From positions 74,978-138,977 of the forward strand of contig CANQPE010000001.1 in NCBI GenBank assembly GCA_947625645.1: a DNA stretch of 64,000 nucleotides. The letters run 5' to 3'. The notes beneath the pieces are model-generated. The model searched no databases. It was given only the letters and a program-made list of their open reading frames with translations, and was not told the origin of the DNA. Source of the stretch: an uncultured Clostridia bacterium. Its GTDB lineage: Bacteria > Bacillota > Clostridia > TANB77 > CAG-508. The translations under genes and the position numbers were made by a program. Positions 1-64,000 of the stretch are shown here, in pieces. Numbering within the stretch: the first letter of the stretch is position 1; each line of letters starts with the position of its first letter.

Positions 1-506
1 ACATAATTTCCACACCATTTTTCCTCTGGTGTCTCTTTTGATATACCTCTTTCTAAATACCCCATAACTCTTTCCCTATCTAAAAGTTTCTGCATAGCAT
101 ATTTACAATAGTCTTTATTCTCCATCATTTCTTGCATATCCAATGTGGTTAAAATTTGTTCATATTGCTCTTGGGGATTAAACTCCATCATAACAGCACC
201 CCCATTTAAATACCAAGAAATCAAACAATTATATACCTGTTCCCCCGCTATGGCATAAGGTTCTCTTTCCATCAGTAATTTTGTTGTATCATAGTCTACT
301 GTTTTTCTATCATTTGCTTTTGGTTGCCATACACGTGGTTTATAATATTTAATTTCTAGATATTTTTTATCTTCTGATACCCTTATTTGTAAATCTTCCT
401 TTGATGTATCTTGCGCAAATTCTCTTGGTGCTTGTGTTGTTTGATAATTCCCTGTATTTGGTTGCTTTGTTGTTGATTTTTTCTTAAAAACATCTAAAAA
501 ACCCAT
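1..506 (-). CDS. hypothetical protein; its 3' end is cut by the window edge (N-terminus MGFLDVFKKKSTTKQPNTG...)
   Basis: Open minus-strand frame running off the left edge. ATG at 506-504 with AGGAG 8 nt upstream. Absent from the ORF track because there is no stop in the window. Confidence 0.5.
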   Translation of the reverse strand, partial: MGFLDVFKKKSTTKQPNTGNYQTTQAPREFAQDTSKEDLQIRVSEDKKYLEIKYYKPRVWQPKANDRKTVDYDTTKLLMEREPYAIAGEQVYNCLISWYLNGGAVMMEFNPQEQYEQILTTLDMQEMMENKDYCKYAMQKLLDRERVMGYLERGISKETPEEKWCGNY

Positions 507-629
507 ATTACCATCTCCTATCTCTCCCTTATATTTTACCACACTTTGCTCAAAAAGTCAAATTATACTTCCTAAAATTTCCATTGTCTTTCTCGGTAAA
601 ACATGCTACGATAGTAATAGGTGATACAA

Positions 630-881
630 ATGATTGATAAAATGAAAGATACGTTTCAAAAATTAGAAACGCAAACTAAAACAATTATGAAAAATGGAAT
701 TCAATTTTGTTTTTTCCTTTGTATAATTTCTTTAATTGTTTTACTTACATACGATTTTATGGTTGAAAATCCTCTTCTTTTTGATATTGGAATTGTTCTT
801 TTTAAAATGAGCTTACTCTTTTCAATTGAATTTTTAATTTGCGGAATTGTCGTTGATTCTTTAAAAAAGAATATGATTTAA
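630..881 (+). CDS. small hydrophobic membrane protein, hypothetical
   Basis: ORF 621..881. The ATG at 630 follows GGTGA. The product is mostly hydrophobic (two predicted TM stretches) and is followed by a strong hairpin. Confidence 0.4.
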   Translation: MIDKMKDTFQKLETQTKTIMKNGIQFCFFLCIISLIVLLTYDFMVENPLLFDIGIVLFKMSLLFSIEFLICGIVVDSLKKNMI

Positions 882-887
882 CACGAA

Positions 888-937
888 AAAGCAACATGAC
901 GAATTTTTTTCAAGTTTTGATTCGTACATGTTGCTTT
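888..937. terminator. bidirectional hairpin between convergent genes
   Basis: aaagcaacatgacgaat (888-904) pairs with attcgtacatgttgcttt (920-937) with one bulge. It lies between the stop of 630..881(+) and the stop of gatB(-). Confidence 0.6.
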
Positions 938-956
938 GCTTAAATATCCCTTATTT

Positions 957-2393
957 TTATGATTTTTGCATTTCTTCGATAAACATTTTGTTTAACATTT
1001 GTGGGTTTGCTTGCCCTTTTGTTTGCTTCATGGCTTGTCCTACTAAAAATCCTAGCGCTCTATCTTTTCCGGCTTTATAATCCACAATGGATTGTGGATT
1101 TTCTGATAATACTTTTAGAACAACTTCTTTAATAGCTCCTTCATCTGAAATTTGAATCCAGCCTTTTTCTTTGATGATTTCTTCCGGACTTCTTGGATTT
1201 TCAAATAATTCCACTAAGACTTTTTTCGCAATACTTGAGCTGATGGTTCCTTTGTCTATTAAGATGACCAACTCTCCTAATTGCTTACTATCAAAAGGTA
1301 TTTCTACTGGATCCATTTCTGTTTCATTCAAAATTCTTGAAATGTCTGAAATAATCCAGTTATTCACTGCTTTTGGATTATTGCTAATCTTTGAAGCTTC
1401 TTCAAACAAATCTGCCAAATATTTGGAACTAGAAATAATGTTAGCATCTTTTTCTGTTAAATGATATTCTTCTAAATAACGTCTTTTTCTGCTTTCTGGT
1501 AATTCTGGCAAATTGTTTTGAATTTGCTCAATATATTCATCTGACAATTTAATCGCCACTAAATCTGGATCTGGAAAATAGCGATAATCTTGTGCATCTT
1601 CTTTGTCTCTCATAGAAAATGTTTTTCCTGAAACTTCATCCCAGCGTAATGTTTCTTGTTCAATCTCTCCTCCATCTTCTAAGACATCTATTTGCCTATT
1701 GGCTTCATATTCAATGGCTCTTGTAATGCTTCTAAATGAGTTCATATTTTTCATTTCTGTTCTGGTTCCAAAAGCCGTTTCTCCTTTTTTGCGAACAGAT
1801 ACGTTGACATCTGCTCTTAAAGACCCTTCTTGCATTTTGCAGTCTGATACTTCAATGTATTCTAAGATAGATTTTAATTTTTTAAGGTATTTGTCTACTT
1901 CTTGCACACCACGTAAATCTGGTTCTGAAACAATTTCTATCAGAGGAACACCTGCTCTATTTAAATCCACAAGGCTTCCTCCGCCAAATTCATCATGGTT
2001 TAATTTTCCAGCATCTTCTTCTATGTGAATTCGCAAAATTCGAATTTTCTTTTTTCCTTGTTCAGTTTCAATTTCAACATAGCCATGTTCACATAGTGGC
2101 TTATCAAACTGAGAAATCTGATATGATTTTGGTAAGTCTGGATAGAAATAGTTTTTTCTATCATTTTTACTGTTTCTGGATATTTCACAATTTGTTGCTA
2201 ATCCTGCTTTTACAGCATATTCCACTACTTTTTCATTTAAAACTGGTAATGTTCCTGGCATTGCCATACAAATTGGACAAGTATGTGTGTTTGGCTCTGC
2301 CCCAAAACTTGTTGGGCATGAGCAAAATATCTTCGTTTTCGTAGATAGTTCTGCATGAACTTCTAGTCCAATCACAATTTCATATTCGTTCAT
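957..2393 (-). CDS. gatB: Asp-tRNA(Asn)/Glu-tRNA(Gln) amidotransferase subunit B
   Basis: 478 aa. N-terminus MNEYEIVIGLEVHAEL...CPICMAMPGTLPVLN and a GatB/YqeY-type C-terminal tail. Same operon as gatC and gatA. Confidence 0.95.
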   Translation of the reverse strand: MNEYEIVIGLEVHAELSTKTKIFCSCPTSFGAEPNTHTCPICMAMPGTLPVLNEKVVEYAVKAGLATNCEISRNSKNDRKNYFYPDLPKSYQISQFDKPLCEHGYVEIETEQGKKKIRILRIHIEEDAGKLNHDEFGGGSLVDLNRAGVPLIEIVSEPDLRGVQEVDKYLKKLKSILEYIEVSDCKMQEGSLRADVNVSVRKKGETAFGTRTEMKNMNSFRSITRAIEYEANRQIDVLEDGGEIEQETLRWDEVSGKTFSMRDKEDAQDYRYFPDPDLVAIKLSDEYIEQIQNNLPELPESRKRRYLEEYHLTEKDANIISSSKYLADLFEEASKISNNPKAVNNWIISDISRILNETEMDPVEIPFDSKQLGELVILIDKGTISSSIAKKVLVELFENPRSPEEIIKEKGWIQISDEGAIKEVVLKVLSENPQSIVDYKAGKDRALGFLVGQAMKQTKGQANPQMLNKMFIEEMQKS

Positions 2394-2403
2394 TTCATTT
2401 CAT

Positions 2404-2425
2404 TCCTTTCTTAGGCACAAATCTG
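2404..2425 (-). repeat. conserved pre-SD leader box (CAGATTTGTGCCTAAGAAAGGA), copy upstream of gatB
   Basis: One member of a motif family seen by eye upstream of at least 5 start codons. This copy overlaps the last codons (QICA*) of the GH3 gene. Confidence 0.5.
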
Positions 2426-3655
2426 ATAGGCATATTTCCAAGCTAAAATTCTTTGCACTGCTGTATTTATTGTACTTTCTTGAATTTTTCCATCTGCGAC
2501 AGCTTGTAAAATTTCTTCTTTTTGTGTTTTCATATCTGAAGATAGTATTATATCATTCCCAGCAAGAACCGCCTGAACTGCTGCCTCGCCATTTTCAACA
2601 TAGGCTTTTACTGCATCCATGGCTAAATCATCTGTCATAATAATTCCTGTAAATCCAAGTTCCTCTCTCAAAATTTTATGTATATTTTCTGACAAAGAAG
2701 CTGGTTTTTCTTTATCCATACATTCTACAATGGTATGACTGACTAATATGGTTGGTGCTTTTGCTTCTATTCCACTTTTAAATGGTAAAAAATCTGATGT
2801 TTCAAATGTTGCATAAGGTCTTTTATCCACAGCAACGCCCGTATGTGTATCTGCATTATTGCCATAGCCTGGAAAATGCTTTAGGGTTGATATCATTCCA
2901 TCTTTATTCATTGTCTCTACTAATTTGGATACATATGTTGCTGTATTTTCTGCACCTCTTCCATATGCTCTTGCATAAATAAAATCTGAGCTACTTGTTG
3001 GTACATCTGCAACTGGTGCTAGATTCATGTTTAGTCCTATACTTTTTAATAATGTTGATTTTTCAGTAGAATCTTTTAAAATCAATGCCAATTGTCCTTT
3101 TTTCCATAGTGCTTGTGGAGATTCAAACTTAGTACTTCTAAAAGCCTTGTATTGGCTAACTCTTACAACAGTTCCTCCTTCTTCATCTACTCCTAGTGCC
3201 AATTTAATTTTACTGTTTTGTTGCTTTGTAGATAATTTCTGCAAAATGGAGGTTTTTGTTTCTCCTTTAAAATCATCACCAAATAAGATATATCCCCCTG
3301 GGCTTAATGCTTCAATTTCTTTTTGTTCAGCTTCCTTTGGGTATCTGGCTAAAAACATTTGCCCTACTTTTTCTTCTAATGTCATTGTTTGTAATTGTTC
3401 TTTTGCTTTTTCATAATAGGCTCCAAACAAATCTGAAACATTTTCTAAATTTGTTTCCTCTGTTTCTTGCGGTTGCTCTGGATTTGTTTCTGTGTTTTCT
3501 GTTACATTGGCCACTGTTGTTTGACTAAATTCATTTTCTGTTTGCTCTTTCTCCTCTTTTTCTAAAAATATTTCTTTTGCCATTAATGCACCTGCAATTA
3601 TGATAAGTATGACTAAAATACAAGTTAATACTTTTGTCACTTTACGGTTGTTCAT
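2411..3655 (-). CDS. glycoside hydrolase family 3 beta-N-acetylhexosaminidase-like protein, membrane-anchored
   Basis: 414 aa. N-terminal TM helix. KHFPGYGNNADTHTG and GVDEEGG motifs typical of GH3/NagZ-like enzymes. Confidence 0.75.
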   Translation of the reverse strand: MNNRKVTKVLTCILVILIIIAGALMAKEIFLEKEEKEQTENEFSQTTVANVTENTETNPEQPQETEETNLENVSDLFGAYYEKAKEQLQTMTLEEKVGQMFLARYPKEAEQKEIEALSPGGYILFGDDFKGETKTSILQKLSTKQQNSKIKLALGVDEEGGTVVRVSQYKAFRSTKFESPQALWKKGQLALILKDSTEKSTLLKSIGLNMNLAPVADVPTSSSDFIYARAYGRGAENTATYVSKLVETMNKDGMISTLKHFPGYGNNADTHTGVAVDKRPYATFETSDFLPFKSGIEAKAPTILVSHTIVECMDKEKPASLSENIHKILREELGFTGIIMTDDLAMDAVKAYVENGEAAVQAVLAGNDIILSSDMKTQKEEILQAVADGKIQESTINTAVQRILAWKYAYQICA

Positions 3656-3670
3656 TCGCTATCTTCCCTT

Positions 3671-5143
3671 CTATTTTCGTATAAACTGTGGTTGATAGTT
3701 TTCTCTAAATTTTATTACTTTTTCAAATGCATATGCCATATTTAAGATTTTTTCTTCTTCAAATTTATTTCCTATTAACTGCATTCCAATTGGCATCCCT
3801 TCTTTATCAACACCACAAGGAATAGAAATTGCAGGAAGACCAGCTATATTAACAGATACGGTACAAATATCTGCTAAATACATTTCTAATGGATTGTTAG
3901 ACTTTGATCCCATGTTAAATGCAACTGTTGGTGAGGTTGGTGTTAAAATAGCATCATATTTTTGAAAGCCTTTTTCAAATTCATTGGTTACTAATGTACG
4001 GACTTGTTGCGCCTTTTTGTAATAGGCATCATAATATCCTGAAGATAATACATAGGTTCCTAAGATAATTCGTCTTTTGACTTCTGCACCAAACCCTTCA
4101 CTTCTAGATTTTTTATATAAATCTTTTAAACTATGAAATTCCTTTGCCCTGTATCCATAACGAATTCCATCAAATCGACCTAAGTTAGAACTTGCTTCTG
4201 CACAAGCAATAATATAATAAGTAGCTAGTGCATATTGTGCCACATCTAAAGAAATTTCTTCAATTTCTGCTCCTAGCGATTTGTATGTTTCAATTGCTTT
4301 CTCCAAATTTTCCTTTACTTCTTGATTGATTCCTTCTCCAAAAAATTCTTTTGGTACTCCTATTTTTTTCCCTTTTATGTCATCTTTTAAATGCAACGTA
4401 TAATCTTTTTTCTCTTGTTTGACTGATGTGGTATCCTTTTCATCATGACCTGCAATTAAGTTTAATAAGATTGCGGCATCTTCTACATCTTTTGTAATTG
4501 GTCCTATTTGATCTAATGATGAAGCAAATGCAACCAGCCCATATCTAGAAACTACTCCATATGTTGGTTTTAATCCAACTACACCACAAAAGCTTGATGG
4601 TTGCCTAATAGATCCTCCTGTGTCGCTTCCTAACGCCCATGGTACCATATTGGCTGCCACTGCTGCTGCACTTCCTCCTGAGGAACCTCCTGGCACTTTG
4701 TTTAAATTCCATGGATTTGCCGTCTTTTTAAAATAAGAATATTCTGTTGAGCTTCCCATGGCAAATTCATCCATATTGAGTTTTCCCAATGATATGATGT
4801 TTTCTTCATTCAATTTTTCAACAACAGTAGCATTATATGGCGAAATAAAATTTTCCAACATACGAGAGCTACATGTTGTTTTAATCCCTTTTGTACACAT
4901 ATTGTCTTTTATTCCAATTGGAATTCCTGCATATTTGCCAAGTAGTTCTCCGTTTTCTTTTCTTTCATCAACTTGTTTTGCTTGCTCAAGAGCTTGCTTC
5001 TCTAATGTTGTAACAAATGCGTTTACATCACTTTCTTTTGCTTGTATTTGGTCAATATAACTTTGCGTGATTTGTGTAGCTGTTAACTCTTTATTTTGCA
5101 ACTTTTCCATTAATTCATGAACTGGTAATTGTGTAATTTCCAT
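3671..5143 (-). CDS. gatA: Asp-tRNA(Asn)/Glu-tRNA(Gln) amidotransferase subunit A
   Basis: 490 aa. Amidase signature [12 protein letters not shown] and [12 protein letters not shown]. Confidence 0.95.
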
Positions 5144-5155
5144 TTTCTTCTTTCA

Positions 5156-5181
5156 TCCTTTCTTAAGACAAACCTAGTTGG
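5156..5181 (-). repeat. conserved pre-SD leader box, copy upstream of gatA (CCAACTAGGTTTGTCTTAAGAAAGGA)
   Basis: Preceded by the hairpin ggttggaaaataatt/aattattttccaacc. A diverged member (GTCTT instead of GTGCC). Confidence 0.4.
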
Positions 5182-5209
5182 AAAATAATTGTAATTATTT
5201 TCCAACCTT

Positions 5210-5497
5210 TTAATTAATTACTTTTGGAATTTTAAACATATTTTGTTCTTGTTCTGGTGCATTTTGTAATAGTGCTTGATTATCTTCAAACACCTTAATT
5301 TCATCTTTTCTAAATACATTTTTAGACTCATTTGCTCCAATGGTAATGTCCAAATTTTCAACTGGTGCCTGATTGACAATATTGGCAAAATTCAAAATAT
5401 CTTGTAAATTTAATAAATACTTGTCTACTTCCGTTTCATTAATTTCTAAATTTGCTAAATTTGCTATATGCAAAATTTCCTCTTTGCTTACTTGCAT
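5210..5497 (-). CDS. gatC: Asp-tRNA(Asn)/Glu-tRNA(Gln) amidotransferase subunit C
   Basis: 95 aa, first gene of the gat operon. The size and the MQVSKEEILHIANLANLEI N-terminus are typical of GatC. Confidence 0.85.
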   Translation of the reverse strand: MQVSKEEILHIANLANLEINETEVDKYLLNLQDILNFANIVNQAPVENLDITIGANESKNVFRKDEIKVFEDNQALLQNAPEQEQNMFKIPKVIN

Positions 5498-5527
5498 GAT
5501 ATCATCTCCTAGTCTTTATTTTTCCCT

Positions 5528-5556
5528 ATTATATAACGAATATAAGAAAATTACAA
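5528..5556 (-). promoter_or_regulatory. sigma-A type promoter of the gat operon
   Basis: Minus strand reads TTGTAA-17 nt-TATAAT (-35 at 5556-5551, -10 at 5533-5528), about 30 nt upstream of the gatC ATG. Confidence 0.55.
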
Positions 5557-5636
5557 GCTGTTTTTAAAAAAATTAAGCTCTCATTAGCAATATAACTTGC
5601 AATGAAAGCCTACTTTTCTTATGATTTGGATATTTT

Positions 5637-5993
5637 TTATGGAATAGATTTGGGAAAAATCGTTTTATTTCTTACATAATCTTCTATTTTCTCTTGTTGC
5701 TTGGCGTTACTCGCATATATTTGTTTTAATTGTGTCTTTTGTGCTTCATCTTCACTCCAATATTCTAAATAAAGTGCTGCTATTAACGCTATCCCTTCTT
5801 TGGAAATCATCCCTTCCGTCATTGTTTGATTTGCTTCAAATTTAGGATGATAATGAATATCTCTATTTTTTTCTATTGTATGATACATTGAAGTAGGAAT
5901 CTTACGAATATACGTGTCTCCTAATGCATTGATAAACGCATAGGCTTCTGCATATGCTCTTGGAAAATTAGCGACATTTACCACGTTTTCCAC
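5637..5993 (-). CDS. hypothetical protein (118 aa, GTG start)
   Basis: ORF only, no recognisable motif. Downstream of the HD-domain gene in the same orientation. Confidence 0.45.
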   Translation of the reverse strand: MENVVNVANFPRAYAEAYAFINALGDTYIRKIPTSMYHTIEKNRDIHYHPKFEANQTMTEGMISKEGIALIAALYLEYWSEDEAQKTQLKQIYASNAKQQEKIEDYVRNKTIFPKSIP

Positions 5994-6074
5994 CGCTCCT
6001 TTCTCCCATCCTTGAATTGGAAAAATTGTTCATTGTAACATTGATACAACTAAATTTGCAATGGTGGTTTTCTT

Positions 6075-8066
6075 CTATCTTCCCTCATCACTTTTTAGTT
6101 TCTCAATATGCTGCTGAATTTGTTGGCTATTTTGTTTTTCTCTAATATTTTCTACCATACATTGAATATCTCGTGCATTTAATTGCCTTTTGGAAAGTTC
6201 TATGAGTGATGTTAATGCTACAGGTTGCCTTTCTATCTTTCTCGTTGCATTAATATCATCTCGAATGGCTATGACATGTTGAATTTGTGGAATCCTTCTT
6301 TCAGGGATTTGATTTTTTCCTCTTACAATTGTATTTCCCACATTTTCTTCATATAAAAATTCTAAAACATCATTTGCTAATACTTTGTATACTTCCTCTG
6401 GATTTTGTGGATTTTGCCATTTTTTATCTTCATTTGCAATTCTTTTTACATCTAAATCTGGTCTTTTTTCCTGTAATTGTTGAATTGCTTCTTTTCTGGA
6501 TACCACAAGCTTTCTTTCTAACAAGCCTGCATATAGTTCTTCTATTCCTTTATTGGTAAAAGAAGCTATAAATTCTGCAACTGCTTCCTGTGGCGTACAT
6601 AAAGGATGTGTCCCTTTTTGATACCTATCTCGAAATTCCTGTGGCATTTGCTCTATATTAGAATAGAAAAATTGAAATACGGTCTTTATTTCCCAAGCTT
6701 TATCAATCTTTCGATTCATATCATCTAAGGTTTCTTGCTTCTGTTTTCCGTCTTGATCTTGTGAAATTCTTAATAATTCTCCCTTAATAAATGCATCTTG
6801 ATATTTTGCTTTTGTCACCCATAACGTAACAAGCATAGGATCTATCTCATATTTTTCTTTTAGAAATTCACTATATGCTCTTGCTGTATCATTGACTTTC
6901 ATTTTCCTCTCTTGGTTTTCCATTGGCAATTTTTGTGCATCTCTCATTTTCTTAAATAATGCAATTCCTTGCATTTCTTCTACTGTTATTTCATGATTTT
7001 TTGGTATTTCACCTTTATTAACCGCTTTCTCAAAAAAGTCTATTCTTTCTTTTCTACCATCTAATTTGATTTCTCCTTCTTCTGTTATAAAACATCTTCT
7101 TGCTATTTCCGCTTGCATTTCTGCAATTTTTACATCTAATTGTCGAAATAAATTCATTTTTATTTTTTCTGGCATTTGATGTATCGTTCTTAATTTATAT
7201 TTTAATTCTTGCTTATGCTGTTTTCTTTTTTCCCTATATTGGGCTCTATCTTCTGGCAATGTTAACGATTCATACATTTGATTTTCTTTTTCTGTGAATT
7301 GTTCTTCATTGAGTCCCAGTAAAGCCTGCTCTTCTGGTGATAAATCATCTATTGTTAAAACATCTTGCTTTAATAAGTCTAAAAAATCTTGTGGAATATA
7401 TGCAATTTTATCTGCCAATCTCACTGCTTTTTGCTCAATTCCATCTGGTTCTTCCTTTACTCTGCTTGTACTATGTGCCAAAATTCCTGTCTTGATATAC
7501 TGAATTGCTTGTTCACTTAATCGATACCCATTATCTTCTGCAAATTTTTCTAACAATTTAGCTCCAATCATCGCACTTGTTTCATTATGCTCATAACACA
7601 TTGTTTCTGCCTTGGTATCTCCAGCATTGTCCGTATATTCTTTGCCAAACATTTTCACTCTATTTTGTTTGTATTCTGGTGTTGCTGAAAAACGCTCCAT
7701 TTCTTTTCCAAGAGCTCCTTCTCCATCGTGCCCAAAAGGTGTATGACCTAAATCATGCATATATCCCAATGCCCTTGCTAGAAGTCCAGAAACCTTAACT
7801 TCTATCTCACTTTTTCCATCTAATATTGCTTTTTGCATAGCAAGGTTTTCTGCTACAATTGCCACACCTTCTGAATGCAAGCCTCTTGTTGTCACATCAT
7901 TCACGATTTCATGATAGACTTGTGTATTAAAAAATATTTTTGCTAATTCCGGTGAAGTTCTTAGCATTTGATTAAAATTCTCACAAAATTGCAATTTTTC
8001 TTTCTCTGACAATTTTTTGCCATTGGTTGTTTCAACACCATCCCAAAAGTTTACTTTCTCACTCAT
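6075..8066 (-). CDS. HD-domain dNTP triphosphohydrolase (dGTPase)-like protein with a long C-terminal extension
   Basis: 663 aa. Motifs RGLHSEGVAIVAENLA, HDLGHTPFGHDGE and VRLADKIAYIPQDFLD match the dGTPase/Dgt family. The C-terminal roughly 400 aa are charged and coiled-coil-like. Confidence 0.7.
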   Translation of the reverse strand: MSEKVNFWDGVETTNGKKLSEKEKLQFCENFNQMLRTSPELAKIFFNTQVYHEIVNDVTTRGLHSEGVAIVAENLAMQKAILDGKSEIEVKVSGLLARALGYMHDLGHTPFGHDGEGALGKEMERFSATPEYKQNRVKMFGKEYTDNAGDTKAETMCYEHNETSAMIGAKLLEKFAEDNGYRLSEQAIQYIKTGILAHSTSRVKEEPDGIEQKAVRLADKIAYIPQDFLDLLKQDVLTIDDLSPEEQALLGLNEEQFTEKENQMYESLTLPEDRAQYREKRKQHKQELKYKLRTIHQMPEKIKMNLFRQLDVKIAEMQAEIARRCFITEEGEIKLDGRKERIDFFEKAVNKGEIPKNHEITVEEMQGIALFKKMRDAQKLPMENQERKMKVNDTARAYSEFLKEKYEIDPMLVTLWVTKAKYQDAFIKGELLRISQDQDGKQKQETLDDMNRKIDKAWEIKTVFQFFYSNIEQMPQEFRDRYQKGTHPLCTPQEAVAEFIASFTNKGIEELYAGLLERKLVVSRKEAIQQLQEKRPDLDVKRIANEDKKWQNPQNPEEVYKVLANDVLEFLYEENVGNTIVRGKNQIPERRIPQIQHVIAIRDDINATRKIERQPVALTSLIELSKRQLNARDIQCMVENIREKQNSQQIQQHIEKLKSDEGR

Positions 8067-8084
8067 TCGTACAATCCCTCCGCA

Positions 8085-8852
8085 TTATATTTGAAGCTCA
8101 TCTGTTCCTATGTATTCATAAATTCCTTCCCATTTATTTTCTCCTGCAAAATTCATAAAACTATCTAAATCCGCATATATTTTTTGTTTTTCTTTTTCCC
8201 CTAATTCTATTTGTGTTTCTGGCAGTAGCTTTAGCATTTCTTTTACTTTTTGGCTTTGTTTTGGAACGCCTGCCTCAATACTACATTGCTCAACATCTTT
8301 AGAAACGCGATATAGCAAATCCACTTGATTCATGGTTGACAGTTGTTCTATTTTTTTTATGTCTGCAATTGTTTGCTCACAAATTCGTGCAATCTGTACT
8401 TCTTGTGTTTTGGTGGCTTGCCCTCTATCAAACAATTCCTTCAAAAGTTCATCAAATTCAGTTGTAATAATATTTCCTGATTGTGCCAAATCATATTCTA
8501 TATATTTTCTAGCCAATTCTGATTCTGTTATAGGCAAACCATGTTCCTCTAAATACTGCATAATGACAGCTTTTCCCTTTTCTCCATAAGCTGGGAAATA
8601 AGACCCTTGGCACATGGTTAAAATTTCAGCTAAATCTGCATTTCCACCTAATCCTCTCGCTATATTTCCTGCCATCGTTTTTGCTACCTGTTGATACCCT
8701 TTTTCACTTTTATCGCTTCCATATTCCGCTTTACTTTGCAATGTATTCCACATTTTAGACATACTAATACCGATATTTAGCTTCTCATAATATTTATCTA
8801 AATCCTTTACTTTCATGAAATGAATCATTTTTTTCATTCCTTTCTCTCTCAT
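8085..8852 (-). CDS. hypothetical protein; start uncertain (8852, 8837 or 8828)
   Basis: 255-aa ORF, 18 nt upstream of the HD gene. No recognisable motif. Confidence 0.5.
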   Translation of the reverse strand: MREKGMKKMIHFMKVKDLDKYYEKLNIGISMSKMWNTLQSKAEYGSDKSEKGYQQVAKTMAGNIARGLGGNADLAEILTMCQGSYFPAYGEKGKAVIMQYLEEHGLPITESELARKYIEYDLAQSGNIITTEFDELLKELFDRGQATKTQEVQIARICEQTIADIKKIEQLSTMNQVDLLYRVSKDVEQCSIEAGVPKQSQKVKEMLKLLPETQIELGEKEKQKIYADLDSFMNFAGENKWEGIYEYIGTDELQI

Positions 8853-8940
8853 ATACTACACTTTCTAACCTCAATATATCATAAAATTAGAATTTTAGCA
8901 ATAAACGATTTCCAAATTTTAATTTTTTTCTGATTTTCCC

Positions 8941-8969
8941 TTGACAAATTAGCATAAAGTTTGTAAAAT
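8941..8969 (+). promoter_or_regulatory. sigma-A type promoter of the aspS leader
   Basis: TTGACA (8941-8946)-17 nt-TAAAAT (8964-8969). Confidence 0.65.
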
Positions 8970-8975
8970 AGTATA

Positions 8976-9205
8976 CAATATATAAAGTTTATGCGTTTGT
9001 ACAATATAAAGCAATTAGAAGTTACTGTTAGAGAATAAGGGTCACCGGCTGAAAGCCCTTTGAGGTCAACCTAATTTGTGAAACACATTGGAGCATGTGA
9101 ATGGAAAGTGGAAAATGTTGTTACATTTTCAAGCTGGGTGGTACCGCGGAAATCTATTTCGTCCCTGCATATATTAATATATGCATCGGGCGTTTTTTGT
9201 TTTCG
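8976..9205 (+). promoter_or_regulatory. T-box leader (tRNA-sensing transcription attenuator) upstream of aspS
   Basis: Canonical T-box sequence AAGCTGGGTGGTACCGCGG at 9131-9149. AGAGA and GGCTGAAAGCC stem I elements. Terminator hairpin about 9162-9190 followed by TTTTTT at 9193-9198. Confidence 0.85.
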
Positions 9206-9233
9206 ATGCATAAGAAAGAAAGGAAGGATTCAT

Positions 9234-10973
9234 ATGAATAATTACAGGACGCATACGTGTAATGAAATTCGCTTAGAAGATATTGGAAAGAAAGTAAAAA
9301 TTGCTGGTTGGGTACAAACCATTCGTGATTTGGGAGGGCTTGTCTTTTTAGATATTCGCGATATGTATGGGATTACACAAGTTGTTACTTCTGGAAAAGC
9401 AGAAGATGTTGATTTTGCTTCTCATATTCCCATTGAATCTACCGTTTGTGTGTATGGAAAAGTTAAAAAACGTGACGAAGAGACAATCAATCCCAAATTA
9501 GAAACGGGGTTGGTTGAAATTCGTATAGAAACAATTGAAATACTAGGAAAGCGAATAAAAAATTTACCTTTTGAAATCAACACCTCTCAAGAAATTCGCG
9601 AAGATTTGCGCCTACAATACCGTTACTTAGATTTAAGAAATGATCGATTAAAACAAAATCTATTGTTGCGTAGTCAAGTCATTCAATATTTGAGAGCACA
9701 AATGATAGAACAAGGCTTTTTAGAAGTGCAAACCCCTATCTTAACGAGTTCTTCTCCAGAAGGTGCCAGGGATTATCTTGTACCAAGTCGATTACATCCT
9801 GGTAAATTCTATGCTTTGCCACAAGCCCCACAACAATTCAAACAATTGTTGATGGTCTCTGGAATTGATAAATATTTCCAAATTGCGCCTTGCTTTCGTG
9901 ATGAAGATGCTAGAGCTGACCGAGCTCCTGGTGAATTTTACCAACTTGATATGGAAATGAGTTTTGCAACCCAAGAAGATGTTTTTCAAGCAATTGAACC
10001 TGTTATGTTTCATACTTTTCAAAAGTTTTCTGACAAAAAGATTGCTTCTTATCCATTTCCTCGCATTTCTTATCGAGAAGCAATGCTTGAATTTGGAACA
10101 GATAAACCAGATTTAAGAAATCCTTTACGTATTATTGATTTATCTGCATTTTTTGCAAAATGCACCTTTCAGCCTTTTATCAACAGAACCGTAAGAGCCA
10201 TTAAAGTAAATGGGCAATTTTCTAAAGGCTTTCATGAAAAAATGCTTGCGTTTGCTATGTCTATTGGAATGGGTGGACTTGGATATTTAGAAGTTCAAGA
10301 AGACTTAAGCTACAAAGGCCCTATTGATAAATTTATTCCTGGAGATTTGAAACAGGAATTGCTAACCTTAGCTAGCTTAGAAAAAGGCGATACCATTTTC
10401 TTTATTGCGGATACTGAAAAACGTGCCACAGAACTTGCTGGGCAAATCCGAACAGAACTTGGAAAGAGATTAGATTTAATAGATAATTCTGTATTTTCTT
10501 TTGCTTGGATTACAGATTTCCCAATGTTTGAAATGGATGAGCATAATCACTTAGGATTTAGTCATAATCCATTTTCTATGCCGCAAGGTGGTTTAAGCGC
10601 GTTGGAAACGCAAAATCCATTAGATATTTTGGCCTATCAATATGACCTTGTATGTAATGGCATTGAATTATCTTCCGGTGCTGTGCGTAACCACGATATT
10701 ACCATTATGTTAAAAGCATTTACCATGGCTGGTTATACAGAAGAAGAAGTAAAAACAAAATTTGGTGCCCTATATACAGCATTCCAATTCGGTGCTCCTC
10801 CCCATGCTGGTATTGCTCCGGGGATTGATAGAATGTTAATGTTGTTAACCAATTCTGACAGCATCCGTGAAGTAATTGCTTTTCCCCTTAACAGTAAAGC
10901 ACAAGATTTAATGATGGGTGCTCCTAGCACTGTAAGACGCGACCAATTGCGTGACGTACACATCCTCAGCTAG
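9234..10973 (+). CDS. aspS: aspartate--tRNA ligase; discriminating or non-discriminating status not determinable
   Basis: 579 aa from the ATG at 9234 (RBS AGGAAGGA). Class II motifs FRDEDARADRAPGEFYQLD and GAPPHAGIAPGIDR. The track ORF start at 9078 runs through the T-box leader and is rejected. Confidence 0.95.
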   Translation: MNNYRTHTCNEIRLEDIGKKVKIAGWVQTIRDLGGLVFLDIRDMYGITQVVTSGKAEDVDFASHIPIESTVCVYGKVKKRDEETINPKLETGLVEIRIETIEILGKRIKNLPFEINTSQEIREDLRLQYRYLDLRNDRLKQNLLLRSQVIQYLRAQMIEQGFLEVQTPILTSSSPEGARDYLVPSRLHPGKFYALPQAPQQFKQLLMVSGIDKYFQIAPCFRDEDARADRAPGEFYQLDMEMSFATQEDVFQAIEPVMFHTFQKFSDKKIASYPFPRISYREAMLEFGTDKPDLRNPLRIIDLSAFFAKCTFQPFINRTVRAIKVNGQFSKGFHEKMLAFAMSIGMGGLGYLEVQEDLSYKGPIDKFIPGDLKQELLTLASLEKGDTIFFIADTEKRATELAGQIRTELGKRLDLIDNSVFSFAWITDFPMFEMDEHNHLGFSHNPFSMPQGGLSALETQNPLDILAYQYDLVCNGIELSSGAVRNHDITIMLKAFTMAGYTEEEVKTKFGALYTAFQFGAPPHAGIAPGIDRMLMLLTNSDSIREVIAFPLNSKAQDLMMGAPSTVRRDQLRDVHILS

Positions 10974-10984
10974 TGGATAGGGAC

Positions 10985-11067
10985 AAGAGACAAGGGACAA
11001 ACAGGGACGGTTCTTTTTTGTCCAAAAAGGACAAAAAAGAACCGTCCCTGTTTGTCCCTTGTCTCTT
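10985..11067. repeat. perfect 39-bp inverted repeat (5-nt loop); a GGGACGGTTC-type repeat that likely acts as a bidirectional terminator
   Basis: Every base of 10985-11023 pairs with 11067-11029 (checked pair by pair). It lies between convergent aspS and hup. Confidence 0.85.
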
Positions 11068-11156
11068 TTTCCTTGTTCGCTATATGCAAAAAAAGAGAAT
11101 AGCACGTCGACGGCATATTCTCTCTTTTCCATATATTTATATGATTATTTACATTC

Positions 11157-11435
11157 TTATTTTTTGTTTACTAAATCTTTTAATGCTTTTCCAGCTTTGA
11201 ATACTGGAGCTTTTGATGCAGGTATTTTGATTTCTTCTTTCGTTTGTGGGTTTCTTCCTTTTCTAGCAGCTCTTTTTCTAACTTCGAAAGATCCAAATCC
11301 AACTAGTTGAACTTTATCTCCTTTTTTTAGTGCGTCTGTAATTACACTAACGAATGCGTTTACTGATGCTTCAGCTGCTTTTTTTGTGTCTCCTGTTTTT
11401 GCAGCCATTGCTGCGATTAATTCAGCTTTGTTCAT
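11157..11435 (-). CDS. hup: DNA-binding protein HU
   Basis: 92 aa, [11 protein letters not shown]...[20 protein letters not shown], classic HU/IHF family. Confidence 0.95.
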
Positions 11436-11559
11436 TTAAATTACCTCCTATAAGATTTAATATTATGTACGCTTATCGCCTGAACTTAACGGTATTCGTA
11501 CTTCTATTTAAAATTATTCGCCAAAATTCCGTAAAATCCTTCTTTTTTTCTGAAAAACT

Positions 11560-13173
11560 TTAATAAATTTTGAATTTTTTCAATACTTGAAAGATTTTTT
11601 GCCCTCCTGGTATTTCTAAAATTTCTTCTTTGCTAAATATTTTTAAACAGATTAGTGCTAATCCATATATAATGATTGCACTTACAATAGCCATCATTGT
11701 TGCTAGTTTTTGTGCTATCATTCCACTTAAGACCATGTAAATAAAGTAGGAGCATATTCCCATGATAGTAACTGCAATAACAGGTTTTATAAAGATTTTT
11801 CGAAATGGCAAGTCTAATTTAATATTTTTTCTTAAGGCTGTACTAGCAATCGTAAAGGCAATGGCATGGCATGCTACAGAGGCCCATGCTGCTCCACTTG
11901 CCCCAAATGCTGGATTTGGAACTAAAATCAAGTTTAAAATGAGCTTTGCCAATACGCCACATCCCAGTGAAATGGCAGGAATCATTAATTTTCCATACCC
12001 TTGCAGTGCACCATTTATTGTTTGGTCTAATATGGTAAAGAAAATTGTCAAACTGCTAATTTGTAAAATAAGTTCTCCACTGCTTGCATTTGGAAATAGT
12101 AAATTTAGAATTGGTCCTGCAAATAAGCACATTCCTACAGTGCATGGTAAACCGATTAACATGGAAATTAATAATGAAAACGATGTTTTTTTGGTAATGG
12201 TATTCGTATCTCTCTTTGCTTTCGCGGCAGATATGGCTGGTACCAATGCGGTAGAAAATGCTACATTAATCGATAATGGTAAACTCGTTAACATGTCTAC
12301 TTTTCCACCTAGAATTCCATATTGTGCAAGTGCTTCACTTTCTGGCAAAAATTGTTTTAGACTTCTTACGACTGTAAATGAATCTATATTTTTGTTTAAT
12401 GATGACATAATGGCTGTTAGTGCAATGGGAGCTGATACCAATAATACTTTTTTGATAATGGTTTTTACTCTTTCATATTGATAATTCACTGTTGATTTGA
12501 TTTCTCTTGCAATTTCTTTTCGAATGGTTTGGTAATATAAATATAGATACCCAAACCCTGCAAATGTTGCTAATGTTGTGGCAAGCGTTGCGCCTGCTGC
12601 CATCCATTCTGTTGAAACATGTGATAAAATAGCAACGATTTCTACAATAATAATTGTAAGTAGTGTTTTAAAGACTTGTTCTAATGTCTGAGACCTAGCA
12701 GTTGCCTTAATATTTTGCCTTCCATTACAATACCCTCTCATAACAGAACTAATGGCTACAAAGAAAATTGCTGGAGACAAGGCAACAAGTGTCATTTCCG
12801 CTTCTGGGATTTGTAACCATTGACATGCTATGACATGTGCTCCACAAAATAATAGTAGACTGCCAATAAGTCCAATCATGGCAAATGTAGCAAATGCAAT
12901 TTTAAAAATACGATATGCCCCTTTATGGTCACCAATCGCCACCCTTTCTGAAACTAGTTTCGATATGGCATTGGGAACGCCAATAGAAGATATGGTAAGT
13001 AGCATTGCATAAATTTGATAACTACTTGCTACAATTCCGTTTCCCTCATCTCCAAACCCTTGTCTGTTTGTTAAATACAAAGTATATACCATTCCTAAGA
13101 GTTTAATGAGAACTTGTGAAAACATAAGTGTCACAACACCTTGTAAAAACCCTTGTTTATTCTTAGATGACAT
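11560..13173 (-). CDS. MOP-superfamily polysaccharide/lipid II flippase, SpoVB-like
   Basis: 537 aa polytopic membrane protein. The N-terminal pattern KQGFLQGVVTLMFSQVLIKLLGMVY...GVPNAISKLVSE resembles SpoVB/MurJ-type proteins. Confidence 0.65.
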   Translation of the reverse strand: MSSKNKQGFLQGVVTLMFSQVLIKLLGMVYTLYLTNRQGFGDEGNGIVASSYQIYAMLLTISSIGVPNAISKLVSERVAIGDHKGAYRIFKIAFATFAMIGLIGSLLLFCGAHVIACQWLQIPEAEMTLVALSPAIFFVAISSVMRGYCNGRQNIKATARSQTLEQVFKTLLTIIIVEIVAILSHVSTEWMAAGATLATTLATFAGFGYLYLYYQTIRKEIAREIKSTVNYQYERVKTIIKKVLLVSAPIALTAIMSSLNKNIDSFTVVRSLKQFLPESEALAQYGILGGKVDMLTSLPLSINVAFSTALVPAISAAKAKRDTNTITKKTSFSLLISMLIGLPCTVGMCLFAGPILNLLFPNASSGELILQISSLTIFFTILDQTINGALQGYGKLMIPAISLGCGVLAKLILNLILVPNPAFGASGAAWASVACHAIAFTIASTALRKNIKLDLPFRKIFIKPVIAVTIMGICSYFIYMVLSGMIAQKLATMMAIVSAIIIYGLALICLKIFSKEEILEIPGGQKIFQVLKKFKIY

Positions 13174-13257
13174 TTTTTCCTCCTCATTTTTCTTTTTTCT
13201 ATTACTTCATTTTATGCAATTTTTTATTGATTATCATTTTATTTTGAACATTTCTCT

Positions 13258-16200
13258 TTAAGAAGCTTCTTGTTTTAATTTCATAGAAAGTAGTTTTGAT
13301 ATTCCATTTTCTTCCATGGTCACGCCATAGACACTGTCTGCTACTTCCATGGTTCCTTTCCTATGCGTAATTACCAAAAACTGTGTATCTTTGGTAAATT
13401 TTTTCAAATAGTCTGCATAGCGATATACATTAACATCATCTAGTGCTGCTTCAATTTCATCTAAGACACAAAATGGTGCTGGACTCATTTTTAAAATGGC
13501 AAATAGTAATGCAATTGCTGTTAACGCTTTTTCTCCTCCTGATAAAAGCATCATGTTCTGCAATTTTTTTCCTGGTGGTTGTGCTGTAATTTCAATTCCA
13601 CATTCTAATATATTTTGCTCATCCTCTAATTTCACTTCTGCTTTTCCTCCTCCAAATAATTCTGCAAATACATCTCCAAAATTTCGATTAATTTCTCTGA
13701 ATTTTGTTTTAAATTGTTCCTTCATAATTTGTGTCATATCTGTTACAATTTTCCTTAATTTTGCCATTGTACTTTCTAAATCTAAGCGTTGTTCATTCAT
13801 AAAATCATATCGTTCTTTTAATGTTTTATATTCGGCAATGGAATCTAAATTAACACTTCCTATTTCTCTCATTTGTACGCGTAGTTCATTGACTTTTTTC
13901 TTTGTGGCCACTACATTGCTTGGTTTTTCATACGTTTCTACTCCATTTGGCGTCAATTCATATTCTTCCCACAATTGATTAATGATTTGTGTCATTTCTT
14001 CTTGTAATTTTGTCTTTTTCACTTCCAATTTAACCAATTGTGATTTCAAATCTTCTATCATATTAAATTTTTCCGCTATTCTTTCTTCTTGGCTTACCAG
14101 TTTTTCATTATTTTCTTTTCTTTCTTGCTTTAATTGTTCTATTTTTCCACTACTATTTTCTACTTCTTGCTGAATTGTCTCAATTTTTTGCCTAATTTCT
14201 TCAATTGCTTGCTTTAAATGATTATTTTCCTGTTTGCTTTCTTCAATTTGTTTCTTCTTATTTTGTATGGCATTTTGATTGGCTTGTTTTTCTTGACGAA
14301 TTCTTTCTTTTATTTCTTCAATAGAACTTTCACTCTCATTAAAAGAAGAGACAGATATTTTTAAGTTTGTGATATCAGCATTTAAATCATCAATATATTT
14401 TTGATCCTCTTTATTGAATTCTGCATATTCTGTTATCATTTGTGTTAATTTTTCTGTTTCTTGGTTTAGCACTTCTATTGCCTCTTGAATTTTCTCTTTT
14501 TCGCACTGTGCTTGCTGTTTATTTTCTTCTAAACGTTGTCTTTCACTTTTTAATTTTTGTAACGTGTTTTCTAATTTATGGATTGTTTCCTCAAATGACA
14601 ACATTTTTTGTTTCTGGGTTGCATACGTAATTTCATTTTCTTGTAATTGCTTCTCTAATGCTTCTACTTCTTTTAAAACTTCTTGCACTTTCTGCTTATC
14701 TTGTTCTCTTTTTTCTGCAATTGTTTGCATTTTTTCTTGTAAGTTTTGAATTTCTTTTCCTAATTTTTCAATTTCCTTATTTCTTCCTAAAATGTTAACT
14801 GTCTTTTTGGCTACTGCTCCTCCTGTAATTGCTCCTGATGCATTGATAACATCTCCTTGTGTCGTTACAATTCTAAATGTGTACCCATTTTGCTTTGCTA
14901 CCTTAATTGCTGTTTCCATATTGTCTACAATGACCGTTCGCCCTAACAAATTGAAAATAATTTGTTCATACTTCTTGTTATATTTTATTAAATCTGAAGC
15001 AATTCCAATGATTCCTTTTTCAGTTGCTTTGATTCTGTCAAGTTTTTTTCCTTTCACAGATGTAATTGGCAAAAAAGATGCTCTTCCAATGTTATTTTTA
15101 CGTAAATATTCTACTAACTTTTTCGCATCTGCTTCTGTCTCTGTTACAATATTTTGCAAGGCAATTCCCAAACACATTTCTATGGCCGTTTCTAATTCTT
15201 CTGGTACTTCTATTAAATTTGCTAATACGCCTTCCACACCTTTTTTTAGTTCTGCACTTGTCTCACAATCTTTTAATAGTGTTTTTACACTTTTTGTATA
15301 CCCCTCTTTTTCTTTTTCTGTTTCAATTAAAAAACGTCTTCTCGATTCTTTCATATGTAGTTCATTAGTTAAAATATTAATTTGACTTTCATATGCTTTC
15401 ATTGTTTGATTAGCTTCTTCTTTTTGTTTTGCTATTTTTTCCAATTCACTTTGTGTTTTATGTTTCTTTGTTTCTATTTCATAAAATTCTTTTGCCACTT
15501 CTTCTTTTTGCATGCGGGTACTGTCTAATTCTGAGATTGTGTTTTGTATTTCTTGTTTGATTTGTTTTTGCCTTTTTTCATCATTTTCATAATGAATCTC
15601 TTTTTCTTGCATTTGAGCTTGCATTTCATACTTTTGATCTGTATTTTGCTCCACTTTCTTTTTATAGCCTTCTATTTCTAATGCTTTTTCAGAAAGTTTT
15701 TCTGTTATTTTTTGTAGCTCCTGCTGTTTTTGCATTAATTCGTTTGCGAATTTTTCCTTATTTTGTCGTAAATTTTCACGTTTTTCTTCTTTTTGATTTT
15801 CTTCTTCTTCTAATTCTCTCAAGCGAACGCTTTTCTCTTCAATTTCTTGTAAAAATCGTTGTTGATTTTCTTGGTTATTGGTAATTCTAGCTTCCGATAC
15901 ACCAATTTCAGCATGCAACATCTCAATTTCTTTTTGACTTTCAAATCCAAGATTTGAGATAGATTCTATTTTATTTGTTATTTCATCAATCGTATTTTTT
16001 AATTCTTCTTTTGCTTGTTTACTTCTTTCAAGTTTGGTTTCTTCTTCATCACACTGCTGCTTTGTTATGGTTTCATCTTGCGTTACTTTTTCTAATTCCT
16101 GTTTATTTTGTTCTATGTTATGTAAAAATAGCCCTACTTCTATGGTCTTTAATTCTTCTCGTAAGTTTAAATATTTCTTTGCTTTCTCAGCTTGCATATG

Positions 16201-16815
16201 TAATGGTTCTAAATTTCCTTCTATTTCTGTCATAATATCATTGATTCTTAATAAGTTTAATTTCGTGTGCTCTAATTTTTTTTCTGATTCTTCTTTACGG
16301 ATTCTATATTTGACAATTCCTGCCGCTTCTTCAAATATGTGCCTTCTGTCTTCTGATTTGTTACTTAAAATTTCATCTATTTTTCCTTGTCCCACAATAG
16401 AGTAGCCATCTTTTCCGATTCCTGTATCCATAAATAACTCTAGGACATCTTTTAGCCTACATGGTACTTTATTAATAAAATAGCCGGTTTCTCCACTTCT
16501 ATATAGTTTTCTAGTAACGGTTACTTCTGTATATTCAATTGGTAAAGCGCCATCTGTGTTGTCAAACACAAGGGAACTCTCTGCAAACCCTAATGACTTT
16601 CTATTTTGCGTACCTGCAAAAATAATATCCAATGATTTAGAACCTCTTAGTGATTTTATGCTTTGCTCTCCTAACACCCATCTAATCGCATCTGATATAT
16701 TACTTTTTCCAGAACCGTTTGGTCCAATCACTGTTGTAATTCCTTCTTTTAATTCGATAACTGTTTTATCTGCAAAAGATTTGAATCCTTGCATTTCTAT
16801 TCTTTTTAAATACAT
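13258..16815 (-). CDS. smc: chromosome segregation protein SMC
   Basis: 1185 aa. Walker A GPNGSGKSN, long coiled coils, a hinge, and C-terminal LSGGEKALTAIALLFA...FCVLDEIEAALD. Confidence 0.95.
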   Translation of the reverse strand: MYLKRIEMQGFKSFADKTVIELKEGITTVIGPNGSGKSNISDAIRWVLGEQSIKSLRGSKSLDIIFAGTQNRKSLGFAESSLVFDNTDGALPIEYTEVTVTRKLYRSGETGYFINKVPCRLKDVLELFMDTGIGKDGYSIVGQGKIDEILSNKSEDRRHIFEEAAGIVKYRIRKEESEKKLEHTKLNLLRINDIMTEIEGNLEPLHMQAEKAKKYLNLREELKTIEVGLFLHNIEQNKQELEKVTQDETITKQQCDEEETKLERSKQAKEELKNTIDEITNKIESISNLGFESQKEIEMLHAEIGVSEARITNNQENQQRFLQEIEEKSVRLRELEEEENQKEEKRENLRQNKEKFANELMQKQQELQKITEKLSEKALEIEGYKKKVEQNTDQKYEMQAQMQEKEIHYENDEKRQKQIKQEIQNTISELDSTRMQKEEVAKEFYEIETKKHKTQSELEKIAKQKEEANQTMKAYESQINILTNELHMKESRRRFLIETEKEKEGYTKSVKTLLKDCETSAELKKGVEGVLANLIEVPEELETAIEMCLGIALQNIVTETEADAKKLVEYLRKNNIGRASFLPITSVKGKKLDRIKATEKGIIGIASDLIKYNKKYEQIIFNLLGRTVIVDNMETAIKVAKQNGYTFRIVTTQGDVINASGAITGGAVAKKTVNILGRNKEIEKLGKEIQNLQEKMQTIAEKREQDKQKVQEVLKEVEALEKQLQENEITYATQKQKMLSFEETIHKLENTLQKLKSERQRLEENKQQAQCEKEKIQEAIEVLNQETEKLTQMITEYAEFNKEDQKYIDDLNADITNLKISVSSFNESESSIEEIKERIRQEKQANQNAIQNKKKQIEESKQENNHLKQAIEEIRQKIETIQQEVENSSGKIEQLKQERKENNEKLVSQEERIAEKFNMIEDLKSQLVKLEVKKTKLQEEMTQIINQLWEEYELTPNGVETYEKPSNVVATKKKVNELRVQMREIGSVNLDSIAEYKTLKERYDFMNEQRLDLESTMAKLRKIVTDMTQIMKEQFKTKFREINRNFGDVFAELFGGGKAEVKLEDEQNILECGIEITAQPPGKKLQNMMLLSGGEKALTAIALLFAILKMSPAPFCVLDEIEAALDDVNVYRYADYLKKFTKDTQFLVITHRKGTMEVADSVYGVTMEENGISKLLSMKLKQEAS

Positions 16816-16905
16816 TTTTTACCACCGTATTTAGTTTATCGTATTTTTGTATTTTTGTAAAGAGAAATTTTATGTTAGAAGAACTTAGCAAGCAAAATGC
16901 ATTTC

Positions 16906-17232
16906 TTATAAATGATTTGCCACTAATTCTGCAATGAGATAAATAAACTTTTGTTTTTTTGGGGTACACCTTTCTAAAATTTCTTTAAAATCTTGGTTTA
17001 AGTATACTTGTGTATTTTCTGTAATTCCATTGATAAAATATCCTACTGGCTTGTCCAATATTTCTGCAATTTCAACAATCCTTTTTAAATTAATTGCTGT
17101 CCTTCCTGTTTCTATTCTACTGTAAAATGCAACTGATGTATCAATCATATCCGCTATGTCCTCTTGCGTAAAATGTTTTTTGATTCTCTCTTGCTTTATT
17201 CTTTTTCCTATCATTTCATAATCTAAGGCCAT
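16906..17232 (-). CDS. XRE-family helix-turn-helix transcriptional regulator
   Basis: 108 aa. HTH segment FTQEDIADMIDTSVAFYSRIETGR. Paralogue of 39861..40196. Confidence 0.8.
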   Translation of the reverse strand: MALDYEMIGKRIKQERIKKHFTQEDIADMIDTSVAFYSRIETGRTAINLKRIVEIAEILDKPVGYFINGITENTQVYLNQDFKEILERCTPKKQKFIYLIAELVANHL

Positions 17233-17347
17233 GCTTCTCCCTCCTATCTTTTTTGTAAATATATCACTATAAGTTGTACCTTGTCAATACTTTTTGTTGA
17301 TTTATTTGTAAATATTTATTTATTAACTCTATAACTTATACCATACC

Positions 17348-18091
17348 TCATTTGGTTACCAAATGCTGTTCAAGGTCTTTTATTTGTAGATATATATCAA
17401 TTTCTTCTGTTTCATTTTTTAATATGTGAAGGATTTGTTTTTTGATTGCCATATGCACTGGCATTTTTAGAACACTCACACTACTAATGAGAGATTTTTT
17501 TCTGATTAACTCAATTGGTTGGTATCTAAGTAAGTCTACAAAGTTGTATGATAGATTGATATAATGATCTTGGAAACTTGTGTATCTAATGTTTGTATTG
17601 GTTTTGTTGCTCCAATTTTTTCTGCCTATGTAAATAACAATCGGCACAATAATAGGAGCCTGCTTATGATATGAACCCTTTGCTTTCCAATTTTTGATAA
17701 AATTCGTACATTCTGTTAAAATATGATATGCTATATGATAATTAGGGGATTTTTGAAGTTTGATAAAAAAATATACTTCCTTTTCTTTTATTTTATATAC
17801 CATCATTTTTTCATGACTAGGATATTCGCATTTTTGTATGCTATCCTTTGTAATTTCCCATGCAGATGTTTTAAAAAAATCATTGATAAAAATTGCAATT
17901 TCCTCTTTTCTTTCAATCAGTTTTTCGATAATTCTGTCTATTTTATCATCTTGTTCATTTTGTTCTTTTTGCATTTGTTTATCTTTTAGTATTTGTATTG
18001 CTTTATTTCTTTTGTTTTCTATCTGTAATGCTCTTTGTATTTTTTGGTTTTCCATACAGTCTAAATAATCATTGTATGTGAATATTAACAA
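17348..18091 (-). CDS. hypothetical protein, possibly Rpn/YhgA-like PD-(D/E)XK family (tentative)
   Basis: 247 aa. The segments VYFFIKLQKSPNYHIAYHILTE and APIIVPIVIYIGRKNW resemble the Rpn-family core pattern (hlEfQs...; PvIPIVlYhG..W). Confidence 0.35.
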   Translation of the reverse strand: MLIFTYNDYLDCMENQKIQRALQIENKRNKAIQILKDKQMQKEQNEQDDKIDRIIEKLIERKEEIAIFINDFFKTSAWEITKDSIQKCEYPSHEKMMVYKIKEKEVYFFIKLQKSPNYHIAYHILTECTNFIKNWKAKGSYHKQAPIIVPIVIYIGRKNWSNKTNTNIRYTSFQDHYINLSYNFVDLLRYQPIELIRKKSLISSVSVLKMPVHMAIKKQILHILKNETEEIDIYLQIKDLEQHLVTK

Positions 18092-18148
18092 TTTTTTTCT
18101 CCTTTCCTCATAAATCTTCCAATTCCTAATTCTATATTAACATAAAAT

Positions 18149-18183
18149 TAGGAGGTTGACAACATATTCGACAAAACCTCCTA
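18149..18183 (-). terminator. hairpin terminator after the ABC transporter operon
   Basis: taggaggtt (18149-18157) pairs with aacctccta (18175-18183). T/A runs on both sides. Confidence 0.6.
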
Positions 18184-18203
18184 TTTTTTGACACACTTTT
18201 TTG

Positions 18204-19217
18204 CTATTTGATATTTTTACTATATTTGTTATTCACAATTTTATCATATGGTGCTTTTGTTTCTAATTCCCCTGCCATTGTCATCACTTCTTGTAATTTA
18301 TCAAAGCTTTGTTCTTTTAGCTCTGGTGTTTCATTCCATGCATCTATATCTTTGTAACTTTGTACTGCTGTTGCTATGAGTTCTTCATCTGTATCTGGAA
18401 AAAAGCTACTAATTGCTTGTGCAATTTCTTGCGCTGAATGTTCTTTTACCCACTGTTCTCCTTTATAGATAGCGTTAGTAAATTTTTGAATGATATCTTC
18501 ATTACCTTCAATGTAACTTTTCTTTGCAAAATATGCTGTATATGGAATTTCTCCTGCTTCTTTTCCCACAGATGCTACCACATATCCTTTCCCTTCTTTT
18601 TGGGTTAGGGATGCTGTTGGCTCAAATAGTGTCACATATTCTGCATCTCCACTTGTAAATGCACCTGCCATTAAATCAAATTTGATACTATCATCTAAGT
18701 TGACATCTGTTTGTGGATTGATTCCATTTTGCTTTAGCACATATTCTAGGGTCATATATGGTACGCCACCTTTTCTTCCAGGAATCACTGTCTTTCCCTT
18801 TAAGTCCTGCCAACTAAAATTGTCTGTATCTGTCTTTGCTACTAGAAATGAACCATCTTTTTTGGTCATTTGTGCAAAAACTTGTGTATAATCTTCTTTT
18901 CCTTCGTTATAGACATATATAGATGCTTCTGGGCCTGCAAACCCTATGTCACACTGGTTACTAAGTACAGCTGTCATAACCGTATCTGCCCCTCCTCCTG
19001 TTGTTAGGTCAATGTCTATTCCGTTTTCTTTAAAATAGCCATTGTTAATTGCCACATATTGTGGTGCATAAAATACAGAACGTGTCACCTCGTTGACAGA
19101 AATTTTCTTTTGTTCTACTGTGCTATTTGGCTCTTGTTTTTTTATGATACCGATCACAGTACCTACTAAAATTACCAAGATGACTATAATTGCCTCTACC
19201 ACCAATTTCTTTTTCAT
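18204..19217 (-). CDS. ABC transporter substrate-binding protein, NMT1/THI5-like (NitT/TauT family)
   Basis: 337 aa. N-terminal anchor or signal sequence. Operon with a matching permease and ATPase. Confidence 0.7.
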   Translation of the reverse strand: MKKKLVVEAIIVILVILVGTVIGIIKKQEPNSTVEQKKISVNEVTRSVFYAPQYVAINNGYFKENGIDIDLTTGGGADTVMTAVLSNQCDIGFAGPEASIYVYNEGKEDYTQVFAQMTKKDGSFLVAKTDTDNFSWQDLKGKTVIPGRKGGVPYMTLEYVLKQNGINPQTDVNLDDSIKFDLMAGAFTSGDAEYVTLFEPTASLTQKEGKGYVVASVGKEAGEIPYTAYFAKKSYIEGNEDIIQKFTNAIYKGEQWVKEHSAQEIAQAISSFFPDTDEELIATAVQSYKDIDAWNETPELKEQSFDKLQEVMTMAGELETKAPYDKIVNNKYSKNIK

Positions 19218-19289
19218 TTCACGCCTCCCCTATGTTTTATTTAATATATATTATGTTTCTTGGTGAAATGTGTGAATGACAATATTGTT

Positions 19290-20087
19290 CTATCTAAACT
19301 TTTTACTATTTAAAATGACTTTTTCTAATAAAACAACGGCACCATACATAATGCCTGCTAAAACACCTAAAATGATGACACTTGTCATAACCAAATCTAA
19401 TTTAAACACTTGACCTCCATATACAATTAAGTAACCTAGTCCTGCTTTAGACACAAGAAATTCCCCTGATATAACACCTACTAAAGATAAGCCTATATTC
19501 ACTTTTAGTGAATTAATGAACGTCGAAATGTTAGCTGGTAATATAATTTTTGTTAGAATTTGTAATTTACTTGCCTTGAATGTTTTTGCCATTTTTATTA
19601 AATTTTCATCTGTTTTTAAAAATCCATTTAAGTTTTCTAGTATGGTAACAATTAATGAAATGGCCACTGCCATTACTATAATTGCCTGTGTTCCTGCTCC
19701 CACCCAAATAATAATAATGGGACCCAATGCTACTTTTGGTAAACTGTTTAATACAACAAGGTACGGATCTGCAACTTTTGCTAAAAAATCTGACCACCAT
19801 AAAATGATAGCTATGATAATTCCTAGTAATGTTCCTAACAAAAATCCCACTATCGTTTCATATGCAGTAACTTGTATGTGTTTGACTAAATCATTTGCTC
19901 CTAAGTTAGTAAGCGTTGCCCATATTCGGCTTGGTTGACTTGTAATAAAGCTATCAATCATCTCTTTATTCGCCATCCATTCCCAAATTCCTAAAAAGGC
20001 AACTAATATAAAAATTTGTGTTATTGCTACTAAGAGCTTTGTTCTTCTTCTTTTTTGTAAATATAGTTTTCTTTCATTTGTTTTCAT
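19290..20087 (-). CDS. ABC transporter permease (NitT/TauT family)
   Basis: 265 aa polytopic protein of BPD-transporter type. Overlaps the ATPase gene by 14 nt. Confidence 0.8.
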   Translation of the reverse strand: MKTNERKLYLQKRRRTKLLVAITQIFILVAFLGIWEWMANKEMIDSFITSQPSRIWATLTNLGANDLVKHIQVTAYETIVGFLLGTLLGIIIAIILWWSDFLAKVADPYLVVLNSLPKVALGPIIIIWVGAGTQAIIVMAVAISLIVTILENLNGFLKTDENLIKMAKTFKASKLQILTKIILPANISTFINSLKVNIGLSLVGVISGEFLVSKAGLGYLIVYGGQVFKLDLVMTSVIILGVLAGIMYGAVVLLEKVILNSKKFR

Positions 20088-20847
20088 CCACTCCCAACTC
20101 CTTCCATAATGTGTTAAAATATTGGCTAAATTTGGGACTTTCTCTGCAGTTTAATGGATTTCTTTCTTTGGTTTCAAACTCGATTTTGTGAATGTCTTTA
20201 ATCGTTGCCGGCCTTTTGCTTAGCACAAAAACGCGGTCTGACATACTAATTGCTTCTGATATATCATGCGTAACAATAAGTGCAGTGATATGTTCCTTTC
20301 GTAAAATATGGTATATATCTTCTGTTACCATAATTCTAGTTTGATAATCTAATGCAGAAAAGGCTTCATCTAAAAGTAAGATTTTAGGTTTTATGGCTAA
20401 GGTTCTAATCAAGGCCACTCTCTGCCTCATCCCACCTGATAATTCTTGTGGATATTTGTCCTTAAATTCATACAAGTGATATTTGTGGAGTAAACTTTCT
20501 ACATATGCTTTGCTTTCTTTTGTTCTTATCCCCTTTAATTCTAATCCTAACATAACATTGCTCCAAATGGTTCTCCATTCTAGTAAACAGTCTTTTTGTA
20601 ACATATATCCAATTTCTGGAGATATCCCTTCTACTTTTTTCTCTTGTATGTAGATTTCTCCCATTGTTTTTTCTTCTAACCCACTAATAATAGATAACAG
20701 TGTTGACTTTCCACATCCACTTGGTCCAATTAAGCTAACAAACTCTCCCTCTTTCATTCTAAAATTAATATTTTGTAATGCTTGTATTTCTCCCTTTGGC
20801 GTTTGATACGTTTTACTAATGTTTTTTACTTCTAATATTGGTTTCAT
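20074..20847 (-). CDS. ABC transporter ATP-binding protein (NitT/TauT family)
   Basis: 257 aa. Walker A GPSGCGKST, signature LSGGMRQRVA, Walker B ILLLDEAFSALD. Confidence 0.9.
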   Translation of the reverse strand: MKPILEVKNISKTYQTPKGEIQALQNINFRMKEGEFVSLIGPSGCGKSTLLSIISGLEEKTMGEIYIQEKKVEGISPEIGYMLQKDCLLEWRTIWSNVMLGLELKGIRTKESKAYVESLLHKYHLYEFKDKYPQELSGGMRQRVALIRTLAIKPKILLLDEAFSALDYQTRIMVTEDIYHILRKEHITALIVTHDISEAISMSDRVFVLSKRPATIKDIHKIEFETKERNPLNCRESPKFSQYFNTLWKELGVDENK

Positions 20848-20906
20848 ACATACCTCCTTTTTTGGGTTTACTATATTTTATGTTACCTTATTTCATTGCG
20901 TGACAC

Positions 20907-20938
20907 GGGAACAAATAGGGACGGTTCCTTTTTGTGCC
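20907..20938. repeat. single-arm copy of the GGGACGGTTC-type repeat
   Basis: gggaacaaatagggacggttcctttttgtgcc closely matches the left arm of the 10985-11067 palindrome. Confidence 0.6.
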
Positions 20939-20953
20939 ATATACATACAAATT

Positions 20954-20989
20954 AAAGACGCTAGAAAATAATAATTTTCTAACGTCTTT
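20954..20989 (-). terminator. hairpin terminator of the three-gene cassette
   Basis: aaagacgctagaaaat / attttctaacgtcttt: 16-bp stem with 1 mismatch and a 4-nt loop, 18 nt past the SecB-like stop. Confidence 0.6.
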
Positions 20990-21006
20990 TGCTTAAATAT
21001 ACAATA

Positions 21007-21402
21007 TTAGTTGTCCTCGTCAAATAATTTGTTAACATTAATTGGCGGTAATATCAGAGCATTTACATTAGCACTTGCTGTATATGTAGACACTATCGCT
21101 CTTATATATGGATATAAAATAGCAATTGCATTTGGTTCAAGATTAAGTTTACTTTCATTTTCTACTGCAAAAAATCCTGTTATTTGAACATTCATTTCAA
21201 ATGGATAATTATTTTCTTCAGCATGCTCAAAAATTTTTGTTTCTATGGTAACCTCCATTTTATCTTCTATTTTCTTTACACTCTTAGATACGGAAAAATT
21301 TACTTTTGTTCTCTGGTCTAAGTCACAATTTTTGTTTCTTATAAACTCCACTTTGTCTACTATATATTTTTCAAATATTAATACACTTTTCAAATTCTCC
21401 AT
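21007..21402 (-). CDS. SecB-like chaperone
   Basis: 131 aa from the ATG at 21402 (GGAGG 9 nt upstream). LIFEKYIVDKVEFI..., FEMNVQITGFFAV and NAIAILYPYIRAIVSTYTASANVNALILPPINVNKLF parallel E. coli SecB FQIQRIYTKDISFE..., CEVQQAGIFSI and [36 protein letters not shown]. Confidence 0.7.
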   Translation of the reverse strand: MENLKSVLIFEKYIVDKVEFIRNKNCDLDQRTKVNFSVSKSVKKIEDKMEVTIETKIFEHAEENNYPFEMNVQITGFFAVENESKLNLEPNAIAILYPYIRAIVSTYTASANVNALILPPINVNKLFDEDN

Positions 21403-21403
21403 A

Positions 21404-21661
21404 TTAAGCTGCCTCCAATAAATCAATTTCGTTATTTTTCTTAAATAACATTTGCACTTTTTTTATAAAATTTTTTGTTTCTATTTTATGTACCCACATG
21501 TTATTAAAATCCTCTCCAATATAATAACATTCACTATCATATTCATCTATTATTAGTCCATTGTCTAATAATTCTTCTAATAATTCTTCTGATGAAATAT
21601 TTTTTAATAAATCGTCCACTGTTTTTTCAAACTCATCTATATTGAAATCAAATATATCCAT
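21404..21661 (-). CDS. small acidic protein, candidate antitoxin
   Basis: 85 aa, rich in D/E in the first 55 residues with a K-rich, more hydrophobic tail. Lies 13 nt after the upstream gene. Its stop is 1 nt before the SecB-like ATG. Confidence 0.55.
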   Translation of the reverse strand: MDIFDFNIDEFEKTVDDLLKNISSEELLEELLDNGLIIDEYDSECYYIGEDFNNMWVHKIETKNFIKKVQMLFKKNNEIDLLEAA

Positions 21662-21674
21662 AACATTTATCCCC

Positions 21675-22265
21675 CTATTTATAAAAATATACTATGCTCT
21701 CAAATATCTCTTTACTTATATCTACTTTTTCTTTATTTTCTAAAATTATGCTTTTATCTTTAACACAAAACATTTTCCTAGGGTAGTTTTTGAATGCATC
21801 AAATGTTTTTGTATTTATTTGTTCTATAAAAGTTTTTGCTATCATCTTTTTAGTGATTAAATTTCTTTTATACATCATATTTATAATCGCTGCTGTTTTA
21901 TTCTTAGCTCTTATATATTCAGGTTTAGTTATTAGTTTTCCTTTAATTTTTTCTACTAAAAGCTCAAATTTGTACAATTTATCTTTTTCATCTAAATCTA
22001 ATATGTCCTCTTGTTTTACTTTTATAGTGCTTTGTATTATTGTATATTTGCTTATTAAGAGTTCCCACTTTGGCAAATAGGAAAAAATTTTTATAAATTT
22101 TTTTATGTTCCAATCTATTGCGTCATCACACAAGTAAAAAAAATAAATTCCGGAACCTAAAAATAAATTATTATCTTTGTCTTCATTTACAATAAAATTA
22201 TTTTCACATATTGATTTTACCAGTTCTTTCTTTGTACCATGATAACCTATTATTTCTTCATCCAT
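21675..22265 (-). CDS. ART-fold-like protein (DUF3990/PARP-like signature), candidate toxin
   Basis: 196 aa. IGYHGT at residues 6-11 and LGSGIYFFY...DAIDW about 25 aa later follow the H-Y-E ADP-ribosyltransferase pattern (HG[ST] ... GxG[IF]YF ... A..W). AAGGAG RBS. Confidence 0.55.
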   Translation of the reverse strand: MDEEIIGYHGTKKELVKSICENNFIVNEDKDNNLFLGSGIYFFYLCDDAIDWNIKKFIKIFSYLPKWELLISKYTIIQSTIKVKQEDILDLDEKDKLYKFELLVEKIKGKLITKPEYIRAKNKTAAIINMMYKRNLITKKMIAKTFIEQINTKTFDAFKNYPRKMFCVKDKSIILENKEKVDISKEIFESIVYFYK

Positions 22266-22317
22266 TTTTACTCCTTATGTTTTTATTTGTATTATTAATT
22301 AAAATTTTTACATTGTT

Positions 22318-22346
22318 ATTATATCATGAGATTAACATAATGTCAA
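22318..22346 (-). promoter_or_regulatory. consensus sigma-A promoter of the three-gene cassette
   Basis: Minus strand reads TTGACA (22346-22341)-17 nt-TATAAT (22323-22318), about 50 nt upstream of the ATG at 22265. Confidence 0.7.
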
Positions 22347-22412
22347 TGCTCTGTGTACTCTTTATTTTATATACTTTTTATATTTTTTTGTCAATACCTA
22401 TATATCTCTATT

Positions 22413-23550
22413 CTAAAACAGAATTTGTTCTAAGGTTTGTAAAAGATATTCTACTTCTGGCATGGTGTTGAAATCTCCAAAGGTAACTCTTAAGGCTCCT
22501 TTGGCTAATTCTGGTGGGACACCTATTGCTGATAATACGTGTGACGGTGCACTGTCTCCTGAGGAACAAGCAGACCCGCCTGAAGCACAAATTCCTTCCG
22601 CATCTAATTTTAACAGTAGTTCTCCTGAGTCTATGTTAGGAAAACATACATTGCAGTTTCCTGGTAGCCTTTGTTCTAAACTGCCATTGATACGACATTC
22701 AGGAAACTTTTGCTGTACTTGTTCTAAAAAGAAGTCTCTCATTTCTTTTAATTTGCGAATATAGCCTTCTATGTCTTCTTCTGCTAATTGGCAAGCTTTT
22801 CCCAATGCTACAATTTGTGCTACATTTTCGGTTCCGGCTCTCTTGTCTTTTTCTTGATGTCCTCCATCTAAAAATTTATATAGTTCAATCCCTTCTCTAA
22901 TATATAATGCACCTATTCCTTTTGGGGCATATAATTTATGGCCAGATAATGATAACATGTCAATTCCCATTTGTTTGACATCTATTGGCACATTCCCGAA
23001 CCGCTTGCACAGCATCTGTATGGAATGTAATTCCTCTTGCTTTTGCTATTTTAGCAATTTCTTGGATAGGTTCTATGGTTCCAATTTCATTGTTGGCAAA
23101 CATGACACTAATTAAAAATGTTTTGTCTGAAATATGATTCATAAGGGATTCTAAATTAACAAATCCTTGTGCATCAACGTCTAAGTAAGTAACTTCAAAG
23201 CCTTGCTTTTCTAGGCTATGACAAGAGTTTAAAATGGCTGGATGTTCAATACATGATGTAATGATATGGTTTTTCCCAGTTTGCTTCTCTTTTTGTAAAA
23301 AAGCCATTCCTTTTAAAGCCATGTTATCACTTTCTGAGCCACAACTTGTAAATACGATTTCTTGTGGTTTACAATGTAATAAACTTGCCACTCTTTCTCT
23401 TGCTTGTTCTATTGCCTTTTTGGCTCTTCTGCCTAAGCCATATACAGATGAAGGATTTCCATACTCTAAACTCAAATAAGGAAACATTTCTTCTAATACC
23501 GCTTCTTTCACTCTTGTTGTCGCACTATTGTCAAAATATTTTATATTCAT
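22413..23550 (-). pseudogene. nifS: NifS/IscS-type cysteine desulfurase, frame-broken (+1) at 22996-22998
   Basis: Track ORFs 22960..23550 (N-terminal part, ...HTDAVQAV) and 22413..23015 (C-terminal part, GNVPIDV...SLSGHK PLP-lysine motif). The span is 3n+1 long. The junction lies in GCG GTT C GGG AAT GTG. Confidence 0.85.
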
Positions 23551-23583
23551 ACTTACTCACCTTGTATAGTATATGCCAGTATG

Positions 23584-24430
23584 TTATAAAATAGACTGAA
23601 TTTGATCCATATTTTCCATGGCACATCGATATCCTGCACGATAGCACTTTTCTAATTTTTCGATATCAAGTAATCCTGTACCATCTGAATCTACTGTTAA
23701 CACAAAATCGCTCTCATGAATGCTTTCTTCTGATATTTTATTTCCCATAATATCTATGGTACGCATTGCAATATCCATAAAGTTGCTATTTTCATCAATA
23801 TTGTCCGCCTTAAAATTAACACAAATCACTTTTTCAGTTCCCTGTTTTTTTAATTCTTGAACAGGAATATTATCCAAAATGCCTCCATCTAAAAATTTAT
23901 GTCCTTGAAAATCGCAAGGGCAAAAAACACCTGGGAAACTACTACTTGCCCTAACTGCTGTTCCTACAGATATTTCTGAAATATATCGCTTATCTAGTTT
24001 TTTACAATTGGTGAAAATATATTTTTCTGAACGATTGACATCCACCGTTGGTATAACAATTGGTTTTTGAATTTGTGCTACTTTGTGTACACCTTTTTTT
24101 AAGGCTGCCATATTGTAAGCTTCTTCAATCCCTTTTCCAGAATTAAATCCACAAACTTGGAACTTTCTATTTGTCATAAAATTCCCGAATGGTATTGATA
24201 ATGGGTGAAGTGTCTACACTTAAAATTTCTTTTGCATAACGTTTAAAAAGAATATAAATATAATAAGGAGAATAGCCCAAAGCGTATAGTGTTGCCACCA
24301 TACTCCCTGAGCTTGCTCCCCCTATGATATCTACTTGTATTTGTTTTTCTTCTAATGCTTTTAGCACACCGGCATGTGCAATTCCACGGATTCCTCCGCC
24401 AGCTAGTGCAATTCCCAAATGCAATATCAT
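23584..24430 (-). pseudogene. patatin-like phospholipase, frame-broken (+1) near 24185-24187
   Basis: N-terminal part from the ATG at 24430 has GGGIRG and GASSG (GxSxG). The C-terminal part (23584..24177) has DGGILDN. The span is 3n+1 long. The two frames overlap in a window of about 45 nt. Confidence 0.8.
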
Positions 24431-24437
24431 ACGCCTC

Positions 24438-26171
24438 CTATTTTGTATAATATATTTGCCCAGAACCATATTGCACTTGGTGATATTCACTAATGAATTC
24501 TGGTTCTGACTGTGAAGTAACATTACTTTCGCTTGGCTCAAGACCGATTGTCCCATCTTGTTTTATCATACCCCATTTTCCATCTTTTAAAACACCTGCA
24601 AATCCATACTGATTAAATTCTGTTACTGCATCATAAATTGGTTCTACAACGATATTGCCGGCTTTATCTGCATATCCCCATTTTCCATCTTTTGTCATGG
24701 CAAATAGTGTATTATTGACCAAAATCTCTTGGTTGGTCACTGTTGCACCTTCTGGCGTAATATATGTCTTATTTTTTCCATCTGTTACACAAATATAGGT
24801 TTCTTCTTGTGTCATGGTTCCATTTTCCATTTGAAGAATCACTTCTCCTGCTTCATTTGCTATTTCTAATGTATTATTTATCATTCTTTGTATTAAGTTT
24901 GTGTTTGGTATGACTTGAATCGATGTATATTTAAACTCTGATTTTGAATTTCCCTGTATGTCAACAATTCCTAAGTTTTCTCCCGCTTTTGATGCTATGA
25001 ATAAATCTTTTGTTAAATAGGCTAAGTATTGATAACTTTCTTCTGAAACAGGCTGCTCATTTTTACAAATTTGATACGTTGTGCCTTCTTCTGTTGCTTG
25101 AATGCGTATTGTATATTCTTGCTTTTCTGGTATGGTAACAATGGTTATTTCAGGAGAAATGTTCGTTAATTTTCCTTCGGCATCATAAACTTCTGTCTTT
25201 TCTCCTTTTTGTGCATATAAGTATTTCCCTTTTACATCTAATTGTTCAAATTGGCAATCTATGATTTGTTTGCCTTCTCGATTCATGACGCCATATTGTT
25301 TTCCTTGTTGTACTATAAAAATAGCATGGCTACTGTCATAATGAATTGACTGATATTCATTTGGGATGAGTTGTTTCTCGTTATGGAACACACCATATCT
25401 TCCATTTTCAGCAACTAATAAATACACGTCTTTTCGCTCTCCTGAATCTGGTATACGTTGCATATCATTGTATATGGTTTGCAAATACTCTTTTCCAGTA
25501 TAATCCACATATCCATAGCGATAACCATTATCTGTTTTGTTAGCAACAATATACCCATCATAGCGATAGTTTTCGTCTTCTTCAAAAAAAGCATCTGCTT
25601 GGATTTTGTCATATTGACTTTCTACCAATGGATAGCCTTTTAAATTGATGACACCGTATTTTCCGTCTTGTTTTACTAATAATTCTCCTTCTTTGTATTG
25701 TAGTGTATCTATCTCTTCATAAATTGGATCTGTAATGACATCTCCTTCTAATGTAAGAAGTCCATATTTTCCACCTTTTTCATATTTTAAAATCGATTTT
25801 TCATATACTAGGTCACTTGCCACATTTTTTAATTGTAATGCATCTATGGCATCATATGTAGTATAAAGTTGTTCTCCAGATGCATTTAACACCATACTTT
25901 TTCCTTCTGTTTGGCATACAAAAATAGGTTTTGATGGGTTTGGTATTTTTACCATTGTATATTCTGTTGGTATTTTTATATTTCCTTGTGTATCCATAAC
26001 GCCAAATTTTTGGTCGTCTGTTGCTTTCAATACAAAATATTGATAATTTGTAACACTTTCAATTTCATAGTCTCTATCTTGTTCTTGCTTTTGCTGAAAA
26101 ACAAAATAAATTCCTATGGCGATTATTACCAAAACAATAGAGATACCCACTATTATACTTCTTTTTTTCAT
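24438..26171 (-). CDS. WG/KWG-repeat-containing membrane-anchored protein
   Basis: 577 aa from the ATG at 26171. N-terminal TM helix. Many repeats of the type [30 protein letters not shown] and [11 protein letters not shown]. Confidence 0.75.
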
Positions 26172-26180
26172 CCTTATTAC

Positions 26181-26206
26181 TTCCTTTCTTGGCACAGACC
26201 GGTTGC
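26181..26206 (-). repeat. conserved pre-SD leader box, copy upstream of the WG-repeat gene (GCAACCGGTCTGTGCCAAGAAAGGAA)
   Basis: Preceded by the hairpin accggttgca-ttttc-tgcaaccggt (26199-26223 on the plus strand). Confidence 0.5.
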
Positions 26207-26233
26207 AGAAAATGCAACCGGTATTTTTTGCGA

Positions 26234-27520
26234 CTATTTATTTTTGCATGCCTTAATTTTCAATATTCGATTATCTTCATATTCCTCAATTTTATATGTT
26301 ACTTTTTTGGTTTCAATAACAGGGTTTTCTTCTTCTTTTGGTATTCTATCTAATTCATCTTGCAAAAATCCTGAAATGGTGTCATAATCTCCCTCCGGTA
26401 TTTCTGCATTTAAAAGTTTATTAACATCATATATCGTCATACTTCCAGACAAAATATACGTGTTTTCATCTACTTTTTCATATTGTAATTCTTCTTCGTC
26501 ATACTCATCATAAATTTCACCTACAAGTTCCTCTAAAATATCTTCCATTGTAATAAGTCCAGCTGTTCCACCATATTCGTCTAAGATAATTGCCATTTGT
26601 GTTTTATGGGTTTGCATTTCGCGAAATAAATCATTTATCATTTTACTTTGTGGTACAAAATATGGTTCATGAATGATATTTTTTATGCGAAATGTTTTTT
26701 TACCAATATTTTTCAACACGTCTTTTATATAAATAATTCCTTTGATTTCATCAATGGTTTCATCATACACTGGTATTCTACTATAACGGTAGTCCTCTTT
26801 TGAAATAATTTGCATAAATTCTTCAATATTAGTAGACATATCCACTGCAAAGATATCTGTGCGATGTGTCATAATTTCAGAAACGGTAATATCATCAAAT
26901 TCAAATACGTTATTCAATAATTCTTTTTCTTCTTCTTCTATGGTTCCTTTTTCTTCTCCTTGGTCTATCATCATCTTGATTTCTTCTTCTGTTACAGTTT
27001 CTTCTTCATGTTCATTCACACCAAATAACTTTGAAATTTTATTCGTTACAAATGTTAAGAGTTTGACAAATGGTGATGTTATGATAGACAAAATTCGAAT
27101 CAATCGAATCGTTGCAAATGAAATTTTTTCGTAATTTTTCATTGCTAGTCTTTTTGGAACTAATTCTCCAAATACAAGTGTAAAAAAGGATAAAATAATG
27201 GTAATTAAAATGATGGAAATGGTGTTCCAAACACTAATGCTAAAAATTGGCATTGCTTGGTGCAAAATAGGAGCTAACTCACTGGCAAATGCGTCTGAAG
27301 CAAATGCACTAGATAAGAATCCTGCTAATGTAATTCCTATTTGTATGGTTGCTAAAAAATGGCTTGGATTTTTTAACATGATTTCAATTTGCTTCGCTTT
27401 TTTATTCCCCTCTTTTGCCATTTTTTCAATTTTTGCATCATTGAGTGATATAAATGCAATTTCACTTGCTGCAAAAAAGGCATTGACAAAAATAAGTATA
27501 ATTAGTATTAAAAAACCCAT
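26234..27520 (-). CDS. CNNM/CorC-HlyC family transporter (DUF21-CBS-CorC domains)
   Basis: 428 aa. N-terminal DUF21 membrane domain (AASEIAFISLN), a CBS pair, and a CorC_HlyC C-terminus. Confidence 0.8.
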   Translation of the reverse strand: MGFLILIILIFVNAFFAASEIAFISLNDAKIEKMAKEGNKKAKQIEIMLKNPSHFLATIQIGITLAGFLSSAFASDAFASELAPILHQAMPIFSISVWNTISIILITIILSFFTLVFGELVPKRLAMKNYEKISFATIRLIRILSIITSPFVKLLTFVTNKISKLFGVNEHEEETVTEEEIKMMIDQGEEKGTIEEEEKELLNNVFEFDDITVSEIMTHRTDIFAVDMSTNIEEFMQIISKEDYRYSRIPVYDETIDEIKGIIYIKDVLKNIGKKTFRIKNIIHEPYFVPQSKMINDLFREMQTHKTQMAIILDEYGGTAGLITMEDILEELVGEIYDEYDEEELQYEKVDENTYILSGSMTIYDVNKLLNAEIPEGDYDTISGFLQDELDRIPKEEENPVIETKKVTYKIEEYEDNRILKIKACKNK

Positions 27521-27620
27521 GTATTCCCTCTCCTCATTTTATAGTATGCGTAAATTCACTCCTATTATATCCGTTTTCTTATTTTTTTTCAATATGTTTC
27601 ATAGAAAAATTTTTGTGTTG

Positions 27621-28931
27621 TTACATACCTGTTACTGGTAATTTTCTTAGGGTGGATACCGTTGTCTGTGTCTGTGTTTGTACTTGTTCTTCCTGCTCTG
27701 GTGTTACAATTTGTATTTGGGTTTGATTTTCTTTTGTTGGAATGACTGTCTTTATTTTTTCTTTGGCATTATTAATTGTAACAATCACTTTTTGGTTATA
27801 CCCTACTGTTACTTGTGTTGCCTCTGTATTTTCTACATATCCCTTGGGTTTTTTTGTTTCTTGGATGTAATAATTACCTGGCGCTAGGTGTTTTACATAA
27901 ATTTCTCCGTTTTCGTCCGTTTGCAGATTCGCAAAAATTGGTTCTTGATTTTTGTCTAAAATTGTAAATTCCACACCTTGTAATCTTTCTTTTGTTTCCT
28001 GATCTTGTTTGATAATTTGAATACTTCCTTCATTTTCTGTATATTTGTCTTCCTCTGCAATTTCTACTGTTTCTTCCTCTGCTCTAGTCAATGCGTATGG
28101 CTGGTATTCTGGGTTTTCTGGTACACCTTCAAGAATCATTCTAGATCTCAATTTTGCTTTTATCACAATTTCAAATGTTTTTTCTTCCTTCATTTCTTCG
28201 ATTGGTATTAGTATTTTAAATGCTTCATTTTCTTGAAATACATTTTTTTCGTTGTTATTCTCATCCGTTATTTTTAATGTATCTGTTCCTTCTGTATTTA
28301 CTTTATATTCTACAATAGGACTACCTGCTGTTACGTCATATGTCTTAGAAGCATACTGGGCGTCTACAGAATCAATTGTAAATTGTTCCTGACGTGCTTT
28401 TATGGTTACCGTAGTTGATGGCATCACTTCCTGTGAAGCTTGTGCATTGCTCACAATTTGTTTTAATGCTCTCAAAGTTCTTTCTCCTGCTTCTCCAATT
28501 GCTCCATAATCTTCTACGTTACGATTGTATAAATAACAATAAATTGCTTGTTGTGTTGCCATATATGCTTCTTCTGGTGTCTCACATCCTAATTCTTTTA
28601 ACGTCTTATATTCAAATCCATTTATGATATATTTCCATAGGTTTACATCATGAATAGAATCTTCTACCATCACTTTATATCCAAAATGGTTCGTAATTCC
28701 TTGTTTCGTTTCATCTATACAGTATGCAGGAAAAAATAATGCTTTTGTGGCACGATATATATAATATGTTTCTACGGTTTCTCCTTTGTAAGTTAATAAT
28801 TCTCCACAGCTTCCTGTTGTTCCTAACGACGTTGGTAACGTTGCTTTGGCCTGACTATATGGCATTAATAGCATGATACATAACATGCTTACGATGCTAA
28901 TCTTTTTTATTTTGTTTCCAATTGATTTCAA
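27621..28931 (-). CDS. secreted adhesin-like protein with a thioester-domain-like N-terminus and a Cna-B/SpaA-type domain; LPVTG motif without membrane tail
   Basis: 436 aa. TTG start with an AAGGAG RBS. Signal peptide. AYCIDETKQG and ATQQAIYCY resemble the TED Cys and TQxA(I/V)W motifs. GSIQIIKQD...GVEFTILD...GNYYIQETKKPKGY is Cna-B-like. The protein ends ...RKLPVTGM*. Confidence 0.65.
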   Translation of the reverse strand: MKSIGNKIKKISIVSMLCIMLLMPYSQAKATLPTSLGTTGSCGELLTYKGETVETYYIYRATKALFFPAYCIDETKQGITNHFGYKVMVEDSIHDVNLWKYIINGFEYKTLKELGCETPEEAYMATQQAIYCYLYNRNVEDYGAIGEAGERTLRALKQIVSNAQASQEVMPSTTVTIKARQEQFTIDSVDAQYASKTYDVTAGSPIVEYKVNTEGTDTLKITDENNNEKNVFQENEAFKILIPIEEMKEEKTFEIVIKAKLRSRMILEGVPENPEYQPYALTRAEEETVEIAEEDKYTENEGSIQIIKQDQETKERLQGVEFTILDKNQEPIFANLQTDENGEIYVKHLAPGNYYIQETKKPKGYVENTEATQVTVGYNQKVIVTINNAKEKIKTVIPTKENQTQIQIVTPEQEEQVQTQTQTTVSTLRKLPVTGM

Positions 28932-28943
28932 TGGTTTCTCCTT

Positions 28944-29534
28944 TCATGGTTGGGTTTCTATTTTCTCTTTTCCCGTTACACATCTTCTAAATTGTGGTTC
29001 ATCTTCTACACAGGTAATGAGTGTAATGGTGTTTTCTTGTGTTTCCTCTAGGTTTGTCCAATCTGTGTCTTGTATGATACGATTACTTGTTACAACATAT
29101 TCTTTTTGAAAATTTTGATATTGATATTGAATGACATCACCTTTTTTTAATAATTTTAAATTGGCAAAATAATTTACTGGATACCCTCTATTGTGTGCTG
29201 CTAATCCAATATTTCCATACATTCGACTTGTTTCTTCAAAATGCCCTATTTTTGTATTCATGGTTTCTTGCAAAGTTCCTTCTGCTATGTTAGCTTCTAA
29301 AGATATGCTTGGTATTTTGAGGTGCCATACATTTTCTTTTGTTTGCTTGTTGGGTTCTTCTATGACTGTATTTTGGACTTTTCCATCATAAAATTGTACT
29401 TTTATTGTGTCTTGTGTTGTGGGAATTTTAAGATCTCGAATTTGTTTGTGAATAAAACAAATAGAAAAAAATACAATAATTGAAAGAATAAAACTGATTG
29501 CATTAATATACTTTGTTGTATACAATTTATCCAT
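28944..29534 (-). CDS. sortase family transpeptidase
   Basis: 196 aa. N-terminal TM helix. IGLAAHNRG (catalytic His region) and ITLITCVEDE (TLxTC Cys motif). Confidence 0.85.
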   Translation of the reverse strand: MDKLYTTKYINAISFILSIIVFFSICFIHKQIRDLKIPTTQDTIKVQFYDGKVQNTVIEEPNKQTKENVWHLKIPSISLEANIAEGTLQETMNTKIGHFEETSRMYGNIGLAAHNRGYPVNYFANLKLLKKGDVIQYQYQNFQKEYVVTSNRIIQDTDWTNLEETQENTITLITCVEDEPQFRRCVTGKEKIETQP

Positions 29535-29774
29535 GCATATGCCTCACCTACCTTATTCGATTTTTTGCTTTTTCTGGGAATTGAAAGAAATAATTTTTTC
29601 GAAAAAATCATAAGATTAAAATTCCATATGGTTGTAATCTTATGGTAACATATTATCACAAAAAGTTAGATTTGTAAAGAACTTTTCATCGCAAAATTCG
29701 ACAAAAAGTTACAATATTCTGTTTCTAAATGGATTGTTAATTGGAAAAGAATGAATTCTTTTTAGGAGAAGCAA

Positions 29775-31262
29775 CTATGCTTCTCCCTTCTTTAAATCAA
29801 AATAAAATTCTACCCCATTTTCATGGTTGATAACTCCATATTTTTCATGGTAATGATTCATAACGGCTTTGACAAATGCTAATCCAATGCCACTTCCTCC
29901 ACTTTGTCTATTTCTGGATTTGTCGACTTTATAGAAGCGTTTCCATATATTTTCTATATCCTCTTTTGCAATCGTATCACCTGTATTAAAGACTTTAATC
30001 CTAACCTTTTTGCCTTCTTCTATTATTTGATGGTCTATGCGAATTTCTCTTTTTCCATTTATTTCTTTTACATTTTTAATTGCATTTGTCAAATAATTTG
30101 TGATAATTTGTTCAATATAAAAGTCATCTGCTACTACAAAAATTTCTTGCTTTGTATCTAACAAAATTTCAATATTTGTCTCATCTAATAGGACTTTTGT
30201 TTTTCGGATGACTTCTTGTTCTAACTCTACAATGTTAAATGTTGTGTTATGAAATTCACGTTTTCCATATTCTAATTTCATGAGTTCTAACAATTGTTTC
30301 ACAAGCCTATCCATTTTATTGGTTTCATCTAAAATGACTTCTGCATAAAATTTTCTGCTTTCTTCATCTGTATTTACATTTTCTAGTAATCCTTCACTAT
30401 ACCCTTGTATTAAAGCAATTGGCGTTTTTAGTTCATGTGATACATCTGAAATAAAGCTTTTTCGCATTTCATCTATTTTTGACTTTTTTTCAATATCTTT
30501 TTCTAACTCGATATTGGTACTACGTAATTGATTGATTGTTTCTTCTAATGTATCAGACATGGTATTAATACTTTTTCCTAAGTTATCAATTTCATCATCT
30601 GCATCTTTAATACGATATTTATGGCTAAAGTCTAAATTTGCCATTTTTTTAGCAATTTGATTTAATTCTAAAATTGGTTCTGTAAATTTTTTGGATATCA
30701 CAGACACCAAAATTGCAGATATAATGATTGTAAATCCTGCCATAAGAAGTAAGAAACGGTTTGAAATGCGCACACTATCTTGAATAGATGTAACTGGTAT
30801 TCTAATTTGTAAATGATATCCATTGTCAAATTTTCCACTTAGTACAATATAGCTTAATCCATTTTTAAAATCTTCTTGTTTTATAATCTTAAAGTTATTT
30901 GTGCTCTCTAATGTTTCTCCTCGATTCGTTTCATAAATAGCATAAAAATTTTTGTTATAATGATATACTGACATATTATCTTCATCTGATATGGTAATGT
31001 CAAAGTTGTTTTGTACGGCTATTTTTTCTAATTCTGCTTCCAAATCTAATCGTGGATTTTTTCCGTTGTAATAGTCATTTAGCTGGTAGTATAATTGTTT
31101 TAACGTGTTTTTTTTGGAATATAGATAGAAGTTTTCTAGGGCAAATGTATTTAATATAATTAAGAAGAATATGATGCAAAGTACCGCTATACATAATGTT
31201 AAAAACAGTTTTAATTTAACAGATTTGCTTATATTGTTTAGTTTGTTCATAAATTTCTTCAT
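29775..31262 (-). CDS. sensor histidine kinase (HAMP-HisKA-HATPase)
   Basis: 495 aa. Two TM helices. H-box FISDVSHELKTPIA. G-box GGSGIGLAFVK. Confidence 0.9.
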   Translation of the reverse strand: MKKFMNKLNNISKSVKLKLFLTLCIAVLCIIFFLIILNTFALENFYLYSKKNTLKQLYYQLNDYYNGKNPRLDLEAELEKIAVQNNFDITISDEDNMSVYHYNKNFYAIYETNRGETLESTNNFKIIKQEDFKNGLSYIVLSGKFDNGYHLQIRIPVTSIQDSVRISNRFLLLMAGFTIIISAILVSVISKKFTEPILELNQIAKKMANLDFSHKYRIKDADDEIDNLGKSINTMSDTLEETINQLRSTNIELEKDIEKKSKIDEMRKSFISDVSHELKTPIALIQGYSEGLLENVNTDEESRKFYAEVILDETNKMDRLVKQLLELMKLEYGKREFHNTTFNIVELEQEVIRKTKVLLDETNIEILLDTKQEIFVVADDFYIEQIITNYLTNAIKNVKEINGKREIRIDHQIIEEGKKVRIKVFNTGDTIAKEDIENIWKRFYKVDKSRNRQSGGSGIGLAFVKAVMNHYHEKYGVINHENGVEFYFDLKKGEA

Positions 31263-31276
31263 TTTTACTACTATAC

Positions 31277-31303
31277 CTTTCTTTTAGGCACAAATCTGGT
31301 TGC
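31277..31303 (-). repeat. conserved pre-SD leader box, copy upstream of the histidine kinase gene (GCAACCAGATTTGTGCCTAAAAGAAAGG)
   Basis: Shares the 15-mer CAGATTTGTGCCTAA with the gatB copy. Confidence 0.5.
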
Positions 31304-31322
31304 AAAAATTTTTACTTAACAT

Positions 31323-32012
31323 TTATTTTTCAGCCTTTACCTCAAATTTATACCCAATCCCTCTAATTGTTTTTATATATTTCCCTTTTTTTCCTAACTT
31401 ATGTCTTAATTTTTTGACATGACTGTCTATCGTTCTAGAGTCTCCGTAATAGTCATAATTCCATACATTATTTAAAATTTTATCTCTAGATAATGCAATG
31501 TTTTCATTTTCAACTAGATATGTTAACAATTCATACTCTCTTAGGCTTAATTCAATGTTTTTTCCTTCAATGGCAACCGTTCTACCTTCTTTATTGATTT
31601 CAATTCCGCCATAGTCTCTCACTGCATTTTCTTCGCCTTGTGTTCTTCGTAAAATAGCTTCTACTCTTGCCACAAGTATTTTAGGGCGTATGGGCTTGGT
31701 AATATACTCATCAACGCCTAATTCAAACCCAAATAACTCGTCTTGTTCTTCGCCTCTTGCTGTTAGCATAATAATAGGAATTTTTTTGTCTGTTTGTCTA
31801 ATTTGCCTTAGTACAGACCAACCGTCTAATTTTGGCATCATGACATCTAATAAGATTAACTTAATTTTTGTTTGATTTTGTTCATATATTTCAATTGCTT
31901 TTTCTCCGTCTTCTGCCTCTAAAATGGAATATCCTTTATTCATTAAAAAATCCTTAATTAATTTTCTCATTCTTGCTTCATCATCTACAACTAAAATTGA
32001 ATCTTGTATCAT
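31323..32012 (-). CDS. OmpR-family response regulator
   Basis: 229 aa. REC domain (ILVVDDE...LDVMMPKLDG) plus a winged-helix C-terminus (IKTIRGIGYKF). Confidence 0.9.
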   Translation of the reverse strand: MIQDSILVVDDEARMRKLIKDFLMNKGYSILEAEDGEKAIEIYEQNQTKIKLILLDVMMPKLDGWSVLRQIRQTDKKIPIIMLTARGEEQDELFGFELGVDEYITKPIRPKILVARVEAILRRTQGEENAVRDYGGIEINKEGRTVAIEGKNIELSLREYELLTYLVENENIALSRDKILNNVWNYDYYGDSRTIDSHVKKLRHKLGKKGKYIKTIRGIGYKFEVKAEK

Positions 32013-32075
32013 GGTTTTCCCTTCCTTTTTACAATGGCTTTCCTATTATATGAAAAAGCATGTAAATACATGCTC

Positions 32076-33239
32076 TTATCCCATATAGTCTTTTAATTTT
32101 TTGCTTCTGCTAGGGTGTCTTAATTTTCGGAGTGCTTTTGCTTCAATTTGTCTAATTCTTTCACGCGTTACATTAAATTCTCGTCCTACTTCTTCTAAAG
32201 TTCTTGATTTTCCGTCTTCTAGTCCAAACCTTAATTTTAAAACTTTTGCTTCTCTTGGTGTTAATGTGTTCATGACATCTTCTAATTGTTCTCTTAATAA
32301 GGTATAAGATGCAGCATCATGTGGAGCTGGGCTGTCTTCATCTTGAATAAAATCTCCCAAATGGCTATCATCTTCTTCTCCAATTGGTGTTTCTAATGAT
32401 ACTGGATCTTGTGCAATCTTTTGAATTTCTGCTACCTTTTCTACTGGAATTTCCATTTCTTTTGCAATTTCTTCTGTAGATGGTTCTCTTCCCAATTGTT
32501 GCAATAAATGTCTAGAGGTACGAATTAATTTGTTGATTGTCTCTACCATGTGTACTGGTATTCTAATGGTTCTTGCTTGGTCTGCTATCGCTCTTGTAAT
32601 GGCTTGTTTAATCCACCATGTAGCATAGGTACTAAATTTAAACCCTTTTGTGTAGTCAAATTTTTCAACAGCTTTCATAAGCCCCATATTTCCTTCTTGG
32701 ATTAAATCTAAAAATAACATTCCTCTTCCCACATATCGTTTTGCAATACTAACAACTAAACGTAAATTGGCTTCTGCCAATTTCTGTTTTGCTTCTTCGT
32801 CTCCATCTAGCATTTTTTTGGCAAGTTCTAATTCTTGTTCATATGATAATAAGGGGATTCTTCCTATTTCTCTTAAATACATTCTAACTGGATCATCTAC
32901 ATTAACGCCTTCAAAACTACTGTCTGTAAAGTCTTCTAATTTTAATTCCTCTACTTCTTTTAAATCTTCAATGTCTGGTTCTTCATCAAAATCATCTTGT
33001 AATAAATCCATTCCCATTTCTTCAAAGGCATCAAAAACAGAATCCATCTGTTCTGGATTAACCTCATCTAACTGTTTTGCTAAATCTTCGTATGTGATTT
33101 TTCCTTTTTCTTTTACTTCTTTTAAGATGTTTTGCACTGCTGCATTTTTAATTTCCTCTTCTGTTTTTTCTTCTGGAACATTTGCATTTTTTTTCATTTC
33201 TTCTTTCTCATTCACTTCTTCTTTGCTTTTTTTTGGCAT
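32076..33239 (-). CDS. rpoD: RNA polymerase primary sigma factor
   Basis: 387 aa. Acidic N-terminus. Regions 2-4 include [30 protein letters not shown]. Confidence 0.95.
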
Positions 33240-33251
33240 TCTGATTCACTC

Positions 33252-35030
33252 CTACTTCATTTTTGCTAATTGAATAATGACTTCACTTAGCTCTTTTTCT
33301 AATTCCTTTTTCTCAGTTTCTGATTCTTTTCTATCTAATAATGATAAAATTTCCATTTTCCTGCTATTTAATTTTTCTCTTTGGTAACTATGTAATACGT
33401 CATCAATGGCTTTTTCCATGTCGTCAATTTCATAGTCATCTGCCATAATAGCAGTAATATGGCTTTGCTCTTCTTCCCCAAAACTGTCTAATATACTATT
33501 AATATTACTATTTCCTTTTTCAAATTCTTCATACAGTTTTTTTGCAATTTGTTGATTTGTTGCCTCTTTAAATTCTTCTGCTTTTATATTTTGTTTGATG
33601 ATTTCATATAGGTTTAAGTCCCCTGTTAACAAAATGGATAAAATCATATTTTCTCTTTTTTGGATTGCTGGTGAAACTTGTGAAGATGGTTCTTTTTTAT
33701 GGACAACACTTTTTCGTTTTTCTAATATTTTTTGTCCTTGTGTGCCTGCATACAATAATTTATTGACTTCTGCATAGATTGCTTCTTTTGAGATTTCATA
33801 CTCTTTTGCAATTTTTTCAATATATATTTCTCGTTCCATCGTATTAGGTATTCTTGAAATTAACTTTGCAATTTCGTTTAAGAATTTTATTTTGTCATTT
33901 ACATTTTCAATGTTTAACTGATTGCGTAATAATTTTACTTTGAATTCCAAAATAGATATGGCTTTTTCTATTAGATTTTGAAATCTGGCATTTCCATATT
34001 TAATAATGTATTCATCGGGATCCTTTGCCCCTTCCATTTGCAAAACACGCATATCACATCCCATGTTTTGTAAAATATCAATTGCCCTAATTTTTGCATT
34101 TAAGCCTGCTTCGTCTGCATCAAAACTTAATATAATCTGCTCTGCATTTTTGCGTAATAGAAAGCCCTGTTGTTGTGTTAAAGCTGTTCCTAAAGGTGCT
34201 ACCACATTTTTAATTCCTCTTTGGTGTAAAGAAATGACATCCATATATCCTTCTACAATTAAGATTTTTTTCAAGTCTACTTTTTTAGCAACATTCAGAC
34301 CAAATAAATTTCTTCCTTTGCTATATACAATATTTTCTGGCGAGTTAATGTATTTTGGTTTTGAATCATCTAAAACTCTTCCTCCAAATGCAATTACTTT
34401 TCCTCGTGCATCACAAATAGGGAACATAAGTCTATTACGATAGCGGTCAATGTATTGTCCATTATCATTTCGGTTGACCAACCCAGATTCTAAAATTTCT
34501 TTTTCTTCAAAGCCTTGTTTTTTTAATGCTATGTAAAGTTCTTCAAATTTTCCTGAGAAACCAATTTGAAATGCTTCTAATGTCTCTTGTGTTAGCATCC
34601 TTTTTTTGACGTATTCTTGTGCCATTTTGGCATTTGCCGTGTATAAATTTTTATGATAAAACTCTGCTGCGAATTTGTTTACTTGGTACACTTTTGCCTT
34701 TAGTTCTTCTTTTTGTGCATCCCCATTGTTTTGTAATGTTGGAAGTTGTATGTTGGCTCTATCTGCTAACAGTTGAACTGCTTCTATAAAGTTAATCCCT
34801 TCTATTTTCATAACAAAAGAAATGACATTGCCACCTGCACCACATCCAAAGCAATGGAATATTTGCTTATCTGGCGAAACGGAAAATGATGGTGATTTTT
34901 CGTTGTGAAAGGGGCATAATCCGAAATAGTTTCTACCACTTCGCTTTAATTGCATGTATTGTGAAATAACATCTACTATGTCATTTGTTTGTCTTACATC
35001 TTCAATGATTTCTTCACTATATCTAACCAT
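33252..35030 (-). CDS. dnaG: DNA primase
   Basis: 592 aa. Zinc ribbon CPFHNEKSPSFSVSPDKQIFHCFGCG. TOPRIM EGYMDV. Confidence 0.95.
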   Translation of the reverse strand: MVRYSEEIIEDVRQTNDIVDVISQYMQLKRSGRNYFGLCPFHNEKSPSFSVSPDKQIFHCFGCGAGGNVISFVMKIEGINFIEAVQLLADRANIQLPTLQNNGDAQKEELKAKVYQVNKFAAEFYHKNLYTANAKMAQEYVKKRMLTQETLEAFQIGFSGKFEELYIALKKQGFEEKEILESGLVNRNDNGQYIDRYRNRLMFPICDARGKVIAFGGRVLDDSKPKYINSPENIVYSKGRNLFGLNVAKKVDLKKILIVEGYMDVISLHQRGIKNVVAPLGTALTQQQGFLLRKNAEQIILSFDADEAGLNAKIRAIDILQNMGCDMRVLQMEGAKDPDEYIIKYGNARFQNLIEKAISILEFKVKLLRNQLNIENVNDKIKFLNEIAKLISRIPNTMEREIYIEKIAKEYEISKEAIYAEVNKLLYAGTQGQKILEKRKSVVHKKEPSSQVSPAIQKRENMILSILLTGDLNLYEIIKQNIKAEEFKEATNQQIAKKLYEEFEKGNSNINSILDSFGEEEQSHITAIMADDYEIDDMEKAIDDVLHSYQREKLNSRKMEILSLLDRKESETEKKELEKELSEVIIQLAKMK

Positions 35031-35127
35031 TTTCCCCTACTTTCTTTCTTAATTTTTCCTTTTTCTCGCTATATTATTATTATTCGACGTATTTTACATA
35101 AATCCTTCTTTCAAACCAAAATTTTTT

Positions 35128-35157
35128 GGACAAAAAAGAACCGTCCCTAATTGTCCC
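35128..35157. repeat. single-arm copy of the GGGACGGTTC-type repeat
   Basis: ggacaaaaaagaaccgtccctaattgtccc matches the right arm of the 10985-11067 palindrome with 2 mismatches. Confidence 0.6.
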
Positions 35158-35162
35158 AACTA

Positions 35163-35210
35163 AAAATAGAGAATATGTTCCACATAGGTGGTGTAATATT
35201 CTCTATTTTT
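35163..35210 (-). terminator. adhE terminator hairpin
   Basis: aaaatagagaatat / atattctctatttt stem with flanking A/T runs, 24 nt after the adhE stop. Confidence 0.6.
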
Positions 35211-35233
35211 ATGATTTCTAAGTTATCTTTATA

Positions 35234-37834
35234 TTATTTTCCATAATAGCTGTCTAATAGAATTTGTTTGATTTCAGAGACAAGTGGTACCCTTGGGTTG
35301 GCTGTGGTACACTGGTCTTCAAATGCTCTGTCTGCTAACATATCTACTTTTGATAAAAATTCTTGTTCTTCAATTCCTGCTTCTTTAAACGTTTTTGGCA
35401 TGTTTAAATGGGCATTGAGTTCTTGTATTTTTTGGATTAAACTTTCAATGGCTTGTTCTTTTGTGTCTGCTTGTAATCCTAATTTTTTGGCTATATTGGC
35501 ATATTTTTGGTCTGCAATAAAATATTCATATTTTGGAAATGATACAAATTTTGTTGGTTCACTTGCATTGTAACGAATGACATATGGTAATAATATTGCA
35601 TTAATGCGTCCGTGTGGTAAATGGAATTCTGCTCCTATTTTATGAGCAATGGAATGGTTAACACCTAAAAATGCATTGGTAAATGCCATTCCTGCTATTG
35701 TACTTGCATTATGCATCTTTTCTCTTGCCCTTTTATTACTTCCATCATCGTACGCTTTTTCTAAATTTTCAAATACCAATTCTACAGCTTTTTCTGCTAA
35801 TCCATCTGTATAATCTGATGCCATATTTGAAACATATGCTTCTAATGCATGTGTTAATACATCCATTCCTGTGTCTGCCGTTACAGATTTTGGTAAACTC
35901 ATCACTAGGTCCGGATCTACAATTGCTACATCTGGTGTCAACTCATAATCTGCTAATGGATATTTTTTATTCATCTTTTTATCTGTAATAACTGCAAATG
36001 AAGTTACTTCTGAACCCGTTCCTGAAGTAGTAGGAATGGCAACCATTTTACATTTTTCTCCGAGTTTTGGGAATTTATACGTACGTTTGCGAATATCCAT
36101 AAATTTTAATTTTAATCCTTCTATATCTGCATCTGGATGTTCATAGAAGAGCCACATTCCTTTTGCTGCATCAATTGGACTGCCTCCTCCAACTGCTATA
36201 ATGACATCTGGATGGAAATTTTCCATCATTTTTACACCTTTTTGAATCGTATCAAAGGATGGGTCTGATTCTACTTCGCTGAAAATCTCTGAATGTACAT
36301 GTTTTTGCCTTTTTCTTAAGTGATATAGTACTTTATCTACATATCCTAATTTTACCATTCCTTCATCTGTGACAATAAATGCTCTTTCAATATCTGGCAT
36401 TTTTTCTAAGTATGAAATAGAACCCGCTTCAAAATAAATTTTTTCTGGAACTTTAAACCATTGCATATTAACCCTCCTATCTGCTACCCTTTTGATATTA
36501 ATTAAATTAACGGATGATACATTTGCTGTTGTAGAATTTCCTCCAAATGAACCACACCCAAGTGTTAGTGATGGCATATTGGTATTATAGATGTCTCCAA
36601 TCGCTCCGTGGGTAGAGGGAGAATTGACAATAATTCTTCCTGCTTTCATGGTTTCAGAAAATTGGTTGATGACTTCTTTGTCTTCTGCATGAATAACAGC
36701 AGAATGTCCTAATCCTCCAAATTCTAACAATCTTTCTGACTTTTCTATTCCTTCTTGTGCATTTTCTACAATATAGTAGGTTAACACCGGACTTAGCTTT
36801 TCCTTTGAAAATGGATATTCTCTTCCAATCCCTTCTTCATAAACCACTAGAATTTTAGTTTCTTTAGGAATTTCAAACCCTGCTTCTTTTGCAATTGCAT
36901 AGGCTGATTTGCCTGGAATATGCGATTTTAATTTGTATCCATATTCTTCTGTATTTTCAAACATATATGCTTGTAGTTTTTCTTTTTCTTCTGGATTTAC
37001 AAAATAGCTTCCTGCTTCTTTCATATATGCCTCAAATGGTTGATAGATAGCTTTGTCAACCAATACTGCTTGCTCTGAAGCACAAATCATTCCATTGTCA
37101 AATGCTTTTGATAATACGACATCGTTCACTGACGTTTGTAGTTTGGCAGATTCGTGAATATAGCATGGTACATTTCCTGGTCCAACACCTAATGCTGGTT
37201 TTCCACAAGAATAGGCAGACCTTACCATTCCCGTTCCTCCTGTTGCTAAAATTAAATTGACATCTGGATGGTTCATTAATTCTCTTGTTGCTTCAATAGA
37301 TGGGTTTTCTATCCATAAAATACAATTTTCTGGTGCTCCTGCTGCTACAGCTGCATCTCTTAAAATTCTTGCTGCTTCACTGCTTGATTTCTGAGCGGAT
37401 GGATGGAAGCCGAATATAATAACATTTCTCGTTTTAGCTGAAATAATGGATTTAAACATGGTGGTAGATGTTGGATTTGTCACAGGAGTAACACCTGCAA
37501 TAATTCCTACTGGCTCTGCGATTTCGACATAGCCTTCTTCTGCATTTTCATTGACAACCCCTACTGTTTTTTCATACTTAATACTATGATAGATGTATTC
37601 TGTTGCAAACATATTCTTTGTAATTTTGTCTTCATACACCCCACGCCCTGTTTCTTTAACAGCTAATTTTGCCAATTCCATGTGATGTTCTAACCCTGCC
37701 ATAGACATAGCTTTTACGATTTTGTCAACTTGCTCTTGATTTAATTCTAAGTATTGTTTTGATGCAATTTTGGCTTTTTCTACCAAATCATTTATCATTT
37801 GTTTGGTTTTTTCTTGTTCTACTGTATCCTCCAT
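35234..37834 (-). CDS. adhE: bifunctional acetaldehyde-CoA/alcohol dehydrogenase
   Basis: 866 aa. N-terminal ALDH domain fused to a C-terminal iron-type ADH domain (GGGSPIDAAK). Confidence 0.95.
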   Translation of the reverse strand: MEDTVEQEKTKQMINDLVEKAKIASKQYLELNQEQVDKIVKAMSMAGLEHHMELAKLAVKETGRGVYEDKITKNMFATEYIYHSIKYEKTVGVVNENAEEGYVEIAEPVGIIAGVTPVTNPTSTTMFKSIISAKTRNVIIFGFHPSAQKSSSEAARILRDAAVAAGAPENCILWIENPSIEATRELMNHPDVNLILATGGTGMVRSAYSCGKPALGVGPGNVPCYIHESAKLQTSVNDVVLSKAFDNGMICASEQAVLVDKAIYQPFEAYMKEAGSYFVNPEEKEKLQAYMFENTEEYGYKLKSHIPGKSAYAIAKEAGFEIPKETKILVVYEEGIGREYPFSKEKLSPVLTYYIVENAQEGIEKSERLLEFGGLGHSAVIHAEDKEVINQFSETMKAGRIIVNSPSTHGAIGDIYNTNMPSLTLGCGSFGGNSTTANVSSVNLINIKRVADRRVNMQWFKVPEKIYFEAGSISYLEKMPDIERAFIVTDEGMVKLGYVDKVLYHLRKRQKHVHSEIFSEVESDPSFDTIQKGVKMMENFHPDVIIAVGGGSPIDAAKGMWLFYEHPDADIEGLKLKFMDIRKRTYKFPKLGEKCKMVAIPTTSGTGSEVTSFAVITDKKMNKKYPLADYELTPDVAIVDPDLVMSLPKSVTADTGMDVLTHALEAYVSNMASDYTDGLAEKAVELVFENLEKAYDDGSNKRAREKMHNASTIAGMAFTNAFLGVNHSIAHKIGAEFHLPHGRINAILLPYVIRYNASEPTKFVSFPKYEYFIADQKYANIAKKLGLQADTKEQAIESLIQKIQELNAHLNMPKTFKEAGIEEQEFLSKVDMLADRAFEDQCTTANPRVPLVSEIKQILLDSYYGK

Positions 37835-37864
37835 AAAAATTCCTCCTTAGCATTATTATATCCA

Positions 37865-37893
37865 ATTATATAAATTTTATCATGAAAAGTCAA
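37865..37893 (-). promoter_or_regulatory. adhE promoter
   Basis: Minus strand reads TTGACT (37893-37888)-17 nt-TATAAT (37870-37865), about 30 nt upstream of the ATG. Confidence 0.6.
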
Positions 37894-37923
37894 GAGAGAA
37901 CTAACATTTCTGTTAGTTCTCTC
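37894..37923 (-). terminator. hairpin at the 3' end of the orphan ORF
   Basis: gagagaactaaca-tttc-tgttagttctctc: perfect 13-bp stem overlapping the stop at 37913, followed by T-rich sequence on the minus strand. Confidence 0.55.
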
Positions 37924-38404
37924 CTTCCTCGGAGCTACGCATTTGATAGAAAGTTTCCACCAAAAACGTTTTGGCAGTCGGTCTCCCTCCGAACATGATG
38001 TTAAAAGGGGTGGGATTCTTTTGATACTGTTGTTGCACAACACCTGTTATTCTTGCAGATAGCAAGTTTCTTTTTTCGTGGACAGTTTCTTCCATTCTCT
38101 GATAAATGGTTTTTCTTAATGTTGCCTCAGTTGTCTCATTTTCAGGAATGTCCATCACAACCAAAAAATCCAGTAAATTCTGCCTTGCTTTGGTTGGCTC
38201 ACATATGCCATATGAATTTAAGAGTATGATGGCTTTCCTTTTTACATAGAGCCTCTCGCATTTGTTCAAAATTTCCTGATTGGTTTTACAGTCTGAAATA
38301 TCAACCCCTACTATTTGTTGCAAGATGTTACAAATGTGTACATATGCACTGTCCCCCTCCCTTTCTATAATCCGACGGAGTGCTTCCAACTGTTTTTGTG
38401 TCAT
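37913..38404 (-). CDS. hypothetical protein, compositionally atypical orphan
   Basis: 163 aa from the ATG at 38404 (AAAGGAG 8 nt upstream). Locally higher G+C (29 of 60 in 37931-37990 by hand count). Contains the only in-frame CGG I found outside the frameshift sites. Confidence 0.55.
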   Translation of the reverse strand: MTQKQLEALRRIIEREGDSAYVHICNILQQIVGVDISDCKTNQEILNKCERLYVKRKAIILLNSYGICEPTKARQNLLDFLVVMDIPENETTEATLRKTIYQRMEETVHEKRNLLSARITGVVQQQYQKNPTPFNIMFGGRPTAKTFLVETFYQMRSSEEGEN

Positions 38405-38437
38405 CTCACTGTCTCCTTTCAACGTTGGTATACTCTT

Positions 38438-38466
38438 ATTATACTACTTTTACGCCCAATTGTCAA
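38438..38466 (-). promoter_or_regulatory. consensus promoter of the orphan ORF
   Basis: Minus strand reads TTGACA (38466-38461)-17 nt-TATAAT (38443-38438). Confidence 0.65.
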
Positions 38467-38472
38467 AATGAT

Positions 38473-38497
38473 AAAAAGAAGCTTTCGCTTCTTTTTT
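38473..38497 (-). terminator. terminator of the M23 peptidase gene
   Basis: aaaaagaagc-tttc-gcttcttttt hairpin overlapping the stop codon. Confidence 0.6.
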
Positions 38498-39491
38498 ATG
38501 AATACATATAACGTTGTGGATCTACATGTACACCATTAATTCTAATTTCTAAGTGTAAATGTGGTCCTGTTGAATTTCCAGTGGTTCCTACAGTTGCAAT
38601 TATATCTCCTGCTTGCACAGTTTGCCCAACCGTTACTTTCATCGTGTTGGTATGTGCATACCAAGTTTCTACACCATTTCCATGGTCAATTTTCACTAGG
38701 TTTCCATACGCGCCTGTATATTGTGCCGCAGTTACGGTTCCACTAGCTACTGCTTTAATAGGTGTTCCTTTCGCAACTCCTATGTCTAACCCTGTGTGGT
38801 CAGAAGAACGAATTCGGCTACTCACTCCATACCTAGAAGTAATGGTTCCTTCGACTGGAAGAACTGCCAGTTTAATGCCATTGACTGTCATTTTTTCCTC
38901 TTTTTTCTTTTCTTCCTGCACACGATTTAATTTTTGATATGCATTTGCCTTTGCACCTTCTAAGGTATTGGTTTGTAATTCTGTTTCGTTCTGTGTCTCA
39001 CGTTCTACGATTTGAATATCTAACGTACTGTCTTGTTGCTTTAATTCTGTAGCAATTTCTTCTGCCTGTGCTAATGTATCTACCGCATCAATTTTTTCTT
39101 GATTCATATGAATTTCAAAATATTGGTACGTCATTATCATATCTTTTTGCATGTTTATGATAATTTCATCTTCATTTGTTTCTTGATTTCTAGAAACAAG
39201 CTTTAAGGCATATTCTGGCTCTTCTGCAATTGTTACATCACAGACATTTTTAGATTGATAATTTTGTATTTGTGCTACAATTGTACTTTCAAATTTTTGT
39301 TTATTTTCTACATAGCCTATTTCTTCGCCAGATAGCTTGACTTCATATATTGGTTTATACTTTACCATAATAATCCCTGCAATAATAGCGATTGCAATTA
39401 TGATAAGATTGAAAAACTTAAAAATCTCTTTTGTATAGAATTTTAGTTTTCGTTTTAAAATAAAATCCACGCTCCTTTTTTTTGCAACCAT
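38496..39491 (-). CDS. M23/LytM-family metallopeptidase, membrane-anchored
   Basis: 331 aa. N-terminal TM helix. HTGLDIGVAKGTPIKAVASGTV and GNSTGPHLHLEIR motifs. Confidence 0.85.
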   Translation of the reverse strand: MVAKKRSVDFILKRKLKFYTKEIFKFFNLIIIAIAIIAGIIMVKYKPIYEVKLSGEEIGYVENKQKFESTIVAQIQNYQSKNVCDVTIAEEPEYALKLVSRNQETNEDEIIINMQKDMIMTYQYFEIHMNQEKIDAVDTLAQAEEIATELKQQDSTLDIQIVERETQNETELQTNTLEGAKANAYQKLNRVQEEKKKEEKMTVNGIKLAVLPVEGTITSRYGVSSRIRSSDHTGLDIGVAKGTPIKAVASGTVTAAQYTGAYGNLVKIDHGNGVETWYAHTNTMKVTVGQTVQAGDIIATVGTTGNSTGPHLHLEIRINGVHVDPQRYMYS

Positions 39492-39496
39492 CTTTT

Positions 39497-39525
39497 ATTA
39501 TACTATATATTCTTACCATTTTCAA
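39497..39525 (-). promoter_or_regulatory. promoter abutting the M23 start codon (possible leaderless mRNA)
   Basis: Minus strand reads TTGAAA (39525-39520)-17 nt-TATAAT (39502-39497), then only 5 nt (AAAAG) before the ATG at 39491. No SD sequence. Confidence 0.45.
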
Positions 39526-39796
39526 ATTATGTATACATCATTTGGAAGTTTTAACCGTTTTTTCAAACTTTTTTTCCTTTTTACTTCCTTATTTTCATAT
39601 TTTTTCTCTATATAACTTATTTTTCCTCATTTTTTCTCTCATTTTCAGTTGTAAACAAAGATTGATACGAAATTTGCTGTACTTTGATAAAAAAATCCAA
39701 AATATTCTTTTGCCAATTTTCGCTCTATATAAACATTTTTTTATCATTTTCTTCATTTTGTTTAACTTATATATTCTATTTTTCACTTTGTGTTAC

Positions 39797-39825
39797 TTCC
39801 AAACTTATAAGTTAAATGGTATAGT
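39797..39825 (+). promoter_or_regulatory. promoter of the second XRE regulator gene
   Basis: TTCCAA-17 nt-TATAGT with an upstream TG (extended -10). Confidence 0.45.
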
Positions 39826-39860
39826 ATGTTTAAAATATGCAGAATAGGAAGGTGATAAAA

Positions 39861-40196
39861 ATGGCTATTGATTACTCAGTTATTGGTTCAAGAATCAAAG
39901 AAGCTAGAATTGCAAAAAATTTAACACAAGAAGATTTAGCTGACCAAATTGATATATCTGTTGCATTCTTAAGCAGAGTAGAAAGAGGAAACTCTCATAT
40001 TAATCTAAAAAGATTAAATCAAATTTGCGGATTGTTAGATGTTTCTGAAGGTTACATCTTAAATGGTGCTTCTAATAATTCTAAAAATTATTTAGAACAT
40101 GAATTTGCTGAACTATTGAAAAAAGTTTCTCCTAAGAAACAAAAATTAATCTACAATGTTGCAAAAGCAATTGCAGAAACAGACGAAGAACTATAA
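39861..40196 (+). CDS. XRE-family helix-turn-helix transcriptional regulator
   Basis: 111 aa from the ATG at 39861 (RBS AGGAAGGTG). LTQEDLADQIDISVAFLSRVERGN. Paralogue of 16906..17232, including the C-terminal PKKQKLIY. Confidence 0.8.
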   Translation: MAIDYSVIGSRIKEARIAKNLTQEDLADQIDISVAFLSRVERGNSHINLKRLNQICGLLDVSEGYILNGASNNSKNYLEHEFAELLKKVSPKKQKLIYNVAKAIAETDEEL

Positions 40197-40237
40197 AAAC
40201 CTGTGTTAGACTTTTTACTCCGTACTCGATACTGATT

Positions 40238-40296
40238 GCGAAATTAAAATTTCCTGGTAATTTGCATTACATAGAAAATTTTAATTTTGCTTTTTT
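40238..40296 (+). terminator. AT-rich hairpin plus T-run after the XRE gene
   Basis: gcgaaattaaaatttcc / gaaaattttaattttgc (2 mismatches) followed by TTTTTT. Confidence 0.45.
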
Positions 40297-40447
40297 ATTG
40301 GGTAACATGTTGTTTTTGCAACTGTTTTTTTTAATATTTTCCGATATGATTGATATTATTCTACAAAATGGGTAACACTATTCGTAGAACAAATTGAAAA
40401 TTGATATTTTTAACTCTATGGTACCTAAGAAAGGAAGGATTGATAGA

Positions 40448-42685
40448 ATGAAATTTGAGCAATGGAATGGATTTCAAGGTGGAGATTGGCAATCTGAAAT
40501 TAATGTACGAGATTTTATTCAGCATAATTATACTCCATATGAAGGAAATAGTGATTTTTTGGAAAAACCTACTTCAAAAACAGAAACCTTATGGAATGAG
40601 GTCTTAGAATTATACAAAAAAGAGCATGATGCCCCTGGTGGTGTATTGGATATCGATACCAAAACCGTATCTACTGTGTCTGCTCATGAAGCTGGCTATA
40701 TTGATAAAGATCTAGAAGTGATTGTAGGTCTACAAACAGATGCACCTTTAAAAAGAGCCATTATGCCTTTTGGCGGAATTAGAATTGTAGAAAAATCTTG
40801 TGAAGCATATGGAAGGCAATTAGATAAAGACGTGGAAACCATTTTTCATCAATACCGAAAAACACATAATGATGGCGTTTTTGATGTCTATACGCCTGAT
40901 ATTAGAGCTGCACGTTCTAGCCACTTAATTACTGGTTTACCAGATGGATATGGACGTGGAAGAATTATTGGAGATTACAGAAGAGTAGCACTTTATGGTG
41001 TAGATTGTTTAATTAACAAAAAAAATGAAGAATTAGACATTTTAGATGTAGACCAGTTTACAGAAGAAGTCATTCGTGAGAGAGAAGAAATTCGTGAACA
41101 AATAAAAGCCTTGCAGGCTCTAAAAAGTATGGCTTCTCAATATGGTTTTGACATTTCCAAACCTGCTTCTAATGCCAAGGAAGCTGTACAATGGTTATAC
41201 TTCGGATATTTAGCTGCTATTAAAGATCAAAATGGTGCTGCTATGAGTATTGGTAGAAATGCTACATTTTTAGATATTTATTTTGAACGTGATTTCCAAA
41301 ATGGTACTTTAACAGAAGCTCAAGCACAAGAAATTATGGACCATTTTATCATGAAATTACGTCTTGTACGTTTTTTAAGAACGCCTGAATACAATGAATT
41401 ATTTAGTGGAGACCCTGTTTGGGTAACAGAAAGCATTGGTGGCATGGGCATTGACGGCAGAACTTTAGTGACTAAAAATTCTTACCGTTTGTTACATTCT
41501 TTAGAAAATCTAGGACCTGCTCCTGAGCCTAACCTAACCATTTTATGGTCTACTAGACTTCCAGAAAATTTCAAACGATATGTAACAGGTCTTTCCATAA
41601 AAACATCTTCTCTCCAATACGAAAATGATGATTTAATGAGAATTACGTTAGGTGATGATTATGCGATTGCTTGCTGTGTTTCTCCGATGAAAATTGGAAA
41701 ACAAATGCAATTCTTTGGCGCAAGAGCCAACCTTGCGAAAACACTTTTATATGCCATTAACGGTGGTAGAGATGAAATAACCGGTAAACAAGTTACACCA
41801 AAATATGAACCAATTTTATCTGAATATTTAGAGTATGATGAAGTCATGGAAAAATTTGACCAAATGATGGAATATGTTGCTAAAATTTATATAAAGGCTT
41901 TAAATGCCATTCACTACATGCATGATAAATATTCTTATGAGGCTATTGAAATGGCATTGCATGACAAAGACTTAATTCGTACAATGGCCTGCGGAATTGC
42001 TGGTTTATCTGTTGTAGCAGATTCTTTATCTGCCATTCGTTATGCTAAAGTAAAAGTCATTCGTGATGAATCTGGTTTGGCTGTAGATTATGAAGTAGAA
42101 GGTGATTTCCCAAAATACGGAAATGATGATGATGCCGTTGATCAAATAGCGGTAGACGTTGTCAAAACATTTTTAAGAAAATTGCAAAAGCATCAAACTT
42201 ACCGAAATGCAAAGCATACGCTTTCTATTTTAACCATCACTTCTAATGTGGTGTATGGAAAAGCCACTGGTAATACCCCTGATGGTAGATTAGCAGGAGA
42301 ACCTTTTGGACCTGGTGCCAACCCATTGCATGGAAGAGATGCCAATGGTGCATTAGCTGTTATGAATACGATTGCAAAATTACCTTTTCCAGACGCAGAA
42401 GATGGCATTTCATATACGTTTTCTATTACACCAAACACCCTTGGAAAAACAGAAGAACAACGTGTAGAAAATTTAGTAAACATGTTAGATGGTTTTTTCA
42501 AACAAACAGGACATCACATTAATGTAAATGTATTTGATAGAAGCTTATTAGAAGATGCGATGGAACACCCTGAAAAATACCCTCAACTTACCATTCGTGT
42601 TTCTGGATATGCAGTCCACTTTACCAAACTAACAAGAGAACAGCAATTAGATGTCATTCACCGAACCATTCATGAAAGAATTTAA
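40448..42685 (+). CDS. pflB: pyruvate formate-lyase (formate C-acetyltransferase)
   Basis: 745 aa from the ATG at 40448 (RBS AAGAAAGGAAGGA). Active-site ACCVSPM. Glycyl-radical motif [11 protein letters not shown]. Confidence 0.95.
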
Positions 42686-42744
42686 AGGATTGAACATCTT
42701 GAAAAATAATGACAATTCGTACCTAGAAAGGAATGTGCAAAAAA

Positions 42745-43494
42745 ATGAAACTAGAAAAAGAAGATTTAGCATATTATGCCAAAGTACATTCAATTGAATC
42801 CTTTGGAACTGTTGATGGCCCTGGTATTCGTTTTGTGCTATTTTTGCAAGGATGCCATTTGCAATGCAAATATTGCCATAACCGCGATACTTGGGACATA
42901 AATGGTGGTTCTTATCGCTCTTTAGATGAGATTTTCGAAAAAATTTTAAAATATCAAAACTATATCCAGCCGAATGGTGGCGTAACGGTGACTGGCGGAG
43001 AACCACTTTTGCAAGTACATTTTTTGATTTCCTTATTTCAAAAGCTAAAAGCAGTGGGAATTCATACTTGCATTGATACCTCTGGCATGGTTGCCATCAC
43101 CAAGGAAATAGAAACACTATTATCATTGACGGATTTGGTGTTATTAGACATTAAACACATTGATAATGAAAAATGTAAAGCACTGGTAGGTGTTGGCAAT
43201 ACGTTAGAATTAAAATTTGCTAGGTACCTGAGCGACCACGGTATTGCTACTTGGATTAGACAGGTAATTGTTCCTGGTTTTACAGATGATAAAGAAGATT
43301 TATTAAAATTAAAAGAGTTTATTGCAAGTTTAAAGACTGTTGAAAAAGTAGAGCTTTTACCTTACCACGATATGGGAGCTTATAAATGGAAAAAATTGGG
43401 CGGAACGTATGCTCTTGAAAACACTCGTCCTGCTACTTCCCAAGACATTGCAAGATGTCAAGCAATTTTAAATGCCACGACTACTGCGAATTAG
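42745..43494 (+). CDS. pflA: pyruvate formate-lyase activating enzyme (radical SAM)
   Basis: 249 aa. GTVDGPGIRFVLFLQGCHLQCKYCHN (CxxxCxxC). The start at 42745 is preferred over 42733 on RBS spacing. Confidence 0.9.
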   Translation: MKLEKEDLAYYAKVHSIESFGTVDGPGIRFVLFLQGCHLQCKYCHNRDTWDINGGSYRSLDEIFEKILKYQNYIQPNGGVTVTGGEPLLQVHFLISLFQKLKAVGIHTCIDTSGMVAITKEIETLLSLTDLVLLDIKHIDNEKCKALVGVGNTLELKFARYLSDHGIATWIRQVIVPGFTDDKEDLLKLKEFIASLKTVEKVELLPYHDMGAYKWKKLGGTYALENTRPATSQDIARCQAILNATTTAN

Positions 43495-43515
43495 CCGTGG
43501 CATTTTTTGAATTCT

Positions 43516-44373
43516 TCATCCCTTGCGAATTGCTTTGACAACTTCATCTATGCTTTTTTGTGGTGTAGATGCTCCTGCCATTATCCCAATTTTTTCATAA
43601 TTTTTGATTTCTTCCATGTTTAATTCTTTCTCATTTTGAATGCATATGCTATTGATACAGTATTGCTTTGCTATGTCAAAAAGTTTACGTGTATTGGAGC
43701 TGTTTTTCCCCCCAATAATAATCATATAGTCCATTTCTTTTGCTAAAATTTCTGTCTCCATTTGTCTTAATTCTGTAGCTTTACAAATGGTATTGTTAAT
43801 CACCAATGTTACATCTTTGTTGATTTCATTTTTAACAATTTCTTCTACAATATAAAATTTTTCTAGGCTATATGTTGTCTGTGAAATGAGTAGTAATTTT
43901 TTGATTCCTGATTTTTCAAATTGTTCTATTGCTGGAATGACATCATCTTCTTCATTTTCTATGATTGATACATGTTCTCCACAATGACTTAAAGTTCCTA
44001 AATTTTCAGGATGTTTTTTGCTTCCACATAAAAATATGTAATACCCTTGTTGTGCATATTTTTCTGCTATTTTGTGAATTTTTAAAACGTTAGGACATGT
44101 ATAGTCTTTTAGTGGAATTGCTTTTTGTTCTGCAATTTCATATATTTTTTGAGAAACCCCATGTGCCCTAATTACCGTAATTCCATCAGCCTGTTCTAAT
44201 TCTTGAATAAATTGCACACCTTCTTGTTTTAGTCCTTCTATGACATCTTGGTTATGCACAATTTCGCCTAAACAATAAACTTTTGGTTGTTGTTTTGCTA
44301 AATTTCGGCACCCTTCTACTGCTCGTTTCACTCCCATACAAAATCCTGCGGTTTTACCTATGGTTATTTCCAT
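43516..44373 (-). CDS. ispH: 4-hydroxy-3-methylbut-2-enyl diphosphate reductase
   Basis: 285 aa from the ATG at 44373 (alternative start 44385). GFCMGVKRAV and other LytB motifs. Not fused to an S1 domain. Confidence 0.9.
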   Translation of the reverse strand: MEITIGKTAGFCMGVKRAVEGCRNLAKQQPKVYCLGEIVHNQDVIEGLKQEGVQFIQELEQADGITVIRAHGVSQKIYEIAEQKAIPLKDYTCPNVLKIHKIAEKYAQQGYYIFLCGSKKHPENLGTLSHCGEHVSIIENEEDDVIPAIEQFEKSGIKKLLLISQTTYSLEKFYIVEEIVKNEINKDVTLVINNTICKATELRQMETEILAKEMDYMIIIGGKNSSNTRKLFDIAKQYCINSICIQNEKELNMEEIKNYEKIGIMAGASTPQKSIDEVVKAIRKG

Positions 44374-44436
44374 GTTTACTGCCATTCCTTTCTTCGGTAT
44401 GAATTGGGTTGGAAAAGGATTCTTTTTTCACCCCAT

Positions 44437-45504
44437 TCATTCCTTGATATTTTGAATTTCTTTTAAAATTTCTGTTTTCAAACATTCTACAATGTCTTCT
44501 TGTTTTACTTTTTTGATAATTTCTCCTTTTTTGAATAATAAGCCTTCTTTTACGCCTCCTGCTATCCCAATGTCTGCTTCACGCGCTTCTCCTGGTCCAT
44601 TGACTGCACATCCCATAACAGCAACTGTAATGTCTGCTTCAATGGTTTGTAAAAATTCTTCTACTTCTTTTGCCATGGGTATTAAATCTATTTGTGTTCT
44701 TCCACAAGTAGGACATGCAATTAATGTTGGTGATTTTTTATATAAATGACAGTCTTTTAGGATTTCTTTTGCTACCTTTATTTCTTTGACTGGATCGTCT
44801 GATAAAGATACGCGTATGGTGTCCCCTATTCCTTGTCTTAGCATGTAACCTAGTCCAATACTAGATTTTATTGTACCACTAAATTCTGTACCTGCTTCCG
44901 TAATTCCTAAATGTAATGGACATTGAAATGTGTTAGCGGCTTCTAAATAACTTTCAATGCATAAATCTAAATTAGAGGCTTTTAGGGATACTGCATAATC
45001 TTGAAAATGTAAGTCTTCTAAAATATCTATATGCCTTTTGGCACTTTCTACCATTGCTTTTGCTGTAGGCTTTCCATATTTTTCTAATAAATCCTTTTCT
45101 AAAGAGCCTGCATTGACTCCAATACGAATGGGAATATGGTGCATTCGGCATGCCTCCACAACGGCTTCTACTCGTTCTGGTGAGCCAATATTCCCTGGAT
45201 TAATACGAACTTTATCAACACCTGCATGAATTGCTTCTAATGCAATGCGATAATCAAAGTGAATATCTGCTACAATTGGTATATGAATTTTTTGCTTAAT
45301 TTCTTTAATTGCTTTTGCATCTTGCACATCTAGGCAAGCCACGCGAACTACCTCGCAGCCTGCCTTTTCTAATTCTATGATTTGGTTTACCGTTTGCGCT
45401 ACATCTTTGGTTTTAGTATTGCACATGGATTGAATCACGACTTTGTTTTGTCCCCCAATTTGTACATTTCCTACCATGATTGGTCTTGTTTCATTTCTTT
45501 TCAT
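44437..45504 (-). CDS. ispG: 4-hydroxy-3-methylbut-2-en-1-yl diphosphate synthase
   Basis: 355 aa. VRINPGNIG and the CPTCGR...[10 protein letters not shown] cluster motifs. Confidence 0.95.
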
Positions 45505-45515
45505 ATTAACTGCTA

Positions 45516-45541
45516 TTCCTTCCTTGGCACAAATTCTAGTT
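45516..45541 (-). repeat. conserved pre-SD leader box, copy upstream of ispG (AACTAGAATTTGTGCCAAGGAAGGAA)
   Basis: Same architecture as the other copies. Lies 11 nt before the ATG. Confidence 0.45.
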
Positions 45542-45607
45542 AAAAAAATTCCATTTTAGCACAACAAAACGGTACTGCTTTTTTAACCTTTTTCCATGCT
45601 TTTAAAA

Positions 45608-46549
45608 CTACATTCCTAATAGTTTTAGTTCAATATTCTCCATCTTATACTTTCCATCTACCAGTTTAAACTGAACTAACGTATTTTCTAATGTTTCTTC
45701 ATTTTGCCTTAAATCCGTTGTAAAATAGTACTGAATTTGTGGGATTTCAATTTGTGCTTTTACAATTTCTCGAAAAGTCTCTGCCATATGTTTTTCATCT
45801 TCACATACAAAGATTAATTGTGGAAGAGAGTGAAATCCTGAATCTCCTGGCACAAAATTCCCATAGAAATCTTGATATAAACGCATTTTATCTATCAATT
45901 TTTTCTCCCATTCTGGTTCTCTTCGAATGACTTCAAATAAAAATTGAATGGATCTGTTATTTTTCGTTAATTTGACACATCCTCCACTTGCTTTAAAGGT
46001 TTTGCCTGCTATTTTTGCATTGATTGCTGGTTTCACAATAAATTCGTCAAAAGCTTTTACTTTTCTTAAATAGGCAATAATGGTTTGGTTGCCTGCTAAT
46101 CTTTTTTTCATCATAGCCACTGGTTTGGTATTATCGGAAGGTTGCCATTTACATTCAATCTCTTTAGAAGTTAAAAGATATTTCCCCATTTTTTCCATAC
46201 AATAAATTCTGTAAATGCCCTTTCCCTCATCAGATGTAAAATAGTACCTTGTTAAGATTTTTGATTTTACAAGTGCATCTAACTTGTTGTTCAATTTATC
46301 TTGTGATTTTGGGTCTATTCCTTTTATTTCTAACATTTGATACAATTGTCTTGAAGTAATAAATTCAAATTGGTTTACTAATTCTAGAATTGCAAAATGT
46401 ATATCTGTTATATGCCCTATATTTATCTTATGTACAATTTGATTCATAGACACATAGCCGTCTTTCCCATCAAATGTTTTGATTTCACCTTCCCTAATTG
46501 CAAAAGGTGATACTTCTGCTTTAATCTGGTTATCTTCAACCATTTTCAT
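45608..46549 (-). CDS. hypothetical protein, possibly replication-relaxation-like (wHTH N-terminus) (tentative)
   Basis: 313 aa. ILELVNQFEFITSRQLYQML looks like a winged-helix segment. The rest is not recognised. Confidence 0.3.
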   Translation of the reverse strand: MKMVEDNQIKAEVSPFAIREGEIKTFDGKDGYVSMNQIVHKINIGHITDIHFAILELVNQFEFITSRQLYQMLEIKGIDPKSQDKLNNKLDALVKSKILTRYYFTSDEGKGIYRIYCMEKMGKYLLTSKEIECKWQPSDNTKPVAMMKKRLAGNQTIIAYLRKVKAFDEFIVKPAINAKIAGKTFKASGGCVKLTKNNRSIQFLFEVIRREPEWEKKLIDKMRLYQDFYGNFVPGDSGFHSLPQLIFVCEDEKHMAETFREIVKAQIEIPQIQYYFTTDLRQNEETLENTLVQFKLVDGKYKMENIELKLLGM

Positions 46550-46556
46550 TCCTCCT

Positions 46557-47360
46557 CTACAAAATAAACAATTTTACTTTTCTTTTGTTATAGTCAATTT
46601 TCTTAATGTATACATCAATTTCTTGACCATATTGGAGACCTGGTTTGTATTCTGACATTCCTACTAAATTGGGAGATAATTCAATAAAAATGCCATTTTT
46701 ATGTTTTTCCGTTTCTCTGACAATGCCTTTTACTTTTTCCCCTATCTTGAATTTTTGTGCATTTTCTTCCCAAGTGCCATAATTTTCTTTATAGGATAGT
46801 GAGATTTTTCCAGTTTCTCTGTCTATATATTTTACCACAATATTGACTTTTTGTCCAATTTTTAATCTTTCATAAGGCGTTTTAATCCTTGCAACTGATA
46901 AATCCTCTATATGTGCTAGTCCTACAACGCCTCCTCCAATTTCTATAAAAGCACCATATGGTGTAATATTTTTGACAATTCCACTGACTTTATCTCCTAC
47001 ATGCAAATCATTTTTAACTGCTTCTATGACTTCTTCTTGCACTCTTTTTCTTGAAAGAATGGGAATATTTTCTTCATTCATTCCTTCAATTTTAAACTGA
47101 ACATATTTATGTACTTTTCCTGTGCATAAGTTCTGCTTTGGTAAACCGTCTGGTTCTACATTAATTCCTTCTACTTCTTTACGTGGAATAATGCCTTTTA
47201 TGTTGTTGCCTAACTGTACATGTAAATTAAAATTTTCATCACATCTTTCGACAATTCCTTGTAAAATATCATCATGATAAATGTACTGGTTTAATTCATT
47301 TATTTCTATAGGGGATAGATTTTCATTCCACCCTTCTGGCAAAAATTGAAATGTATTCAT
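46557..47360 (-). CDS. S1 RNA-binding domain protein
   Basis: 267 aa. GDKVSGIVKNITPYGAFIEIGGGVVGLAHIEDLS plus two further S1-like repeats. Confidence 0.8.
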   Translation of the reverse strand: MNTFQFLPEGWNENLSPIEINELNQYIYHDDILQGIVERCDENFNLHVQLGNNIKGIIPRKEVEGINVEPDGLPKQNLCTGKVHKYVQFKIEGMNEENIPILSRKRVQEEVIEAVKNDLHVGDKVSGIVKNITPYGAFIEIGGGVVGLAHIEDLSVARIKTPYERLKIGQKVNIVVKYIDRETGKISLSYKENYGTWEENAQKFKIGEKVKGIVRETEKHKNGIFIELSPNLVGMSEYKPGLQYGQEIDVYIKKIDYNKRKVKLFIL

Positions 47361-47425
47361 TGGTAACTCTCCTTTTTCTTATGTTTGTTTTATTATATAC
47401 TTTCCCTTATAAAATTGCAAGACTT

Positions 47426-48133
47426 TTAAAATATTTCCGTTTTTCGTAAATAACGCCATTTTCCAAGGGGTATATCTTTGACACTAATGGTTCCTATCTT
47501 ACTTCGATGCAATGCTAATACTTTTCTGTTGATTGCTTCACACATTCTTCTGATTTGTCTGTTTTTTCCTTCATGGATGGTAATTTCTAAACGCGAGCTA
47601 TTGTTTTGTGTGTCTGTTTTTAAGATTTTGACTTTTGCAGGTCTTGTTACATACCCTCCTATGTCGACACCTTTTTGGAGTTGCTCAACTTCTTCCTTGG
47701 TCACAATTCCTTTTATGGTAACCGTATACGTTTTTTCTATTTCATGTTTTGGGTGTGTCCATCGGTATACAAAGTCTCCATCGTTTGTTAGAATTAAAGC
47801 CCCTGATGTATACATGTCTAGTCTGCCTACTGGTACAATTCTTTCCTTTACTTTTACTAAGTCCATCACAGTATCACGATGGAATTGGTCTTTTACAGTT
47901 GTAACATATCCTATGGGTTTATTGAGCAAAATATATACTTTTTGCTCCTGGTTTTCCACTTTTTTTCCCTGAAAGGTGATACTATCATTTTTAGGATTTA
48001 CTTTCGTGCCTAATTGCGTAACCGTTTTTCCATTGACTTGTATTTTTCCTTCTAAAATATACTGCTCACATGTCCTTCTAGAACCAATGCCCTGATTGGC
48101 TAAAAATTTTTGTAATCTTATTTCTTCTTCCAT
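47426..48133 (-). CDS. rluB: pseudouridine synthase, RsuA/RluB family
   Basis: 235 aa. S4 domain RLQKFLANQGIGSRR. Catalytic VGRLD. Confidence 0.8.
   Translation of the reverse strand: MEEEIRLQKFLANQGIGSRRTCEQYILEGKIQVNGKTVTQLGTKVNPKNDSITFQGKKVENQEQKVYILLNKPIGYVTTVKDQFHRDTVMDLVKVKERIVPVGRLDMYTSGALILTNDGDFVYRWTHPKHEIEKTYTVTIKGIVTKEEVEQLQKGVDIGGYVTRPAKVKILKTDTQNNSSRLEITIHEGKNRQIRRMCEAINRKVLALHRSKIGTISVKDIPLGKWRYLRKTEIF

Positions 48134-64000: not shown

Follow-up and report, generated by a model that had tools for sequence, protein, structure and literature searches.

A three-gene cassette on the minus strand of a 64,000 nt stretch of DNA (the window) from an uncultured Clostridia bacterium is very probably a divergent, Clostridia-type relative of the toxin-antitoxin-chaperone anti-phage system CmdTAC (PD-T4-9). 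CmdTAC was found in E. coli by Vassallo et al. 2022 (PMC9519451), and its mechanism was described in 2024, both by Vassallo, Doering & Laub (PMC11618068) and in a preprint (10.1101/2024.02.24.581848). The original prediction, made from the DNA sequence, had read the locus as a toxin-antitoxin-chaperone (TAC) module composed of a toxin with an ADP-ribosyltransferase (ART) fold, an acidic antitoxin and a SecB-like chaperone, and the fold of the first gene product, the match of the third to PD-T4-9_C and the synteny seen in relatives all agree with this reading. The accompanying statement that such a toxin class had not been described for TAC systems is, however, out of date, as the TAC system CmdTAC has an ART toxin (PMC9519451, PMC11618068).

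The cassette includes genes for a predicted CmdT-like ADP-ribosyltransferase toxin (gene 1; coordinates 21675 to 22265, minus strand; 196 aa, pI 9.05), a predicted CmdA-like antitoxin (gene 2; coordinates 21404 to 21661, minus strand; 85 aa) and a predicted CmdC-like SecB-type chaperone (gene 3; coordinates 21007 to 21402, minus strand; 131 aa). All three genes are intact and co-directional with a Shine-Dalgarno sequence present at each, and the coordinates confirm the tight packing reported earlier, with intergenic gaps of 13 nt and 1 nt. The start of gene 3 was taken as the ATG after GGAGG, giving 131 aa; the longest ORF begins at a TTG at position 21426, but homologues begin with MENLKS or MEKYKS. 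A predicted sigma-70-type promoter (coordinates 22318 to 22346, minus strand) consists of TTGACA and TATAAT separated by 17 nt, with an extended TG before the -10 box. It scored 12/12 matches, as expected for the perfect promoter noted at this position, and was the sole perfect site in a 2-kb scan (coordinates 20700 to 22700). The operon is closed by a terminator-like hairpin (coordinates 20954 to 20989, minus strand), for which the 16-bp stem noted earlier was also recovered, together with a 4-nt loop. In a comparison with shuffled sequences, this hairpin folds at -24.2 kcal/mol (z = -6.2; equalled by 0 of 200 shuffles), and the T-tail that follows it is weak (AATTTGTATG).

The product of gene 3 was found to match the PADLOC defence chaperone PD-T4-9_C with E values of 1.3e-18 (65.5 bits) and 4e-6 on its two models, and on the first of these E. 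coli CmdC scores 46.8 bits. It also passes the Pfam SecB model (44.8 bits, cut-off 26), bearing out the earlier description of this protein as SecB-like, and its best sequence match in the PDB is SecB of H. influenzae (1fx3/1ozb). When genes 1 to 3 were compared with E. coli CmdT, CmdA and CmdC using BLASTP, the sole match was a weak one involving the C-terminus of gene 3 (E 1e-4). In RefSeq, E. coli CmdC is labelled 'protein-export chaperone SecB', and this label, like the Pfam score, would suit a housekeeping SecB export chaperone that happens to lie beside unrelated genes. However, none of the NCBIfam SecB equivalogs was passed by gene 3 (17-43 bits against cut-offs of 103-277; best score 43.2 bits against 102.8 for TIGR00809), its best model match is PD-T4-9_C, and the three-gene synteny is strict. 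A housekeeping identity, which has almost no probability on this evidence, was therefore rejected.

For gene 1, the structure check proposed with the original prediction (AlphaFold and Foldseek) was run, and a confident AF2 model was obtained (pLDDT 91.5, pTM 0.86) for which the best Foldseek matches are ART-fold proteins, namely RES toxins, diphtheria toxin, Tpt1, PARP13 and PARP1 (probability 0.9-0.99, TM 0.4-0.56, E ~3e-3). The top matches among these are the RES-type NAD+-consuming toxins 8gug and 8qnl. A BFVD search with the same model identified viral ART-PolyVal proteins (E down to 2.5e-5), and a match to the Pfam PARP model was weak and below threshold. As judged from its predicted structure, gene 1 belongs to the diphtheria-toxin/PARP (H-Y-E) type of ADP-ribosyltransferase folds. 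No match to gene 1 was found in a sequence search of the PDB, and a search with the family profile for a solved CmdT structure found none.

The H-G-T...G-x-G-I-Y-F...A..W pattern that first drew attention to this protein is real, as H9, G10, T11, G37, G39, Y41, F42 and A49 are invariant across 27 relatives. H9 and Y41 are further present without exception in the family representatives (127 of 127), and both align with their H and Y counterparts in the E. coli clade. In the family profile, YHGT...GxGVYF falls on the motifs of PARP10 and PARP13 that hold the His and the Tyr.

Profile-profile comparison indicates that gene 1 is homologous to CmdT. Using hhalign, the gene 1 clade aligned with 46 gamma-proteobacterial CmdT sequences with a probability of 95.1% (E 3e-8), and the wider family aligned with CmdT with a probability of 98.9% (E 1e-17) over 168 columns; with a single E. 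coli CmdT sequence in place of the 46, the probability for the gene 1 clade was only 2%. When the gene 1 clade served as the query of a profile search, 1166 relatives were identified, and 68 of the 127 that were sampled match PD-T4-9_A. Gene 1 itself gave no match to the PADLOC PD-T4-9_A models even at E <= 10, its pairwise BLASTP comparison with E. coli CmdT was not significant, and E. coli CmdT was not retrieved by a word-index search with a wide alignment. The published rule calls CmdTAC where HMM matches to CmdT and CmdC occur within two genes (PMC11618068), and with the PADLOC PD-T4-9_A models the CmdT match is absent at this locus. For reference, an E. coli locus (L022) was located by BLAST of a published cloning primer against E. 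coli genomes. L022 is in a P2-like prophage and scores 4e-97, 3e-38 and 7e-61 on PD-T4-9 A, B and C, respectively, the first of these being the score of the E. coli toxin on the model that gene 1 does not match.

Pfam, NCBIfam and PADLOC searches gave nothing above threshold for genes 1 and 2. The database relatives of gene 1 are all annotated 'hypothetical protein'. Taken together, these two observations would fit the view put forward originally, in which the cassette represents a new TAC flavour with a toxin class never before linked to SecB-like chaperones. That view is now highly improbable and was rejected, because an ART-toxin TAC system already exists in the published CmdTAC work, gene 3 matches PD-T4-9_C, and gene 1 is joined to CmdT both by hhalign and through the 68 intermediates that match PD-T4-9_A.

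Gene 2 is located between the toxin and chaperone genes in every relative examined. Its product, which had been described as strongly acidic, has a pI of 4.1. Two acidic N-terminal helices are placed at residues 8-21 and 24-33 in a single-sequence AF2 model of low confidence (pLDDT 68), and the C-terminal half is rich in aromatic residues, among them Y46, Y47, W56 and F65, with strand-prone aromatic segments rather than disorder and a floppy end in the same low-confidence model. The protein terminates in Ala-Ala (...DLLEAA), as does E. coli CmdA (...ELDLAA), and AA is likewise the ending of 48 of the 63 intermediate ORFs found in the superfamily. A comparison of the gene 2 family with the CmdA family using hhalign was weak (E 9e-4, probability 23%) and aligned only the helices, and no match of gene 2 to PADLOC PD-T4-9_B or Pfam was detected. 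The antitoxin gene evolves faster than the toxin and chaperone genes, which are under purifying selection (dN/dS 0.15-0.24 and 0.12-0.32, respectively).

Co-occurrence of the three families as neighbours, a further check suggested at the outset, was examined among 71 distinct CmdT-like genes. A SecB-like gene was present no more than 700 nt downstream in 67 of them, with an intermediate ORF (median 88 aa) in 63 of the 67, and this T-A-C layout recurs in many genomes. Most relatives are carried in prophages, between the endolysin gene and the integrase gene or the contig end, and relatives are also found on IMG/VR viral contigs. No match was found when gene 1 was compared with 50,697 GenBank phages using tblastn, and two loci only were identified when the gene 1 clade was used to scan GTDB representative genomes.

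In the window, the cassette lies between an NMT1/ABC transporter operon downstream and a class-V aminotransferase (NifS-like) gene upstream, the same neighbours as recorded in the original prediction. The upstream gene had been called frame-broken, and it is indeed split across two frames, but sequencing error, and not decay to a pseudogene, may explain the split. Two frame breaks are placed at 22992-23000 and 24181-24189. The cassette forms a solitary low-GC island among core chromosomal genes within the window, and no recognisable prophage was detected around it there. A search for an insertion scar at the locus revealed no flanking direct repeats, tRNA or Rfam match. No relative with an empty site was found, and the ABC ATPase gene recurs on one other contig only, where the cassette is present as well.

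A solitary insertion of this kind could also be a module that serves addiction or stabilisation and takes no part in phage defence, kept since its loss kills the cell. The closest relatives (79% identity; L014-L017) likewise adjoin non-phage genes, and chaperone-dependent toxin-antitoxin systems were originally described without a defence role. Such an explanation is nonetheless improbable, given that most relatives either are on viral contigs or occupy a prophage position flanked by the lysis genes on one side and the integrase gene on the other, where superinfection-exclusion cargo is typically found. In addition, two E. coli CmdTAC systems have been tested and both protect against phage (PMC11618068; 10.1101/2024.02.24.581848).

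By analogy with CmdTAC, the products of the cassette would be held in uninfected cells in a complex of approximately one toxin, one antitoxin and four chaperone subunits, in which the chaperone would grip the antitoxin by its aromatic C-terminal tail and hide the Ala-Ala degron. Once a phage infects, one of its structural proteins, the capsid protein in the case of CmdTAC, would compete for the chaperone as it is newly made, and the antitoxin thus set free would be degraded by ClpXP. The released toxin would then carry out NAD+-dependent ADP-ribosylation of single-stranded RNA (mRNA), halting translation and aborting the infection.

The likeness to CmdTAC of E. coli ECOR22 and O112ab:H26 extends to the T-A-C order, the sizes of the three proteins (196/85/131 aa here and 192/77/129 aa in E. 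coli), the tight spacing (gaps of 9 and 2 nt in L022, which encodes proteins of 192, 77 and 129 aa) and a total span of ~1.2 kb. Among the individual components, the ART-fold toxin shares the NAD-site His and Tyr (Y41), the acidic antitoxin shares the aromatic tail and the Ala-Ala ending, with two N-terminal helices modelled here at low confidence, and the SecB-like chaperone matches PD-T4-9_C. Relatives are carried as prophage cargo. In contrast, the toxin has no significant pairwise similarity to CmdT and escapes the PD-T4-9_A models, Phe replaces the Trp of the WLxxG motif, and Met is present where Gln is invariant in the third active-site column. The host also differs, being a low-GC anaerobic Firmicute in which the cassette lies outside a prophage.

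The published CmdT triad is H-Y-[E,D,Q], and Y41 of CmdT is essential for defence. In an alignment-based assignment, Met165 of gene 1 occupies the column in which all 46 of the E. coli-type CmdT sequences compared have Gln, and because of this residue the aligned triad of gene 1 reads H-Y-M and departs from the published one. Across the 127 family representatives, the same column contains Q in 79, E in 9 and a hydrophobic residue in 39, and the hydrophobic variants retain their antitoxin and chaperone partners (9 of 9 with Met and 9 of 9 with Ile). An acidic residue of gene 1, D170, is found three residues past a conserved Cys. The eukaryotic H-Y-I/L PARPs and the H-H-V enzymes Tpt1/KptA are active without an acidic third residue, and their chemistry is unlike that of the H-Y-E enzymes.

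These features, together with the RES-type NAD+-consuming toxins that head the Foldseek matches, could mean that the architecture is that of CmdTAC but that the H-Y-M toxin has another chemistry or target, such as DNA, structured RNA, protein or NAD+ depletion, or is catalytically weakened. This is rather unlikely, as the basic pI of gene 1 would suit a protein that binds nucleic acid, a property also proposed for CmdT, and the third position is assigned from the alignment alone. An inactive protein is argued against by the invariance of H9 and Y41 and by the purifying selection. The H-Y-M/V/I branch accounts for approximately one third of the CmdT-like family sampled, and several of its members, including gene 1, are missed by the PD-T4-9_A models. 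It may tentatively be proposed, with low confidence, that this branch is a functionally distinct effector subclass, in which the same chaperone-based phage sensor is coupled to an ART with a mechanism or target other than adenine-N6 ADP-ribosylation of mRNA, the reaction that CmdT carries out on GA-containing single-stranded RNA.

Other known systems resemble the cassette in part. The tripartite layout is shared with HigB1-HigA1-SecB(TA) of M. tuberculosis (Rv1955-1957) and with HigBAC and MqsRAC of E. coli, and in these systems too a SecB-like chaperone protects the antitoxin via a C-terminal chaperone-addiction tail. However, their toxins are RNases (HigB, MqsR) and not ART enzymes, and no Ala-Ala degron is present in E. 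coli HigA, which does not depend on ClpXP (10.1101/2024.02.24.581848). DarTG is likewise an anti-phage toxin-antitoxin system with an ART-fold toxin that modifies nucleic acid, but DarT targets single-stranded DNA, its macrodomain antitoxin removes the modification and no chaperone is involved; gene 1 did not match the PADLOC DarT models. Among the H-Y-Φ mono-ADP-ribosyltransferases, PARP10 (H-Y-I) has a hydrophobic third triad position, as does gene 1, and the family profile aligns with PARP10 and with the ART-like domain of PARP13 where their His and Tyr are located. Such proteins are eukaryotic and multidomain and act on protein substrates, and the similarity is confined to the N-terminal NAD-binding half (E ~0.04-0.1).

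The cassette opens no new class of system. As a divergent CmdTAC relative, it raises the question of whether a polar third residue is required for RNA ADP-ribosylation, or whether Met-type toxins have another activity. It further indicates that CmdTAC-type systems, in a form missed by HMM-based defence annotation, reach gut Clostridia as well as the prophages of these bacteria, and as only the chaperone is recognised, the distribution of the CmdTAC family has probably been under-counted.

The three genes of the cassette, together with the promoter and hairpin described in the original prediction, were all found. Gene 1 (21675..22265; 196 aa), gene 2 (21404..21661; 85 aa) and gene 3 (21007..21402; 131 aa) lie on the minus strand with gaps of 13 nt (genes 1/2) and 1 nt (genes 2/3), and each has a Shine-Dalgarno sequence 5' of it. 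A putative TTGACA-17-TATAAT promoter with an extended TG (minus strand, 22346..22318) scored 12/12, as no other site did in the 2 kb that were scanned, and a 16 bp hairpin with a weak T-tail (minus strand, 20989..20954) had a folding energy of -24.2 kcal/mol (z = -6.2 versus shuffles). The GC content of the cassette was 0.23-0.25, compared with 0.31-0.39 in the flanks.

Gene 3 scored above the Pfam SecB cut-off (44.8 bits versus 26) and below every NCBIfam equivalog for housekeeping SecB (at most 43 bits versus cut-offs of 103-277). Its top match in any library was the PADLOC model PD-T4-9_C (E 1.3e-18, 65.5 bits), which belongs to the E. coli anti-phage system PD-T4-9, later renamed CmdTAC (10.1101/2024.02.24.581848). 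From these profile matches, gene 3 encodes a CmdC-like chaperone, SecB-like and of the TAC type.

For gene 1, the only Pfam match was a sub-threshold one to PARP (residues 4-42). An AlphaFold2 model built from an alignment of 27 relatives was confident (pLDDT 91.5, pTM 0.86), and its best structural matches in the PDB were ART-fold proteins, namely the RES toxins 8gug and 8qnl, diphtheria toxin, Tpt1/KptA, PARP13 and PARP1 (probability 0.9-0.99, TM 0.4-0.56, E about 3e-3). The top viral structural matches were ART-PolyVal-type proteins, with E down to 2.5e-5. The close clade of gene 1 is small, with 46 proteins of at least 53% identity, none of them named. A search of 1.84 billion representatives with the clade profile, made without a word index, found 1166 proteins at E <= 1e-3, of which 190 reached E <= 1e-10; the majority of the best 150 of the 1166 were full-length (about 170-240 aa). 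The PADLOC model PD-T4-9_A matched 68 of 127 sampled relatives (best E 7e-12) and did not match gene 1 itself.

The E. coli cmdTAC reference, located in a P2-like prophage, was recovered by blasting a published cloning primer (PD-T4-9 scores: A 4e-97, B 3e-38, C 7e-61), and 46 gamma-proteobacterial CmdT sequences were aligned for comparison. BLASTP of gene 1 against E. coli CmdT was not significant, and hhalign of the gene 1 clade against the single CmdT sequence gave a probability of 2%. However, against the 46-sequence alignment the clade reached 95.1% (E 3e-8) and the wider gene 1 family 98.9% (E 1e-17, 168 columns). From these comparisons the homology is judged to be real but remote, and gene 1 is placed in the CmdT superfamily as a protein with an ART fold. 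The proposal that the toxin class had not been described for TAC systems is therefore outdated, as CmdTAC already includes an ART toxin.

H9 and Y41 were invariant in 127/127 gene 1 family representatives, and align to the His/Tyr motifs in both PARP10 and PARP13 and to the equivalent His and Tyr in E. coli CmdT, in which alanine substitution of Y41 abolishes defence (PMC11618068). At the third position, E. coli-type CmdT carries Gln in 46/46 sequences, two residues ahead of a conserved Cys (motif RQQMCV). The corresponding residue in gene 1, placed by alignment alone, is Met165 (motif RKMFCV), so that gene 1 departs at the aligned position from the H-Y-[E,D,Q] triad that has been published. 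Across the family this column holds Q in 79, E in 9 and V/I/M/Y/F in 39, and hydrophobic variants retain the partner genes (Met 9/9, Ile 9/9). Lack of E, D or Q at this position need not mean inactivity, as in the H-Y-I/L PARPs and H-H-V Tpt1. Gene 1 is also under purifying selection (dN/dS 0.15-0.24), which speaks against decay.

The gene 2 product is acidic (pI 4.1), and its gene is always found between those for the toxin and chaperone. Two N-terminal helices (8-21 and 24-33) are predicted by a single-sequence model of low confidence, and the C-terminal half is aromatic-rich (YY, W-V-H-K, F). An exact tandem duplication of the 12-nt TCTAATAATTCT (x2, plus strand, 21564-21587) encodes an EELLEELL repeat in the second helix. 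Gene 2 ends in DLLEAA and E. coli CmdA in ELDLAA, where the terminal Ala-Ala is a ClpXP degron required for CmdTA toxicity (PMC11618068; 10.1101/2024.02.24.581848); AA was found at the C-terminus of 48/63 intermediate ORFs across the superfamily. The profile-profile match to the CmdA family was weak, with the helices alone aligning (E 9e-4, probability 23%), which agrees with the high variability of CmdA noted by the authors of the CmdTAC work (PMC11618068). Gene 2 thus appears to resemble CmdA.

Synteny was examined for 77 distinct CmdT-like genes, drawn from loci in metagenomes, genomes and IMG/VR; 71 of these genes had enough downstream DNA to judge. A SecB-like gene was present within 700 nt downstream in 67/71 (94%), with an intermediate ORF of 64-151 aa in 63. 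The original structural reading of an ART-fold toxin, an antitoxin and a SecB-like chaperone is borne out.

Four IMG/VR relatives (L064, L066/L067, L074 and L088; one H-Y-E and three H-Y-V toxins) had no SecB-like gene within 700 nt, although over 2 kb of DNA follows them; they may be two-gene variants that lack a chaperone, or systems with another arrangement. Other loci (L118:1864-3365, L058/L059:3001-4209, L063 and L068/L071) have a longer toxin ORF (232-343 aa), and the SecB-like gene begins only 3-133 nt past it, leaving no space for a separate antitoxin of at least 45 aa; in these loci the antitoxin may be very short or a fusion with the toxin. Both PD-T4-9_A models (PDLC04068/04069) missed several CmdT-like toxins, including those of L012 (Fibrobacter), L005 and L058 (H-Y-Q), whereas the paired chaperones matched PD-T4-9_C strongly (E 1e-15 to 7e-29). 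CmdTAC counts that rely on toxin and chaperone HMM matches are therefore likely to be underestimates.

Relatives in the clade of the window's cassette were located directly 3' of holin/endolysin genes, the cassette of one relative (L018) was flanked by endolysin and integrase genes, and seven relatives were on IMG/VR viral contigs. E. coli CmdTAC systems are likewise prophage cargo (10.1101/2024.02.24.581848; L022, the E. coli reference). However, the window cassette and its nearest relatives (79% identity) lie among non-phage genes. CmdT-like genes with a SecB-like gene after them, unannotated or labelled hypothetical, were also seen in the Streptococcus satellite phages Javan245 (GenBank accession number MK448382.1; coordinates 4969-5442 and 5976-6191), Javan248 (MK448383.1) and Javan16 (MK448341.1) and in a faecal 'Bacteriophage sp.' record (MT837118.1), indicating that CmdTAC-like systems are also carried by Gram-positive phage satellites.

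An NMT1-type ABC transporter operon lies downstream of the cassette, and the window more widely carries core chromosomal genes (GatB, AspRS, SMC, DnaG, AdhE, pyruvate formate-lyase) of a bacterium that is anaerobic and low in GC. No tRNA genes or Rfam matches were found, and no direct repeats flank the cassette. The only mobile-element gene seen nearby encodes a YhgA-like transposase (17348-18091, minus strand; Pfam Transposase_31, E 2.8e-8), just past the transporter operon and ~3 kb from the cassette. Upstream, on the minus strand, are a NifS-like class-V aminotransferase gene split over two frames (22413..23015 and 22960..23550) and then a split patatin-like gene (23584..24177 and 24167..24556). 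Both frame breaks coincide with the 9-mer TTCGGGAAT, which has just two copies in the window (22992-23000 and 24181-24189, minus strand; ~0.23 expected by chance), and removal of one base restores the NifS-like reading frame. This suggests an indel tied to the motif and introduced in sequencing or assembly, or a programmed event, rather than pseudogenes that arose independently.

By analogy with CmdTAC (PMC11618068; 10.1101/2024.02.24.581848), the cassette most likely works through a similar sequence of steps. In the uninfected cell, toxin, antitoxin and a chaperone tetramer would be held in a complex. On infection, a phage structural protein would titrate the chaperone, the exposed antitoxin would be removed by ClpXP, and the ART toxin would then ADP-ribosylate single-stranded RNA, halting translation and aborting the infection. 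These dynamic steps are all drawn from CmdTAC; the anatomy and homology are those observed for the cassette itself. What is new is modest: a Clostridia-type branch, with a toxin that escapes current defence models and has Met at the third active-site position.
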